DNA of 64,000 nucleotides from an uncultured Ruficoccus sp. (GTDB lineage Bacteria; Verrucomicrobiota; Verrucomicrobiia; Opitutales; Cerasicoccaceae). Below, piece after piece: positions 1 to 64,000 of this stretch (position 1 is its first letter; each line of letters opens with the position of its first letter). The notes under the pieces are model-generated. The model searched no databases and was not told where the DNA came from. It saw only the letters and a list, made by a program, of their open reading frames with translations. Made by a program: the position numbers and the translations under genes. The stretch spans positions 192,001-256,000 of the forward strand of contig OZ223510.1 in the NCBI GenBank assembly GCA_965140785.1, read 5' to 3'.

Positions 1-3000
1 CTGACCGGTGCGGTAACGGTTATGGCCTGGGTGCACCCGGACGGTAAATCCGACTACGGCGTCATCGCCGGAATCGACCAGTCCGGCGGAGCGGGCACCG
101 ATCAGTACGTGCTAAAAACCACTAATTCGCCCGGTAGTTACCTGACCTTCCAGGTCACCAACACCAGTGAAGTGGGCGTGACGGCTACCGACACGGTGTC
201 GATCGACCAACGGGCGGCGGCAGATACCGACGGATGGCTCCACGTGGCCGCGGTCTTTGCGCCCGGCGAAGCGGTCATTCTGTACGTCAACGGAACGCAA
301 GTCGCCCGCACGAACACGTCAGTCACCACCATGCAGAGCACCCTGAGCGAGGCTGTGCCTTTCCGCATTGGCCACATGACGACAACCTCTCCCTATGCCT
401 TTAACGGTGCGATTGATGAAGTCAGTGTTTACGACAACGCCGTTGATGCCACCACCATTGCCCAACTGGCTGCCAACACCGAACCTCCAACTGAAGGCGA
501 GTACCTGTTTTCTTTTGGCGCGGTCGCCGACCCGCAGTACAAGGACGCGGCCGCTGCGGGCTCACGCTTTTATCGCAACACTCTCGATAAACTTCCCGCC
601 ATGGTGACGGACTTCAACGGGCGCGACCTGGAGTTCGTGATCTGCCTGGGCGACTTTATTGACAACGATTTCGCCAGCTACGCGGTCATGATGGATATCT
701 GGGACGACCTGACCGCCCCGACTTACCAGGTGGTGGGCAACCACGACCTCTCGATCGGCAGCCACACACTGGCCGAGGTGATCGAGGTCATGAACATCCC
801 GTCCAACTACTATACCTTCACTTATCAGGGCTGGCGCTTCCTCGTGTTCGATGGCAACGACGCCGGTTATGGTGTGCACACCGATGAGCAGCTCGCCTGG
901 GCGCGCGACGCGCTGGATCAGGCCCTCGCGGACGGCGAGCCTGTGATTATCTTTGACCACTACCCGATCTATCCTCCGGGCACCCCGCACATCTCTCCTC
1001 AGGGGGCCGACCTCCTCGCCCTGATCGGGGACTATCCCAACGTTCGCGCCTGGATGAACGGTCACAACCACGCCGGGGCCTATGGCCAGACGAACGGCAT
1101 CCACTGCCTCAACATGGAAGGCATGGTCGAGACCGCGGACACCACGGCCTATGCCGAAATCGAAGTTTGGAGCAACCGCTTCGAAGTCCTCGGCGAAGGC
1201 CGGGAACCGGACCGCACGCTGCTTTTTCCCGCTGCCCCTGAAGTCGAGCTGGATGCGCCCGCGGGCCTCGTCGTAGCTGACGGTGGCTCGGGCATCGCTC
1301 TGAGCTGGGACGCCTACACGGACGCCGATGCCACCAGCCTGGTGCTTCAGCGCCGCATCTCGGGGCAAAACATCGGCTATGAAACGCTCGCCACGTTGAC
1401 GACTGCTGACACTGGCTACCTGGATGCAAACGCCGCCAGCGGTGTCACTTATATTTACCGCCTGCGTGCGGTCACCGACACGGCCGAGTCGTCCGACTGG
1501 TCCGCATTGGCCTCTTTTGAATTGGGCTTTATTCCAGGGCAAATCTCTGAACTGAGCGCCACCGGCGGAACGGATAATGAAATCACCCTGAGCTGGGACC
1601 TCGGCAATGCCACTTACGAGAGTCTGGTACTCGAGCGCAGCTACGGCGACAGCGGCGTGTACACGCTGGTCACGGATGAACTGGCGGGCGACGCCACCAG
1701 CTACACCGACACCGGCCTGCTACCCAACAGCAACTACACCTACCGCATTTCCGGCGTCATCGCGGGCCGCCAGACCGAGTGGTCCGAGGCGGGCACGGCG
1801 GCTTCCGGCAGCGTGCCGGCGCTGCAAGGCGAGGCCGCGGGTTTGGTCGCTTACTGGTCCTTTGATGAGGGTACGGGTGTAGTGACCGGCGACTACAGCG
1901 GTAACGGCTCCAACGGCACCCTGGCAGGCGCTCCTGTCTGGTCGGCGGGTAAATTCAACGGCGCCCTGAGCTTTTCGGGCGACTCGGAAGATCAAGTCCT
2001 CGTCGGCACACCCGACCTGCTGAACATCACCGGCGCGGTCACGGTCATGGCCTGGGTCAAGCCCGACGGCCTCAGCAACTACGGCGTCATCGCCGGGATC
2101 GACGAGTCCGGCGGCGCCACCAACGACCAGTTCGTTCTCAAGACAACGACTTCCACGGACTTCAAGCTGAGCTTCCAGGTGAGCGCGGGTGGCAGCGGCT
2201 ACACCGCCACCGATACCGTGAGCCTGTCGAGCCGCTCCTCCCAGACCGACGATGGCTGGGTTCACGTGGCCGGGGTTTTCACGCCCGGCGAAAGCGTCGC
2301 CCTCTACGTCAATGGCGAGCTGGTGGCCTCCAAGGCCCTCAGCATCGAGACCTTGCAAAGCACGCTGAGCGAAGAGCGCCCCTTCCGCATCGGAAATATG
2401 AGCCAGAGCTATAGCTATGGTTTCAACGGCTCGATTGATGAGGTCCGCGTCTTCGCCGACAGCGTGTCCGCTGAAGACATCGCGACCTACGCCGCCGGCG
2501 AGGCGATTACTCACCCCGTAGGCACGCTGATCGAAAAAGGCTCCGACTGGGCTTATCTGGACGACGGCTCCGACCCTGGCTCGGCCTGGCGGGCGGTTGA
2601 CTTCGACGACAGCTCGTGGAGCACGGGAGCAGCCCCGCTCGGCTATGGCGACGGCGACGAAGCCACCGTCATCAGCTATGGCTCGGACAGTGGAAACAAG
2701 CATCCGGCCTACTACTTCCGCCAAAGCTTCGAGTTGGACGAGGCCGGACTGGCCACTATCGCCAAACTCAAGTTCGCCATCCAGCACGACGACGGCGTGG
2801 TCGTCTATATCAACGGCACCGAAGTCATCCGCGCCAACATGCCCGAAGGCGAGGTCACCTACCAGACCTATGCGGCGGACGATGTGGACGACGAAAACGC
2901 CTACTACGCCTTTACGGTTGACCCGGACGCCCTCGTGGCGGGCACGAATGTCATCGCGGTCGAAATCCACAACCGCAATGCCACCAGCTCGGACATCAGC

Positions 3001-6000
3001 TTCGATCTCGGCCTGGAGCCCGTCCTGTTTTCTGCAGATACCCTCATTTATCAAGGCTCTGACTGGGCCTATCTCGACAACGGTTCCGACCAAGGCACGG
3101 CCTGGCAGGCGGTTGACTTCGACGACAGCTCCTGGAGCACCGGCCCGGCCCCTCTCGGCTATGGCGACGGCGACGAGGCTACTGTCATCAGCTATGGCCC
3201 GGACGGCAACAACAAGTACCCAACCGCTTACTTCCGCCAGAGCTTTGAGCTGGACGAGCTGAATCTCTCGCTCATCTCCGCGCTAAAGTTCTCCATCCAG
3301 CGCGACGACGGCATTGTGGTCTATGTCAATGGCACGGAGGTGTTGCGCGACGTCATGCCGACCGGCGCCATCGACTACCTGACCTACGCCACCGATGCGG
3401 TGGACGGCGGCAACGAGGACACTTACTTCGAATACACCGTCCCGGCGGATGCGCTTGTGGCCGGTACGAATGTGATCGCCGTCGAGGTGCACCAGCAGCG
3501 CGCCTCAAGCTCGGATGTCAGCTTTGACCTGGGCTTGGAAACGGTGCTGGACATCAGCACGCTGATTGAAGCCGGTGCCGACTGGGCGTATCTGGACAAT
3601 GGTTCCGACCAGGGTACGGCCTGGCAGGCGGTTGACTTCGACGACAGCTCCTGGAGTACCGGCCCGGCCCCGCTCGGGTACGGTGACGGCGACGAGGCCA
3701 CTGTTCTCAGCTATGGCCCGGACGGCAATAACAAGTACCCGACCGCTTACTTCCGCCGCAGCTTTGATCTCAACCAGACCGGTCTCGACCTGATCGAGCA
3801 ACTCAAGTTCGCTATCCAGCGTGACGATGGGATCGTGGTGTACATCAACGGTACGGAGGTCGTGCGTGACGTCATGCCCACCGGCACCATCGACTACCTG
3901 ACCTACGCCACCGACGCGGTGGACGGCAGCAACGAGGATACCTACTTTGAGTACACCGTCCCGGCGGATGCGCTTGCGGTCGGCACGAATGTGATCGCCG
4001 TTGAGGTGCACCAGCAGCGTGCCTCCAGCTCGGACATCAGCTTCGACCTCAACCTCGAAGCCCTGACCGCGTCGGATCTGGCCCTTCAGGACCAGCTAGT
4101 GATCGACAGCGGCCATAGCTGGAAATACCTCGACAACGGTTCCGACCAAGGCACGGCCTGGAGCGCGCTTGATTTCGACGACAGCACCTGGGCCAGCGGT
4201 CCCTCGAAGTTCGGCTACGGCGACGGCAACGAAACGACGACGCTGACGGACGGCCCGGGCAACGGCGACAAATTCATCACGTACTACTTCCGCACGAGCT
4301 TCGACGTGGTTAACGCCGCCGAGGTCGCCGGGCTCGTCTTCGAAGTGGTCCGCGACGACGGCGTCATCGTTTACCTCAATGGCCACGAAGTGGTCCGCGA
4401 CAACATGCCCGCCGGTGCCATCGATTATATGACCTTCTCCGCATCGATTACCTCCGGCAGTGACGAGGACACCTTCTTCGAGTTCCCGGTGGCAGCCGAC
4501 TACCTCGTGGACGGCACCAACGTGATCGCGGTGGAAGTCCACAACCGTGATGCCAACAGCTCGGACCTGGGCTTCGACTTGAAACTCTCACTCCAGGCGG
4601 TGCCGGACCCGAACGCCCCGGTCTTCAGCGAGGACACAATTGTCGCGGATAATGCTTACCTCACCGGCGACTATGATTTCAGCCTGGCTGATTATGTGAC
4701 CGATGCGGACGGCGACGACGTGGTCTTCTCCAAGGTCAGCGGCCCGGACTGGCTCACCGTCAACCCGGACGGTACGCTCTCCGGCACACCCGGCCCCGGC
4801 GATGTCGGCGCGAACTCCTTCGTTATCGCCGTCACCGACAACGACGAAGGCACCACCACGGCGGTGATTGAGATCACGGTCGAGGATGCTCCCGAGCTGG
4901 CCCGTGCGCCGCTGCCCGGCAGCGACGAAGCGCTCGTCTTCGGCGTCATCCCCGACACCCAGGGCGGCACCAACGGCACCCCGCCGGATGAAGCCGCCGC
5001 CATCGCCGCCCGGTTTATCGAGCACGATCCGGCCTTCATCATCCATGTGGGCGACGTGACCGATGGTAACAGCTCCGATGGCAATACAAAGTTCGCCCAG
5101 CTTGAAGACCTGAAGGAACTGCTGGTCAATCCGCTGGCCGACCACGGGATCGGTTTCTATCCGGTGCGTGGTAACCACGACTCCAACGCCTACAACCACA
5201 CCTCGGCGGGGGTCTCGGCCTGGGCCGCTGCCTTCCCGTACCTCTTCGAGGGTCCGGACGCGGTCATCGATCCGGAGGATGTGCCCGGTGGCAGCCCCGG
5301 CAGCCCGAACGACAGCAACTTCTGCTATGTCTTCGACGCCGGTCACAATACCTTCTTCGTGTCGGTGGACCAGTGGAATGGCGGCGCCTCCTCGAACTAT
5401 TCCAACTGGGTGGCGGAGAAGTTCGCCGAGATCCGCAGCGAGCATCCCGACGCGCACATCTTCGGCTACTCGCACTCCGGGCTCTACGCGATGGCCTCGC
5501 ACCCGGCCATGAGCGAGTTCGTTAACGGTGGGGCCGATCCCTACATCGCCGCGGGCAGGCAGTACGAGATCGACGGCTGGTTCAGCGGTCACAACCACAT
5601 CTACGACCGCTCTATGGCGATCAACCTCAACGATGACAACAAGCCGTACATGTTCGACTTCACCTGCGGCTCGGCTTCGGAGAAGTTCTACTCGCTCAGT
5701 CGCGTCCCGGCCGAGGACCAGCACCTCAATATCGTCATCGACAGCAACGCGATTCCCGGTCGCCCGATCTGTTATCTGATGGCCGAGGTTAACGGCCCCT
5801 TTGTCTCGGTGACGACCTACATGTCGCCCGACACGAGCGGCTCGGGCACCTTCGACGACTGGTCGGTCTGGGACGCGTACACCTACTCGCGCAACGGCCT
5901 GCAGTTCACCATCGCCGCTGGTCAGAACTATAACGAGCGCAACGTGACCGACACCGCGCCCGAGGAGGGTGGATTCGTCGGCACTACGGTCAGCCTGATC

Positions 6001-6951
6001 GACGGGGTCAACTCCGACACGACCACCTATACGGTCGGCAGCACGACCTTCAGCCCGTATCGAAACATCACTACGGGCTGGTTCACGCAAGATCAGTGGT
6101 ACGATGATGGCGGTCGCCAGCTTGTGTCCGACATCGTCAGCATCCACGGCATGCGCAACGTACCCGACCGCAACCGTTCGGACGCGTACACGCTGGTCAT
6201 GAGCTACGATCCCGAGACTCTGTCGGCGCTCCAGCAGGAGAGCCTCTCACTCGTCGCCTTCCTTGACGAGGATACCTCCGACAGTGATCCGGGCGAATGG
6301 ATCGACGCGGTGGAGGCTACCCTGGCCACCCCGGCAGAGGAGCCGCTCATGCGCGCGCCGACCTCGGAGGACGCCGTGGGCAGTTGGGGCATCGACGCGG
6401 AGAGCGGTGTGATCTGGGCGCGCCTGGACTACCAGGGTGACTTCGCTGTCGCCTCCAACGTTCCGGACACCGACGGTGACGGCCTGGCCGACGCCTGGGA
6501 GATGACTCATTTCGGCAATCTCACCCATGGCGCCAATGAAGACGCCGACGGTGACGGCCTGACCAACCTCGAAGAACAGGCCGCCGGCTCCAGTCCGCTC
6601 CTGAAGGATAGCGACGGTGACCTCTTCGACGATGCGGTGGAAGTCGCTTACGGGATGGACCCGGCCAGTGCCGACATGGGGCTCTCCGACAGCGTGATCG
6701 ATTTCATCCGCAACCACCCGGACGTGCAGCCTTCCTACGGCCTCTACACGCAGGACCGCCTCGGCACACTCGCAGGCCGCCCCTTGATGAAGGTGGACGA
6801 AAGCGGCAACATTAACCTCGAGCTTCAGTTGTGGGAAAGTCCGGATCTGGAGAACTGGTCAAAGGTTGGCACTCCCGAGCAGCGGTCCATTTCCGTGCCG
6901 GCGAATGCGCAGCTCTTTTACCAGTGGGAGATGGCTCCTCCCCAGGACTGA
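1..6951 (+). CDS. Giant extracellular multidomain protein, 5'-truncated by the window: LamG, metallophosphoesterase, 2x FN3, LamG, 4x ~172-aa beta-sandwich repeats, Ig-like, second metallophosphoesterase, TSP3-like DxDGDG repeats
   Basis: Frame is open from base 1 (LTGAVTVMAW...). LamG motifs WLHVAAVF...YVNG and FNGAIDEV. Two calcineurin-like motif sets: ADPQY/GDFID/GNHD/GHNH and PDTQ/GDVTD/GNHD/GHNHIYDR. FN3 motifs YIYRLRA and YTYRISG. DTDGDGLADAWE near the C-terminus. Confidence 0.85.
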   Translation: MTGAVTVMAWVHPDGKSDYGVIAGIDQSGGAGTDQYVLKTTNSPGSYLTFQVTNTSEVGVTATDTVSIDQRAAADTDGWLHVAAVFAPGEAVILYVNGTQVARTNTSVTTMQSTLSEAVPFRIGHMTTTSPYAFNGAIDEVSVYDNAVDATTIAQLAANTEPPTEGEYLFSFGAVADPQYKDAAAAGSRFYRNTLDKLPAMVTDFNGRDLEFVICLGDFIDNDFASYAVMMDIWDDLTAPTYQVVGNHDLSIGSHTLAEVIEVMNIPSNYYTFTYQGWRFLVFDGNDAGYGVHTDEQLAWARDALDQALADGEPVIIFDHYPIYPPGTPHISPQGADLLALIGDYPNVRAWMNGHNHAGAYGQTNGIHCLNMEGMVETADTTAYAEIEVWSNRFEVLGEGREPDRTLLFPAAPEVELDAPAGLVVADGGSGIALSWDAYTDADATSLVLQRRISGQNIGYETLATLTTADTGYLDANAASGVTYIYRLRAVTDTAESSDWSALASFELGFIPGQISELSATGGTDNEITLSWDLGNATYESLVLERSYGDSGVYTLVTDELAGDATSYTDTGLLPNSNYTYRISGVIAGRQTEWSEAGTAASGSVPALQGEAAGLVAYWSFDEGTGVVTGDYSGNGSNGTLAGAPVWSAGKFNGALSFSGDSEDQVLVGTPDLLNITGAVTVMAWVKPDGLSNYGVIAGIDESGGATNDQFVLKTTTSTDFKLSFQVSAGGSGYTATDTVSLSSRSSQTDDGWVHVAGVFTPGESVALYVNGELVASKALSIETLQSTLSEERPFRIGNMSQSYSYGFNGSIDEVRVFADSVSAEDIATYAAGEAITHPVGTLIEKGSDWAYLDDGSDPGSAWRAVDFDDSSWSTGAAPLGYGDGDEATVISYGSDSGNKHPAYYFRQSFELDEAGLATIAKLKFAIQHDDGVVVYINGTEVIRANMPEGEVTYQTYAADDVDDENAYYAFTVDPDALVAGTNVIAVEIHNRNATSSDISFDLGLEPVLFSADTLIYQGSDWAYLDNGSDQGTAWQAVDFDDSSWSTGPAPLGYGDGDEATVISYGPDGNNKYPTAYFRQSFELDELNLSLISALKFSIQRDDGIVVYVNGTEVLRDVMPTGAIDYLTYATDAVDGGNEDTYFEYTVPADALVAGTNVIAVEVHQQRASSSDVSFDLGLETVLDISTLIEAGADWAYLDNGSDQGTAWQAVDFDDSSWSTGPAPLGYGDGDEATVLSYGPDGNNKYPTAYFRRSFDLNQTGLDLIEQLKFAIQRDDGIVVYINGTEVVRDVMPTGTIDYLTYATDAVDGSNEDTYFEYTVPADALAVGTNVIAVEVHQQRASSSDISFDLNLEALTASDLALQDQLVIDSGHSWKYLDNGSDQGTAWSALDFDDSTWASGPSKFGYGDGNETTTLTDGPGNGDKFITYYFRTSFDVVNAAEVAGLVFEVVRDDGVIVYLNGHEVVRDNMPAGAIDYMTFSASITSGSDEDTFFEFPVAADYLVDGTNVIAVEVHNRDANSSDLGFDLKLSLQAVPDPNAPVFSEDTIVADNAYLTGDYDFSLADYVTDADGDDVVFSKVSGPDWLTVNPDGTLSGTPGPGDVGANSFVIAVTDNDEGTTTAVIEITVEDAPELARAPLPGSDEALVFGVIPDTQGGTNGTPPDEAAAIAARFIEHDPAFIIHVGDVTDGNSSDGNTKFAQLEDLKELLVNPLADHGIGFYPVRGNHDSNAYNHTSAGVSAWAAAFPYLFEGPDAVIDPEDVPGGSPGSPNDSNFCYVFDAGHNTFFVSVDQWNGGASSNYSNWVAEKFAEIRSEHPDAHIFGYSHSGLYAMASHPAMSEFVNGGADPYIAAGRQYEIDGWFSGHNHIYDRSMAINLNDDNKPYMFDFTCGSASEKFYSLSRVPAEDQHLNIVIDSNAIPGRPICYLMAEVNGPFVSVTTYMSPDTSGSGTFDDWSVWDAYTYSRNGLQFTIAAGQNYNERNVTDTAPEEGGFVGTTVSLIDGVNSDTTTYTVGSTTFSPYRNITTGWFTQDQWYDDGGRQLVSDIVSIHGMRNVPDRNRSDAYTLVMSYDPETLSALQQESLSLVAFLDEDTSDSDPGEWIDAVEATLATPAEEPLMRAPTSEDAVGSWGIDAESGVIWARLDYQGDFAVASNVPDTDGDGLADAWEMTHFGNLTHGANEDADGDGLTNLEEQAAGSSPLLKDSDGDLFDDAVEVAYGMDPASADMGLSDSVIDFIRNHPDVQPSYGLYTQDRLGTLAGRPLMKVDESGNINLELQLWESPDLENWSKVGTPEQRSISVPANAQLFYQWEMAPPQD
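2524..4590 (+). repeat. Four tandem intragenic domain repeats starting at about 2524, 3040, 3559 and 4096
   Basis: Each begins (T/L)(L/V)IxxGxxWxYLDxGSDxGxAW..DFDDSxW and ends NVIAVE(I/V)H...SSD(I/V/L)xFDLxL. Copies 2 and 3 are near-identical in DNA. Confidence 0.95.
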
Positions 6952-6984
6952 GTATTCTATTCTGCCTTAAAACTAGGCAATCCG

Positions 6985-7012
6985 AGCGGGGCCCATCCGG
7001 CCCCGCTTTTTT
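6985..7012 (+). terminator. Intrinsic terminator after the giant gene
   Basis: Stem-loop AGCGGGGCC-catcc-GGCCCCGCT followed by a T-run. Confidence 0.85.
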
Positions 7013-7078
7013 GTTTGGCGATCGCCTCAGGAGGATAGGTCCTTTGCGGCAGAAAAGATAGGCGTACGTGGACGGCAC

Positions 7079-7774
7079 CTATTGACCGTAATAAGCACTC
7101 TCACCATGCTTGCGGAAGAAGTGCTTGCGTAGCAGGCTGTCATCGGGGGGTGGGGCACCGGGGTGGAGCGAGTGGGTTTTTATCGCCATATCGGCCACGA
7201 TTTCTAATGCCTGAGCAGTCTCCACGGCCTTGGCGCCACTTGAGCCCCAGGCGAAGGGCCCATGGTTGCGCACCAGGACGGCGGGCACTTGCATCGGATC
7301 GATACCCGAAAAACACTCGAGAATGACCTGGCCGGTATTCCACTCGTAGTCTCCTGAAATCTCCTCTCGGCTCAGGGCTCGGGTGACCGGGACGGGTCCG
7401 AGAAAATAATCGCCGTGCGTCGTTCCCAGGCAGGGCAGGGGAACTCCGGCCTGGGCGAAAGCCACGGCTGCGCGCGAATGGGTATGCACAATACTGCGGG
7501 CACCCTTCCTGGCAAAAGCCCGTAACAGGCAGCGGTGCGTCGGGGTGTCCGAGGAGTAGCGCAGCCCTCCCTCGACCACCTTGCCCTCCAGGTCCACGAC
7601 CACCATCGACTCGGGCCTGAGTTCCGCGTAGGCCACGCCGCTGGGCTTGATGGCGAAGACGGCTGCGTCCGGATCATAAACGCTGACATTACCAAAGGTC
7701 AGATCGACCAGACCGGTGGTGGGGAGGCGTCGGTTCGCCTCGCAGCATTCCTCACGGATGTATCGATAGTTCAT
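7079..7774 (-). CDS. araD: L-ribulose-5-phosphate 4-epimerase
   Basis: Class II aldolase motifs TFGNVS, IKPSGV, SSDTPTH, VHTHS, NHGPFAWG; C-terminus RKHGESAYYGQ; follows araA. Confidence 0.95.
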   Translation of the reverse strand: MNYRYIREECCEANRRLPTTGLVDLTFGNVSVYDPDAAVFAIKPSGVAYAELRPESMVVVDLEGKVVEGGLRYSSDTPTHRCLLRAFARKGARSIVHTHSRAAVAFAQAGVPLPCLGTTHGDYFLGPVPVTRALSREEISGDYEWNTGQVILECFSGIDPMQVPAVLVRNHGPFAWGSSGAKAVETAQALEIVADMAIKTHSLHPGAPPPDDSLLRKHFFRKHGESAYYGQ

Positions 7775-7780
7775 GACAAA

Positions 7781-9283
7781 TCAGAGGCCGCGCAGGCCGT
7801 AGTAGGTTTCTCCTACGCGCAGCTCCTGCTTGAGAGCGCGGAGGTCGGTGTTCTCGTCGATTCGGACACATTCGATACCCGCCATCTCGGCAAAGGTTTC
7901 CATCTGCGCGGTGGTGACACTGAGGCTGAATCCCGTATGGTGCGCGCCCCCGGCCAGTATCCAGGCACTGGCCGCCGTCTGCAGGTCGGGCTTGGCGTCC
8001 CAGAGCACCCGGGCTACGGGTAGCTTCGGCATCGGCGCTGGAAGCGAGACGCTTTCGACAGTATTAACCAGCAGACGAAAGCGGTTGCCCATGTCGATAA
8101 GCGAGGCATTGATAGCCGGGCCAGTTTCTCCATCGAAGACCAGGCGAACCGGGTCGGCCTTGCCACCGATGCCGAGCGGGTGAATCTCGCAACGGGGCTT
8201 TCCGGCGGCGATGGACGGACAAATCTCCAGCATGTGAGAGCCCAGGCAGCGCGGACCGGCTGGATCGAAATGGTAGGTGTAGTCCTCCATGAACGAGGTG
8301 CCGCCAGGCTTGTTCGCACCCATCACTTTCATCACGCGCACAAGGGCGGCGTGTTTCCAGTCGCCCTCTGCACCGAAGCCGTAACCTGCCGCCATCAGCC
8401 GCTGTACAGCGATGCCCGGAAGCTGCGAAAGCCCGTGCAAGTCCTCGAAGCAATCGGTAAACGCGCCGTAGCCGCCGTCCTCCACGAACGCCCGCAGGCC
8501 CAACTCGATACGGGCGGCCTCGCGCAGGGAGCCGTGGCGTTCACCGCCTTTAAGCAGTTCGGGCATCACCGTATAGCTGTCCGCGTACTCGGCACAGAGC
8601 CGGTCCACATCGGCGTCGGTCTGCGCGTCGACGACGGCGGCCAGATCTCCGACGCCGTGGGTGTTGACCTGCATGCCAAACACCTTCTCGGCCTCGACCT
8701 TATCGCCGTCGGTCACAGCGACGTATCGCATGTTGTCACCGAAGCGCACGACCTTTATCTGGCGCATGGCCTGCCAGGCGGCGGCCACGCCCGCCCAGTC
8801 GCCGAGTTGAGCGCGCACGGCGGGGTCTTCCCAGTGCCCGACGATGACTTCGCGCGGGATGCGCAGGCGGGTCAGGATGTGCCCGTACTCGCGTCCACCG
8901 TGAGCGGACTGGTTAAGGTTCATGAAGTCCATGTCGATCTCACCCCAGGGAATGTCGCGGTTGAACTGCGTGTGCAGGTGGCAGATCGGTTTGGTCAACT
9001 GTGTCAGGCCGCCGATCCACATCTTGGCCGGGGAAAAGGTGTGCATCCACGTGATAAGCCCCGCGCAGGCCGGGCTGGCGCTCGCCTCAATGCAGACTTG
9101 GTGAATTTCGTCCGGGGTGGTGACGATGGGCTTGTAAACGATACGGCACGAAATCGCGCCGTCCGCGTCCAGCGCGTCGGCAACGATTTTGGCATGTGCG
9201 GCGACTCGCTGAAGGGTGTCGGGACCGTAAAGATGCTGGCTGCCGGTGACGAACCAGATTTCGGGGGCGGGAGACGGTTTCAT
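7781..9283 (-). CDS. araA: L-arabinose isomerase
   Basis: [58 protein letters not shown]; 500 aa. Confidence 0.97.
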
Positions 9284-9314
9284 GTGTATTGCAATTTTCG
9301 ATACTTAACGCTGA

Positions 9315-10994
9315 TCAGGCCAGGCGGCCTTGTTCTTTGAGTACTAAAAGGTCCTTCATGACATGACCGAGTGCCTCGGTCTTGACCCCGCCAAAGCCGT
9401 CGTGAACCTGGCGGTAGAGCGTGAAGAGTTCTTCGTAAACGGTGTGGGCGCTGGCATCTGGCTGGTAGGAAGTTTCCTTCAGCGCTGTCATGGCCGCCTG
9501 AGCGGTGGGAAAGTCTGGATGCCCGCCCGCCTCGGTCCCGGCGGCAACTGCCGCCGCCACGGCTGAGCCGAGGGCGCAGCTCTGCTCGCTGCGCGAAACC
9601 TGGATCGTGCGGCCGGTCACATCGGCGTAAATTTGCATGAGCATGGCATTCTTTTCCGCAATGCCGCCCGCACAGATGATGCGCTCAATGGGCACGCCGT
9701 ACTCGGCAATGCGCTCCAGGATCATCCGTGCACCGAAGGCGGTGGCCTCGATCAGGGCGCGGTAGATTTCGGCTCGGGTGGTGTGCAGAGTCTGCCCCAG
9801 AATGAGCCCGCTCAGCCGCTGGTCCACAAGCACGGTGCGGTTACCGTTGTTCCAGTCGAGGGCGAGTAGTCCGCTCTGGCCGGGCTTCAGCTTCGCGGCT
9901 TCGGCAGTGAGTTCGCCGTGCAGGGAAGCGTCGCCCCCGCAGACACCTTCGACCCACCACTTAAATAAATCACCGACGGCGGATTGACCTGCCTCGATCC
10001 CGTAAAAGCCGGGGAGAATGGCCCCTTTAACTATGCCGCAGATGCCGGGGATGTCAGCGATGCTCCGGTCGGCGGAGACCACGGCGCAGTCGCAGGTGGA
10101 GGTGCCGATGACCTTGACCAACGCGCCCTCGGTGATCCCGCAGCCAATGGCCCCGTAGTGCACGTCCATCTCGCCGATAGCGATCGGGATGCCCGCGGGC
10201 AGACCGAGGCGTTCTGCCCATGACGTGCATAACGTTCCCGCGGTGTGCGAGGCATCGTAGGCTTTTTCGTAGAGACGGACGCGTAGCGCAGCGAGCTTGG
10301 GATCGAGGAGGGAGAGGAAGCCCTCATCGGGGAGACCACCCCAATCTTCCGCATAGAAGGCCTTGTGCCCGGCAGCGCACACCCCTCGCCGGATGTGTTC
10401 GGGCCGATCGATTCCGGCCAACTGCGACGGGATCCAGTCCGCCAATTCTACCCAGGAGTAGGCTGCGGCAAAGGTCTCGGGGTCGGTGTTGAGGCAGTGC
10501 CAGATTTTGCTCCACCACCATTCCGAGGAGTAGGTGTTGCCGCACTTGGCGAGGTAGTGCGGGCGATGCTCGCGGCAAATCTCTGTGATTCGCAGCGCCT
10601 CGGCATGGCTGGTGTGATCCTTCCACAGCCAGCACTGGGCGTTGAGATTCTCGCGGTGTACAGGGTCGCATCCCAGGGCGCTGTTGTCGGCCTTGACGGG
10701 CAGGGGAGACGAGCCCGTCGTGTCCACACCGAGACCGATAATTTTTTTCGCGGTGAACTCAGGGTCGGCAATGGCGGCCTCGCCGAGTGCGCCGCAGACA
10801 GTGGCCTCAAGTACGGTCAGATAGTCGCCCGGATGTTGGCGGGCGAGCAGATGGTCATCGCTTGAAAGGAGTACCCCCTGAGTGCCGCCGGAGTATTCCC
10901 GGACACAGGTGCCCACTTCCTTGCCATCGCGACAGCGAACGATCAGGGCGCGAGCGGAGTTTGTTCCGAAATCGAGACCGAGGGAGTAGGGCAT
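9315..10994 (-). CDS. araB: Ribulokinase (FGGY family)
   Basis: Start placed at MPYSLGLDFGTNS (ATG at 10994) because the longer ORF overlaps the divergent lacI gene. Motifs GVDTTGSSP, LWKDHT, YSSEWWWSK, LDWNNGNR, EATAFG. Confidence 0.93.
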   Translation of the reverse strand: MPYSLGLDFGTNSARALIVRCRDGKEVGTCVREYSGGTQGVLLSSDDHLLARQHPGDYLTVLEATVCGALGEAAIADPEFTAKKIIGLGVDTTGSSPLPVKADNSALGCDPVHRENLNAQCWLWKDHTSHAEALRITEICREHRPHYLAKCGNTYSSEWWWSKIWHCLNTDPETFAAAYSWVELADWIPSQLAGIDRPEHIRRGVCAAGHKAFYAEDWGGLPDEGFLSLLDPKLAALRVRLYEKAYDASHTAGTLCTSWAERLGLPAGIPIAIGEMDVHYGAIGCGITEGALVKVIGTSTCDCAVVSADRSIADIPGICGIVKGAILPGFYGIEAGQSAVGDLFKWWVEGVCGGDASLHGELTAEAAKLKPGQSGLLALDWNNGNRTVLVDQRLSGLILGQTLHTTRAEIYRALIEATAFGARMILERIAEYGVPIERIICAGGIAEKNAMLMQIYADVTGRTIQVSRSEQSCALGSAVAAAVAAGTEAGGHPDFPTAQAAMTALKETSYQPDASAHTVYEELFTLYRQVHDGFGGVKTEALGHVMKDLLVLKEQGRLA

Positions 10995-11055
10995 GGAGTG
11001 AGTATTTAGCTTGCACGGCGTGGGCGTAAATGGTGAGATTGCTTGACAGTAAAGT

Positions 11056-12180
11056 ATGGGAAGCAGCCCACAGCGCATCACCATGGCCGACGTGGCCCGC
11101 CGCGCCGGTGTGTCCAAGAATGCAGTCTCGCTGGCACTGCGTAACGACCCGCAAATCCCCGAGGCTACGCGCCGAAAAATCATGCGGCTGGCCAAGCAAA
11201 TGGGCTATCGCAAGGACCCCATTGTCGGCGAATTAATGGCGCGACTACGACAGGGCGGGGGAGCTGCCCACCGTCTGAACCTGGCCCTTGTGAATGCCAA
11301 TGAAGATCCGCTGGCTTTTCGCCGTCATCCGACCATCCCGACCTATGTGGAGGGCTGCCGTCGGCGTGCTGATCAGTTGGGGTGCAGTCTGGACGGCTTT
11401 TGGCTGCACGAGGAGGGGCGGACGGCGCGGGGCTTTACTCGGATGCTTCGCAGCCGGGGCATCCGCGGATTAATTCTCGTCGGGATGATGGACACGAACC
11501 GTCTGCCTGCATGGTTCCTGCCCGTGGTAAAGGAATTTCCCGTCGTGGTGACGGGAGTTCGCACGGCAGACCCGGCGCTCTCGCACAGCTGCGTGGACCA
11601 CTATATGCTGACCTCGATTGCCATGCGTCGGGCGATTAAACTGGGGTACCGGCGTCCAGGGCTGATCCTGCATGACCGGATCGATCAGTTGGTGGATCAG
11701 CGCTTCACGGCGGGCTTCGCCAATGCTCAACGCCTGCTCCCGGCCTCCGGGCGCTGTGCGCCGCTGTACCTGAAGGATGACATCGAAAAATGCGCCCCGC
11801 GCTTCAAACGTTGGCTGCAACAGGCGCAGCCGGATGTCATCTTCACGCTCTACAATGTCGTGGTAAAATGGATACAATCCCTGGGTCTCCGCATCCCGGA
11901 GGACATCGGCGTTGTCCAGCTCGAGTGGCGGGCCAGGCACCCGGAGATTGCAGGCATGAACCAGCACAACGACGTGGTCGGGGAGGCTGCCCTGGACATG
12001 CTAATCGGCATGATTCACCATGCTGAGCGCGGCATCCCGGCCTTTCCGCGCTCCACACTGGTCGGGGCGACGTGGGTGGACGGCCCCAGCGTGCGCAGGC
12101 AGAAGCAGAGGGCCTCGACAACCCCTGCCGCCCTCAAGCCGACTCGGGGAAGGAAGCGCCGGGCACCCAGTGCCCCTTGA
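11056..12180 (+). CDS. LacI-family regulator divergent from araBAD
   Basis: N-terminal HTH ITMADVARRAGVSKNAVSLALRN followed by a periplasmic-binding-like domain; 61-bp divergent spacer to araB. Confidence 0.9.
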   Translation: MGSSPQRITMADVARRAGVSKNAVSLALRNDPQIPEATRRKIMRLAKQMGYRKDPIVGELMARLRQGGGAAHRLNLALVNANEDPLAFRRHPTIPTYVEGCRRRADQLGCSLDGFWLHEEGRTARGFTRMLRSRGIRGLILVGMMDTNRLPAWFLPVVKEFPVVVTGVRTADPALSHSCVDHYMLTSIAMRRAIKLGYRRPGLILHDRIDQLVDQRFTAGFANAQRLLPASGRCAPLYLKDDIEKCAPRFKRWLQQAQPDVIFTLYNVVVKWIQSLGLRIPEDIGVVQLEWRARHPEIAGMNQHNDVVGEAALDMLIGMIHHAERGIPAFPRSTLVGATWVDGPSVRRQKQRASTTPAALKPTRGRKRRAPSAP

Positions 12181-12552
12181 TCGCGATTGTCTGCGGGAAG
12201 TCCGGCTGCCCGAGATGATTGCCCTGAAGCTGCGTGGTCATAAGCCCGATGGTGGCGTAGAGGGTGTTGTAAAAGGCGCCCGTTGTCCGATGGTGCGGAA
12301 GTTTTTTACTGAAGGGCAGATCAGCGCCAACCGCTCCTTGTGCGTACGGTGCTGGTCGCGCAACTGACTCATGAGTGCGGCCACGAGCGGGTTGGGCCGG
12401 TAGTGAAGTTTCTCAGCAGACTGACGAATGATCTCCCGGGTAGCCGCCGGAATGCCAGCGTTGTTGAGCTAGGCGAGCGAGACCGTGGAACGCGAGTACC
12501 CGGTATCATCCGCGATGTGCTGTAGGGTAACCGGTCTGTGGCGCTTTGACAT
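12134..12552 (-). pseudogene. Decayed LacI-family regulator (nonsense codon, frameshift, large internal deletion)
   Basis: Manual translation gives MSKRHRPVTLQHIADDTGYSRSTVSLA*LNNAGIPAATREIIRQSAEKLHYRPNPLVAALMSQLR with TAG at 12469-12471. After a frameshift it reads ...FYNTLY/ATIGLMTTQLQGNHLGQPDFPQTIAIKGHWVPGASFPESA*, matching the C-termini of the two intact LacI proteins here. Confidence 0.85.
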
Positions 12553-12565
12553 GAGTGGCAGGTAT

Positions 12566-13993
12566 TCAGGTGCCCGGGGCGGAGACAGGCAACAGAGTGT
12601 AGCGATGCGGTTCGGGCTGTGCGGCCTGGGGAATCTGCGCTTCGAGGTCCTGGACTTTTTGACGAATGGCGGCCTCCTGTGGCTTCAATTTCAGGTAATT
12701 CTTGAGCGAACGGGCGTAGTAAGCGGCATGGGGCTGGCCGGCGTCGGTGGTCTCGTATTTCTTCAACTGAGCCTCCAATTGCGGCCGAACCTGCTCCAAG
12801 TCCACCGGGTGGGAGACATCACCGACTTTGGTATGTTCGATAAAGGCGAGGGTACGGAGCTTGTACACTTCCTGTCGCCATTGGTTGACCAGCGCGAGGA
12901 CAGAGAGGGCCTGCCGATACTGCGGCGTATCGGTAAAGGTGGCGAGATTCACGCCTGCTGCCCATTCAGCTCCGCTGAAAGTGCCGATGGGGACGTCATC
13001 GATGCGCAGCGCGTAAGCATCGCCGCTTAGACCGGTAACGGTCAGCATTTCCTGATTCAAGTCCTCCGTAAAGGGCACGTAGTCGAGTGCGGGCTCGACC
13101 CCCTTGTCGATGGGGAAGGGCAGAGCCTGCTCGCGACAGGTGAAGCTCAGCCCGCCAGCGCTGCGGGTAAGGCCGGAGACGGTGGCGCGGTCGGCCTCGA
13201 CCTTCAGGGTGGAGCTGTCGATGACAACACTGGAAACCACGGCCGGGGCCTGCTGCGCGGTCAGCAAGAGATAAGCCATGACGAAGTGGCCCGGCCACTG
13301 CGGGTGGATGCGGTCCGGGCCGATGAGCGTAAAGGACGGATCGTCGGCCTGGAGTTGATGGTTCAGCTCCGTCATCGGATCGTGGAATTCCACCACAGCC
13401 AGCCCTTCTTCGTCTGCCAATTGCTGGGCAAAGTCGCCCATCTCGCCCAGCGCGGCGTTGACGCCGGTGGCGCTCGCTCTATCTATTTCAGCCGTCTCAT
13501 CATAAGGGGAGGGCGTGATCAGCGTTACGGTCACACCGTCGGCTTGGAGCTTCTGGACGAGCTTGCGCAAATTGCTTTGATAGGAGGCGATTCGCTTGGC
13601 ACGCTGACTCGCCAGTTCGGGTGTTTCGTCCTGGCCGTATAGGTTGCGGCCCACATCGTTCATGCCGAGCATGATCGTGGCCGTGGTCGGCGAGGTGGGT
13701 ACGATGTCCCAGTCGTAGCGCTTGTTGGTGCCCCAAGTCGTGTCACCGGAGACACCGCAGTTAGCCACGTGTAGCTCTTGGTCGGGGAAGCGCGTCGCGT
13801 AGTAGAGGTAAACCCAGGCGTAGTACGAGCCGCCGTGTGTGATGCTGTCACCGATGACGCTCCAGCGGGCGCCATCCGGAAACATTTGCGGGGCCGATTG
13901 TTCCGCCCGGCAAGCGAGGAGGCTTAGCAGCAGGCAGAGGAAAGCCAGAATGCCGGGTAGTTTGAACGGGGAGGAGAAGGGATTTTTATGCAT
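12566..13993 (-). CDS. SGNH/GDSL hydrolase, probably an exported carbohydrate esterase (possible lipoprotein)
   Basis: Blocks IGDSIT, GVSGDT, GMND and PDRIHP; hydrophobic N-terminus ending LLAC. Confidence 0.85.
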   Translation of the reverse strand: MHKNPFSSPFKLPGILAFLCLLLSLLACRAEQSAPQMFPDGARWSVIGDSITHGGSYYAWVYLYYATRFPDQELHVANCGVSGDTTWGTNKRYDWDIVPTSPTTATIMLGMNDVGRNLYGQDETPELASQRAKRIASYQSNLRKLVQKLQADGVTVTLITPSPYDETAEIDRASATGVNAALGEMGDFAQQLADEEGLAVVEFHDPMTELNHQLQADDPSFTLIGPDRIHPQWPGHFVMAYLLLTAQQAPAVVSSVVIDSSTLKVEADRATVSGLTRSAGGLSFTCREQALPFPIDKGVEPALDYVPFTEDLNQEMLTVTGLSGDAYALRIDDVPIGTFSGAEWAAGVNLATFTDTPQYRQALSVLALVNQWRQEVYKLRTLAFIEHTKVGDVSHPVDLEQVRPQLEAQLKKYETTDAGQPHAAYYARSLKNYLKLKPQEAAIRQKVQDLEAQIPQAAQPEPHRYTLLPVSAPGT

Positions 13994-14104
13994 GAATGGA
14001 AGGTTCTTTAACAGCGAAAGCAGGTGAATATCAGCATTTCCAACACTCTCCCCAGAAACTGTCGATAAGCCGGGCGGAGATAAAGCAATTTCACAGACAT
14101 AAAT

Positions 14105-14130
14105 GATGCCCCCGCGAGAGCGGAGGCATC
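14105..14130 (-). terminator. Hairpin between the beta-helix gene and the SGNH gene (weak terminator or mRNA stabiliser)
   Basis: Minus strand GATGCCTCCGC-tctc-GCGGGGGCATC, followed only by ATTTATGT. Confidence 0.45.
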
Positions 14131-14167
14131 CAAAAACGAAAGGATAAGTGGCTAAAATACGTCCTGT

Positions 14168-16066
14168 TTATTGCCCGAGGCGGCGGGCGCGCTGATCCAT
14201 GAACAGGGACTGCGGCTCAAGTGTTGCGCCTTGGCCGACACCCTCGACGTGGTCCACCGGGTCGCTGACCGGCTTACGCAGTTCGGGATAATTGCCGTCG
14301 GTGCGTACCTCGTTGACAGCACCCTGAGTGCCGACAACGTAGCCCAGCCCGGCCTGATTGCTCCACACAACAAAGGGGTGGTACGAGTTGGAGAGGCCGG
14401 TGATGTTCCAGTAAACCGTTTGCGAGGAGGTGCTGTTGTGCTTGGGAGCGGACATCTTTGCGTAATACCGGTCCCGCGCCTCGAACCAGCTGTTATCAGC
14501 TACGCAGTTATCGATCAGGTTCGAGTGGCTGAAGTACATGTGGTGGTCACTGCCTCGGCCGGTGGTTGTACCCGGAGGGGCGGCCTGAGTGGCGGTATCC
14601 TTGTCGAGGCAGCGGTAGAGGACGTTACCGGAGGTGGACATGCCCGAGAAGGAGTAGCCATGGCGGGCGGCCTCGGCGTGGCAGTCTTGCAGGAGGCATT
14701 CGTTGCTGTTGTCCACGCGGAACATGTAGCCGTTTCCACCGCCGCCCCCGTAGAGGGTGTGCTCCATCGTACAGTCGATGACGGACACGTTCAGGCATTC
14801 ATTGAGCCGAATGCCGTTGGAAAGGATATGGCTGCCGCGTGTATTGCCCTCGGCCTGGAAGCTCTGGACGTTGACGATCCAGCCATCAACGACGTTGACC
14901 ATGGCGATGACAAAGGAGAAATGCACGTCGTAGGCGCTCTTGCGCTTTTTGGCGAAGTCGGGATCGAGGTTGTAGCCCTCGGCCAGACGCTTGGTGTAGG
15001 CACCGTCGGGGGCGGCGAAATCCAGCACGCCGAACCCGTCTTTACCGGGGTGTTCGACGTTGCCGATGCCGAAGTTCTCCAGCCCGACGTTTTCGATCTG
15101 ACCGGTCTTGAGATAGACCCGGGCGTTGTCGCGAACCTTGAGCGCGTAGCGGGTGGGGATGTCGATGGTCAGCTCGCTCGTCTCTGTATTCACAGATTCG
15201 ATACGGCGAAGGTATTTAATGTTGCCCAGCTTGTTTTCGTAACCATGCCAGCTTTCGGTTTCCTTGTGCTCCTGGACCCATTCCGGAGTCGGGTCGATGC
15301 GGATGATGACGGTGTCGCCCGCCTTGAAGCCGCTGGCGTCCTCGACCGGGATGACGGTCGTCGGGCTGAGCAGGTCCCAACTGATGGGGCTGGAGGGGGA
15401 CTCTTCCTTTTTCCAGTTTGGGGCACCGTCGAGGGCGACGAGGATGATCTGCTTGCCGCGCATTTCAGTGGAGGTGTTGAGCAGACGGGTTTTGTCCGGG
15501 CCGTCGCCGCGCAGTACGAGATCGCCCGTGCGGATGCGCAAGGCGGACTTGTCGTCTCCCTGCGGCTGGATATGATAGGTGCCAGCGGGCAGGTAAACCA
15601 CGGACTTGCCCTTGATCGCGCTGGCGGTGTCGATGGCCTTCTGGATGGCCACGGTGCTGTCCTTCTCCCCGTTGGGATCGGCCCCGTAGTCGAGGACGTT
15701 CAAAACCTGCGCATCGGCAAAGTCGGGGATGGGCTTTTCCCCTTTGGCATAACCGGCATAAGAAAAATCCTGAATAAAGGCGTCCTCACCGTACCAGGCG
15801 TCCTTCGGCGGCGTCCAGTCTTCGGGGTAGAGGTCGCTGCGCCAGGTCTCGGCATCTGCAGCGGTGTCAGCCCCGGCGACTGGTGCCGGCCCATCCTCAT
15901 TCAGGCCGGCACCTGCCGTGTCGCTGGACTTGCACGCCGTTGTCCCCAAGGCCAACAGGAGCACAAATGCGCCAGCGATTAATTTGTTCGGGACCAGCGT
16001 CGGAGCCGTGGCCAGGCACGGGGCTCCGAGCTTCCAGGTCTTCCTGGAAAAACACATACGAATCAT
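14168..16066 (-). CDS. Parallel beta-helix (pectin-lyase-fold, Pectate_lyase_3/GH28-related) protein, probable lipoprotein
   Basis: QDFSYAGY followed by LNVLDYGADPNGEKDSTVAIQKAID...VVYLPAGTY; lipobox-like LALGTTAC. Start codon uncertain. Confidence 0.75.
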   Translation of the reverse strand: MIRMCFSRKTWKLGAPCLATAPTLVPNKLIAGAFVLLLALGTTACKSSDTAGAGLNEDGPAPVAGADTAADAETWRSDLYPEDWTPPKDAWYGEDAFIQDFSYAGYAKGEKPIPDFADAQVLNVLDYGADPNGEKDSTVAIQKAIDTASAIKGKSVVYLPAGTYHIQPQGDDKSALRIRTGDLVLRGDGPDKTRLLNTSTEMRGKQIILVALDGAPNWKKEESPSSPISWDLLSPTTVIPVEDASGFKAGDTVIIRIDPTPEWVQEHKETESWHGYENKLGNIKYLRRIESVNTETSELTIDIPTRYALKVRDNARVYLKTGQIENVGLENFGIGNVEHPGKDGFGVLDFAAPDGAYTKRLAEGYNLDPDFAKKRKSAYDVHFSFVIAMVNVVDGWIVNVQSFQAEGNTRGSHILSNGIRLNECLNVSVIDCTMEHTLYGGGGGNGYMFRVDNSNECLLQDCHAEAARHGYSFSGMSTSGNVLYRCLDKDTATQAAPPGTTTGRGSDHHMYFSHSNLIDNCVADNSWFEARDRYYAKMSAPKHNSTSSQTVYWNITGLSNSYHPFVVWSNQAGLGYVVGTQGAVNEVRTDGNYPELRKPVSDPVDHVEGVGQGATLEPQSLFMDQRARRLGQ

Positions 16067-16120
16067 GGAATCTGAAGGGTGGTAACTTTTCTTTCGCCGC
16101 GGGGCAAGCCCTGGCCGGTA

Positions 16121-17005
16121 TTAGGCCCGGCGGGTGCGGCGACGCGCGACCCAGGCACCCATCAGGCAAACCGCCCCAAAGAGCGCGCCCATGTGCGAAG
16201 GCTCGGGGATGGCGGTACCGGTGGCCTCGAAGCTCTCAATACCGAAGCCGAAGGAGGTCGTCTGCGCGTTGGTTCCGTTCCAGCCATCTTCCTCAAAATA
16301 GATGCCGACGGCGGCGATGTTGTCGAGGTCCATGTCGTTGAAGCTGGCCGAGCCCGCGTCAAAGTTCAGGTCCGATGTCGGGTCGTAGGTCGCCCATTGC
16401 ACACTGGAGAGCGTGCTGCCGGATATCGAGAAATTGCCGCCATAGGTGTTCAGATTGATAACCGTGTCGGAGAGGTAGTACTGGCCACCGATCTCGACTG
16501 CCAGTCGTCCCTCGAAGTCGAAGGGCTCGCTGCCGGCGGTGTTGCCGTAGCCATCCCAGGTCATGGATATGCCGTTCAGGGAGATGTTGCCGGTTTCGTA
16601 CCCGGGATTGAAGTCTTGCTGGCGGAAGACGTAAATGCCGTGCAGGGACAAGGCGCTGCCTTCCCAACCCGAGCCATTGTAAGCCTGGAGGTAAATTGGC
16701 GTGCCATCGGCGAGGTCTCGGACCATTTGCTTGCTCAGGCCCTTGTCGATGGTTGAGCTGGTGTACTCATAGCCGCCGTAGAAGGTCGGGCCGGTGTAGC
16801 CGGAAGCCGGGCTGAGTTGTGTGCTGTCACTGAAAGCGTTGGTGAAGGTATAGGGGTCTGTCGCTGTCTGAGTGGTGGTCGTATTGAAGTTGGTGTCTGC
16901 ACTGACATAGTTGTTGGTACCATCGTAGTTGACCAGCACCGCGGCCTGCGCGGGCAGAGCGAGTCCGACGGCCAAAATACTGAGGAGGTATGAGGATTTC
17001 TTCAT
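16121..17005 (-). CDS. PEP-CTERM surface protein
   Basis: Signal peptide MKKSSYLLSILAVGLALPAQA; C-terminal IPEPS, TM helix and RRRTRRA tail. Confidence 0.92.
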   Translation of the reverse strand: MKKSSYLLSILAVGLALPAQAAVLVNYDGTNNYVSADTNFNTTTTQTATDPYTFTNAFSDSTQLSPASGYTGPTFYGGYEYTSSTIDKGLSKQMVRDLADGTPIYLQAYNGSGWEGSALSLHGIYVFRQQDFNPGYETGNISLNGISMTWDGYGNTAGSEPFDFEGRLAVEIGGQYYLSDTVINLNTYGGNFSISGSTLSSVQWATYDPTSDLNFDAGSASFNDMDLDNIAAVGIYFEEDGWNGTNAQTTSFGFGIESFEATGTAIPEPSHMGALFGAVCLMGAWVARRRTRRA

Positions 17006-17093
17006 GATAGGTATGTGTAGGGTTTGGGTGTTTGGGGAAATCGTCGTGGGCATCTATAACCCAGGATTAACCGGCCGGACAAGCGGGGGTTCA

Positions 17094-17107
17094 TTCAAAC
17101 ATTTGCA
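17094..17107. promoter_or_regulatory. Candidate LacI-type operator upstream of the PEP-CTERM gene
   Basis: Imperfect palindrome TTCAAACATTTGCA; 12/14 identical to the reverse complement of the site at 18248-18261. Confidence 0.5.
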
Positions 17108-17224
17108 ACAAGTGCGGCACGCGATCGTTTTCGTTTGCAGCAGAGAGGGCGGGGCGGGTCCGGCGCGAGAAGCCGGGTGGAGGGATAAGGGCGTAAAATA
17201 AGCGCCGCCTGTTGTTTCTATCGG

Positions 17225-18247
17225 CTATTTCGCCGCGGGCCTAATCGTGTCGCCGTCGTGAAATTGCCCCGTCACCATGAGGGACTTGGGGACGGTGGAG
17301 AGCCCGTAGGCGTTTTCGTGAATCTGGGACACCAGGAAAGAAACGGCACTGGAGGCCAGGACCTCGGCCTTCATGTCGAAGCCTGCGCAGTGGGTGGGGT
17401 TGTCCGGCTCGTACTTTTTCCACGACAAGAGGGAAAAACCGATGTCCGCGGGAATGCGCAGGCCGGTCTTTTTCAACACTTCGTAGCCATCGGCCTCGCT
17501 GATAACGAGGTCCAGCTGGCGCTTGCGAATCCAGGCGAGCATTTTATCCGGCGTGCTGATGTCATCTCTCATGACGGGGATGCGGGCGGCCCGGTGCTGA
17601 GTCTGGTCGAGCAGGTAGGCTCCGTGCAGCAGGCCGTGGGTGCGCGTGTCCATCGCACTGGGCAGATAGAGGCCGATCCGGCGGTAGCCGCGCTGGCGCA
17701 GGATGGCCAGGTGCTTGAGCATGTTGGTGAAGTGGTCCTGGATGGCGCGGTTGAAGTTGGGGCTCTCGACCGAGTAGCCGTAGGCCACGCAGATCCAGGA
17801 GTCCCACTTGTCGTCGAGGACGGTACCGGCTTGGCGGAAGGTACCGACAAGCACGCCCTTGAGCCCGCTGTTCCACCAGATGGAGCGCAGGCGGTCGAGC
17901 GTAACTCCCGGATCGTTGATATTATAGAGGTGGAGATTGTAGCCCAGGCGGGCGGCCTGCTCGCGGGCTTCATGGAAGACGACGCGGTGAAAATTGGTGC
18001 TCTGGTGGTCGTTATCGGTCAGGTAGGCCAGCCCGCTGCGGATGGGGTGGGGGCGGTTGGACTCGCGGTAGGCGCAGAGGGCTTTCATCGCCGCATCCGG
18101 CACGTAGCCCATTTCTTCGGACAGTTTCTGGATACGTTCCCGGGTCTTGGCTGAGAGCCGGGGATCGTTGCGCAGGGCGAGGGAAACTGTGGAGAAATGC
18201 ACGCCTGCTTCTTTGGCGATATCCTTGATGGTTATCTTGGCAGGCAT
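17225..18247 (-). CDS. LacI-family regulator
   Basis: HTH ITIKDIAKEAGVHFSTVSLALRN; 340 aa. Confidence 0.92.
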   Translation of the reverse strand: MPAKITIKDIAKEAGVHFSTVSLALRNDPRLSAKTRERIQKLSEEMGYVPDAAMKALCAYRESNRPHPIRSGLAYLTDNDHQSTNFHRVVFHEAREQAARLGYNLHLYNINDPGVTLDRLRSIWWNSGLKGVLVGTFRQAGTVLDDKWDSWICVAYGYSVESPNFNRAIQDHFTNMLKHLAILRQRGYRRIGLYLPSAMDTRTHGLLHGAYLLDQTQHRAARIPVMRDDISTPDKMLAWIRKRQLDLVISEADGYEVLKKTGLRIPADIGFSLLSWKKYEPDNPTHCAGFDMKAEVLASSAVSFLVSQIHENAYGLSTVPKSLMVTGQFHDGDTIRPAAK

Positions 18248-18261
18248 TTCTAATGTTTGAA
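18248..18261. promoter_or_regulatory. Candidate LacI-type operator abutting the lacI start, in the divergent spacer
   Basis: TTCTAATGTTTGAA (reverse complement TTCAAACATTAGAA), a near-palindrome matching 17094-17107. Confidence 0.5.
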
Positions 18262-18314
18262 CTTATAGTAAGCTGACGTCAAGGCCGGAAGCACGTAGGT
18301 TGGATGCATCGTTT

Positions 18315-21182
18315 ATGACTCTGTCCCCTGCCCAAACGAATATGCCTTTTTCCATGATTCCCGACCTGTATGCCGAAACATTCGACGTGGCCGTATTCGG
18401 TGCCGGCTACTGCGGCCTGGCCACGGCCATGCAGTTGGCCGCCCGCGGTGAACGCGTGCTGCTGGCCGAGTCCAATGGGCAACTGCTGTGGGAATCTTCC
18501 TCGGCGCTCGAGGAAACGTTGCCCGAGGTGTGTCCCGGCGAGGAGTGGCAAGCCTGGCAGCAAGAGCTGGAAAGCAAGAAGGCGCTCGGGCACGGTTGTT
18601 TCGATCCGCTGTCGGCGGAAATGCTCGCCGCCCAGAAACTTTCATCCAATCCAGCGAAACTTCAAACCCTGTTCTATGCCGTGCCCGTCGCCGCTCAACA
18701 GGCGGATGGAAAACTGGCCGCCGTTATTTTTGCGACCAAGGAAGGGTTTAGGCGCGTTCGCGCACGCCGCTGGGTGGACGCGTCGGAGACGGGCATCCTG
18801 CTGCGGCTGCTGGAACCCAAGGCCGGAAACGGGCATGCGCCCGATTCGGCACTGTGCCGCATGGCCCTTCAGTCCTATCAATGGGAAGAGTGGGGCGATG
18901 TCTTTGAAAAATACGCACATGCGCGGGGCATGCAATGGCGGCGCGGAGCCCGTGTATCCGAGCGTCAACTGGTTTGGCAGGACGACGGCTCCAGTTGGCA
19001 CGTCGGGCTCGTCAAGCGCGCCCGGGAGCTTCGTTCTGCCTTTGATGAAAAGCACCGTCCACTCATCAGCCATAGCTCGGCGGTCGCCTTTCCCATCTAC
19101 GGGGAAGGGCAGGCAACGGAATTGCCGAAGGGGCTGGCCGATAATCTTCTGCTTTTGAGTCCGGCTCACAGCGGGCTGGCTTTGGGCAATGTGGCCGAGC
19201 GTTTTGCCTGGGGCTGTCAGCAAGTGCGGGAGGTGTATCCCTCTCTGCCGGCCTGCACGGCGGAGGACCTCCCTGAATTCTCGCCGGAGTCAATCTCTGT
19301 CCGCCAGGAACACTCCTGCGAGGTTCTGGTGGCCGGGGCGGGGACGGCCGGTGCGCTCGCCGCCATGTCCGCAGGCACTCACGGAGCCCGGACCTGCGCG
19401 CTGGAGTTCGCACCATTCCCGGGAGGAATCGGAACGGGCGGGGGCATCACGAGCTATTTTTACGGCTTGCCCGGCGGGCGACAGGAAGACCTGGGACAGT
19501 CCACCGATGAGTTGACGCGGATCTTTGATGGGAGTGGTCATGAGCCGGAGCGGAATTACTGGCACCACGACGCCAAGAAAATCGCGATCCTCCAGGAATT
19601 TGACCGGCTCGGGGTCGGTTTTTTCGGGCGGGCTCTACTGTGCGGCGTAGAGAAAGACGGCTCCTCGGTGACGGCGGTTCTGGCCGCGATCGATGGCGAG
19701 CTGGTGCGCTTCACTGGGCGGGCCTTTATCGACAGCACGGGCGACGGCGATCTGTGCGCGTTCGCCGGGGCCGATTACGCGACCGGGCGCAGTGGAGACA
19801 GCCGGACGCTGGCCTACTCCCAGGCGGCAAGCACGCTGCAAAAGACCCAGCACGGACTGAGTATTCACCTGCGCAACTTTGATGCCGGCTGGCTCGATGC
19901 CACCAGCGCGAAGGATCTCTCTCGCGCCCGCCTCTCGGGGATTGTGCAGTACGACAAGAATGACTGGACAGACGAAACCCGGCCGCTGTTTTTCGCGCCG
20001 CTGCTGGGGGTGCGTGAGTCGCGGCACATCGTGACCGACTACACCCTGCAAATGGACGACCTGATCACGCGCCGCGAATTCGAAGACTGTATCGGGAGGG
20101 CCGGTTCGCATGCCGATACGCCACTCGGTTGATTTCGAGTTCGAGGATGACGAGACCGTGTTCTTTTACTGGGTCTGCCGACTTTTCCGCTACCCCGCTC
20201 CGGGCGCAGTTGCCCTACCGGATGCTACTCCCGAAAGGGCTTGAAAATGTCTGGATCGCCTGCCCGCGCGGCGGGGATGAACAGCAATGTCTTTTATGGT
20301 ATCCGCATGCAGCGGGATATGCAGCGGCTCGGCGAAGTTGCCGGGATGGCCGCCGCGGTAGCCGCCACTAATGGCGCGAAAGGTGCCTCCCGCGCGGTCC
20401 CGGTTCCTCAGCTTCAGCGCTCCATCAACGGCAGTATGCCCGCGAATGACGAGGGCGATCAACCCGGCCCCAATGGGGACGATCCTATCGAGCACCTGAA
20501 ACGGGGCGAGACAGGTACGCCGTTGTGGATGATTTACCGCAGTCCGGAACTTTACCGGGATCGGGTTCTCCACGTATTAACATCGGATGAGTCGCGGGCT
20601 TCCTTTTACGCGGCCTGCATCCTGGCTGCCTGGGGAGATTCCCGGGCGGAAAAACGCCTGCTGGAGGCAATCGCCCAGCGTGAAGATGGTGGGGTGGACC
20701 CTTCCGAGAATGTCGGGGCCTATGGACAGGAGATCGACATTCCCTTCTGGCTGCTGGCGACGATCCTGCTGCGCTGCTGCGGGAGCGAACGCTGTGTGCC
20801 GGTCTTGGTAAAGCTGGCCGCCAATCCCGACAATATCCTGAATGTTCGCAGTGCTATTGCGTTGACTCTGGAACGTCTGGTCGAGCGTAAAGCCGTCGCC
20901 AGGGCGGATGCCGAACAGATCGTGGATTGTCTGGCTCAGCCCATCGGCGACCGCACCCTGACACCTTCGCACTCCATCGCACGTGCGCTCCGTAATCAGG
21001 AGCAGAAGCAACTGACCAATCACTACATAGCCCCCGTGCGCGAAGACCACGCCTGGCAACTGCACCTGGTGTTGGGCCGTATCCGCCTGAAACTCGGGCT
21101 CGACCCGCACTGCGAAGCGCAGCGCTACCGGAGCGATGAGCGGACGTTCGTACGGCAGGCGTTTGCTCAGCTCGGGCTCTGA
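18315..21182 (+). pseudogene. FAD-dependent oxidoreductase (two GxGxxG FAD modules plus helical-repeat-like C-terminus) broken by three +1 C insertions; true pseudogene or assembly error
   Basis: VAVFGAGYCG and VLVAGAGTAG, FIDSTGDGD, GVRESR. Removing one C at each of 20121-22, 20193-96 and 20263-65 gives a continuous SHADTHSVDFEFEDDETVFFYWVCRLFRYPLRAQLPYRMLLPKGLENVWIACRAAGM...RMQRDMQRLGEVAG. Confidence 0.85.
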
Positions 21183-21218
21183 GCCCACAGAACCGGCCTT
21201 TTCGTCCCGCCTGTTTGA

Positions 21219-22124
21219 TCAGTCCTTTTTCTTCGGCGTGCCGAGGTACTGATGGAGGAAGGAGAGAACGGTTGGGCGCAGGTCGAACTGCTCAGGCTGG
21301 AAGTTAAAACTGTGCGGGGCTCCGGCGATTTCCAGGTAGCAATAGGGCGTGCCAAGTTTTTCAAGATCGCTGGCCAGATCGCGGGAGAATTGGACCGGGA
21401 TGGTCTTGTCGCCTGTTCCGTGGGCGATGAACATGGGCGGCAACTCCGCGTCAAAGTACGTCACGGGAGAGGCCGCCTCGGCATACTGCTTGCGGACCTC
21501 TTTCGGCATGCCCGAGAAGGGATGAACGCGGAACTTGCTCACGTCGTAAATGCCGTAAAAATTCAGAATACAGGAAACGGCGTTGGATTGGTCGAGATAG
21601 AGGCCCTCCTGATTCATGCTCTCATCGTTGGCGGTGGCACCCATCATCATGGAGAGATGCCCGCCGGCGGAGCCGCCCATGACACCGATATGGTCCGGGT
21701 CGATATCGAAGCGCCCGGCGTTCGCCCGGATGAAGCGCAGGGCGGATTTGCAATCGTAGAAATTCTGTGGCCAGGCCAGGTAGGAGAGGTTGAGCTTCTT
21801 CGTCTTTGGGTCGCGTTCGCCGACGTTGAGGGCGTAGTTAATCGAAAAGACTGCGTAGCCGTTGGCGGCGAGGGTGTTGGCGAAGTTGCGTTCGCGGCTT
21901 GAGGCTTTGTCCCCCACACGCCAGCCGCCGCCGTGGATGAGCAGCATCGCGGGAACGGGGCGCTCAAAGGAGTCCGGTGGCAGATAGACGTCCATCTTCT
22001 CCTCCCGGTCCGACCCGAGATAGTTGATATCGGACTGTACGGAGACAGCCGAAGCGTTTGAGGCGGCATGGACAGCGCCGAGGGCCAGAGTACTCAGTAG
22101 TACAACGAGACAAGCTTTCAACAT
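21219..22124 (-). CDS. Secreted alpha/beta-hydrolase (HSL-like / BD-FAE-type esterase)
   Basis: IHGGGW, GGSAGG nucleophile elbow, HGTGDKTIP, GAPHSF; signal peptide from MLKACL (22124). Confidence 0.88.
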   Translation of the reverse strand: MLKACLVVLLSTLALGAVHAASNASAVSVQSDINYLGSDREEKMDVYLPPDSFERPVPAMLLIHGGGWRVGDKASSRERNFANTLAANGYAVFSINYALNVGERDPKTKKLNLSYLAWPQNFYDCKSALRFIRANAGRFDIDPDHIGVMGGSAGGHLSMMMGATANDESMNQEGLYLDQSNAVSCILNFYGIYDVSKFRVHPFSGMPKEVRKQYAEAASPVTYFDAELPPMFIAHGTGDKTIPVQFSRDLASDLEKLGTPYCYLEIAGAPHSFNFQPEQFDLRPTVLSFLHQYLGTPKKKD

Positions 22125-22253
22125 GACCGAGACCCTAGCCGCGCTCCCGAGCCAAGGCAAGAGTAGCTGCCTGCGTCGCCCACGCTAATTCATACACATA
22201 GTTGAACGCGCCGGACTCGGAATGTTCGATAGAGAATTCCACGAAAGCCCGAC

Positions 22254-23252
22254 TCAGGCCATGCGGACAATATTCTCGGCGGTGACGGGGACGAGGGCGG
22301 GCTTGCCCTCCAGGTAGCGCCGGCATTCCTCCATGGCCATGTCGCCCATGCGGTTGCACTCACGTCCGGCGGAGCCGGCGATGTGCGGCGTGAGGAAAAC
22401 ATTCGGCATGTTCAAAAGGGGAGAGGTGCAAAACGTGGTCTCGTCGACGATGACGTCAAGAACGGCGAAAAGGTCGGGGCGACTCTCCAGGACGCGGATC
22501 AGGCCCGGCTCGTCCACGATAGCGCCGCGCGCGGTATTGATAAAGGTGGCATTGGGCGGCAGCCGCTCCAGCAGTTCGCCGCTGATCATGCCCTCGGTTT
22601 CCGGCAGTTTGGGAGCGTGCAGGGAGACGACATCACACTCGGAGAAAAGTGATTCGAGGCTGGTGGCTTTGCGCACCGATAATTCCTCAAAGAGCGAATC
22701 GCTGGCGAAGGGGTCGTAAACGATCACATCGAGATCGAACTGCGAAAGCCGCTGGCAGACCAGCCGCCCAATCGCCCCCAGTGAAACAATACCAACCCGG
22801 GAGCCACGGTAAACGCCGGGGATGCCGTCAAGATCGCGAATGCCCTGCTTAAGCGCGTGGTTTTTGCCCCAGGCCCGCTTGAGTGAAAACACAATACTGG
22901 CCATCGTGTACTCAGCCACGGGAACCGCGTTGGCGGTGTAGGCGCTGGTCAGGCGGATGTCGCGCTCCCAGAAAGCCTCCGTAACCAAGTAGCGCACGCT
23001 TCCGGCGCCATAGAAAAAAGCCTTCAGGGAGGGCAGGCCGTTCAGCAGCCCGGCGTCCAGGACTGGCGCCCCCCAGCCGGAAAAGACGATTTCGACATCC
23101 CGGTAATGCTCGGGGTTTTCCAGGACTTGCTCCGGGCTATGGGGGCGGCCGTCATTATCGGTCATACGGCCGATTTCAGTGAGGGTGGATTCGCTGTAAA
23201 TCGTGCGCATATGCTTCTCTCGAAGCATGAAGATGGATCTGGGCTTATTCAT
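22254..23252 (-). CDS. D-isomer-specific 2-hydroxyacid dehydrogenase
   Basis: ANAVPVAEY, SLGAIG, SLHAP, FINTARG, LTPHIAGS. Confidence 0.9.
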   Translation of the reverse strand: MNKPRSIFMLREKHMRTIYSESTLTEIGRMTDNDGRPHSPEQVLENPEHYRDVEIVFSGWGAPVLDAGLLNGLPSLKAFFYGAGSVRYLVTEAFWERDIRLTSAYTANAVPVAEYTMASIVFSLKRAWGKNHALKQGIRDLDGIPGVYRGSRVGIVSLGAIGRLVCQRLSQFDLDVIVYDPFASDSLFEELSVRKATSLESLFSECDVVSLHAPKLPETEGMISGELLERLPPNATFINTARGAIVDEPGLIRVLESRPDLFAVLDVIVDETTFCTSPLLNMPNVFLTPHIAGSAGRECNRMGDMAMEECRRYLEGKPALVPVTAENIVRMA

Positions 23253-23476
23253 GAGTGAACAAAACGACCATTTTACTGGCTGCGCCGTCGCTGTAAAGGA
23301 TGTTGATGCTCATTAATATGAATGACTAAAAAAGTGAAACCCGCATGGGGTGTATGAAGCAGACGACTGGTCGGGCGCGGATAGGTTTAAAGTGGATCAG
23401 CATGCACCCGGAGAGCGGGATTTTCTTCTGTCTTTTGCGTTTTCTTCCCCCCGGTCAGCCTGCTAAGGTACGCACC

Positions 23477-23944
23477 ATGAAAATCCCCCTTACCGCTCTT
23501 GCACTCTCTTTTTTATTGTACCCGTTGACTGGTTCGGCGTTGCCGGCGAGCCAAAGCCACAGTGGCCGGGAAGTCGTCAAGGCCAGCAGGCTGGAAGGCT
23601 CCTGGGTGTCCACCAACCTCTCCGGGGACGCGATCTGGCTGGTTGTGCAGCAGGTCGGCGTGACCTTCAAGGACGACGGCACCTTTACGGCGAGCGCGGT
23701 CCTCGACGGCGGCAGCCGGGATAATTTCGCCGGGCCGTACCACCTGGACGAAGGAAAAATCCGCCTCGACCCCAAGGGCCAGTCCGCGCTGATCTGTACC
23801 TACTCGATCAAGAACGGCGTCCTCACCCTCTATAATGCCCAACATGGGATTACCGCGACGTTCAAGCGCGGCGAGCTTCCCTCCGCCTCGTCCAATTCCT
23901 CCAACTCACCCGATACCGGCGGCATGCCCGGTATGCATTTTTAG
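23477..23944 (+). CDS. Small secreted hypothetical protein (lipocalin-like beta-rich domain)
   Basis: Signal peptide from MKIPLTAL; LEGSW...TFKDDGTF...GPYHLDEGKI pattern. Confidence 0.65.
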   Translation: MKIPLTALALSFLLYPLTGSALPASQSHSGREVVKASRLEGSWVSTNLSGDAIWLVVQQVGVTFKDDGTFTASAVLDGGSRDNFAGPYHLDEGKIRLDPKGQSALICTYSIKNGVLTLYNAQHGITATFKRGELPSASSNSSNSPDTGGMPGMHF

Positions 23945-24033
23945 GGCGTTTGAGGGCTGACCGCGCGCGGTCGAAAAGGGCCGATTTTTTTGCTTTCGCC
24001 CGGCCCGGAACTCTGCCAATGTCTTCGGTTTTT

Positions 24034-24528
24034 ATGCGCCACACGATCTCAGCCTTGGTTGAAAACAAGTTCGGTGTCCTTGCCCGCGTCGCGGGCATGT
24101 TCAGCGGGCGTGGCTTCAACATCGACACGCTCAATGTCGGGCCGACCCACGACCCGCTCCTCTCGCGCATAACCATCACGGTAGTCGCCGAGGCGGAAGG
24201 GACGCTGGATCAGGCCATTAAGCAGCTCGACAAGCTGGTCAACGTCATTCAGGTGACCCACTTCAGCGAGCGGGGTGCTTTTGTGGCGCGCGAGCTGGTC
24301 ATGCTCAAGATCGATGCCGACCGCCAGAAGCGCTCGGAGATCATCGAGATCGTCGATATTTTCCGCGCCAAGGTCGTGGACGTCGCCACTGACTCGATTA
24401 TCATCGAGTGCACCGGCAACGAGAACAAAATCCGGGCCTTCCTGGAGCTGATCAGCCCCTACGGCATCACCGAAATGGCCCGCACGGGCAATGTCGCCCT
24501 GCCGCGCGGCTATGTGGCCGAGCGCTAG
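24034..24528 (+). CDS. ilvN: Acetolactate synthase small (regulatory) subunit
   Basis: MRHTISALVENKFGVLARVAGMFSGRGFNIDTL (ACT domain); C-terminal EMARTG. Confidence 0.95.
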   Translation: MRHTISALVENKFGVLARVAGMFSGRGFNIDTLNVGPTHDPLLSRITITVVAEAEGTLDQAIKQLDKLVNVIQVTHFSERGAFVARELVMLKIDADRQKRSEIIEIVDIFRAKVVDVATDSIIIECTGNENKIRAFLELISPYGITEMARTGNVALPRGYVAER

Positions 24529-24612
24529 CCTCCCGTTTTTCGGGTTGCTGCGGCGCCCGTTTACGTATTCACCGACACACTTTTAACCAACCAGAAACTC
24601 AATACTTACACC

Positions 24613-25647
24613 ATGCCCGCCAAGGTTTATACGGACAAAGATGCGGACCTGAGAGTCCTCAATGGAAAAACGCTGGCCGTTATCGGATACGGCTCACAGG
24701 GCCACGCCCATGCCCTCAACCTCAAGGATAGCGGCTGCAAGGTCATCATCGGCCTGTACCCGAAAAGCAAATCCGCAGCCGTCGCCAAGAAGCAGGGCTT
24801 CGAAGTGTTCGACACCGCCGAAGCCGTCAAGCGCGCCGACGTGATCATGCTCTCCATTCCGGACATGGTGCAGCCCGAGGTTTACGAGAACGACATCCTG
24901 CCCAATCTCGAAAAGGGCAAGACGCTGGTATTCTGCCACGGCCTGTGTGTCCACTTCGGCCTGATCGACCCGCCCAAGGGCGTTGACGTCATCATGGTCG
25001 CCCCGAAGGGCCCCGGCCACGTCGTCCGCTCGCAGTACGTCGAAGGCAAGGGCGTTCCCGCGCTCATCGCCGTGCTCAAGGGCTCGTCCAAAAATGCCAA
25101 GCGCATCGCTCTGGCCTGGGCCAAGGGCGTTGGCGGCACCCGTGCCGGTGTCATCCAGACCACCTTTAAGGAAGAGACCGAGACGGACCTCTTCGGTGAG
25201 CAGGCCGTGCTCTGCGGCGGTGCTTCCGCCCTCATCCAGGCCGGTTTCGAAACCCTCGTCGAGGCTGGTTACCAGCCCGAGATGGCGTACTTCGAGTGCT
25301 TGCACGAGATGAAGCTGATCGTTGACCTCATGGTCGAGTCCGGCATCAGCGGCATGCGCTTCTCCATCTCCGAAACGGCTGAGTACGGCGACGTCACCCG
25401 CGGCCCGCGCGTGATCAACGACAAGTCCAAGAAGGCGATGAAGGCCATCCTCAAGGAAATTCAGGACGGCAAGTTCACCCGCGAATGGGTCAAGGAGTAC
25501 AAGGCCGGTTATCCGAAATTCAACCAGTTGCGCAAGGAAGGTGCCCAGCACGGCGTGGAGAAGGTCGGCAAGAAGCTGCGCGCGCTCATGCCCTGGGTGC
25601 CGAAGAAGGACATCAAGGGTGCGCAAGCCTCCTACACTTCCAAGTAA
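24613..25647 (+). CDS. ilvC: Ketol-acid reductoisomerase
   Basis: [38 protein letters not shown]. Confidence 0.97.
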
Positions 25648-25708
25648 GTCAACGGCTTAGACAACTTGTTTTCATGCGGGCAGGCTAAACACCTGCCCGC
25701 ACTTGCTT

Positions 25709-26578
25709 ATGGCAACGAAAGCTTTCACGCTCGTCACCCGCGGCAGCCCGCTGGCGCTGCGCCAGACGGAAATGGCGCTGGAGTGGCTCCAACGGCACCT
25801 GCCGCAGACGGAGTTCACCGTGCGCGAGATGATCACCACCGGCGACAAGCAGAAGCAGTGGTCGCTGGAGCAACGTGGCGGCGAGGGTCTTTTCGTCAAG
25901 GAATTGGAAGAGGCCCTGCGCAACGGCGATGCCGACGTGGCCGTGCACAGCGCCAAGGACCTGCCCGCCGTCCAGCCGGACGATCTGGAAATCGTCGGCT
26001 ACCTGCCGCGTGGCGAGGTTAACGATGTGCTCGTGGTACGCGAGGAGGTGGCCAACCCCTGCCTGATCGCCACCAGCAGCCCGCGCCGCCGGGCGCAGCT
26101 CAAACAGCTTTATCCCAGCGCCGTGTGGTCGGAGATCCGCGGCAATGTCGAGACGCGCCTCAAGAAGGTCGCCCACGGCAAGGTCGAGGCGACCGTCCTG
26201 GCCGCCGCCGGGCTCAAACGCCTGGGTCATTTCGAGTGGCCGGGGCTGACCTTTAAGCCCTTCAGTCCCGCGCAGATCATTCCCGCCGCCGGGCAGGGCG
26301 CGATCGCCCTGCAAGTGCGCAAGGGCGAGTGCGCTCACCTGCGCACCGTTCTGGACGAAGAGACACGCTTCTGTGTGGAGACGGAGAAGGCCGTACTGGC
26401 CGGGCTGGGGGGCGGTTGCCATACCTCGATCGGTGTGTATTGTTATAACCGAACGGTATCCGTCTATTATGAGGAAATGGGCGCCCGCCACTACCCGATG
26501 CGCGGCAACGGCGACGCCCGCGAGCGCGTGGTGGCCGAAATCGTAGCCGACCTCGGTCTGAATGAGGAATCCGAATGA
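25709..26578 (+). CDS. hemC: Hydroxymethylbilane synthase
   Basis: TRGSPLALRQ, GLFVKELE, VHSAKD, IRGNVETRL, cofactor Cys in GGGCHT. Confidence 0.93.
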   Translation: MATKAFTLVTRGSPLALRQTEMALEWLQRHLPQTEFTVREMITTGDKQKQWSLEQRGGEGLFVKELEEALRNGDADVAVHSAKDLPAVQPDDLEIVGYLPRGEVNDVLVVREEVANPCLIATSSPRRRAQLKQLYPSAVWSEIRGNVETRLKKVAHGKVEATVLAAAGLKRLGHFEWPGLTFKPFSPAQIIPAAGQGAIALQVRKGECAHLRTVLDEETRFCVETEKAVLAGLGGGCHTSIGVYCYNRTVSVYYEEMGARHYPMRGNGDARERVVAEIVADLGLNEESE

Positions 26579-28095
26579 GTGAGGGAAAAGTTTATCTGGT
26601 CGGAGCGGGTCCGGGTGATCCGGGACTGATTACGGTGCGCGCACGTGAGCTGATCGGCTCCTGCGACGTGCTCGTCTATGACTATTTGGCCAACGCCGAG
26701 TTGAAAAGCTGGGTCAAGCCGGAATGCGAATGCGTCTACGTGGGCAAGCGTCCGGGCCGCCACTCCATTTCGCAGGACAAGATCGAGGACATCCTGGTCA
26801 AACATGCCAAAGCGGGCAAGCAGGTCGTCCGGCTTAAGGGCGGGGACCCCTTTATTTTCGGACGCGGCGGAGAGGAAGCCTGCCGCCTGCGGGCGGACGG
26901 GATCGGGTTCGAGATCGTGCCCGCCGTGACCGCCGCCCTCGGCGCGGCTGCCAGCGCCGGTATCCCGCTCACCCACCGCGAGCACAGCTCGTCGGTCTGT
27001 TTCCTGACCGGGCACGAGGACATTGAGCGCGGCGACATGCATGTGGACTTCGAGAAGTTCGCCCAGGTCGGCGGCACGCTGTGCATTTACATGGGCATGG
27101 GGCACATCTCCGACATCACGGAGAAGCTCATCGCCGGGGGACTCTCGCCGGAGACGCCTGTGGCGGTGGTCGAGTGGGCCACCTTGCCGCGCCAGCGCAG
27201 TCTGCGCGCCACCCTGGCCACCGTGGCCGAGGCCAAGGAGAAGGCCGGCCTGAAACCGCCCGCCGTCGTCATTGTGGGCGAAGTCGCCCGTTATGCCGAC
27301 GAGCTGAACTGGTTTGAGCACCGTCCGCTCTCGGGCAAGCGCGTGGCCGTGACCCGTTCGCGCAGCCAGGCCGGGGAACTGCGGGCCAAGCTCGAAGCCC
27401 TCGGAGCCGAAGTGCTTTCGCTGCCGCTGATCGACATCGTCGAGGCCGAGTCGCACGAGACGGCGGACGTTTACGACGGCATGGCCAACTACGAATGGCT
27501 GGTTTTCACCAGTCCCAATGGCGCGCGTTTCTTTTTCAAAAAGTTCTTCGAAAAGTTCTCCGACCTGCGCTGCATCGGCGGGGTGCGCATCGCCTGTATC
27601 GGCGAGTCCACCGCCCGCGAGGTCAAGCGCTACCACCTGGCCGTCGATGTCATCCCGGAGACAGCCGTAGCCGAGAGTCTGGCTGACGCGCTCTTACAGG
27701 CCCAGAGCCTGGACAGCCTGAACATGCTCGTCGTCACCGGCAACCGTAACCGCGACGTCCTCATCCGCAAACTGGAGGAGGAGGGGCGGGCCATCGTCGA
27801 TGTGCTCCCGGTTTACCACAACGAGCCGGCTGACCTCAGCGAGGAGCCCGACGCGCAGTCCTTCCGCGAGAAGGGTGCCGACGCCATCACCTTTACCAGC
27901 GCCAGCACGGTGGAGAACTTCGTCACCCAGAGCGGTCAGCTCCAGCTCGCCAAGGGTGCCACGCGCCCCAAGGCGATCAGCATGGGCCCGATCACCAGCG
28001 CCGCAATGAAGGAGAAGGGCGTGCCCGTGGATGCCGAGGCCAAGGAACAGACCCTCGACGCACTCGTGGCCGCCGTGGTGAAAAAGCTGGCTTAA
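26575..28095 (+). CDS. cobA: Fused uroporphyrinogen-III C-methyltransferase / uroporphyrinogen-III synthase (CobA-HemD)
   Basis: VYLVGAGPGDPGLIT, RLKGGDPFIFGRGGEE, then a HemD half (VAVTR, FTSPNG, FTSASTV); ATGA overlap with hemC. Confidence 0.93.
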   Translation: MSEGKVYLVGAGPGDPGLITVRARELIGSCDVLVYDYLANAELKSWVKPECECVYVGKRPGRHSISQDKIEDILVKHAKAGKQVVRLKGGDPFIFGRGGEEACRLRADGIGFEIVPAVTAALGAAASAGIPLTHREHSSSVCFLTGHEDIERGDMHVDFEKFAQVGGTLCIYMGMGHISDITEKLIAGGLSPETPVAVVEWATLPRQRSLRATLATVAEAKEKAGLKPPAVVIVGEVARYADELNWFEHRPLSGKRVAVTRSRSQAGELRAKLEALGAEVLSLPLIDIVEAESHETADVYDGMANYEWLVFTSPNGARFFFKKFFEKFSDLRCIGGVRIACIGESTAREVKRYHLAVDVIPETAVAESLADALLQAQSLDSLNMLVVTGNRNRDVLIRKLEEEGRAIVDVLPVYHNEPADLSEEPDAQSFREKGADAITFTSASTVENFVTQSGQLQLAKGATRPKAISMGPITSAAMKEKGVPVDAEAKEQTLDALVAAVVKKLA

Positions 28096-28198
28096 TCACT
28101 GCTCCACCGTACGGGTCCGGTCATTTCCACCCAGATGGATAGCCACCGATAGAAACCCCGTGGGACAGGCTCCGTTTTTTTCGCGATAAAGCCTTGGC

Positions 28199-29383
28199 AT
28201 GACGGGGGTGGTTCCCACCATGACCCCCGTGAGTGCCGGAAAGTTTACGCTGATTTTAGGACTGGCCCTGAGCCTGAATGCCGTGGGGCTGCGAGCCAAT
28301 TGGGCCGACGGTACTCTGTCCGAGAGCGAAAGCGATGCCGGGCAGGATTCGCCGCTGGTCAATTTGTCCGACTGGACCCCCTCCGGACCGCCGGAAGGCA
28401 GTGACGACGACTGGATCGAGCTGACCTCCGGCGAGCTGCTGCGCGGCGAGATCAAGCGCATGTACGACGAGAGTCTGGTCTTTGACAGCAACAAGCTCGG
28501 CGACCTGAATCTGGACTGGGACGATATTAAACAGATCCACACCAAACGCCCACTCAGCCTGCGCCTCAACAACCGCACCACGGTGGTGGGCCAGGTCAGC
28601 CTGAAGGATGATAATGTCATCATCAAGGAAGCCAGCGGCAACGAGCTGACCTACAACCGGGACGAAGTCGTCTCCCTCGTTACTGCCAAAACGAGCGAGC
28701 TGAAGCGCTGGAGCTTCGAAGTCAGTATCGGGGCGGACATCCAGAGTGGTAACACGAACGAAACCTCCTACAGCGCCAGCGTCGATATCAAGCGGCGCAC
28801 GGCGCTAACGCGATTTTCTGTCAGCTATCTGGGCAACTACTCGAAGAACGACGGCAAGGTCACGAGCAGTAACCAACGCGCGAACAGCTATTTCGACTAC
28901 TTCTGGGACAAGCGGCTCTTCTTCCGTCCGGTCTTCATTCAGTACTACCGGGACCCGTTCCAGAACCTGGAATTTCAGGGGCTGATCGGCGGCGGGGCCG
29001 GTTATCAATTAGTCAAGAATTCCGACTTCGAGTGGGATGTGATGGCGGGACCGGCCTTCCAGTATAATGTTTACGACACCGTCCCGGCGGGAGAGAGCAA
29101 AAGCACCGGCAGCCCGGCGGCGTTGATCATCACGACCTTTAGCTACGACATCAACGACGACCTCACACTTGACGGCAATTACCAGGTCATCGTGACCGAT
29201 AAGGAATCAGGCCTGCTGACCAGCAACTTTACCACGACCCTGAGCTACGAGATCAACGATATCTTCGACATCAATACCTCGCTTATCTGGAACCGCATCC
29301 AGAACCCCACACCGGATTCCAGCGGCAGCGTGCCCAAGCGCAACGACATCAACCTTATCATCGGCCTGGGGATCAGCTACTGA
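28199..29383 (+). CDS. Outer-membrane beta-barrel, DUF481/YdiY-like, with N-terminal periplasmic domain
   Basis: Signal-like N-terminus, QSGNT motif, alternating amphipathic strands, C-terminal LGISY. Start may be 28220. Confidence 0.7.
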   Translation: MTGVVPTMTPVSAGKFTLILGLALSLNAVGLRANWADGTLSESESDAGQDSPLVNLSDWTPSGPPEGSDDDWIELTSGELLRGEIKRMYDESLVFDSNKLGDLNLDWDDIKQIHTKRPLSLRLNNRTTVVGQVSLKDDNVIIKEASGNELTYNRDEVVSLVTAKTSELKRWSFEVSIGADIQSGNTNETSYSASVDIKRRTALTRFSVSYLGNYSKNDGKVTSSNQRANSYFDYFWDKRLFFRPVFIQYYRDPFQNLEFQGLIGGGAGYQLVKNSDFEWDVMAGPAFQYNVYDTVPAGESKSTGSPAALIITTFSYDINDDLTLDGNYQVIVTDKESGLLTSNFTTTLSYEINDIFDINTSLIWNRIQNPTPDSSGSVPKRNDINLIIGLGISY

Positions 29384-29416
29384 TCCCGTTTAGCAGCAGG
29401 CAAAGAGTTACGTTTT

Positions 29417-30862
29417 TCAGGCTTCCTTGAACTGGGTGACGAGCGAGGTGATGGAGGCCTTGGCATCACCATAGAGCATGCGGGTATTCGGGCGCAGGAA
29501 GAGCTCGTTTTGCAGGCCGGAGAAGCCCGCGCCCTTGCCGCGCTTGAGGCAGAAGACCGTCTGGGCCTCGTGGGCGTTGATGATCGGCATGCCGTAAATC
29601 GGGCTGCTCGGGTCATCGGCGGCAGCCGGGTTGACCACGTCGTTGGCCCCGATGACGATAGCCACGTCCACCGTGCTCATGGTCGGGTTGACATCGTCCA
29701 TTTCAGCCAGTTGCTCGTAGGGCACATCGGCCTCGGCCAGCAGGACGTTCATGTGGCCGGGCATGCGGCCCGCCACCGGATGGATGGCGAAGCGGACCTC
29801 GGCGCCGTTGGCCTCAAGCAGTTCGCCCAGTTCCTTGACGGCGTGCTGCGCCTGCGCCACGGCCATGCCGTAGCCAGGGATGAAGACCACGTTGCGGGCG
29901 GCTTCGAGCACGTAATAGGCGTCCTCGGCGCTGATCGGCTTGAGCTCGCCCTCGGACTGGCCGGAGGCCGCCTGGACAGTCGAGCCGAAGCCGGAAAAGA
30001 GCACGTTGGTCAGGGTGCGGTTCATGGCCTTGCACATGATCACGGTCAGGATCAGACCCGAGGCCCCGACCAAGCAGCCCGCCACGATGAGCACGTTGTT
30101 CTCGATAACAAAGCCCGCCGCGCTCGCAGCCAGGCCGGAGCAGCTATTGAGCAAGGAAATGACCACCGGCATGTCGCCGCCGCCGATGGGCATGACGGCG
30201 AGAACCCCAAGCACGAGCGAAAGGAGGATGATCAGGATGATCATGGTCGTGCCAAGACCACCGGAGGGGTGGAGGGCGAAGATCACCGTGCACACCACGA
30301 TGGCCGCGGCGATGGCAGCGTTGACGGCCTTCTGGCCGCCGAACAGGGTGGGGCGGCCAGAAAGCTTGCCGGAGAGCTTGCCCCAGGCATAGACGCTGCC
30401 GGTAAAGGTGACGCCGCCGATGAGAATGGCCAGGGCGGTGACGGAGGCGGTGAAACCGCTCATACCGACAGCGATATCCATCCCCGAGCTGTCAACGACC
30501 TGCTCCACGAAGTCCGCCGACTGTCCAGCGCTCACGCGGGCGTACTCAGCCCAGCCGACGAGAAGGCTGGCCAGCCCGCCGAAGCCGTTGAAGAGCGCCA
30601 CCAGTTCGGGCATGGAGGTCATCTTGACAATGCGGGCGGCGATGACGCCGATCAAGCTGCCAACAATGAGCCCAGCGATGATCAACTGATAACTGATTAT
30701 GTTCCGGTCGAAAAGGGTGACGACTACGGCGATGAGCATGCCGAGCGCGGAGAGGCGGTTGCCCTTGCGCGCGGTTGAGGCCGAGCCGAGCATTTTAATG
30801 CCGAAAATGAAAATGACCGCCGCCGCAATGTAGGCGAGGTTGATGAGCATCTGGGTTTCCAT
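29417..30862 (-). CDS. pntB: NAD(P) transhydrogenase beta subunit
   Basis: MPELVALFNGFGG, PIGGGDMPVVIS, PGYGMAVAQAQH, HPVAGRMPGHMNVLLAEA. Confidence 0.97.
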   Translation of the reverse strand: METQMLINLAYIAAAVIFIFGIKMLGSASTARKGNRLSALGMLIAVVVTLFDRNIISYQLIIAGLIVGSLIGVIAARIVKMTSMPELVALFNGFGGLASLLVGWAEYARVSAGQSADFVEQVVDSSGMDIAVGMSGFTASVTALAILIGGVTFTGSVYAWGKLSGKLSGRPTLFGGQKAVNAAIAAAIVVCTVIFALHPSGGLGTTMIILIILLSLVLGVLAVMPIGGGDMPVVISLLNSCSGLAASAAGFVIENNVLIVAGCLVGASGLILTVIMCKAMNRTLTNVLFSGFGSTVQAASGQSEGELKPISAEDAYYVLEAARNVVFIPGYGMAVAQAQHAVKELGELLEANGAEVRFAIHPVAGRMPGHMNVLLAEADVPYEQLAEMDDVNPTMSTVDVAIVIGANDVVNPAAADDPSSPIYGMPIINAHEAQTVFCLKRGKGAGFSGLQNELFLRPNTRMLYGDAKASITSLVTQFKEA

Positions 30863-30896
30863 GGTGTGCGTGCGCTAAACGGTTCGTGCCAGTGGG

Positions 30897-31196
30897 TTAG
30901 TCGGCCTTGGGCTTGGAGGCGTCTTTCTTTTTGAACATGCCGAGCATGCGGTCGGTGACGAGGTAGCCGCCGACCACGTTGATGGCCGCCAGCACGACCG
31001 CGGCGAAGCCGAGCCAGGCCGAGAGCGTGCCGGTCGTCTCACCGGCGGCTATGAGCGCGCCCACGATGGTGATGCCGGAGATCGCGTTGGAGCCCGACAT
31101 GAGCGGCGTGTGCAGTTGCGAGGGGACCTTACTGATCAGCTCAAAGCCGAGGAAGGCCGCCAGCACGAAGATGAAGACGAGGAGTACCAGATCCAT
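30897..31196 (-). CDS. pntA: NAD(P) transhydrogenase alpha subunit part 2 (membrane)
   Basis: Start at MDLVLLVF (31196); LHTPLMSGSNAISGI, NVVGGYLVTDRML. Confidence 0.93.
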   Translation of the reverse strand: MDLVLLVFIFVLAAFLGFELISKVPSQLHTPLMSGSNAISGITIVGALIAAGETTGTLSAWLGFAAVVLAAINVVGGYLVTDRMLGMFKKKDASKPKAD

Positions 31197-31206
31197 GGTG
31201 TCGGAG

Positions 31207-31238
31207 GTTTGAGAGTTTAAAAGTTTGAAGGTTTGAGC
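31207..31238. repeat. Four tandem 8-mers (GTTTGAGA GTTTAAAA GTTTGAAG GTTTGAGC), orphan arm
   Basis: Visible 8-bp periodicity in the spacer between the two pntA parts; no inverted partner seen. Confidence 0.7.
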
Positions 31239-31278
31239 GTTCGCGGAGGCGGTGTGTAGCGAAATTCTCGATACGCGC

Positions 31279-32412
<1,134 letters not shown>

Positions 32413-32861
32413 AGCAGAATTCTAATAAGCCATGTGCATGGTAGTAGTATTGGCAATGACTAAATGGCCGAATGGTATTATTCAGGCGAGGGGGATGAAC
32501 GGGTTGTTATTGGCTTAACGTTAAGTCCATCAAGGAGATACTCAATGTTGAGTATGTGTCGAGGGTTCTGTCTTCAAAATACAAACATGCCCTCTGGTAA
32601 CTGTTTTACCGGTTGTACGCCTTTAGCTGCATGGGGCGGGAGGGCGGTCTTTGGCTTTAGCCGGATCACACAGAATAATAAAAGTAGGGGCTCTGTGGAT
32701 TTTTTCAACCACAGACAGCCCGGGAAGGCACAGCGCTGATTCACGGTTGGGCCTTTTCTCTGATCACCTGCACGGTGACACTCGGTAAAAACGCGGGAGA
32801 GCTTAGGTTCTTAGTTCCTAGGCTTGCCAGCGGGGTGGGCATCTGAATTAGAGTAGGTGTT

Positions 32862-35510
32862 GTGTTAGTGCGTTTGAGTGGGAGGGTCTTCCGTTGTCTC
32901 CAGCCAGTATTTTGGCTGGGGCTGTTGTTGGCGGGCACAAGCCTGTCCGGGCAGACGGCTGAGCCGCCCGCTGAATCGGTCCCGTTGCTGACGGATAAGA
33001 CACCGCAAGCGGTGAGTCCGGAGACCACTCACCTCATCGCGACCGGAGACGACGCCCTGCGGGCCGGACTGCCGACGCTGGCTGAGCGCTTTTATCTGCG
33101 GGCGCTGTCGGACACGACACTCAACGAGGACTTGCGGCTGGATCTGAACCTGAAGCTTTCGGTCGCCCTGATCAGCCAACGCAAACTGGTGGCCGCTCAG
33201 CGCCTGCTTGACGCACTTCCCGAGGCGAATGATCCGCGCGAACGCCTGAGCCGGGCTCTCCTGGCTTACCACAGCGGTGACCTGGCGGCAGTGAAAAGCT
33301 ACCTCAAGGACGTTTCGCCCCAAAAACTCTCTCCCGAATACCTGCCGTGGTATTACCTGCTGCAAGGACTCTGGGAGCGCTCGGAGGGAACGCTGGCCAA
33401 GGCCGAATCGTATTTCAAACAGGCCCTCAGCAAGGCGGTCACCGCCACCCAGCGGGCGGACTTTGAGGCTGAGATTTTCCGCAGCCAGATCATTGCGGGA
33501 CAAGCCGACGAGGAGACGGCCAAGCTGCTTCAGAAAAAAGTCGAGGAAACGCGGGGCACGCGGGTGGGCTTCGGCTTTGCTCGCCAGTATGCCATCGTGC
33601 TGGATTTGCTCGGGCACAAAACCCAGGCCATCGAAGTCCTGCAGGACCAGCTCAAGCTTTTAACCGACCAGGAAAAGCCCGAGCAGACGGAAATCCTGCT
33701 CCTGATCGCCCTGATCTCGGGTGAGGACACCCAGCGTGGCCAGCTCGCCCTGGAGGAAATCCTCCGCAACGCCGCGGACAAGGATTCCGCTGCGGTGGCG
33801 CTGAACATGCTCAGCCGCTCACGTCTGGCTGAGACCAAGCCGGAAGAGTTCCGTCAACTGCTGGACGAACTGATCGCCCAGCCCAATCACCCGCTCAACG
33901 ACGAGCTATTGCTGCTGCGGGCTCGGTTCATGCTCAACAAGGCCAGCCCCGATCCAGACTTGGCCGTGCGTGACGCCGAGGAGTTAATCGAGCGCTACCC
34001 GGGCTCGCCCTTGCGCATCGACGCCACCCGCTTGCTCGCTTTTCAAGCCTGGAATGCCGATCCGCCACGCTACCGCATGGCGGCGGATTACCTTAACCAG
34101 ATCCGCGAGGCGCTGCCGCCGGGCCGCGAGCACCGCTATTACGGGCGTTTGGTGGCGGACAGCTTTTTCCTCAATGGCGATTACCAGGCGGCGGCAGAAG
34201 TTTATGAGGCGGTGTTGAACGAGGAGCCCTCCCCGGCAGAACGGGGCGACCTGCTGCTTCAACTGGTGGAGTCTCTGGTGCGGGAAAAGCATTACGAGGA
34301 GGCAGGCCGGATGCTGGACGAGTCCTTCACCGTCAGCAGTTCATCGCCGGAACGCCGCTGGCAGGCTGAGTGGAGCCTGGCCACCTCGATGGCCCGCGCC
34401 GGCGAGGCTGAGGCCGCCCTCGAACGCCTGCGGACCATCCTCAGTCTGCCGACCAGCGACACCATGCCCGCCGCCTTGCGCCTTCGCCTCGGCTGGCTGG
34501 AAATCAAGCTGACCAGCGATCTGGGCATGTACGAATTGATCCCGGACATGACGGACGAACTGCTGGCCGAGGTCGGCGCGACGCCGGACAAGGACGTGCC
34601 GACCGACGACCGGGAGCTGATCGCGGCCAACGCGCTCTTTCTACGCGGGCGGGCGCTCCTGCGTCTGGGCCGCAATGAGCAGGCCTTCGCCACCTTCGCC
34701 AGCTTGCGGGAGAAATTTCCTACCAGCGATGCCGCCGTGCTGTCTTATTTGGAAGAAGCCCGCTACTTCGTGGCACAGGGCATTTATAATGAGGCGCAGT
34801 TAAGCTACCGCAAGATCGCCGACGACTACCCGGATACGCCGCAGGCCGCGATTGCGCTCTACGAGGGGGCCATGGCGGCGGAAAGCCAGGGGCAGCCGCG
34901 CAACCTGACCGAGGCGCTCAAGTACCTGGAGGAGCTGGCCACCAAGTACCCCAACCACGAGTTGGTCTTCCCGGCGCGTATCCGGCAGGGCGACATTTTG
35001 CGCAAGCTGGACGAATTCAGCCTGGCCCAGCAGACCTACGAGAACCTGATCCAGCAGTTCAATGGCAAGCGCAGTGACGTTTACCTGGTCGAACTGTACC
35101 GGGCCAACACGCTCATGGCCCAGGCCGGGGGCGATCCCCAGCGACTCGTCGCCGTGGCCGCTGATCTGGAAAACCTTTTCGACCGGCCCGACGCGCCGCT
35201 TGATTTTCGCTTGGAGGCGGGCTTTGCCTGGGCTCACTGCCTGCGCGAGGCGGGCAACCGCGACTCAGCCGAGGAAGCCCTGTGGCAGATGGTTGCACTG
35301 GCCGCTCCGGATGGGCAAGTCGATCCCGATTTGTCGCCGTCGGGACGGGTCTGGCTGGCCAAGGCGTTGCTGCGGCTGGCCGACATGCTGGCCGCCGACG
35401 GCAAGACCCGCGAATCCATCCAGTCACTGGAAATCATCCAGCGCAACCGCCTGCCCGGCTGGCACCTGGCGCAATCGCGCCTGAACAAAGAAGGCCTCAC
35501 CGGTGATTGA
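32862..35510 (+). CDS. Large periplasmic tetratricopeptide-repeat protein
   Basis: N-terminal signal/TM segment; repeated helical A..L...YP.S patterns over 882 aa. GTG start uncertain. Confidence 0.8.
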   Translation: MLVRLSGRVFRCLQPVFWLGLLLAGTSLSGQTAEPPAESVPLLTDKTPQAVSPETTHLIATGDDALRAGLPTLAERFYLRALSDTTLNEDLRLDLNLKLSVALISQRKLVAAQRLLDALPEANDPRERLSRALLAYHSGDLAAVKSYLKDVSPQKLSPEYLPWYYLLQGLWERSEGTLAKAESYFKQALSKAVTATQRADFEAEIFRSQIIAGQADEETAKLLQKKVEETRGTRVGFGFARQYAIVLDLLGHKTQAIEVLQDQLKLLTDQEKPEQTEILLLIALISGEDTQRGQLALEEILRNAADKDSAAVALNMLSRSRLAETKPEEFRQLLDELIAQPNHPLNDELLLLRARFMLNKASPDPDLAVRDAEELIERYPGSPLRIDATRLLAFQAWNADPPRYRMAADYLNQIREALPPGREHRYYGRLVADSFFLNGDYQAAAEVYEAVLNEEPSPAERGDLLLQLVESLVREKHYEEAGRMLDESFTVSSSSPERRWQAEWSLATSMARAGEAEAALERLRTILSLPTSDTMPAALRLRLGWLEIKLTSDLGMYELIPDMTDELLAEVGATPDKDVPTDDRELIAANALFLRGRALLRLGRNEQAFATFASLREKFPTSDAAVLSYLEEARYFVAQGIYNEAQLSYRKIADDYPDTPQAAIALYEGAMAAESQGQPRNLTEALKYLEELATKYPNHELVFPARIRQGDILRKLDEFSLAQQTYENLIQQFNGKRSDVYLVELYRANTLMAQAGGDPQRLVAVAADLENLFDRPDAPLDFRLEAGFAWAHCLREAGNRDSAEEALWQMVALAAPDGQVDPDLSPSGRVWLAKALLRLADMLAADGKTRESIQSLEIIQRNRLPGWHLAQSRLNKEGLTGD

Positions 35511-35563
35511 GTCTAGGCTTTACCGGCTGCCGGCTCCCCCTTTAACTGCTTGTTTTCAACCTC

Positions 35564-36223
35564 ATGGGCATTTTTGACTTTTCACTGATCGAACGCGGCG
35601 GCCCGCTGATGTGGCCTCTGCTGGTGCTGAGCCTGATCGGGTTTGTTTTCTTCGTCGAGCGCACCCTCTATCTGCACAAGGGGCAGATCCGCACCAACAC
35701 GTTCGTGGACGGGATCAAGAACCTCGTGCGCAAGCGCCGTCTGCTGGAGGCCCTGACTGTATGCGAGGAGACGCCCGGCCCTGTGGCCAGTGTGGTCAAG
35801 GCCGCGCTGCTCAACCACGACAAGTCCGAGGAAAAGATGCGCGGGGCGATCCGCGACGCCGCCCTGGTGGAGATTCCCACGCTTGAGCGCCGGGTCGGGA
35901 CCATCGCCGCCATTGCCAAGGTTTCTCCGATGGTGGGACTGCTGGGGACGATCGTAGCCCTGCTCAACGCCTTTGTCCTGATGCAGGAAAAGGGCCCCTA
36001 CGCCAACGCGGCCACCTTCTCCGGGGATGTGGCGCAGGCTCTCATCACCACGGCGACCGGTCTGGCCATCGCCATCATGGCCTACCTCGCGCACCACTTC
36101 CTGCATGGCCGTGTCCGTGCACTGGTCCACGACATGGAGTGGGTCGGCAACGACATTATCCAGTTTCTCAACCGGGACGTACCGGAGGAAGACGAGGACG
36201 GCGAAATTACTCAGAAGGAGTAA
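35564..36223 (+). CDS. MotA/TolQ/ExbB proton-channel protein
   Basis: GGPLMWPL, SPMVGLLGT, ALITTATGLAIAI. Confidence 0.92.
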   Translation: MGIFDFSLIERGGPLMWPLLVLSLIGFVFFVERTLYLHKGQIRTNTFVDGIKNLVRKRRLLEALTVCEETPGPVASVVKAALLNHDKSEEKMRGAIRDAALVEIPTLERRVGTIAAIAKVSPMVGLLGTIVALLNAFVLMQEKGPYANAATFSGDVAQALITTATGLAIAIMAYLAHHFLHGRVRALVHDMEWVGNDIIQFLNRDVPEEDEDGEITQKE

Positions 36224-36226
36224 TTT

Positions 36227-36337
36227 GAATGGCTAATCGTTGATTGTAAAATGGTTACGTATAAAATAAATAACCTATATCCACTCGAGCTTCCCATCGA
36301 CACGCAGCCATTTAGCCATTTAACCCTTTAACCATTT
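36227..36337. repeat. Inverted arrays of 7-8-mers around an AT-rich spacer
   Basis: Left GAATGGCT AATCGTT GATTGTA AAATGGTT (36227-36256); right AGCCATTT AGCCATTT AACCCTTT AACCATTT (36306-36337). Confidence 0.7.
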
Positions 36338-36345
36338 CTTCCCCC

Positions 36346-36828
36346 ATGTCCCTGACCCGTCCGCTCGAACTCGAACGCCACCTGACCGCACCGGAGCGCC
36401 GGCTCGACGTGGCGCCGCTGTTCGATGTGCTGCTGATCTGCGTCATGTTCATGCTGCTGGGCTCGCGCTTCGTCTCAGCCCCCGGCGAAACGATTAAACT
36501 CCCGTCCCTGGATACCGCCTCTCCGGCCGGGGTGGCGACGGTCGCTGTTCTCACCTACAAGAGCGACGAGATGATGATCCTGGACGGGCGCGTCATCACG
36601 TTGGAGGGCTGGAAACGCCTGATCCAGCGCGACGGCGGCACCGGCAAGGGTGTCTTGCTGGTCAAGGCCGACGCGGAACTGCCGCTGCAAACTTTGCTCA
36701 AACTGGCCGAACTGGCACGTCAAGGGGGCTACAGCGCCCTGCAAATCGCGGCCAATGGCTCCGGGACGGAAACCCTATGGGAAGAAGGGCAGGGTGTGCC
36801 GGAGCCCTTCGAAGGGCTCAACCCATGA
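36346..36828 (+). CDS. ExbD/TolR-family protein
   Basis: TM with conserved Asp (APLFDVLLICVMFML), IKLPS, LLVKAD; follows the exbB-like gene. Confidence 0.88.
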   Translation: MSLTRPLELERHLTAPERRLDVAPLFDVLLICVMFMLLGSRFVSAPGETIKLPSLDTASPAGVATVAVLTYKSDEMMILDGRVITLEGWKRLIQRDGGTGKGVLLVKADAELPLQTLLKLAELARQGGYSALQIAANGSGTETLWEEGQGVPEPFEGLNP

Positions 36829-37583
36829 GCGCGCGCGGCAGTTATCTGCACCGGCTACAGCGCTGGTGGCATTCGCCGCTGGCGCGCGTGGCGCTGGTCC
36901 TGGGGATCGGGGTTCACCTGGCGGGGTTTTTGCTGTTCCGGGTGGTCAGCGATCCGGTCTGCGCGGAGGAGGCGCCACGGCCCTTCATCGTCTGGAGCGG
37001 CCCCGAGGAGGGGAGCGGGAACATCGTCCGACGCGAGCAGTCGCTCTTGCTGGATTCCGAGGCTCTCTTTTTGCCCACCCCTCTGAATGCCCGCGGCGAC
37101 AACAATTCGCAGCGCCTGCTTTCGCCCGGCGCGGCCCTGCTGGAGACCAATACGCCCCTGCCGGTGACGGAAAGCCTCGCCTGGGCCGAGCGCGCCGAAA
37201 ATGAGCGCACCGAGCCACTGAGTTTTAAAGAACTGCTGGTCAGCTATGCCCGCGACAGCGTGACCACCTACGGGCAGGCCGGGCTTCCCGAGCCAGTGGA
37301 AGCCTCGGAGACCGTCCGGGTCGAGGTGCGCGACGCCACCACCGGGCGTTCCCTGGGGGAATACAGCCTGGAAACGGGCGAGGCCGTGCTGCCCGTCCCG
37401 ACGGAACCGGAACCGCTTGAGTACATGCTTTACCGGGCCGGAGCCGGGAATATCGGCTCACTGCTGCCCCTGACGCCCGCCGCCGGCGGGGACGCCGGTA
37501 AGGCCTGGGCCCGCGAGATTGAACGCGCCGGCTGGGAGAGTTCGCTTCCCCAGGGCTATTACCGGATCATTGTCAGCCCGTAG
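36825..37583 (+). CDS. Membrane-anchored hypothetical protein, positional TonB/TolA-like candidate
   Basis: ATGA overlap with exbD; single N-terminal TM containing His (LGIGVHLAGFLLF); Pro-rich periplasmic part. Confidence 0.6.
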   Translation: MSARGSYLHRLQRWWHSPLARVALVLGIGVHLAGFLLFRVVSDPVCAEEAPRPFIVWSGPEEGSGNIVRREQSLLLDSEALFLPTPLNARGDNNSQRLLSPGAALLETNTPLPVTESLAWAERAENERTEPLSFKELLVSYARDSVTTYGQAGLPEPVEASETVRVEVRDATTGRSLGEYSLETGEAVLPVPTEPEPLEYMLYRAGAGNIGSLLPLTPAAGGDAGKAWAREIERAGWESSLPQGYYRIIVSP

Positions 37584-37624
37584 CGGTCTGAATGGCCATG
37601 CATCCGATTCACACCGACCCGGAG

Positions 37625-37652
37625 TTGACATCCGCGACGGCAAACCTTTCCT
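37625..37652 (+). promoter_or_regulatory. Possible promoter for a near-leaderless lolC/E transcript
   Basis: TTGACA, 16-bp spacer, TTTCCT, then ATG 6 bp later; the -10 match is poor. Confidence 0.3.
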
Positions 37653-37658
37653 GAGCCC

Positions 37659-38880
37659 ATGCCCTGGTATCTGTATCTCGCGCTCAAGCAGCTCTTTCCC
37701 TCCGGGCGGCTGGTGTCGCTGTTCTGCGTCGTTTCCGTCATCGGCGTCATGCTGGGCGTGGCCGTGCTACTGATCGTCCAAAGCGTCATGAACGGCTTCG
37801 GCAAGGAAATCCGCGACAAGCTGGCCGATACCGACGGGCATGTGCGCATCCAGGGGGCCGGCATTATCTACCAGACCTGGCCGCTGATCGACATGGCCGA
37901 GCAAATCGAAGGAGTCGAGGCCATCTCCCCCTACGCCGAGGGCATGGTCATGATGATGCACCGCAATATCCCGGCCTTTCCCTTTGTGCGCGGGGTGGAT
38001 GTCTTCGAGGAGGAGCCGATCATTCCTTTCGACCAGTACCTGCGTTCGGGTAAATTCGAAGATCTCGACGACGAGACGGTCTTTCTCAGCGGCGGACTGG
38101 CCGCCTCCATCGGCGCCTATGTGGGCTCGACCGTGGAAGTGTACTCGCCGCTCATGCTCGAAAAACTCAAGCACGACGAGGTGCTGCTGCCGCGCGAACT
38201 GGAAGTGGCGGGGATCTTCGAAACCGGCTACAACCAGATCGACGCCAACACCATGATCGTGACTCTGCGGCTGATGCAGGAGCTTTACGGCCTCGGCAAC
38301 GGCGCCCACGGCGTCTCCCTGCGCCTGAAGGACCGCAACCAGGCCGGGGCCGTGGCCCAGCAGCTCAACGACCAACTGGAGCCGCCGTACCGGGCGAGCA
38401 CCTGGCTCGACCGCAATAGCGACATGCTCTCCGTCCTCGTTCTGGAAAAGACGGTCATGTCGTTTATCATCCTCTTTATCGTGCTGGTGGCGGCCTTCTC
38501 CATCGCCAGTTCGCTCTACACGGCGGTTGTCCGTAAAACCCGCGAAATCGGCCTGCTCGGGGCCATGGGGGCGCGTTCGCGCCAGACGGCGGCGATTTTC
38601 TGCCTTCAGGGGCTGATCATCGGGGCGGTCGGCTCGCTCCTCGGGGTGGGCTTCGCGTTGTTAGCGCTCCACTACCGGGTGGACATTATCAATGCCATCA
38701 CCTCGGCCACGAACAGCCAGGACATCATGCTGAAGTTCTACAAGTTCCGCGAACCGCCCGTCCACTACGAGACGCTGGACTTTGTGCTGACCGTGGCCTT
38801 TGCCCTTTTGGTTTCCACCCTGGCCGGGCTGATTCCCGCCTGGTTCGCCGCCCGCCTAAAACCCGCCGACGCCCTTCGCA

Positions 38881-38888
<8 letters not shown>
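37659..38888 (+). CDS. Lipoprotein-releasing ABC transporter permease (LolC/E family)
   Basis: GVMLGVAVLLIVQSVMNGF, KTREIGLLGAMG, PAWFAARLKPADALRNE. Confidence 0.92.
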
Positions 38889-39561
<673 letters not shown>

Positions 39562-39574
39562 TTTAATCTTATTT

Positions 39575-40022
39575 ATCTCATACAGAGGCACAGGGGCACA
39601 GAGATGAGAGAGAACGAGATTGGAGACAGGGTTATTCATACCGCGATTGAGTTACACCGGGATCTTGGACCTGGGCTGTTTGAGTCCGTCTATGAGTCCA
39701 TCCTTGCCCATCTACTAGAAGAACAAGGACTTTGTGTTCAACGGCAGGTTGCCATCCCGGTCATTTTTCGCGGGTTGCGTTTTGAAGAAGGTTTCGTGCA
39801 GACCTGATTGTCGAAAATAAAGTCATTCTTGAATTAAAATCAGTCGAAGCGATCACACGTGCCCATAATAAACAATTACTGACCTATTTGAAGCTTACCG
39901 GGTTGAAACTTGGTTACATCCTTAATTTCGGAGAAGAATTGATGAAAACCGGTGTCAGCCGAGTTATCAACGGACAGCTTTATTCTTGATCATCTCCGTG
40001 CCTCCGTGCCTCCGTGTGAGAT
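39575..40022. mobile_element. Putative GxxExxY cassette bounded by 33-bp inverted arms built of 8-mer (GCACGGAG-like) repeats
   Basis: Left ATCTCATACAGAGGCACAGGGGCACAGAGATGA (39575-39607) matches the reverse complement of 39990-40022 (ATCTCACACGGAGGCACGGAGGCACGGAGATGA) at 28/33. The interior is visibly AT-richer than the flanking genes. Confidence 0.65.
39604..39989 (+). pseudogene. GxxExxY protein (PD-(D/E)XK nuclease-like), one-base deletion near 39792-39795
   Basis: GPGLFESVYE. Restoring one base gives ...FEEGFRADLIVENKVILELKSVE...KQLLTYLKLTGLKLGYILNFGE...INGQLYS* (128 aa). Confidence 0.9.
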
Positions 40023-40077
40023 CCCTCTTAAAAAAGACATTCCCAAAACGCCTCCGGGCCGCTAAGTTCATTCGCTT

Positions 40078-41022
40078 ATGGCAGACAAGACCCCTTTGCG
40101 TTGCGGGGTGGCCGGGGTCGGGTACCTCGGGCAGCACCACGCGCGAATTTACCATCAGCTCGACGGCTGCGAACTGGCCGGCGTGTACGACGCCGACCCC
40201 AAGCGCGCCCGTGAAATCGCCAAGCAGCACGGCGGGGCGCACGTGTGTGAAACCCTGGAAGAGTTGGGCGAGCGCTGTGAGGCCGTCAGCGTGGCCGTGC
40301 CGACCGACCGCCACACCGAGGTCGCACTGCCGCTGCTGGGGCAGGGCTGCCACCTGCTGATCGAGAAGCCCATCTGCCCCACACTGGAGGAGGCCGAACG
40401 GATCACCGAGGCGGCCACCTCGCGCGGCTTGCTGGTGCAGGTCGGCCACATCGAGCACTACAACCCGGTCATGGCCTTTCTGGAAAAACACGTCAAAGAC
40501 CCGCGCTTCATCACGGCGGACCGGCTAGCGGAGTTCAAGATCCGGGGCGTGGAGGTCAGCGTGGTGCTCGACCTGATGATCCACGACATCGGCGTCATCC
40601 TGCAACTGGTCAAGTCGCCGCTGATGCGGGTGGACTCGGTCGGGGTCAATGTGCTGACCAAGAGCGAGGACATCGCCAACGCCCGCCTGACCTTCGAGAA
40701 CGGCTGCGTGGCCAACATCAACACCAGCCGCGTCAGCCGCAAGCCGGTGCGCGAAATCCGCGTCTTCCAGCCCAACGCCTACCTCTCGCTCAATTTCGCT
40801 GAGCAGAAAGGCCACCTCATCCGCAAAGGCAAGCTCGGCCTGAGCAAGAAGAACATCCCGATCGAAAAGGGCGAACCGCTCCTGCTCGAGCTGGCCTCCT
40901 TCACCGACGCCGTGCGCAAACACACCGCCCCGAAGGTGGACGCCGCTCTCGGCCGCAGCGCTCTGGAGGTCGCCTTGAAAATCACCCAGCAAATCCGCGA
41001 GGCCAACGAACTGCGCGGGTAA
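40078..41022 (+). CDS. Gfo/Idh/MocA oxidoreductase, probable UDP-GlcNAc 3-dehydrogenase (GnnA-like)
   Basis: GVGYLGQHHAR, LIEKP, VGHIEHYNP, VVLDLMIHD; directly upstream of lpxB. Confidence 0.8.
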   Translation: MADKTPLRCGVAGVGYLGQHHARIYHQLDGCELAGVYDADPKRAREIAKQHGGAHVCETLEELGERCEAVSVAVPTDRHTEVALPLLGQGCHLLIEKPICPTLEEAERITEAATSRGLLVQVGHIEHYNPVMAFLEKHVKDPRFITADRLAEFKIRGVEVSVVLDLMIHDIGVILQLVKSPLMRVDSVGVNVLTKSEDIANARLTFENGCVANINTSRVSRKPVREIRVFQPNAYLSLNFAEQKGHLIRKGKLGLSKKNIPIEKGEPLLLELASFTDAVRKHTAPKVDAALGRSALEVALKITQQIREANELRG

Positions 41023-41036
41023 ACGGAATTCTTTTA

Positions 41037-41127
41037 TAACCGCCAAGGACGCAAAGAGCGCAAAGCCCCTCAGTGGGTTCTTCTCATCTCCGCCTTTTCT
41101 TCGCGTCCTTTGCGCTCTTTGCGGTTA
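41037..41127. repeat. Gene-less inverted tandem 9-mer element
   Basis: TAACCGCCAAGGACGCAAAGAGCGCAAAG, 33-bp spacer, CTTCGCGTCCTTTGCGCTCTTTGCGGTTA. Confidence 0.85.
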
Positions 41128-41140
41128 AAATATTGATTCG

Positions 41141-42322
41141 ATGAGTCTGCCAGCCCCCAGTACGCAACCCGACTTGCTCATCCTCGCCGGTGAGCACTCC
41201 GGCGATCAGCATGCGGCCCGCGTGCTGCGCGAGTTGCGGGCGGCGCAGCCGTCACTGAGTGTGTGCGCGATCGGCGGCGAGGAGTTGGAGAAGGCCGGGG
41301 CGCAGCTTTTGTTCGACCTGACACAGCACTCGGTGGTGGGCTTGTTCGAAGTTTTAAAGAACTACGGCTTTTTCAAAAACCTGTTTGAGCAGACGGTGGC
41401 GTGGATCAAAGAGCACCGCCCGCGCGCGGTCTGCTTTGTCGATTATCCGGGGTTCAACCTGCGGCTGGCCGAGCGTCTGCACAAGGAAGGGATCAGCGTC
41501 AAAGGCGGCGGCGATGTATCCATGCTCTACTACATCAGCCCGCAGATCTGGGCCTGGAAAGGGCACCGGCGCTTCAAGATGGCCAAGCTGCTCGACGCTC
41601 TGGCGGTGATTTTTCCGTTCGAGATCGAGTGCTATAAGGACACCGATCTGCCCGTGACCTATGTGGGGCACCCCTTTACCGCGGACGACTATGAGCTGCC
41701 GCTGCGCCATACCCCGGAGGGGCCGATTTTGCTACTGCCCGGCAGCCGCAAGACACCCGTGCGGCGGATATTTCCGCTCATGCTGCGGGCGTTGGAGCGG
41801 CGTTACCGGACGGGCGCACTGGCCGGGGAGGGGATGGGTTCGCCGGACGAGCGAGCCGTGGCGATTTACCCCGGCGAAGCTATCGCTGAGGTACTGGAGG
41901 CGGAACTGGCGGCCCTCCCGTCTTTAAAGAACCGCGTGAGCCTGGAGCCCGGCGGTGCGGTGGCCGAGGCGGCGGCGGTCTTGACCAGTTCGGGCACGAT
42001 GTCGCTCAACTGTGCCCTGGCGGGCATCCCGGGCGCGATTGTTTACCGGGCCAACCCGCTGACGTATTTCATCGGGCGGCGGCTGGTGAGCATCGACCGG
42101 CTGGGCATTGCCAATATTCTGCTCGAGCGCGACGTCTATCCCGAGTACCTGCAAGGAGCGGCTAGCCCGGAGGCGCTCAACCGAGAACTGGAAGTCTGCC
42201 TGCACGACTCGGCCCGCCTGACGATTACCCAGAAAGCCGCCGCCGAGTTGATCCACCTGCTCGGTGAAGAGCGTGAAATGTCTCCGGCGGACTGGCTGCT
42301 GAAGTTCCTTCCGAAAGCCTAG
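41141..42322 (+). CDS. lpxB: Lipid-A-disaccharide synthase
   Basis: AGEHSGD, VDYPGFNLRLA, YISPQIWAW, IFPFE, YVGHP, LLPGSR. Confidence 0.95.
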   Translation: MSLPAPSTQPDLLILAGEHSGDQHAARVLRELRAAQPSLSVCAIGGEELEKAGAQLLFDLTQHSVVGLFEVLKNYGFFKNLFEQTVAWIKEHRPRAVCFVDYPGFNLRLAERLHKEGISVKGGGDVSMLYYISPQIWAWKGHRRFKMAKLLDALAVIFPFEIECYKDTDLPVTYVGHPFTADDYELPLRHTPEGPILLLPGSRKTPVRRIFPLMLRALERRYRTGALAGEGMGSPDERAVAIYPGEAIAEVLEAELAALPSLKNRVSLEPGGAVAEAAAVLTSSGTMSLNCALAGIPGAIVYRANPLTYFIGRRLVSIDRLGIANILLERDVYPEYLQGAASPEALNRELEVCLHDSARLTITQKAAAELIHLLGEEREMSPADWLLKFLPKA

Positions 42323-42365
42323 GATACTTCGCTGCGAATAATTGGGGCTTGTCGGCTTACTCGAC

Positions 42366-43532
42366 TCAGCACGTTCCCAACGGCGTCCAGGCGGCGTTGT
42401 TTTTGGAGCTTTTGAGTACGGCTTCGATGAAAGCCAGACCGCGGATGCCATCCTCGATACCGGGATAATCGGAGGCATACTCCGGGGCAGATTCGCCGGT
42501 TATCCCGGCCCGCAAATCGGCGGCAAAGTTGCGGTAAATATTGGCGAAGGCGTCGTGGTAGCCCTCGGTGTGCCCGGTGGGCAGGCGGCTGTGGGCCTGG
42601 GCGCTGGGGCAGAGGTAGCCATTGCCGGTGCGGTAAATCTGCGTGGGCTGGTCGAGGCGGTGGACGAGGAGGGTGTTGGGCTCCTGCTGGTGCCACTCGA
42701 GTCCGCCTTTTTCGCCGTAGAGCCGGATGCTAAGGGCGTTTTCCTCGCCCACGGAGATTTGGGAGGAGTGCAGAATGCCCTTGGCCCCGCCCTCGAAGCG
42801 CAGAAGGACGTTGCCGTCGTCGTCGAGCACGCGCCCGTCCCCGAAGCAGGTGAGGTCCGCTGCCAGTTCACGGATGCGCAGCCCACTGATGGTCTCGGCT
42901 AAATTCTCGGCGTGGGTGCCGATGTCGCCCATGCAATTGGAGCCGCCGGCCTGTGTCGGGTCGGTGCGCCAGGAGGCCTGCTTCTGTCCGGTAGCTTCGA
43001 CCGGCGTGGCGAGCCAGCCCTGGGGGTACTCCACGATGACCTTGCGGACCTTGCCCAGCTCGCCGCTGCGGACGAGTTCGCGAGCCTGCTTGACCATGGG
43101 GTAGCCGGTGTAGTTATGCGTGAGGCCGTACTTGAGTCCGGTGGTGTCGATCAGTTGCTCCAGTTGGCAGGCCTCGGCCAGGCTGACGGTGGCGGGCTTG
43201 TCCGAGAGCACATGGAAACCCGCCTTGAGCGCGGCCTCCGCGATGGCGAAATGCATCCTATTCGGGGTAACGATAGAGACGAAGTGCATGCGTTGCTCCG
43301 CCGGAAGCTTGGCTTCCTGCTCCATCATGGTCCCGAAGTCCGGATAGCAGCGCTCGGGTTCCAGCAGCAGGCTCTGGCCGAATTCGCGCGAGCGGGCGGC
43401 ATCCGAGCTGAAAGCGCCGCAGACGAGTTCGATCTGGCCGTCCATAGCTGAGGCGGTGCGGTGAACCTGGCCGATGAAGGCGCCGGGCCCGCCGCCCACC
43501 ATGCCCATGCGGATTTTAAAGGGGGGCAACAT
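42366..43532 (-). CDS. Gfo/Idh/MocA oxidoreductase (sugar dehydrogenase-like)
   Basis: MGMVGGGPGAFIGQVHR, SDKP, HNYTGYPMV, DIGTHA. Confidence 0.9.
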   Translation of the reverse strand: MLPPFKIRMGMVGGGPGAFIGQVHRTASAMDGQIELVCGAFSSDAARSREFGQSLLLEPERCYPDFGTMMEQEAKLPAEQRMHFVSIVTPNRMHFAIAEAALKAGFHVLSDKPATVSLAEACQLEQLIDTTGLKYGLTHNYTGYPMVKQARELVRSGELGKVRKVIVEYPQGWLATPVEATGQKQASWRTDPTQAGGSNCMGDIGTHAENLAETISGLRIRELAADLTCFGDGRVLDDDGNVLLRFEGGAKGILHSSQISVGEENALSIRLYGEKGGLEWHQQEPNTLLVHRLDQPTQIYRTGNGYLCPSAQAHSRLPTGHTEGYHDAFANIYRNFAADLRAGITGESAPEYASDYPGIEDGIRGLAFIEAVLKSSKNNAAWTPLGTC

Positions 43533-43781
43533 AGGAAAGAAGGATAGGGTTAATAAAATTGGAAGCGGAAGCGTTTCGTCGATCGTTACAGCGTGATCGG
43601 GACATCTTCGATGATGGGCCGTGATTCGTCAAAAGATTTTCTGGAGACCGTAACACCCGGATTCACTTATCAAAATTAATGGCCACTGCCTGCCCGGTCG
43701 GGTGGCAGCTGGGCACAACTTGCGTGGCAGGCAACTTCCGCGCTTGCCACGGCGGGCGCGGGCGCTTGCATTGGGACGCTT

Positions 43782-45308
43782 ATGGCAAAAGCGAAGACAG
43801 CCATCACCCCGACGCGGGCCGAGGACTACCCGGAGTGGTACCAGCAGGTCATCAAGGCCGCCGACATGGCGGAAAATTCCCCCGTGCGCGGCTGCATGGT
43901 GATCAAACCCTGGGGTTACACCCTGTGGGAAAACATCCAGCATGTGCTCGACCGGATGTTCAAGGACACCGGGCACGTGAACGCCTATTTCCCGCTTTTC
44001 ATCCCCAAGAGCTACCTGGAAAAGGAAGCCGCCCACGTCGAGGGCTTCGCCAAGGAGTGCGCCGTGGTCACACACTCGCGGCTGGTATCGGACGGGCAGG
44101 GCGGGCTCAAGCCCGACGGTCCGCTGGAGGAACCGCTCATCGTGCGCCCGACCTCTGAGACCATTATCGGCGAAATGTACGCCAAGTGGGTCCAGAGCTA
44201 CCGCGACTTGCCCATCCTGATCAACCAGTGGGCCAATGTCGTGCGCTGGGAGATGCGCACCCGCCTGTTTCTGCGCACTGCGGAATTCCTCTGGCAGGAA
44301 GGGCACACCGTCCACGCCACCGCCGAGGAGGCGATGGAGGAGACACGCAAGATGCTGGCCGTCTACGCCGACTTCGCCGAAAACTTCATGGCCATGCCCG
44401 TCATTTGCGGCGAGAAGACCGCCGGCGAACGCTTCCCAGGGGCGGACCACACCTTTTCCATTGAGGCCATGATGCAGGACCGCAAGGCCCTCCAGGCCGG
44501 AACCAGTCACTTCCTCGGGCAGAATTTCTCAAAGGCCAGCGGGATCAAGTTCCAGAACGAACAGGGTGAGGAAGAGCTTGCCTGGACAACCTCCTGGGGC
44601 GTCTCCACACGCCTGATCGGCGGACTTATCATGACCCACGCCGACGACGACGGCCTCGTGCTGCCGCCGCGTCTGGCCCCCTCGCACATCGTCATCCTGC
44701 CCGTCATGCACAAGCCCGAGACCGCCGCCGCTGTGCTCGAGTACTGCGAGTTCCTGAAAAAGGAATTGCAGGAGCAGACCTTTGCCGGGCGCCGGGTCGA
44801 GGTCGAATTGGACAAGCGCGACCTGCGCGGTGGTGAGAAGCGCTGGGGCTGGATCAAGAAGGGCGTGCCGCTCATTGTCGAGGCAGGCCCACGCGATCTG
44901 GAGAACAACGCCGTCTTTGTCGCCCGCCGTGACACCGGCGAAAAGCAGGGCCTGCCCCGTGACGAGTTTGTCGCCACCGTGGCCGAGCGCCTGCAAGGCA
45001 TTCAGGACGACATGCTCGCCCGCGCCAAGGCCCACCGCGAGGAGAACACCAAGACCCTCGACACGCTGGAAGACTTTAAAGCGTATTTCACCCCGCAGAA
45101 CGCCGAGCGCCCGGAAATCCACGGCGGCTTTGCCATCGCCCACTGGGGCGGCGACGCCGAGGACGAGGACCGCCTGGCCAAGGAGATGAAGGTCACGATC
45201 CGCAACATCCCGCTCGAAGGCCAGTTCGGCTACAACGGGGAGCCCGGCACCTGCATCTACACCGGCAAGCCCAGTGCTCAGCAGGTGATTTTTGCCAAGG
45301 CGTACTAA
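43782..45308 (+). CDS. proS: Proline--tRNA ligase, archaeal/eukaryote-like type
   Basis: RPTSET, QWANVVRWE, FLRTAEFLWQEGHT, LQAGTSH, SWGVSTRLIG, C-terminal FAKAY. Confidence 0.97.
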   Translation: MAKAKTAITPTRAEDYPEWYQQVIKAADMAENSPVRGCMVIKPWGYTLWENIQHVLDRMFKDTGHVNAYFPLFIPKSYLEKEAAHVEGFAKECAVVTHSRLVSDGQGGLKPDGPLEEPLIVRPTSETIIGEMYAKWVQSYRDLPILINQWANVVRWEMRTRLFLRTAEFLWQEGHTVHATAEEAMEETRKMLAVYADFAENFMAMPVICGEKTAGERFPGADHTFSIEAMMQDRKALQAGTSHFLGQNFSKASGIKFQNEQGEEELAWTTSWGVSTRLIGGLIMTHADDDGLVLPPRLAPSHIVILPVMHKPETAAAVLEYCEFLKKELQEQTFAGRRVEVELDKRDLRGGEKRWGWIKKGVPLIVEAGPRDLENNAVFVARRDTGEKQGLPRDEFVATVAERLQGIQDDMLARAKAHREENTKTLDTLEDFKAYFTPQNAERPEIHGGFAIAHWGGDAEDEDRLAKEMKVTIRNIPLEGQFGYNGEPGTCIYTGKPSAQQVIFAKAY

Positions 45309-45342
45309 ATGACATCCGGTTAGGGTCGATGAGGTCAGGGCG

Positions 45343-47274
45343 ATGAATGCGCTGCTCAAGTATCGGCCGGAGGTGGATGGCCTGCGGACAATTGCGGTCG
45401 GCGGAGTCATCCTGTTTCATTATAATCCGGCCTGGCTGAGCGGCGGCTTTCTCGGAGTGGACGTTTTTTTCGTCATCTCCGGCTACCTGCTCACGGCGAT
45501 CATCCACCGGGAACTTCATGAGGGGCGGTTTTCCTTCCTGCGCTTCTGGCTGCGCCGTCTGCGCCGCCTGTACCCGGCGCTGGTCACGATGGTTCTCGGG
45601 GTGGCGCTGGTGGGAAACTACCTCCAGTTCGGCCAAGCGCGGGAGGCGTTGCCCATGCAGGCGCTGGCGGCGGTCTTCTCCTTTTCCAATATCTTACTGT
45701 GGGCGACGACCAGCGGCTACTGGGCGCAGGATACCGGCAGCATCGCGCTGTTGCACACCTGGTCGCTCTCGCTGGAGGAGCATTTTTATCTCTTTTTACC
45801 GGTTTTCCTGTTTCTCATTTACCACTTTCGCCGCCGATGGCTGACCGCCTCGCTGTGGATCTGCACCGTGCTGAGTCTCGCCCTGTGCATTTACGCCAGC
45901 TACCATCACCGTGAGGCCGCTTTTTTCTGGCTGCCGACACGGGCCTGGGAACTGCTGATCGGTAGTCTGCTGGCGATCAAACTGCCGGACGGACACTGCC
46001 CCGGCGAAAAAAGAGGCTGGGAGCCATGGGCGGCGGGGTTGGGTCTCGTGCTGATCGTGTTGTCCTTTGTTTTCATCGGGGAGGAAGCACACTTCCCCTC
46101 GGCCTGGCCGCTGCCCGCCTGCCTGGGGACGGCGGCGATTCTGGCCTTCGGACGGCACGGCGGCTGGGTGAAAACCCTCCTCGCGCTACCGCCGGTACGG
46201 CTGCTGGGGGTGATCTCGTATTCGCTCTATCTGTGGCACTGGCCGATCCTTGTCTTCACGGGGTATTACCCGGCCTGGAACAACCCTTGGCTGTTCCTCG
46301 GTTTGTTATTGGCGGTGTCGACATTGAGCTATGCGCTGGTCGAGGCGCCTTGCCGTAAGAACAACCGGCGCACGGTGATTTTTCTAGCCGGATCGTTTGT
46401 GCCGTTGGCGTGTGCGATCGGGGCGCTCTTGCTAACTCCCCGCAATCCCTGGCTACCGCCCGAAATGGCCAATCTCGATGCCCCCGACAGCTACGAGGCG
46501 GGCGGGCGCTACGACGCCAAAAACCTCATGCTCGCCGGTGAGTACGGCCTCAAAATCGGGGACGACGACGTTGCACCGCAGGTCATGCTGGTGGGCTCTT
46601 CGCACGCCATGCCCTACGAGCAAGCGCTGATCGATTTCGAAAAAGCCAACGGCGGGGGCGTCCTCCTCTCGGCCACTTCGGGCGTCGAGCTGACCGATGG
46701 TCTGTCACGGGCCCGGGAAGAGCTGCTTATTGGCCAACGCCTTGAGCATGCCTACGACTGGATCAACCTGCTCAAGCTCGATTACGTCGCCCGCTACCAC
46801 CCGCAGGTGGTGATCGTCGCCGGACGCTGGGACCTGTCCCTGGCGAACGAACCGGACTTCGCCGACCGCCTGCGGGAGGAAATCACCTTTTTAGCCGAAA
46901 ACGCCGGGCACGTCCTCGTCCTCGAACAGGTGCCAATGGGGGATCTTCCTGCCGCCTACGGCAAATCCGTCCGCATTTACCTGCTGGCGTTGGCCCGCTC
47001 GGGCAAAGAAGGGGTCTTCCAACCAGCCCCGGAGGTCGTGGCGGCCAACCAACTGGTGCGCGAGGTAATCGCGGAGCTTGACCGGCCCAATGTGGAACTG
47101 CTCGACCCTACGCCGCTGTTGACGAACGACGAAGGCGACATTCTCCCGATCCAGGACGGCAACCTCCTCTACTACGACGCCGACCACCTGAACCTTTATG
47201 GCGCAGCCCGGGTCTTTGACGCACTGCTAGAACCGCGCCTGAAACAGCTGCTGGCGAGCGAGGGCAAAGACTGA
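45343..47274 (+). CDS. Acyltransferase-3 + SGNH fusion (OafA/OatA-like O-acetyltransferase)
   Basis: YRPEVDGLR, GGFLGVDVFFVISGYL, HTWSLSLEEHFY, SYSLYLWHWP; C-terminal GSSHA and DADHL. Confidence 0.9.
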   Translation: MNALLKYRPEVDGLRTIAVGGVILFHYNPAWLSGGFLGVDVFFVISGYLLTAIIHRELHEGRFSFLRFWLRRLRRLYPALVTMVLGVALVGNYLQFGQAREALPMQALAAVFSFSNILLWATTSGYWAQDTGSIALLHTWSLSLEEHFYLFLPVFLFLIYHFRRRWLTASLWICTVLSLALCIYASYHHREAAFFWLPTRAWELLIGSLLAIKLPDGHCPGEKRGWEPWAAGLGLVLIVLSFVFIGEEAHFPSAWPLPACLGTAAILAFGRHGGWVKTLLALPPVRLLGVISYSLYLWHWPILVFTGYYPAWNNPWLFLGLLLAVSTLSYALVEAPCRKNNRRTVIFLAGSFVPLACAIGALLLTPRNPWLPPEMANLDAPDSYEAGGRYDAKNLMLAGEYGLKIGDDDVAPQVMLVGSSHAMPYEQALIDFEKANGGGVLLSATSGVELTDGLSRAREELLIGQRLEHAYDWINLLKLDYVARYHPQVVIVAGRWDLSLANEPDFADRLREEITFLAENAGHVLVLEQVPMGDLPAAYGKSVRIYLLALARSGKEGVFQPAPEVVAANQLVREVIAELDRPNVELLDPTPLLTNDEGDILPIQDGNLLYYDADHLNLYGAARVFDALLEPRLKQLLASEGKD

Positions 47275-47334
47275 GCCCCGCATCCGGAGGACCAAGAATC
47301 CTTATCCGCGGACAAGCAGGGGTAAACCGCACGC

Positions 47335-47868
47335 CTAGTTTTGTTCTTTGGTCTGCCTTTTCAGCGCGAAATAGGCTTGGAGCAATTCACGGCACTCGTC
47401 CTCGAAGACGCCGCCGCGCGGGTGGACGCGGTGGTTGAGGCCGGGAACCTCGTGCAGGGGAGTGGCTCCGCCGAGGCAGCCCATCTTCGGGTCGGGTACG
47501 GCGAAGACGACATCGCTCAGGCGGGACATGATGCTGGCTCCCGAGCACATGGGGCAAGGCTCCTTGGTCACGTAGAGGGTCGCGCCGTTGAGCCGCCAGT
47601 CGCCGATGGCGTTGGCCGCCTGGGTGATGGCCAGCATCTCGGCGTGGGCGGTCGGGTCGGCGGTGCTTTGGGTTGCGTTGTGGGCGGCGGCGATGACCTC
47701 GCCGTTGAGCACGATGACCGCGCCGATGGGCACCTCGTCCATGCGCCAGGCGTCGATGGCGAGGTTGTAGGCCAGCTTCATGAAAAACGTGTCGTCACGC
47801 TGAAGCTGTGACGGATAAACCTTTTCAAACGGACAGGGCAGGGGAGGACGTTCGCTGTGATCGTGCAT
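47335..47868 (-). CDS. tadA: tRNA adenosine(34) deaminase
   Basis: EVPIGAV, DPTAHAE, WRL, TKEPCPMC; start placed at ATG 47868. Confidence 0.9.
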   Translation of the reverse strand: MHDHSERPPLPCPFEKVYPSQLQRDDTFFMKLAYNLAIDAWRMDEVPIGAVIVLNGEVIAAAHNATQSTADPTAHAEMLAITQAANAIGDWRLNGATLYVTKEPCPMCSGASIMSRLSDVVFAVPDPKMGCLGGATPLHEVPGLNHRVHPRGGVFEDECRELLQAYFALKRQTKEQN

Positions 47869-47891
47869 GGAGGCGGAATCGTTCAAATACA

Positions 47892-48086
47892 GGTCACAAA
47901 GAACACGAAGGAGACACGAAGGGCACGAAGAAAAATCTTCAGAATATGGATGCTGCTGCTATTGCCAGGCTATTTCTTTAGCACACGTTCTGAACAAATA
48001 ATCCATCACCGCCGATAGCCGTATCCGAATTGTTTTAGCTAAAAAATCTTCGTGCTCTTCGTGTCATCTTCGCGGACTTCGTGACC
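47892..48086. repeat. Gene-less inverted tandem repeat element (CACGAAG units)
   Basis: 40-bp arms at 47892-47931 and 48047-48086 are 33/40 complementary, around a 115-bp AT-rich spacer. Confidence 0.85.
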
Positions 48087-48106
48087 CATCCTTTTTTTTC
48101 AAAAAC

Positions 48107-49627
48107 TCAGCCGAAGAGCTGGTTCATTTCGGTCTCGTCGAGGACGCGGCAGCGGCGATAGCCCTTGCCGCTGGCCGGGAGGGTGTCGGCGAAGCCCGCC
48201 CGCGCCTCGGCGGAGTCGAACTCCATCCCGATGAGGGCGCGGCCCACGCGCTCGCCCGAGTAGCGGTAGTTGAAGTAGCAGAAGTTGCCGCGCCCGCGGA
48301 CGGTGCCGTCGAGAAAGGCGTGCATGGCGCCGGGACGCTCGTAGAACTCCAGTTCGAGGAGCAGCGGGTGCGTCAACAGGCGGGCTTCGCAAGCAATAGC
48401 GCGGTAGCGCACTTCGACCGAGTTATCCACCTCGGTGAACGCGTAGCCGTTGGCGTGCAGGCGCTCGACGAGGGCGGCATGCTCAGGCTCGGAGCACGAG
48501 AGCCCGAACACCGGCCAGGCCTGATCCGGATGGCGCTTGCCGTACTGAAAGTCAATGATGTTGAGCGAGCCCAGGCCCGTCTCCAGCAGGGCGAGCATGG
48601 CGCCGGGGCGCTCCGGGATCTCGATACGCAGGTGTCGCCGGTGCCCGCCGCCGATACCGGCGGCGTCGGCGATACGGGCGAGCTGGCCGAAGTCGAGATT
48701 CGCCCCCGTGGCCACGACAAGCGCCCGCTCGAAGGGGTGCTGGGCGCGGTCTTTCAACAGCCCGGCCAGCCCCATCGCGCCGGAGGGTTCCTGCAGGCAG
48801 CGCAGACGCTCCCAGTACAGGCGGATGGCGTCGGAGACTTCCTCGTTCGTCACGGTGATGACCTCGTCGAGCACTTCGCGGCAGACTTGGAAGGTCGTTG
48901 CACCCGCCTTGCGGACCGCCGTGCCGTCGCAAAAGATGTCCAGCGCATCCAGTCCGACCGGCTGGCCCGCCTTGAGCGCGACCTGCATTGATGCCTGACC
49001 GACGCCCTCCACACCGACCACGCGGATGTCCGGGTAAAAAGTTTTCAACCAGTTGGCCACACCTCCGGCCATTCCGCCGCCGCCGATCTGAAGATAAGCC
49101 ACATCGAACGGGCCTTCGCCGGACATGACCGCCTCGTCCGCCAGCGTAGCCTGCCCGGCCATCACCTGGAGGTCGTCGTAAGCGTGGATGTAGATGCCGC
49201 CGGTGGCTTTGGCCTGCTCCATCGCTGCCGAGTAAGCATCGTCATAGCTGTCGCCGTGGAGGACAATCTCAACCGCTTCGCCCCCGTGGCGCTGGACGGC
49301 ATTACGCTTCACGGCCGGGGTCGTCACGGGCATGAAGACCTGTGCCTTTAGCCCCAGCAGCCGCGCCGCCAGCGCCACACCCTGAGCGTGGTTGCCCGCC
49401 GAGGCGGCCAGGACGGGCTTCGCGGCCTCCTCGGGCGTCAGCAACGCCATGCGGTTAAACGCGCCTCGCCACTTGTAGGCCTTGATCGGGCAGAGGTCCT
49501 CGCGTTTGACAAAGACCTGGCCGGGGCCGTCGAGTTCGATTAGCTCCAGCGGCGTGGGCGCACCAGCGCGGTAAACACGCTGGCGGGCGAAGAGCGTTTC
49601 CTGGCGCAGTTGTCTGAGTAAATCCAT
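48107..49627 (-). CDS. ilvA: Threonine dehydratase, biosynthetic, with two C-terminal regulatory domains
   Basis: KREDLCPIKAYKWRGA, ASAGNHAQGVA, IGGGGM, IPERPGA and FYERPGA repeats. Confidence 0.9.
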   Translation of the reverse strand: MDLLRQLRQETLFARQRVYRAGAPTPLELIELDGPGQVFVKREDLCPIKAYKWRGAFNRMALLTPEEAAKPVLAASAGNHAQGVALAARLLGLKAQVFMPVTTPAVKRNAVQRHGGEAVEIVLHGDSYDDAYSAAMEQAKATGGIYIHAYDDLQVMAGQATLADEAVMSGEGPFDVAYLQIGGGGMAGGVANWLKTFYPDIRVVGVEGVGQASMQVALKAGQPVGLDALDIFCDGTAVRKAGATTFQVCREVLDEVITVTNEEVSDAIRLYWERLRCLQEPSGAMGLAGLLKDRAQHPFERALVVATGANLDFGQLARIADAAGIGGGHRRHLRIEIPERPGAMLALLETGLGSLNIIDFQYGKRHPDQAWPVFGLSCSEPEHAALVERLHANGYAFTEVDNSVEVRYRAIACEARLLTHPLLLELEFYERPGAMHAFLDGTVRGRGNFCYFNYRYSGERVGRALIGMEFDSAEARAGFADTLPASGKGYRRCRVLDETEMNQLFG

Positions 49628-49687
49628 GAGCAGGGAAGCGAAAACAATGACACCGTTCCCGCCTCAAGGCAAAGGCGAAACGTCAGT

Positions 49688-49860
49688 ATTGCGGGCTTCC
49701 GAAGCCCGCACCCGCGGCAGGCATAGCCTGCACTTTCGATGCTTCGCATCGCGTCTGGGATTGCTGCTTGCAGCGTCGCTGCAAGCAGCAATCCCAGAGG
49801 AGCATCCAAACTGAGTCGCAATCCCAAAACTTACCTACGGAACTTAGGTATCGAGACACA
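49688..49860. repeat. 173-bp four-hairpin repeat, copy 1
   Basis: Aligns with 59402-59574; contains a perfect 21-bp stem (49754-49774 / 49778-49798). Confidence 0.85.
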
Positions 49861-49874
49861 AGTATCAGTCACAC

Positions 49875-49906
49875 AAAAAAAGCCGGCCCCCAAAAGGGCC
49901 GACTTT
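49875..49906 (-). terminator. Intrinsic terminator downstream of fbaB
   Basis: Minus strand AAAGTCGGCCC-ttttgg-GGGCCGGCTTT followed by TTTT. Confidence 0.8.
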
Positions 49907-49925
49907 GAAAGAGCAGAGCGTACGC

Positions 49926-50091
49926 ACTCCTCACGGGGCAGCGGCCTTTCTGGCCGCGATGGGGCGCAGCCCCATGAGTGATGCGAAGCATCACAGGTGC
50001 AGGAGTCCGGCTGGACCAGCTTTTTGCGTTGCCGGGGTAGGCACGCAGTGCCGTAGGGGCTTGCCCCCTCATTGCCAGCGGGTGCAACCCG
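49926..50091. repeat. Cluster of short REP-like hairpins between the fbaB stop and its terminator
   Basis: GCGGCC-tttct-GGCCGC, ATGGGGC-gca-GCCCCAT, GTGATGC-gaa-GCATCAC, GCTG-gac-CAGC, GGCAC-gca-GTGCC, GGGG-cttg-CCCC, CGGGT-gca-ACCCG. Confidence 0.65.
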
Positions 50092-51159
50092 TTAGGCGAT
50101 GGTGACGTCTTTGCAGAGGTACACGTCCTGAATGGCGTTGAGGAGCTTGACACCTTCCTTCATCGGGCGCTGGAAGGCCTTGCGGCCAGAGATGAGGCCC
50201 GTACCGCCGGCCCGCTTGTTGACCACAGCAGTCTTGACGGCATCGCCGAAGTCGTTTGCCCCGGAAGCGCCGCCGGAATTGATCAAACCCTGACGGCCCA
50301 TGTAGCAGTTGGCCACCTGGTAGCGGGTCAGATCGATCGGGTGGTCGGTGGTCAGCTCGGTGTAAACGCGCTCGTCGATCTTGCCATAGCTGGAGTTGCC
50401 CATGTTGAGGGCCTTATAGCCGCCGTTGTTTTCGGGAAGCTTTTGCTTGATGATGTCGGCCTGAATAGTGACGCCGAGGTGGTTGGCCTGGCCGGTCAGG
50501 TCGGCGGACACGTGGTAGTCGGTGCCGTCTTTCTTAAAGGCGCTGTTGCGCAGGTAGCACCACAGAACGGTGGCCATGCCCAGCTCGTGAGCGCGGGCGA
50601 AAGCCTCGGAGACCTCGATGATCTGGCGGTTGGACTCCTCGGAGCCGAAGTAGATGGTCGCCCCAACCGCAGCCGCGCCCATGTCGTAGGCCTGCTCGAC
50701 CGAGCCGAACATGATCTGGTCGGCCTGGTTCGGGTAGCTCAGGAGCTGGTTGTGGTTGATTTTGACGAGAAAGGGAATCTTGTGCGCGTACTTGCGGGCG
50801 ACCGAGCCGAGTACGCCGAAGGTCGAGGCGACGGCGTTGCAGCCGCCCTCAAGGGCGAGCTTGACGATGTTTTCGCTGTCGAAGTAGTCGGGGTTCTTGG
50901 CAAAGGAGGCGCCGCCGCTGTGCTCGATGCCCTGGTCCACGGGCAGGATGCTGACGTAGCCGGTGCCGGAGAGGCGCCCGGTGTGGAAGATCCAGTTGAG
51001 ATTGTTGAGAACGCGCTGATTGCGATCGCTCGGGGCAAAGATGCGGTCCACGAAATCGCCGCCGGGCAGGTGGAGGCGGTCCTTGCTGATGGTCTTGCAT
51101 TCGTGTGAGAGGAGGTCCTTGGCGTCGGAGCCGAGGTATTCTTCGATCTTGTTGATCAT
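50092..51159 (-). CDS. fbaB: Class I fructose-bisphosphate aldolase (DhnA type)
   Basis: [42 protein letters not shown]. Confidence 0.95.
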
Positions 51160-51427
51160 AGTGGGTCAGGGTGTTGCGGTTCAGATGAAGGGTGAGACGC
51201 GCTAATTAAATGCCGGGTACCGGGCTCGCGCAAGTCGGGAATACAAAAGAGCGGGCAGGGCAGGGGATTTTAGAGGGTGGCATTTTTCCTGCTAATCCGG
51301 TGAATTAAAATAATTGGGTGTCGCGGAGCAGAAATAGCCACGCGAGGCTTAATTAATGTTGATTTTGAGCGGATGCACTATAAGTTGCACTGCTTCACAA
51401 CGCACAATATTCAAAAGTTAAGCACAC

Positions 51428-52459
<1,032 letters not shown>

Positions 52460-52492
52460 GTCCAAAGCTTAGCTCTTCAAAAAACCATTTCC

Positions 52493-52527
52493 AAGCCGGG
52501 CTCCATCGCGGGGTCCGGCTTTTTTTT
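52493..52527 (+). terminator. Intrinsic terminator after fbaA
   Basis: AAGCCGGGCTCC-atcgc-GGGGTCCGGCTT (with G-U pairs) followed by a T-run. Confidence 0.85.
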
Positions 52528-52528
52528 G

Positions 52529-52679
52529 TTTAACCACGGATGACACGGATAGCACAGATGAAGAAAAGTATCCGTGTTATCCGTGAAATCCGTGGTTAAA
52601 TATTGGTTATCTAATCAAGCGCGAGAATTGGCATGACTCTCTCCATTTAACCTCTGTGCGCTCTGTGTCCTCTGTGGTT
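52529..52679. repeat. Gene-less inverted tandem 9-mer element (CACGGAT units) plus an extra orphan right arm
   Basis: Arms 52529-52559 and 52570-52600 are 27/31 complementary with a 10-bp loop; second right arm CTCTGTGCGCTCTGTGTCCTCTGTGGTT at 52652-52679. Confidence 0.88.
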
Positions 52680-52747
52680 GCATCCCAAAAGCCTTTCCGG
52701 TTTTGGATTGCCCTTTGCGCCTGCCTGTGGCTTAGCTGACGCCTCGC

Positions 52748-53596
52748 ATGTTCAAGTACGTTCACCCGACGATTTTTTCCTTCGACGTGGAGTGGATCCC
52801 GGACCCGAAGGCCGCGCAGATGCTCTTCGGCGTTCCCTACGATCCGCCGTACAACACGCACGATGCTTTTCGGAAAATCTGGGCCGAATCCGGTGCCACG
52901 CCGGAGCAGCCGCGCCCGTGGGTAAAAACTTCCCTGTGCCGGATCGTTTCGATCTGTGGGATTTTCCGCGAGGCCGGACCTTCGGGCGGCGTTTCGCTGA
53001 AACTGGTGTCGATGCCACCCGATGCCGCCGACCCGGAGAAGTGCGCCGAACCGTACATCCTCGAAATGTTCCTCAAGGCTGTGGGCGGTCGCAAGCCGCA
53101 GTTGGTGGGCTTCAACTCGGTCAACGCCGATGTGCCGATCATTGTGCAGCGGGCGATCATCCACGGACTGGACAGCCATGGCTTCGCCAAGCGCCCGGAA
53201 AAGCCGTGGGAAGGGGTGGACTATTTTTCCAACGCGGGGGATTTCCATGTGGACCTCTCGCCGGGGTTGGCCCGCGGCACCAACACCCCGCGCCTGCACG
53301 AGATCGCGACCCTCAGCGGCATCCCGGGTAAAATCGACACGGCAGGCGACCAGGTCTGGGACCTGTACCTGCGCGGACGCACGGACCAGATCGTCAACTA
53401 CAACGAGTGCGACGCCTTCACCACGCACCTGCTCTGGGCACGCATGGCGCACTTCGCCGGACTTTTAGACAAAAAAGCTTACGCCACCGAGCAGCAGGCC
53501 GTCCGCCAACTCTTGGAGGAAGCGGCCTCCCAGGGCAAAGAACACCTGAGCACTTACATCCGCAAGTGGGATGAACTTCAGGAAATGATGCGATAA
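52748..53596 (+). CDS. Stand-alone PolB-like 3'-5' exonuclease (DEDD)
   Basis: FDVEW (ExoI), VGFNSVNADVP (ExoII), YNECD (ExoIII), GIPGK. Confidence 0.85.
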   Translation: MFKYVHPTIFSFDVEWIPDPKAAQMLFGVPYDPPYNTHDAFRKIWAESGATPEQPRPWVKTSLCRIVSICGIFREAGPSGGVSLKLVSMPPDAADPEKCAEPYILEMFLKAVGGRKPQLVGFNSVNADVPIIVQRAIIHGLDSHGFAKRPEKPWEGVDYFSNAGDFHVDLSPGLARGTNTPRLHEIATLSGIPGKIDTAGDQVWDLYLRGRTDQIVNYNECDAFTTHLLWARMAHFAGLLDKKAYATEQQAVRQLLEEAASQGKEHLSTYIRKWDELQEMMR

Positions 53597-53712
53597 CCTT
53601 TAGCAGTGATCAAAACCTTTGGCCGGGCTTGGGTTGCCTAATGGAGACTTGCTTAGACCAGTGAATTAACCGACGATCAAACAGGTTTTACTGATAAAAA
53701 CCGCCATTCGAG

Positions 53713-54465
53713 ATGACTGTAAAAAGAGGCGATATCTTACGTAAATTGCTTTTTAAGGTGCTGCCCTTTGAAGCCTATCTGACCGTACTGAGCCGGGGCT
53801 TTTTCTCTCGTTACGACAGTGGCAGGCTGAAGGCAGATCCGCTTTACAAATACCACTACTATCTGGCCACCCAGATCCGGACGGGGCAAACCGTCGTGGA
53901 TATCGGTGCCAACCTTGGCTACTACACGCGACTGTTTTCCCGCTGGGTTGGCGCGTCAGGGCAGGTACATGCCTTTGAACCCGTTCGACCGATTTTCAAT
54001 GTGCTCAGCCGCAACACCCGGGACTGTGCAAATGTAAAGCTCTATAACTGCGCGCTTGGAAATGAAGACAAGCCGATCAAACTGGGCAACAACTCGCGGC
54101 GGCACCAAAGCTTTATTTCCTCTGGCGAACATTTTGTCATCGACGATCCGAAACAAGACAGTGCCTGTGACGAATTTGAGGCCAGCATGTGCGATGCGCG
54201 TAAGCTATTCGAGGATTTTGAGCGCATAGACTTTATAAAATGTGACGTGGAAGGCTACGAAGTGGTTATTCTTCCGCTTTTGGCACCGGTGATTCAGCGC
54301 CATCGCCCCAAACTTCTGGTAGAGAGCGGCGGAGAAAAGCGGCAGCAAGTCCTGAACTTGATGGAGGGGCTGGAGTACGATGCTTATGTGCTAGTCTCAG
54401 ACGGCCTGAAAAAAGCCACCGAGGTTGAAGCCGAAGACGATATTCTGTTCATTCCCCGAGCTTGA
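53713..54465 (+). CDS. FkbM-family SAM methyltransferase
   Basis: VDIGANLGYYT, AFEP, FIKCDVEGYE. Confidence 0.9.
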   Translation: MTVKRGDILRKLLFKVLPFEAYLTVLSRGFFSRYDSGRLKADPLYKYHYYLATQIRTGQTVVDIGANLGYYTRLFSRWVGASGQVHAFEPVRPIFNVLSRNTRDCANVKLYNCALGNEDKPIKLGNNSRRHQSFISSGEHFVIDDPKQDSACDEFEASMCDARKLFEDFERIDFIKCDVEGYEVVILPLLAPVIQRHRPKLLVESGGEKRQQVLNLMEGLEYDAYVLVSDGLKKATEVEAEDDILFIPRA

Positions 54466-54613
54466 GAGGGTGAACAGGACGGCTTAACCGCATCGGAACG
54501 CCCGCTAATCCTTTCGCCAAACCAGCAGACTGAGCCCGCCCCGGTTTTTTTAGTTTTGACTGTACGGCAAAAATGCATGGGCTCTATAAGCTTTCATTTA
54601 GACAACCACCGCT

Positions 54614-55360
54614 ATGTATAAGATCGTACTTCTGCGCCACGGCGAGAGCCAATGGAACCTCGAAAACCGCTTCACCGGCTGGACCGATGTGGACCTGACC
54701 GAAAAGGGTGAAGAACAGGCCCGCGAGGCCGGCCGCGTCCTGGCCAAGGAGGGCTTCCGTTTCGACATCGCTTTCACCTCCCTGCAAACCCGCGCCAACC
54801 GCACCCTCAACCTCTGCCTGGAGGAAATGGACCTGACCTTCATTCCGATCCAGAAGAGCTGGCGCCTGAACGAACGCCACTACGGCGCGCTCCAGGGCCT
54901 GGACAAGAGCGAAACCGCCGCCAAGTACGGCGACGAGCAGGTGCTCATCTGGCGTCGCAGCTACGACACGCCGCCGCCCGAGCTTGAGTTGACCGACGAG
55001 CGCTTCCCCGGTAACGATCCGCGCTACGCCGATCTGCCCAAGGACGACCTGCCCCAGACCGAATGCCTGAAGGACTGTGTCGAGCGCTTCCTGCCGTACT
55101 GGGATATGGAAATCAAGCCGCAGGTCTCCGCCGGCAAGTCCGTCATCATCGCCGCCCACGGCAACTCCCTGCGCTCCCTTTACAAGCACCTGGCCAAGGT
55201 CTCCGACGAGGACATCATCGGCGTCAACATCCCCACCGGCATGCCGCTTGTGTTCGAGCTCAACGAAAAGTTTGAGACCGAAAAGTTCTATTATCTGGGT
55301 GACGAAGAGGCCGTAAAAAAGGCCATGGAAGCTGTTGCCAATCAGGGCAAGGCCAAGTAG
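54614..55360 (+). CDS. gpmA: 2,3-bisphosphoglycerate-dependent phosphoglycerate mutase
   Basis: [42 protein letters not shown]. Confidence 0.97.
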
Positions 55361-55381
55361 CGTTATTCCGTTAACCACGGA

Positions 55382-55939
55382 ATGCCCACGCCCGACCACA
55401 AGCCCGAATCCGACCCCCTCGAACCGGAAAGCCCCACCAGCGACTCCCTTCCCCAAGGGGAAGAAGAGGAGCGTCTGGAGAGCTTTACCGAGGAGTTTGA
55501 GAAGTTTTTCGTCGAAGGCCGCTCCGATCCCAGCAGTTGGATCGGGGTCGGTCTGGACGGCACGCTCGCCCACAGCGAGGGCGCCATCGATCCGGCGATA
55601 ATCGGCGAGCCCGTCGCTGACATGGCGGCTCGCGTGCGGGACTGGGTCAAGCGCGGGCACACGGTGAAAGTCTTCACCCCCCGGGCGACGGAAGCGACCG
55701 GCGTCACACTGGTCGAACAATGGCTGCGCGACCACGACCTGCCCGCGTTGGAGGTCGTCTGCGAGAAGGATCTGCACATGCTCGAGCTGTGGGATTCCCG
55801 CACCGTCCAGGTCATTGCCAACAGTGGCAAACCGGTCGGCCAAAGCCGTGTCGAGCAGCCACGGCAAGTCTTTGACAATGAGACCCTTTCGCAGAAAGAG
55901 GAAGATTCCGACAAGGAATCGGGCACAAACGCACAATAG
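55382..55939 (+). CDS. HAD-fold protein with degenerate motif I
   Basis: WIGVGLDGTLAH, IGEPV, VKVFTPR, EKD, ELWDSR; acidic disordered ends. Confidence 0.7.
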   Translation: MPTPDHKPESDPLEPESPTSDSLPQGEEEERLESFTEEFEKFFVEGRSDPSSWIGVGLDGTLAHSEGAIDPAIIGEPVADMAARVRDWVKRGHTVKVFTPRATEATGVTLVEQWLRDHDLPALEVVCEKDLHMLELWDSRTVQVIANSGKPVGQSRVEQPRQVFDNETLSQKEEDSDKESGTNAQ

Positions 55940-55980
55940 GCTTTTCTCGTCACCGAAAGGGTGCCTAATGTGAGCCTGTC

Positions 55981-58404
55981 ATGGCTCAAAAGGAGGATTG
56001 TCCCTGCCCGGATTCGCGGGCTTCCTGCCCCGCAGGCGTGAGTAAAACCGTGCGCGAGTCGCCGGGCGTGGAGGGCGTGGACATCGACCACAAGAGCGGG
56101 CGCATCGACATTCTTTATGATCCCAGCCGCGCTTCGCAGGCAGACGTGGAGCGGGCTGCCCGCCGGCTTAGTGGACAGATCGACACCATCCCCGGCAAAT
56201 GCGTGTTCCGTCTGCACGGACGCGGCTGCGAAGAGTGCGCCCGCCGCATCGGGATCGACCTGGAGCACCGGTCGGGCATCCGGCGAGCCAGCGCGTCTTT
56301 CCTCGGTGGGGTGCTCAGTGTCAGCTTTGACCAGGCCGGGCATGACGAAAGTACGATTTTGGAGACCGCCCGTTCCGCCGGAGCCCAGGTGGAACCGCTG
56401 GAAGAGGCCCTGTACAAGGAGGAGGCCGAAAAGCGCGAGGCGCGAACGTCCTTCAGCGCCTTTGTCCGCTATTGGCTGAGCGGCACCCGGCTGGAAATCG
56501 TTTTCACCGCGCTGACGCTGGTCTGCATGGTGGCCGGGCTCGTCGTCGAAAAAATCGGAGCCGCCTCACTGGTTTACAACACCCTGTATGTGCTAGCCTA
56601 CGTTTTCGGCGGGTACTACGGTACGCTGGCGGGGCTGGAGTCGATCCGGCGCCGGGTGGTTGATGTGGACCTGCTCATGATTCTGGCCGCGCTCGGGGCG
56701 GCTTACGTGGGCGCGCCCTTCGAGGGGGCCATGCTGCTGTTCCTGTTTTCCTTTTCCGAGGTTTTGCAGACCTTCGCTATCGGGCGCACCCGCAACGCCA
56801 TCAAGGCCCTCGCGCAGATGCGTCCGCAGTCGGCCCACGTGCTGCGTGGCGACCGCATCGTGGAGACGCCCATCGCCCAGATCGAACTGGGGGCACGTCT
56901 CCTGATCCGCCCCGGCGACCGCATCCCGCTCGACGGCCGGGTGGTCAGCGGGGAGAGCACCTTGGACCAGAGCTCCGTCACCGGCGAGTCCATGCCTGTC
57001 TCTAAGGCAGTGGGAGACAGTGTCTTCGCCGGGACCATGAACCAGAACGGCAGCCTGACCGTGCAAGTCACCCGCCTGGCCAAGGACTCGACCATCTCGA
57101 AGCTGATCAAAATGGTCGAGGAGGCCCAGTCCGAGAAGGCCAGGACTCAGCGCTTCCTCGAAACCGCTGAGCAGTACTACGCGCTCGGAGTGATCATTTT
57201 TACCGTCCTGCTCGGCGTTCTGCTGCCGACTGTTTTCAAGGTCCCACTCGACGAGGCGCTCTACCGGGCGATCACCGTCATGGTCGTGGCCTCGCCCTGC
57301 GCGCTGGTCATCAGCACGCCCGCCTCGATCCTGTCGGCCATCGGCAACGGCGCCCGCCGGGGCATCCTCTTCAAGGGCGGGGCGCACCTCGAGCAGGCCG
57401 CGACGCTGCGCGTGATCACCTTTGACAAAACCGGCACCCTGACCGAGGGCCAGCCGCGGGTCAACGCAGTCATCTCCTTCGGGGACACTCCCAGCGCCGA
57501 ACTCCTCCGTCTTGCCGGGGCGGTCGAGGCCAAGTCCGAGCACCCGCTGGCCCAAGCCATCGTGGAGCACGCCCGTGGCGAGGGGGCGGCTTTCCCCGAG
57601 TGCGAGGGCTTCCGGGCTGTGACGGGGAAGGGCGCATTCGCGCGGGTCGAGGGACGGGCCATCGTCGTCGGCAGCCCCAAGTGGATGCGCGAGTATCACT
57701 TTGAAAACGCCGAGGCCATCGAATCCCGTGTGGCGGAGATTCAGGACTCGGGCCGCACGAATGTGCTGGTGGGAGAAGTACACGAGGAGAGCAACACGGT
57801 AAAAGTGCTGGGCTCGTTCGCCATCGCCGATCATCTGCGCGCGGAAGTACCCGCCATGGTCAAGCACCTGCGCGAGCAGGGCATCCGGCGCGTGGTTATG
57901 CTGACCGGGGACGCCGAGCGCGTGGCCAAGGCCGTGTCAGCCGAGGCGGGACTCGACGAGTATTACGCCGAGCTGTTGCCTGAGGACAAGGTCCGCCTGA
58001 TGAAGGAACTTTCGCGGGGCGAACACGTCGGCATGGTCGGCGACGGCACCAATGACGCGCCCGCCCTGGCCTCGGCCACGGTCGGGATCGCCATGGGCGC
58101 TGCCGGCAGCGACGTAGCCCTGGAGAGCGCAGACATCGTGCTCATGGCCAACGATCTCAAGCGCATCCCGTACCTGATCGCTCTCAGCCACGCCGCCCGC
58201 CGCGTCATGCTCCAGAACCTGATTTTCGCCGCCGGGGTGATTGTCGTCATGGTGTTGGCCACGCTCCTTCTGCCGCTGGTCGGAGTGGACGTTCCGCTGC
58301 CGCTCGGCGTCTTCGCGCACGAGGGTGGAACGGTGCTCGTCTGCCTGAACGGCCTGCGCCTGCTCGCCTTCAAGGACAAGCGGCTCCCCGAAGACGGGCC
58401 CTAG
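55981..58404 (+). CDS. Heavy-metal P1B-type ATPase with P1B-4 signatures
   Basis: TGES, SPC, DKTGT, SEHP, TGD, GDGTND, HEGGT; Cys-containing N-terminal HMA-like domains. Confidence 0.93.
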   Translation: MAQKEDCPCPDSRASCPAGVSKTVRESPGVEGVDIDHKSGRIDILYDPSRASQADVERAARRLSGQIDTIPGKCVFRLHGRGCEECARRIGIDLEHRSGIRRASASFLGGVLSVSFDQAGHDESTILETARSAGAQVEPLEEALYKEEAEKREARTSFSAFVRYWLSGTRLEIVFTALTLVCMVAGLVVEKIGAASLVYNTLYVLAYVFGGYYGTLAGLESIRRRVVDVDLLMILAALGAAYVGAPFEGAMLLFLFSFSEVLQTFAIGRTRNAIKALAQMRPQSAHVLRGDRIVETPIAQIELGARLLIRPGDRIPLDGRVVSGESTLDQSSVTGESMPVSKAVGDSVFAGTMNQNGSLTVQVTRLAKDSTISKLIKMVEEAQSEKARTQRFLETAEQYYALGVIIFTVLLGVLLPTVFKVPLDEALYRAITVMVVASPCALVISTPASILSAIGNGARRGILFKGGAHLEQAATLRVITFDKTGTLTEGQPRVNAVISFGDTPSAELLRLAGAVEAKSEHPLAQAIVEHARGEGAAFPECEGFRAVTGKGAFARVEGRAIVVGSPKWMREYHFENAEAIESRVAEIQDSGRTNVLVGEVHEESNTVKVLGSFAIADHLRAEVPAMVKHLREQGIRRVVMLTGDAERVAKAVSAEAGLDEYYAELLPEDKVRLMKELSRGEHVGMVGDGTNDAPALASATVGIAMGAAGSDVALESADIVLMANDLKRIPYLIALSHAARRVMLQNLIFAAGVIVVMVLATLLLPLVGVDVPLPLGVFAHEGGTVLVCLNGLRLLAFKDKRLPEDGP

Positions 58405-58434
58405 GCCGTTTCGCGTTTGAAGTGGGGATTTTTA

Positions 58435-58567
58435 TTAACCACAAAGGCACAAAGGTACAAAGGGCTGGGAAGGGAAGTTTGAGGAGGGGTATCTGCCTAC
58501 CTCTGTTGACGAATTTGGGATTTCGAATCCTCTGAATTTCTTTGCGCCTGCGCGCCTTTGCGGTGAA
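58435..58567. repeat. Gene-less inverted tandem 8-mer element (CRCAAAGG units)
   Basis: Arms 58435-58462 and 58540-58567 are 21/28 complementary, with a 77-bp spacer. Confidence 0.75.
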
Positions 58568-58623
58568 GATATTCGCTCGACCGTCCTCTCCAAAAACTTC
58601 AACGCCTATCAGCCCTTTTCACC

Positions 58624-59190
58624 ATGCCCATGCCCAACATAGCCACCCGCCGCGGCGACACCGGGACAACCTCCCTGTGGTCCGGCGAACGTGTACCCAA
58701 GACCGACCCGCGCATCCGCGCCACCGGCGAGATCGACTGCGTCCTGGCCATGCTGGGCCGCGGCCACCATTACCTCCGTGCCGGGGATGATTTCGCGCAG
58801 CAGTTGAGCAAGGACTTCCTGCACGTGCAGCGGCGCTTCACCTACCTGATGGGCGAGGTCTCCACCAGCGAGGAGCGCAAGCAGGACTATGTCGCGAAAA
58901 AGGAAGCGATCAGCGACGAGGACGTAGCGTTTGTCGAGGCGCTTTACGAGCGCTTGCGCACACACCTGAACGAAACCGGCCGTACCTTCGACTTTAAATC
59001 CTGGAAAGTGGCGGGCGAAGCCGGCGCGGCCTCGGCGGAGTTTCACGTCGTCCGGTCCGCCTTCCGCCGGGTGGAGCTGATGCTGTGGGGCTTGCACGAG
59101 CGGGGCTTCACCATCCGTGAACCGCTGCTCAAGTGCTTTAACCGCTTTTCAGATGTGCTCTTTTTCACCGCCATCCTGATGGAAGAGTAG
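58624..59190 (+). CDS. pduO: ATP:cob(I)alamin adenosyltransferase, PduO type
   Basis: IATRRGDTGTTSL..GERVPK, GEID, RRVE, NRFSDVLF. Confidence 0.85.
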   Translation: MPMPNIATRRGDTGTTSLWSGERVPKTDPRIRATGEIDCVLAMLGRGHHYLRAGDDFAQQLSKDFLHVQRRFTYLMGEVSTSEERKQDYVAKKEAISDEDVAFVEALYERLRTHLNETGRTFDFKSWKVAGEAGAASAEFHVVRSAFRRVELMLWGLHERGFTIREPLLKCFNRFSDVLFFTAILMEE

Positions 59191-59218
59191 GGCGCCCGTT
59201 GCCTGTTGTCGTGAATGC

Positions 59219-59385
59219 TAGAGCACTTTCGCTTTAATCAGTCGCACTCGGCTGAGCTGATTTTAAGTCTGGCGGCGTTGGCTGGGGGGACTTACGGGCT
59301 TCCAGCCCGCTACGCCCCCAGCCGCCTGGCGAGCCTTCAAGACATTTCCCCACCGAGTGCGACTGATTAAAGCGAAAGTGCTCTA
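59219..59385. mobile_element. MITE, 167 bp including flanking TA, perfect 33-bp inverted ends
   Basis: TAGAGCACTTTCGCTTTAATCAGTCGCACTCGG (59219-59251) is the exact reverse complement of 59353-59385; nested internal hairpin; no ORF. Confidence 0.85.
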
Positions 59386-59401
59386 AGTTCGCGGCCTATT
59401 G

Positions 59402-59574
59402 ATTGCGGGCTTACGCAGCCCGCGCCCGCGGCAGGCATAGCCTGCACTTCCGATGCTTACAGCATCGTCTCTGCGATTGGCGAGGGTAGCGATAAGCTGC
59501 CCTCGCCAATCGCAGAACCAAAGCATCAAAACTGGACCCCCCAATTTTGCCGAAAACTTACCACTCGCGACACA
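59402..59574. repeat. 173-bp four-hairpin repeat, copy 2
   Basis: Aligns with 49688-49860; 21-bp stem (59470-59490 / 59496-59516) with one G-T pair. Confidence 0.85.
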
Positions 59575-59576
59575 GC

Positions 59577-61367
59577 CTAGCTCTTTTCAGTTTTCTCGGC
59601 GGTGTAGATGGTGATATCGGCCGACTCCACGCCGGTGATTTCGCGGGCACGCTTGAGGGCATCGCGGGTGGAGATGGTCGGGTTTTCCGGCGAGTAGCGA
59701 AAGAAGTTCTCCTCGCCGATCAGCTTCATCAGCCCGGAGTCGCGCATGACCTTTTCCAGTTCGGGGTGCACGCCGGAGACAATCAGGTCGCTGCCCTTGC
59801 TGCGGGCGAACCGCGTGAGCTCCATCATGGTGCTGGCGGCGGTGGCGTCGAGGTGGTGGGCATTACGCAGGCGCAGGACAATGATGCGCAGGTCCGGGTG
59901 CTCGGCCATGTGACGCATCTGGTCCAGGAACACATCGCTGGAGGCAAAGAACAGGTCGCCCTCGACGTGCACGATGGCGATTTCCGGGCGGCGGTGTTTC
60001 TGCACTTCCGGGGCCCGCTCGAGGAGGTTGCCCTGCTCGTCAAAGGAGATTTCCCGCAACTCGGGCTTGGCCGCCTGACGGACGAACAGACCGATGGAGA
60101 TGGCCGCGCCCACGTAGATGGCGGTGTCCAGTGGCAGCACGAGGCCACCCACAAAAGTGACGAGGAAGACCGTGGCGTCGTTGCGTGTGGTGTTCAGCAT
60201 GAGCCGGATCTGCTCGCGATTGATAAGGGAGAGGCCGACCAGGATAACCAGCGTGGCCAGCGCGGCACGGGGGATGTAGCCGATCAACCCGCCAAAAAGG
60301 AAAAGCGCGACAATCAGGAACGTCCCGCTATAGACACTGGACATGCGCGTGGCGGGCTTGCTGCGGAAATTCAGCATCGAGCGCGTGAGCGACCCGCTCA
60401 CGGCCATGCCGCCCCCGAGCGAACTGGCGCAGGTGGCCACCCCCATGGAGAGCATCTGTTGGTTCAGGTCGATGCGGTCGCCAGCCTGAGCGGCCAGGGT
60501 CTTGGCGATGGACGAGCTCTCCAGCATGGCCAGGAACGCCACCGCCAGCGCGCCGCCGGCGATTTGCGAGAATTCCTTCCAGTGGAACAGCGGCAGCGTC
60601 AGCGGCCAGGAGCTGGCCTTGACCCCGGAGAGCATCTCAGGCTCCAGCCCCAGGGGACGCACCAGCCAGACGATGAAGCTCGTCAATACCAGCGCGATGG
60701 CGATATTTGGCAGGCCCTTGGCCCAGCGCTTGAGCGGCAGGTAGCAGGCCAGGGTGATACCCGAGACCACGAGCGCGTTCCAGTCGGTCTGGCTGAGTCC
60801 GCCGGTGAAATTTCCCAGCGCCTCGGCAAACGTCCCCGCCCGCGGCACATGCAGCCCGCAAACGGTTTTCAACTGGTTGATGATGATCAGGAACGCCGCC
60901 GCGGTGATATAGCCGCAGATGACGGCCTTGGAAATGTACTGGGTGATCCCGGCCACCTTGCAAAAGGCGCCCACAACCATAAAGACGGCGACCAGCATCA
61001 GCAGCAGGGGCAGCGCCAGCAGCGACTCGACCGGCGAGTAGCCCAGGGAGAGAAAGACGGACAGCAGCATGACCGCCGTGGCGTTGCTGGGGCCGAGCAT
61101 GATAAAGCGCGAGCTGGCCAGGATCGGCCCAGTGATCGTCGAAAGCGAGGCACAGAAAATCCCCGCCTGCACCGGCAGTCCCGCGATCAGCGCATAGGCC
61201 ATGCTCTGCGGAAAGTCCAGCAGCGCCACATTCATGGCCGCTCCCAGGTCTTGCTTCGCTTTTTTTAAACTGTAGTTGCGCAAGACTTTCCCGATCGGGA
61301 AGAGGTCCAGTCCGTTCCAGCTTAAGCCGCGCTTCTCTTTTTTCTCAGTCCCTACACCTTCATTCAT
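59577..61367 (-). CDS. SulP-family anion transporter with STAS domain
   Basis: PQSMAYALIAGLP, GPSNA, QQMLSMG, GSLTRS, GDLFFAS, HLDATA. Confidence 0.92.
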   Translation of the reverse strand: MNEGVGTEKKEKRGLSWNGLDLFPIGKVLRNYSLKKAKQDLGAAMNVALLDFPQSMAYALIAGLPVQAGIFCASLSTITGPILASSRFIMLGPSNATAVMLLSVFLSLGYSPVESLLALPLLLMLVAVFMVVGAFCKVAGITQYISKAVICGYITAAAFLIIINQLKTVCGLHVPRAGTFAEALGNFTGGLSQTDWNALVVSGITLACYLPLKRWAKGLPNIAIALVLTSFIVWLVRPLGLEPEMLSGVKASSWPLTLPLFHWKEFSQIAGGALAVAFLAMLESSSIAKTLAAQAGDRIDLNQQMLSMGVATCASSLGGGMAVSGSLTRSMLNFRSKPATRMSSVYSGTFLIVALFLFGGLIGYIPRAALATLVILVGLSLINREQIRLMLNTTRNDATVFLVTFVGGLVLPLDTAIYVGAAISIGLFVRQAAKPELREISFDEQGNLLERAPEVQKHRRPEIAIVHVEGDLFFASSDVFLDQMRHMAEHPDLRIIVLRLRNAHHLDATAASTMMELTRFARSKGSDLIVSGVHPELEKVMRDSGLMKLIGEENFFRYSPENPTISTRDALKRAREITGVESADITIYTAEKTEKS

Positions 61368-61583
61368 TTCTCAAGCACTCACTTGAAAGCAGAAATTAGC
61401 GGAGCGAGCAAGACTTGGTACACACGATTAGTGAAAACGATTCAGTACGTAAAAAATCATTAACACAGCCGTCGTCGTCTGAACGCTACAAAAAGTGGGG
61501 CAAGCTCCGCCCCTCTCCTTATTCGGGAAAACTTAGGCTTAAAAAAAATATATATTGGCATCTGGGTTGCTCGTATCTCAGCC

Positions 61584-62390
61584 ATGAATAAGCTTTTACC
61601 GCTGCTAGCTGCTCTCGCCATTGTCGGCTACGGATGTGGTAAAAAAAATGAGACAAGACAAGGAGCTGCTTCCGATACGCCGACGCTGACGATTTACGTC
61701 GCGGCCAGCCTGACGGACGTCGTCCAGGCCATTGGCAAGGATTTCGAGAACGAGCATCAAGTCGAGCTGGTGTACAATTTCGCCAGTGCGGGTGCGCTGG
61801 CGCAGCAGATCATGGCCGCGCCGCGGGCAGACGTGTACCTCAGCGCGAACGAACGCTGGATGAACGAGGTGGAGCAGGCCGGGGAGGTGGCTGCGGGCAC
61901 CCGCAAGCAGCTTCTGCAAAACGCCCTCGTCGTCATCGCCAACCCGTCCGGGCGCTTTTCCATGAGCGGGCCGGAAGACCTGCCGGGGATGAATTTCAAG
62001 TTTCTTTGTATCGGCGATCCGGCGCATGTGCCGGCGGGCAGTTATACCAAAAAATGGCTCGAAAGCGTCAAGAGCTCCGACGGTGAAACCATCTGGAGCC
62101 AGGTGGAGAGCCGCGTCTCCCCGGCCCCGGATGTGCGGGCGGCGTTGGCTCAGGTCGAGGGGACATCAGACGTCATCGGCGTCGTGTACCGCACCGACTA
62201 CATGGCCGATAAGGACAAGGTGAAGCTTCTCTATCAAGTGCCGCCGAGCGAGGGGGTGAACATTTCCTACTCGGTGGCTGCGCTCACGGCCAGCAAGCAT
62301 CCGGTCCTGGCGAAAGAGTTCGTCGATTATCTGTTCAGCCCGAAAGCCCGGAAGCTTTTCAGCGAGGCGGGCTTTATCGTTAAAGAATAA
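61584..62390 (+). CDS. modA: Molybdate ABC transporter substrate-binding lipoprotein
   Basis: Lipobox [36 protein letters not shown]. Confidence 0.93.
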
Positions 62391-62398
62391 AAGCCGTC

Positions 62399-63088
62399 AT
62401 GGGTTCCTCGATCACCGCTGTCATTCTCTCGACCTTACTGTGGGCGCTGTTGTCCACGCTCGTCGTCCTGCTCATCGGCGTACCGCTGGCCTACCTGCTG
62501 GCGCGGCGCGAGTTCCACGGCAAGCGGGCGATCTCCGCCCTCGTCAGCCTGCCCATGGTGCTGCCGCCGACCGCCGTGGGCTACCTGCTGCTGAGCCTGC
62601 TGGCCGATAACGGCCCCCTGGGCCGCAACACGCTCGGGATCGATCTGGACATTCTCCTCAACTGGAAGGGCGTCGTCGTCGCCTACAGCGTGATGTCTTT
62701 TCCGCTTTTCGTCCGAACAGCGCGCGTGAGCTTCGAGGCGGTCAGCCCCCGACTCGAAGCTATGTCGCTGACCCTCGGGCGGGGGCGGGTCCACACTTTC
62801 TGGGTGGTAACGCTGCCGCTGGCCACCCGCGGACTGATCGCGGGGCTGATCCTGGCCTTTACCCGGGCGATGGGGGAATTTGGCGCCACGGTGATTCTGG
62901 CCGGAAACATTCCCGGGCGCACGCAGACGCTCGCCTCGGCCATCTACAGCGCCCAGCAGTCCGGCAACGACCACCGCGCCAACATCCTGCTCCTGACCGC
63001 GCTCGCCCTCGGCTTCGCCCTCGTTTATGTCACCGAACGACTCACCACGCTGCCGGCCTTCAAAGACAGCCGCCTGCTGGGACGCTGA
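62399..63088 (+). CDS. modB: Molybdate ABC transporter permease
   Basis: [31 protein letters not shown]. Confidence 0.95.
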
Positions 63089-63158
63089 ACAAAACGTTAA
63101 TCAACGCTATTCATCTCAAGCGCCCTCGATGGTTTCAGAAACATACAGCTATCCTGAA

Positions 63159-63182
63159 GCTCTTTGCGCCCTTCGCGGTTAA
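63159..63182. repeat. Orphan right arm of the inverted 9-mer element family
   Basis: GCTCTTTGCGCCCTTCGCGGTTAA resembles the right arm at 41099-41127; lies in a 119-bp AT-rich modB-modC gap. Confidence 0.6.
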
Positions 63183-63207
63183 TAATTATTCAGCTCAATA
63201 AACATCG

Positions 63208-64000
63208 GTGACAGCAGAAGAACATAGTCACGGCCAGTTGGACATACGTTTAAAAGTGCCGCTGGACCAGTTTGTCCTGGATATTGAATACAGCTCGGCC
63301 AGCCCGGTTATCGGCGTCTTCGGTCCCTCCGGCTGCGGCAAGACGACCCTACTGGAGACCGTGGCCGGGATCAGCAAGGTCGCGGGGATCGAAGGCAGCA
63401 TCCGCTTCGACGGCGTGACCTGGCTGGACTCGAACCATAAGGTCAACCTGCCGCCGCAGCGGCGCGACATCGGCTACGTGCCGCAGGACCACCTGCTTTT
63501 CCCGCACCTGAGCGTGAAGAAAAACCTTCTTGCCGGGCAGGCGAGGGCGGAGCGCGGCCACCATGACCCGGACGCGACCTTCCGCGAGGTGGTGCGGACG
63601 CTCCACCTTGAGCCGCTGCTCGGACGCACCGTGGCCACACTCTCGGGCGGCGAACGCCAGCGCGTTGCTCTCGGGCGGGCGCTCTGCTCGGGGCCACGCC
63701 TGCTTCTGCTCGACGAGCCGCTGGCCGCGCTCGACATCACGCTGCGCCGCCGGGTGCTGCCGTTTTTATTAAAAGTACGCGACCGCTTCCGCATCCCGAT
63801 GTTCATCGTCTCGCACGATCCCTTCGAACTTCAGGCCCTGTGCAGCGAAGTCATCGCCCTGCGAAAGGGAAAAATCATAGCCTGCGAACCGCCCGCCCAG
63901 CTGTTTACACGCACGGACATTTACCCGATGGCCGCCTCGCACGGCTTCGAGAATGTCCTGCCCGCCGTCGTGGCGGCGCACGGCGACCACAAGACCACCG
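63208..64000 (+). CDS. modC: Molybdate ABC transporter ATPase, 3'-truncated by the window (not in the ORF track)
   Basis: GTG start; FGPSGCGKTT, PPQRRDIGYVPQD, LSGGERQRVALGRAL, LLDEPLAALD, VSHD. Confidence 0.93.
   Translation, partial: MTAEEHSHGQLDIRLKVPLDQFVLDIEYSSASPVIGVFGPSGCGKTTLLETVAGISKVAGIEGSIRFDGVTWLDSNHKVNLPPQRRDIGYVPQDHLLFPHLSVKKNLLAGQARAERGHHDPDATFREVVRTLHLEPLLGRTVATLSGGERQRVALGRALCSGPRLLLLDEPLAALDITLRRRVLPFLLKVRDRFRIPMFIVSHDPFELQALCSEVIALRKGKIIACEPPAQLFTRTDIYPMAASHGFENVLPAVVAAHGDHKTT

Follow-up and report, generated by a model that had tools for sequence, protein, structure and literature searches.

A broken GxxExxY nuclease-like gene between repeat-built inverted arms belongs to an apparently undescribed but widespread family of small mobile gene cassettes that resemble rRNA intervening sequences in their build

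The window analysed here is a stretch of 64,000 nt from an uncultured Ruficoccus sp., whose genome is called G000 below. In the spacer between a lolD-like and a gnnA-like gene lies a 448-bp unit (39575-40022), which begins 13 nt after the lolD-like stop codon and carries a GxxExxY (PDDEXK_3) gene between two inverted arms (Table 1). An initial annotation had described an AT-richer GxxExxY gene of 128 codons between these two host genes, and the composition bears this out, with a GC content of 0.46 for the cassette compared with 0.654 for its two flanking genes. It had also reported inverted 33-nt arms made of three 8-mers with 28/33 complementary positions, and we confirmed these (39575-39607 against 39990-40022). 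Extended to 40 nt, the arms are 80% complementary (32/40) with a separation of 368 nt, and TRF called both as tandem arrays of period 8. The start codon (ATG, 39604-39606) lies inside the left arm, and the 33-nt right arm follows directly 3' of the stop codon (39987-39989). This arm pair scored 20.5, against a mean of 7.9 (sd 1.9, 95th percentile 10) for a random control of 191 pairs taken from flanks of different genes, for which the mismatch penalty was slightly stricter than that behind the score of 20.5. No further copy of the cassette's exact arm turned up in the window, a search with up to 3 mismatches giving 6 matches, compared with 4.03 expected. Of seven sequencing runs, none of them from RNA, one (X1) carries the entire stretch without change and is the likely source of the assembly; the contigs of another (X2) cover lolD up to 39565 and gnnA from 40164, with none over the cassette and no joint, and a third (X7) gave nothing.

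Table 1. Coordinates of the cassette, its neighbouring genes and the gene-less arrays in the 64,000-nt window
Feature	Position	Strand	Remarks
Array of 3.8 copies	31207..31236	.	GTTTGAAA, TRF; word class also found around a PF05635 gene (contig C47); partner not seen
8-mer array of 3.8 copies	36308..36337	.	CCATTTAA, TRF; further word class; possible partner at about 36227-36260, by eye only
FtsX/MacB-type permease	37659..38888	+	
lolD-like ABC ATPase, upstream host gene	38881..39561	+	PF00005 E 1.8e-32; TIGR02211 E 1.1e-66, below curated cut-off
Left (5') arm	39575..39614	+	Tip ATCTCA, then three purine-rich 8-mers; includes ATG
Left-arm tandem 8-mer array	39582..39603	+	Consensus ACAGAGGC, 2.8 copies, TRF
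GxxExxY gene, codons 1-64	39604..39795	+	PF13366 positions 2-61, TIGR04256; motif GLFESVY
GxxExxY gene, codons 65-128 and stop	39795..39989	+	One base back; PF13366 positions 62-117; D...E-x-K residues
Right (3') arm	39983..40022	+	Three pyrimidine-rich 8-mers, then tip TGAGAT; overlaps stop codon
Right-arm tandem 8-mer array	39994..40016	+	CTCCGTGC, 2.9 copies, 100% match, TRF
gnnA-like gene (UDP-GlcNAc 3-dehydrogenase-like, GFO/IDH/MocA), downstream host gene	40078..41022	+	NF040723 E 1.2e-59, below cut-off
LpxB	41141..42322	+	
Gene-less hairpin, three 9-mers CACGGATnn, 8-nt loop	52535..52594	.	TRF; pair C39:244535-244594
Solo array, three 9-mers	52651..52676	.	CCTCTGTGC-like, TRF; no partner arm found
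Array of three copies with weak inverted partner	58440..58566	.	CACAAAGG x3 (58440-58463), TRF; partner at about 58541-58566 by eye only, below pairing threshold

The two halves of the gene match PF13366 with E values of 2.9e-14 and 1.4e-19 (53.8 and 71.1 bits, cut-off 22) and TIGR04256 (GxxExxY) with 7.9e-15 and 1.7e-19 (55.3 and 70.3 bits, cut-off 35). Because these halves cover consecutive PF13366 positions in frames one base apart, they belong to a single gene that carries a 1-nt frameshift; read without the shift, the frame terminates at TGA 39805-39807, and the gene appears to have lost 1 nt at about 39795. A sequencing error is possible, since the sole run with the whole stretch is probably the source assembly. 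As it stands, the frameshifted window copy is not autonomous at present, and the candidate autonomous role given to it in the initial annotation is not supported. We rejected programmed frameshifting in favour of decay, as eight other split copies (four from G070) break at different profile positions, seven shifting the same way and one the opposite way. Decay is common in the family, with 16 match rows containing stops inside the match.

The catalytic signature is present in the window gene, with GLFESVY in the first half and RADL...ELK in the second. In an alignment of 35 sequences, conservation reaches at least 90% at G24, E27, Y30, D67, E77 and K79, and an AlphaFold2 model of the nuclease had a pLDDT of 95.5. 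PF13366 and TIGR04256 were the only families matched, and the fold is PD-(D/E)XK. A sequence search among solved structures found no true relative (best E 0.0045, a leucine-rich repeat protein), and PADLOC and PHROGs gave only weak Cas4-like matches (E about 0.001-0.003). The family is very widespread: relatives were encoded by 589 of the first 600 stretches matched when species genomes were scanned once. Its function is listed as unknown in PMC3424549.

We collected GxxExxY genes and checked their flanks for arms of this kind, as the initial annotation had proposed, and found strong enrichment. All five GxxExxY genes of G000 have inverted arms, as do 27/34 across the order at a score of at least 12 and 61/76 close homologues (52-72% identity) from many phyla. 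In a stricter run, 15 of the 33 GxxExxY genes of the order exceeded the 99th percentile of 191 mismatched flank pairs. The arms are not confined to this cargo. Both PF05635 four-helix genes of G000 and 23/28 in the order have inverted arrays; two G000 ORFs without an assigned family are likewise enclosed, and a further cargo gene encodes a MUG113/T5orf172 protein that has a homing-endonuclease-associated repeat. The same design around non-nuclease cargo indicates that the nuclease is not needed for the design as such.

Comparison with relatives showed gain and loss of the unit, as DNA, between genes. Alignment of the lolD-gnnA junction among relatives revealed both filled and cassette-free alleles: the cassette is present in G002 and G003 (83-84% identity over 2142 nt), in G001 the spacer is 112 nt long and contains a solo array belonging to another class, and the spacers of G024 and G029 are, by alignment coordinates, about 48 nt and about 29 nt. 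Both arms changed in concert between the aligned orthologous copies. By sequence comparison, the window copy entered this spacer before the divergence of G000, G002 and G003, its arms having since changed in step. On contig C3 of G000, the cassette is a clean insertion of about 476 bp at a stop/start overlap that is empty in 4/4 congeners; within the insert, 17-18 bp of the junction are duplicated. On contig C10, a cluster of hairpin cassette, GxxExxY gene and hairpin stands where G001 and G002 have a 38-40-nt spacer. At the C34 site, G003 has a different ORF in arms of the class that encloses GxxExxY in G000, G001 and G002. At some sites, the entire spacer appears to have been replaced, unlike in a simple insertion.

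The unit also yields internally deleted multi-copy derivatives. G035 contains two full-length cassettes at different loci and at least eight internally deleted copies with the same ends. These derivatives are near-identical and about 330 nt long, and retain codons 2-43 and the last ~13 codons with a sharp left boundary; they are 83% identical to the full-length cassettes over 216 + 106 nt, with 189 nt deleted. In G000 itself, one cassette is left with just ~60 nt from the start of a gene that G003 carries. Flanking direct repeats with a score of at least 8 were found at 5/27 cassettes, compared with 6/206 mismatched pairs, and vary in length and position. A fixed-length target duplication as a rule was rejected on this count and on its variable length and place; none was evident by eye in the G035 family.

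The initial annotation had further regarded the gene-less look-alikes in the window as non-autonomous or emptied copies of the cassette. Emptied copies do exist, namely the G000 remnant and the G035 derivatives; the gene-less arrays of the window are not among them, having other word classes and unrelated loops. The hairpin at 52535..52594, for example, has the word class of the arms of the GxxExxY cassette on contig C3. Across G000 there are about 45 gene-less inverted pairs of several word classes, compared with five GxxExxY genes, and the word class of the arms of 4/5 GxxExxY pairs recurs, by eye, in gene-less pairs. We tested 25 gene-less pairs of G000 with loops of 40-300 nt. Their loops were unrelated to each other and to the cargo genes, and tblastn of 10 cargo pieces against the 25 loops gave only chance matches. 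Since these loops are unrelated, no amplified non-autonomous family is seen in G000. An underpowered count of inverted arrays in samples of 400 kb gave 0, 0 and 0 pairs in genomes that lack GxxExxY matches (G031, G027 and, over 142 kb, G044) and 2, 0 and 1 in genomes that have them (G052, G070 and G046); the figure for G000 itself was just 2 per 400 kb.

Arm words and arm geometry track the cargo protein. In a nearest-neighbour test of 79 cassettes, the 6-mer Jaccard index was 0.129, compared with a null of 0.047 (sd 0.010), and 0/5000 permutations were as high. The proportion of pairs sharing a 6-mer rose from 14% at protein identities below 35% to 79% at 65-80% identity. A first, smaller Mantel-type test of 26 cassettes showed no correlation (r 0.05, 596/2000 permutations as high) and is superseded by the 79-cassette test. 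In the flanks of GxxExxY genes, the median number of repeat copies is 2.7 and most periods are 8-9; in those of PF05635 genes, the median is 4.2, with a period of 7 in 34/44 arrays (Mann-Whitney p 2.6e-9), so that about three units of 8-9 nt stand against 4-5 heptamers. Mismatches between arms occurred at 6.4% of the phases that are invariant in the 5' arm and 11.9% elsewhere (p 0.09), with only 13/26 pairs having a clear fixed period. Co-variation of arms and protein is also expected from co-inheritance of one unit. Together with arm enrichment, filled and empty sites in congeners and deleted copies, it upholds the view that gene plus arms are a compact mobile cassette.

These results lead us to favour, with some confidence, the interpretation that the 448-bp unit is a decayed copy of a small selfish cassette, in which a gene for a PD-(D/E)XK nuclease of about 125 residues lies between terminal inverted arms. 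Each arm consists of a short tip followed by three phased 7-9-nt words, and the arms would be the element ends, to which an oligomer of the cargo protein would bind. Cutting by the nuclease might take place at or near the arms, perhaps at arm hairpins on single-stranded or cruciform DNA, and host repair or recombination would finish copying into spacers, or into hairpins sharing the arms. Copies without a working gene would rely on intact copies in the same cell. The mover common to all cassettes may be something other than the GxxExxY protein, since PF05635 and other cargo share the design.

Alternatively, the arms could serve as an all-purpose hairpin vehicle that relies for movement on an enzyme from elsewhere, encoded by the host or by another element, with GxxExxY, PF05635 and other ORFs as passengers that are perhaps kept for a benefit to themselves or to the host. 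We think this rather unlikely, although it would account for the unrelated cargo within one architecture, the exchange of ORFs at the C34 site and the excess of gene-less pairs over GxxExxY genes in G000. The joint occurrence of PF13366 and PF05635 also fits a shared vehicle: by our own tally of 61 genomes, 26 have both, 5 and 5 a single one, and 25 neither. A cargo-blind mover, however, does not predict that arm words track protein identity; the number and period of arm units differ sharply by cargo family, and the full-length elements of G035 encode GxxExxY alone, yet their derivatives were amplified.

Homing-type spread, in which the nuclease cuts gene-less hairpins or spacers with matching arms and repair from a filled copy inserts the gene with the arms as homology, seems improbable to us. 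It draws on the usual layout (P[g]Y, 24/53 loci), which places the gene exactly where the hairpin loop would be, on the different cargo in like arms at the C34 site, on the MUG113/T5orf172 cargo and on the recurrence, noted above, of most GxxExxY arm word classes without a gene in G000. Against it, the C3 insertion entered a site that is hairpin-free in 4/4 congeners, arms of 25-40 nt are short for homologous repair, and the spread of empty hairpins is left unexplained.

Folding of 39560-40040 as RNA gave a minimum-free-energy structure and a centroid structure that each have the arms paired around the gene (z -4.66, 0/100 shuffles as stable). Looping out of the gene with sequestration of its start codon, as put forward in the initial annotation, is therefore predicted by folding, and the ATG does lie in the stem; the arm mismatches, in both the order set and the set of 76 homologues, carry no sign of selection for an RNA stem. 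Read in the sense orientation, G-U mismatches numbered 22 against 26 A-C in the order set and 48 against 55 in the homologue set, and transversions were the largest class (39 and 119). With no excess of G-U over A-C and transversions the largest class, the complementarity looks like symmetry at the DNA level. A selected RNA function, in which the arm stem would loop out the gene within the operon transcript, conceal the start codon and undergo RNase III processing, so insulating the host operon and keeping the nuclease silent, is thus highly improbable: it agrees with the predicted fold, with the position of the ATG, with a sequence scan that predicted no terminator and no strong promoter within the window cassette, and with the in vitro cutting of the equivalent Coxiella stem by RNase III (PMC4990558), but it runs counter to the mismatch pattern and leaves the insertion polymorphism, the amplified deletion derivatives and the cargo-specific repeat geometry unexplained. 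Under the selfish-cassette interpretation, the arms would also pair in the operon transcript, and RNase III may cut the stem by analogy with 23S rRNA intervening sequences (IVSs), as a tolerated by-product rather than a selected function.

A wider proposal, which we put forward tentatively and regard as possible rather than likely, is that these cassettes form a minimal class of mobile element. A small oligomeric protein, either a PD-(D/E)XK nuclease or an Avd-like pentameric four-helix bundle, would recognise inverted phased-word arrays at both ends of its gene, and its assembly would be matched by how many words there are and how they are spaced, the nuclease having three 8-9-mers and the pentamer 4-5 heptamers. 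ORF-bearing 23S IVSs would be members that landed in rRNA, and the GxxExxY nuclease would be a new transposition or homing enzyme working with host repair alone. If the selfish-cassette interpretation is right, the GxxExxY family is given a role, that of a tiny selfish element's gene; the unusual position of GxxExxY and PF05635 genes within operons is accounted for; and the cassettes are tied to the origin of rRNA IVSs. For annotation, such genes and hairpins would be insertions and not operon members. Curators' notes presumably link TIGR04256 with TIGR02436. PF05635 genes have been reported between cas genes (PMC3936711), and the origin of rRNA IVSs, discussed in PMC4990558, has been open since about 1990. 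In openly accessible papers, we found no description of GxxExxY cassettes or their arms. The cassettes constitute a widespread and apparently undescribed family built like rRNA IVSs.

Several known systems resemble the cassette in part. Free-standing homing endonuclease genes are likewise small nuclease genes between conserved host genes, patchy in close relatives and often decayed; they lack repeat-built inverted arms and have one cognate site, whereas the cassettes occupy many unrelated spacers. Miniature elements (MITEs) with their parents, and mobile insertion cassettes, share terminal inverted repeats, internally deleted copies with the ends of the parent (as in G035), filled and empty sites, and passenger ORFs between like ends. 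Multi-copy deleted derivatives with full-length ends were seen in G035 and not in G000. Unlike MITE parents, the cassette has no DDE, serine or tyrosine transposase and no regular target-site duplication, and its parent is only about 0.5 kb with a nuclease of about 125 residues. REP/REPIN-RAYT systems also have a small gene flanked by inverted copies of a repeat, with arm sequences that follow the protein clade, and their repeat is dispersed gene-less as intergenic hairpins; a counterpart of this dispersal in the cassette may lie in the arm word classes, which recur in gene-less pairs with unrelated loops. The cassette has no Y1 gene, its enzyme fold being PD-(D/E)XK and not a Y1 HUH transposase, and its arms are arrays of three phased words rather than REP palindromes; the GxxExxY gene, unlike RAYT genes, is itself multi-copy and transferred across phyla. 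The initial annotation's likening of the cassette to RAYT/REPIN with a different nuclease needs qualifying: the enzyme is not a RAYT, and the gene-less pairs of G000 have unrelated loops and do not form a REPIN-like population of near-identical doublets.

The nearest known counterpart is the ORF-bearing 23S rRNA IVS of the Coxiella, Leptospira, Brucella and Xanthomonas type. The cassette differs from it in lying in the spacer of a protein-coding operon and not in helix 25 or 45 of 23S rRNA, in encoding a PD-(D/E)XK nuclease instead of the four-helix-bundle S23p (PF05635), and in having arms of three 8-9-nt units rather than 4-5 heptamers. As far as PMC4990558 describes them, these IVSs are, like the cassette, units of 0.4-0.45 kb whose loop contains a single small ORF. 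They share with it a stem of about 28 bp made by terminal inverted repeats, short tandem repeats (there heptamers) in the 5' arm just ahead of the ORF, an arm region that is rich in purines and serves ribosome binding, and an ORF prone to decay. In Coxiella, the inverted repeats at the ends make a 28-bp stem that RNase III cuts, and tandem heptamers precede the ORF start (PMC4990558). The PF05635 genes of the order, which belong to the family of the IVS ORF, are enclosed in 23 of 28 cases by inverted arrays of mostly 7-nt units.

The unit at 39575-40022 of the window is 448 bp long and has a GC content of 0.46, compared with 0.654 in the two flanking genes. The initial annotation had described it as an AT-rich GxxExxY gene bracketed by inverted tandem-repeat arms between lolD and gnnA neighbours, and the arm, array, profile and GC data confirmed this description in every point. 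In the 33-nt arms described originally, 28 of 33 positions are complementary; the ATG lies within the left arm, and the right arm follows directly after the stop. The gene, a member of the GxxExxY (PDDEXK_3) family, is broken into two 64-codon halves in frames that differ by one base. The first half matches PF13366 profile positions 2-61 and the second 62-117, and both match TIGR04256. Across 35 sequences, conservation is 90% or higher at G24, E27, Y30, D67, E77 and K79 (numbered as in the orthologue of the congener G003), and the AlphaFold2 model of the protein is confident (pLDDT 95.5). In a run of plus-strand genes, the cassette follows those for an FtsX/MacB-type permease and a lolD-like ATPase and precedes a gnnA-like dehydrogenase gene and lpxB, and no terminator-like site or convincing promoter was found inside it. 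In X2, a sequencing run with the same organism label (about half of sampled words), the contig covering lolD stops at 39565, shortly short of the left arm, the following one begins at 40164 and none spans the cassette; this gap could be an assembly break at the repeat or a different allele.

Repeat features of the cassette in the lolD-gnnA spacer (window positions)
Feature	Position	Properties	Method
Inverted arms	39575-39614 and 39983-40022	40 nt, 80% complementary, 368 nt apart	Inverted-repeat search
Left-arm tandem array	39582-39603	Period 8, 2.8 copies	Tandem Repeats Finder
Right-arm tandem array	39994-40016	Period 8, 2.9 copies, 100% match	Tandem Repeats Finder

The genome of the window (G000; 4.36 Mb, 50 contigs) contains five PF13366 genes, all five of which are enclosed by inverted arms of about three tandem 7-10-nt units, with a different word for each gene. 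Across the order, PF13366 is present in 31 of 61 genomes, and 27 of 34 GxxExxY genes tested had an arm pair scoring at least 12. With a stricter score and 191 mismatched flank pairs as control, 15 of 33 lay above the 99th percentile of the control and 8 above its maximum. Seven sub-threshold loci (L032, L034, L039, L045, L047, L051 and L053) stayed in the counts; in some, short matching pieces suggest arms with indels. To cover other phyla, we took the 80 loci that best matched a close paralogue in a species-genome collection (identity 52-72%), of which 76 had sufficient flank; the record labels include Geobacter, Verrucomicrobiota, Bacteroidota, Chloroflexi, Acidobacteria, cyanobacteria, Planctomycetota and others. 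A score of 12 was reached by 61 of these 76, with a high mismatched-pair control (104 of 375) because the same word class recurs between loci. In the commonest layout, the gene is preceded by a purine-rich array and followed by the complement of that array. Exactly this form was found in 24 of 53 loci, and a version with extra arrays in several more; four loci had the reverse polarity and a few were arranged as hairpin-gene-hairpin. The GxxExxY gene of a Bacteroidetes MAG record (L128, 1569 nt) lies among at least 23 arm-like arrays in one orientation, which extend on both sides of the gene at a spacing of 34-36 nt as a long regular array.

Comparison of filled and empty sites supported the proposal that gene and arms together form a compact mobile cassette, of which the window contains a dead copy. 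On contig C3 of G000, the cassette (L002, about 940-1415) is an insertion of approximately 476 bp at a stop/start overlap that is uninterrupted in all four congeners, and this insertion is recent. A direct duplication of 17-18 bp borders it on both sides and includes the ribosome-binding site together with the upstream gene's stop and the downstream gene's start, so that both host genes remain intact; across cassettes, a target duplication of regular kind was not seen. The C10 cluster takes the place of a spacer of 38-40 nt found in G001 and G002. The C25 cassette is common to G000 and G003, and at the same site G001 and G002 have 125 nt of spacer that includes a terminator hairpin, and G004 has another hairpin. 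This pattern suggests that the spacer was replaced and not simply inserted into. At the lolD-gnnA site, the cassette is present in G002 and G003, with an intact gene in G003; in G001 the spacer measures 112 nt and contains a solo array of three units from a different tip class. For two genomes of other families, alignment coordinates indicate spacers of about 48 and 29 nt.

The lolD-gnnA region of G003 (L010) has further peculiarities. The lolD frame reads through the left arm (about 2180-2211), which thus encodes the last 11 LolD residues, and its TGA overlaps the cassette ATG (ATGA). Directly downstream of gnnA lies another GxxExxY cassette (3625-4044), which belongs to the same subfamily and has the same class of arms, so that gnnA has cassettes on both sides. 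In G004, a GxxExxY match is located just downstream of gnnA.

The strongest evidence for movement of the cassette as DNA is found in the relative G035, which contains two full-length cassettes at different loci and at least eight near-identical elements of approximately 330 nt at further loci. Full-length and short elements have the same ends and a sharp left boundary throughout. The short elements retain codons 2-43 and the last 13 or so codons of the gene, with 83% identity to the full-length form across 216 + 106 nt and 189 nt missing. The set shows the pattern of an autonomous element accompanied by an amplified derivative with an internal deletion. The gene-less arrays of the window had also been interpreted as non-autonomous copies of this cassette, a claim for which we found no support. 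One gene-less cassette in G000 retains only the first 60 nt or so of its ORF, and its arms are the same as in the G003 copy; that counterpart (L077, 2814-3526, minus strand) has CACAAAAAGG-type arms around a frameshifted gene for a MUG113/T5orf172 protein of about 218 residues that contains a homing-endonuclease-associated repeat. Decay of GxxExxY genes is frequent in the order: by hand count, 16 profile-match rows have internal stops and about 45 span fewer than 100 of the 117 PF13366 profile positions, with breaks at varied positions. In G070, four copies (L276-L278 and L275) all break at one profile position, about 62-65, and probably arose by duplication of a single broken copy, in which case a dead cassette would still have been copied.

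Several observations speak for a link between the arms and the protein that they enclose. Among 79 GxxExxY cassettes, arms of nearest protein neighbours shared 6-mers at 0.129, compared with 0.047 (s.d. 0.010) after permutation, a value reached in none of 5,000 permutations, and sharing climbed steadily with protein identity; an earlier correlation test on 26 cassettes had revealed nothing. Neutral DNA should be scrambled at 55-65% protein identity, so retention of the words argues for selection, but co-inheritance of the unit has a share in this retention. Arm geometry is also specific to the cargo. The median number of repeat copies is 2.7 in GxxExxY flanks, where the period is mostly 8-9, and 4.2 in flanks of PF05635, the four-helix-bundle family of 23S rRNA intervening-sequence (IVS) ORFs (S23p), where 34 of 44 arrays have a period of 7 (p = 2.6e-9 versus GxxExxY). 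PF05635 proteins are reported as homopentamers in a passage of PMC4990558 that cites Lin 2006, and they reportedly resemble Avd of diversity-generating retroelements (PMC10053308). The number of units may reflect the assembly of the protein. The nuclease is a plausible but unproven mover of the arms.

Other cargo in like arms counts against the arms simply belonging to the nuclease. Inverted tandem arms enclose both PF05635 genes of G000 and 23 of 28 in the order, with only 3 of 164 mismatched pairs at threshold. Two further G000 cassettes (C14:33645-34110, L085; C25:205137-205540, L086) have three-unit inverted arms around ORFs of 132 and 106 residues, respectively, for which we found no Pfam, PADLOC or PHROG family; the former resembles hypothetical-protein clusters in the ESM Atlas (score 0.96). 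At the C34 site, G000, G001 and G002 have a GxxExxY cassette, and G003 (L068, 2220-2930) has the same left arm class with a different ORF of 176 residues, without a Pfam family, which amounts to an exchange of cargo inside like arms. By hand tally, 26 of the 61 genomes of the order have both PF13366 and PF05635, 5 have only PF13366, 5 have only PF05635 and 25 have neither, with genome size and kinship uncontrolled.

The initial annotation had further proposed that the arms pair in mRNA and loop out the gene. Folding of the sense transcript predicts such pairing, and in the minimum-free-energy structure as well as the centroid the paired arms enclose the gene (z = -4.66). The arm mismatches gave no indication that an RNA helix is under selection: in sense orientation, G-U did not exceed A-C in the order set (22 versus 26) or the wide set (48 versus 55), and transversions were the largest class in each (39 and 119). 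Arms of orthologous copies changed in step, the inner unit being CACAGAG/CTCCGTG in G000 and CACAAAG/CTTTGTG in G002 and G003. This is as compatible with symmetry at the DNA level, whether produced by arm conversion or by selection acting on the paired ends, as it is with a stem.

The freely accessible literature on the family names and IVS terms did not yield a description of GxxExxY cassettes. Their behaviour is partly like that of a REPIN-RAYT system or of a MITE and its parent, without the enzymes of either or a regular target duplication. The nearest described thing is the ORF-bearing 23S rRNA IVS. In Coxiella, according to PMC4990558, this is a 428-444-nt unit with 2-4 tandem heptamers just before the start of a decaying ORF, and the same paper recalls an older idea that the ORF serves mobility. 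The GxxExxY cassette differs from it in two defining features, being outside rRNA and having an ORF that is not S23p, but shares its build.
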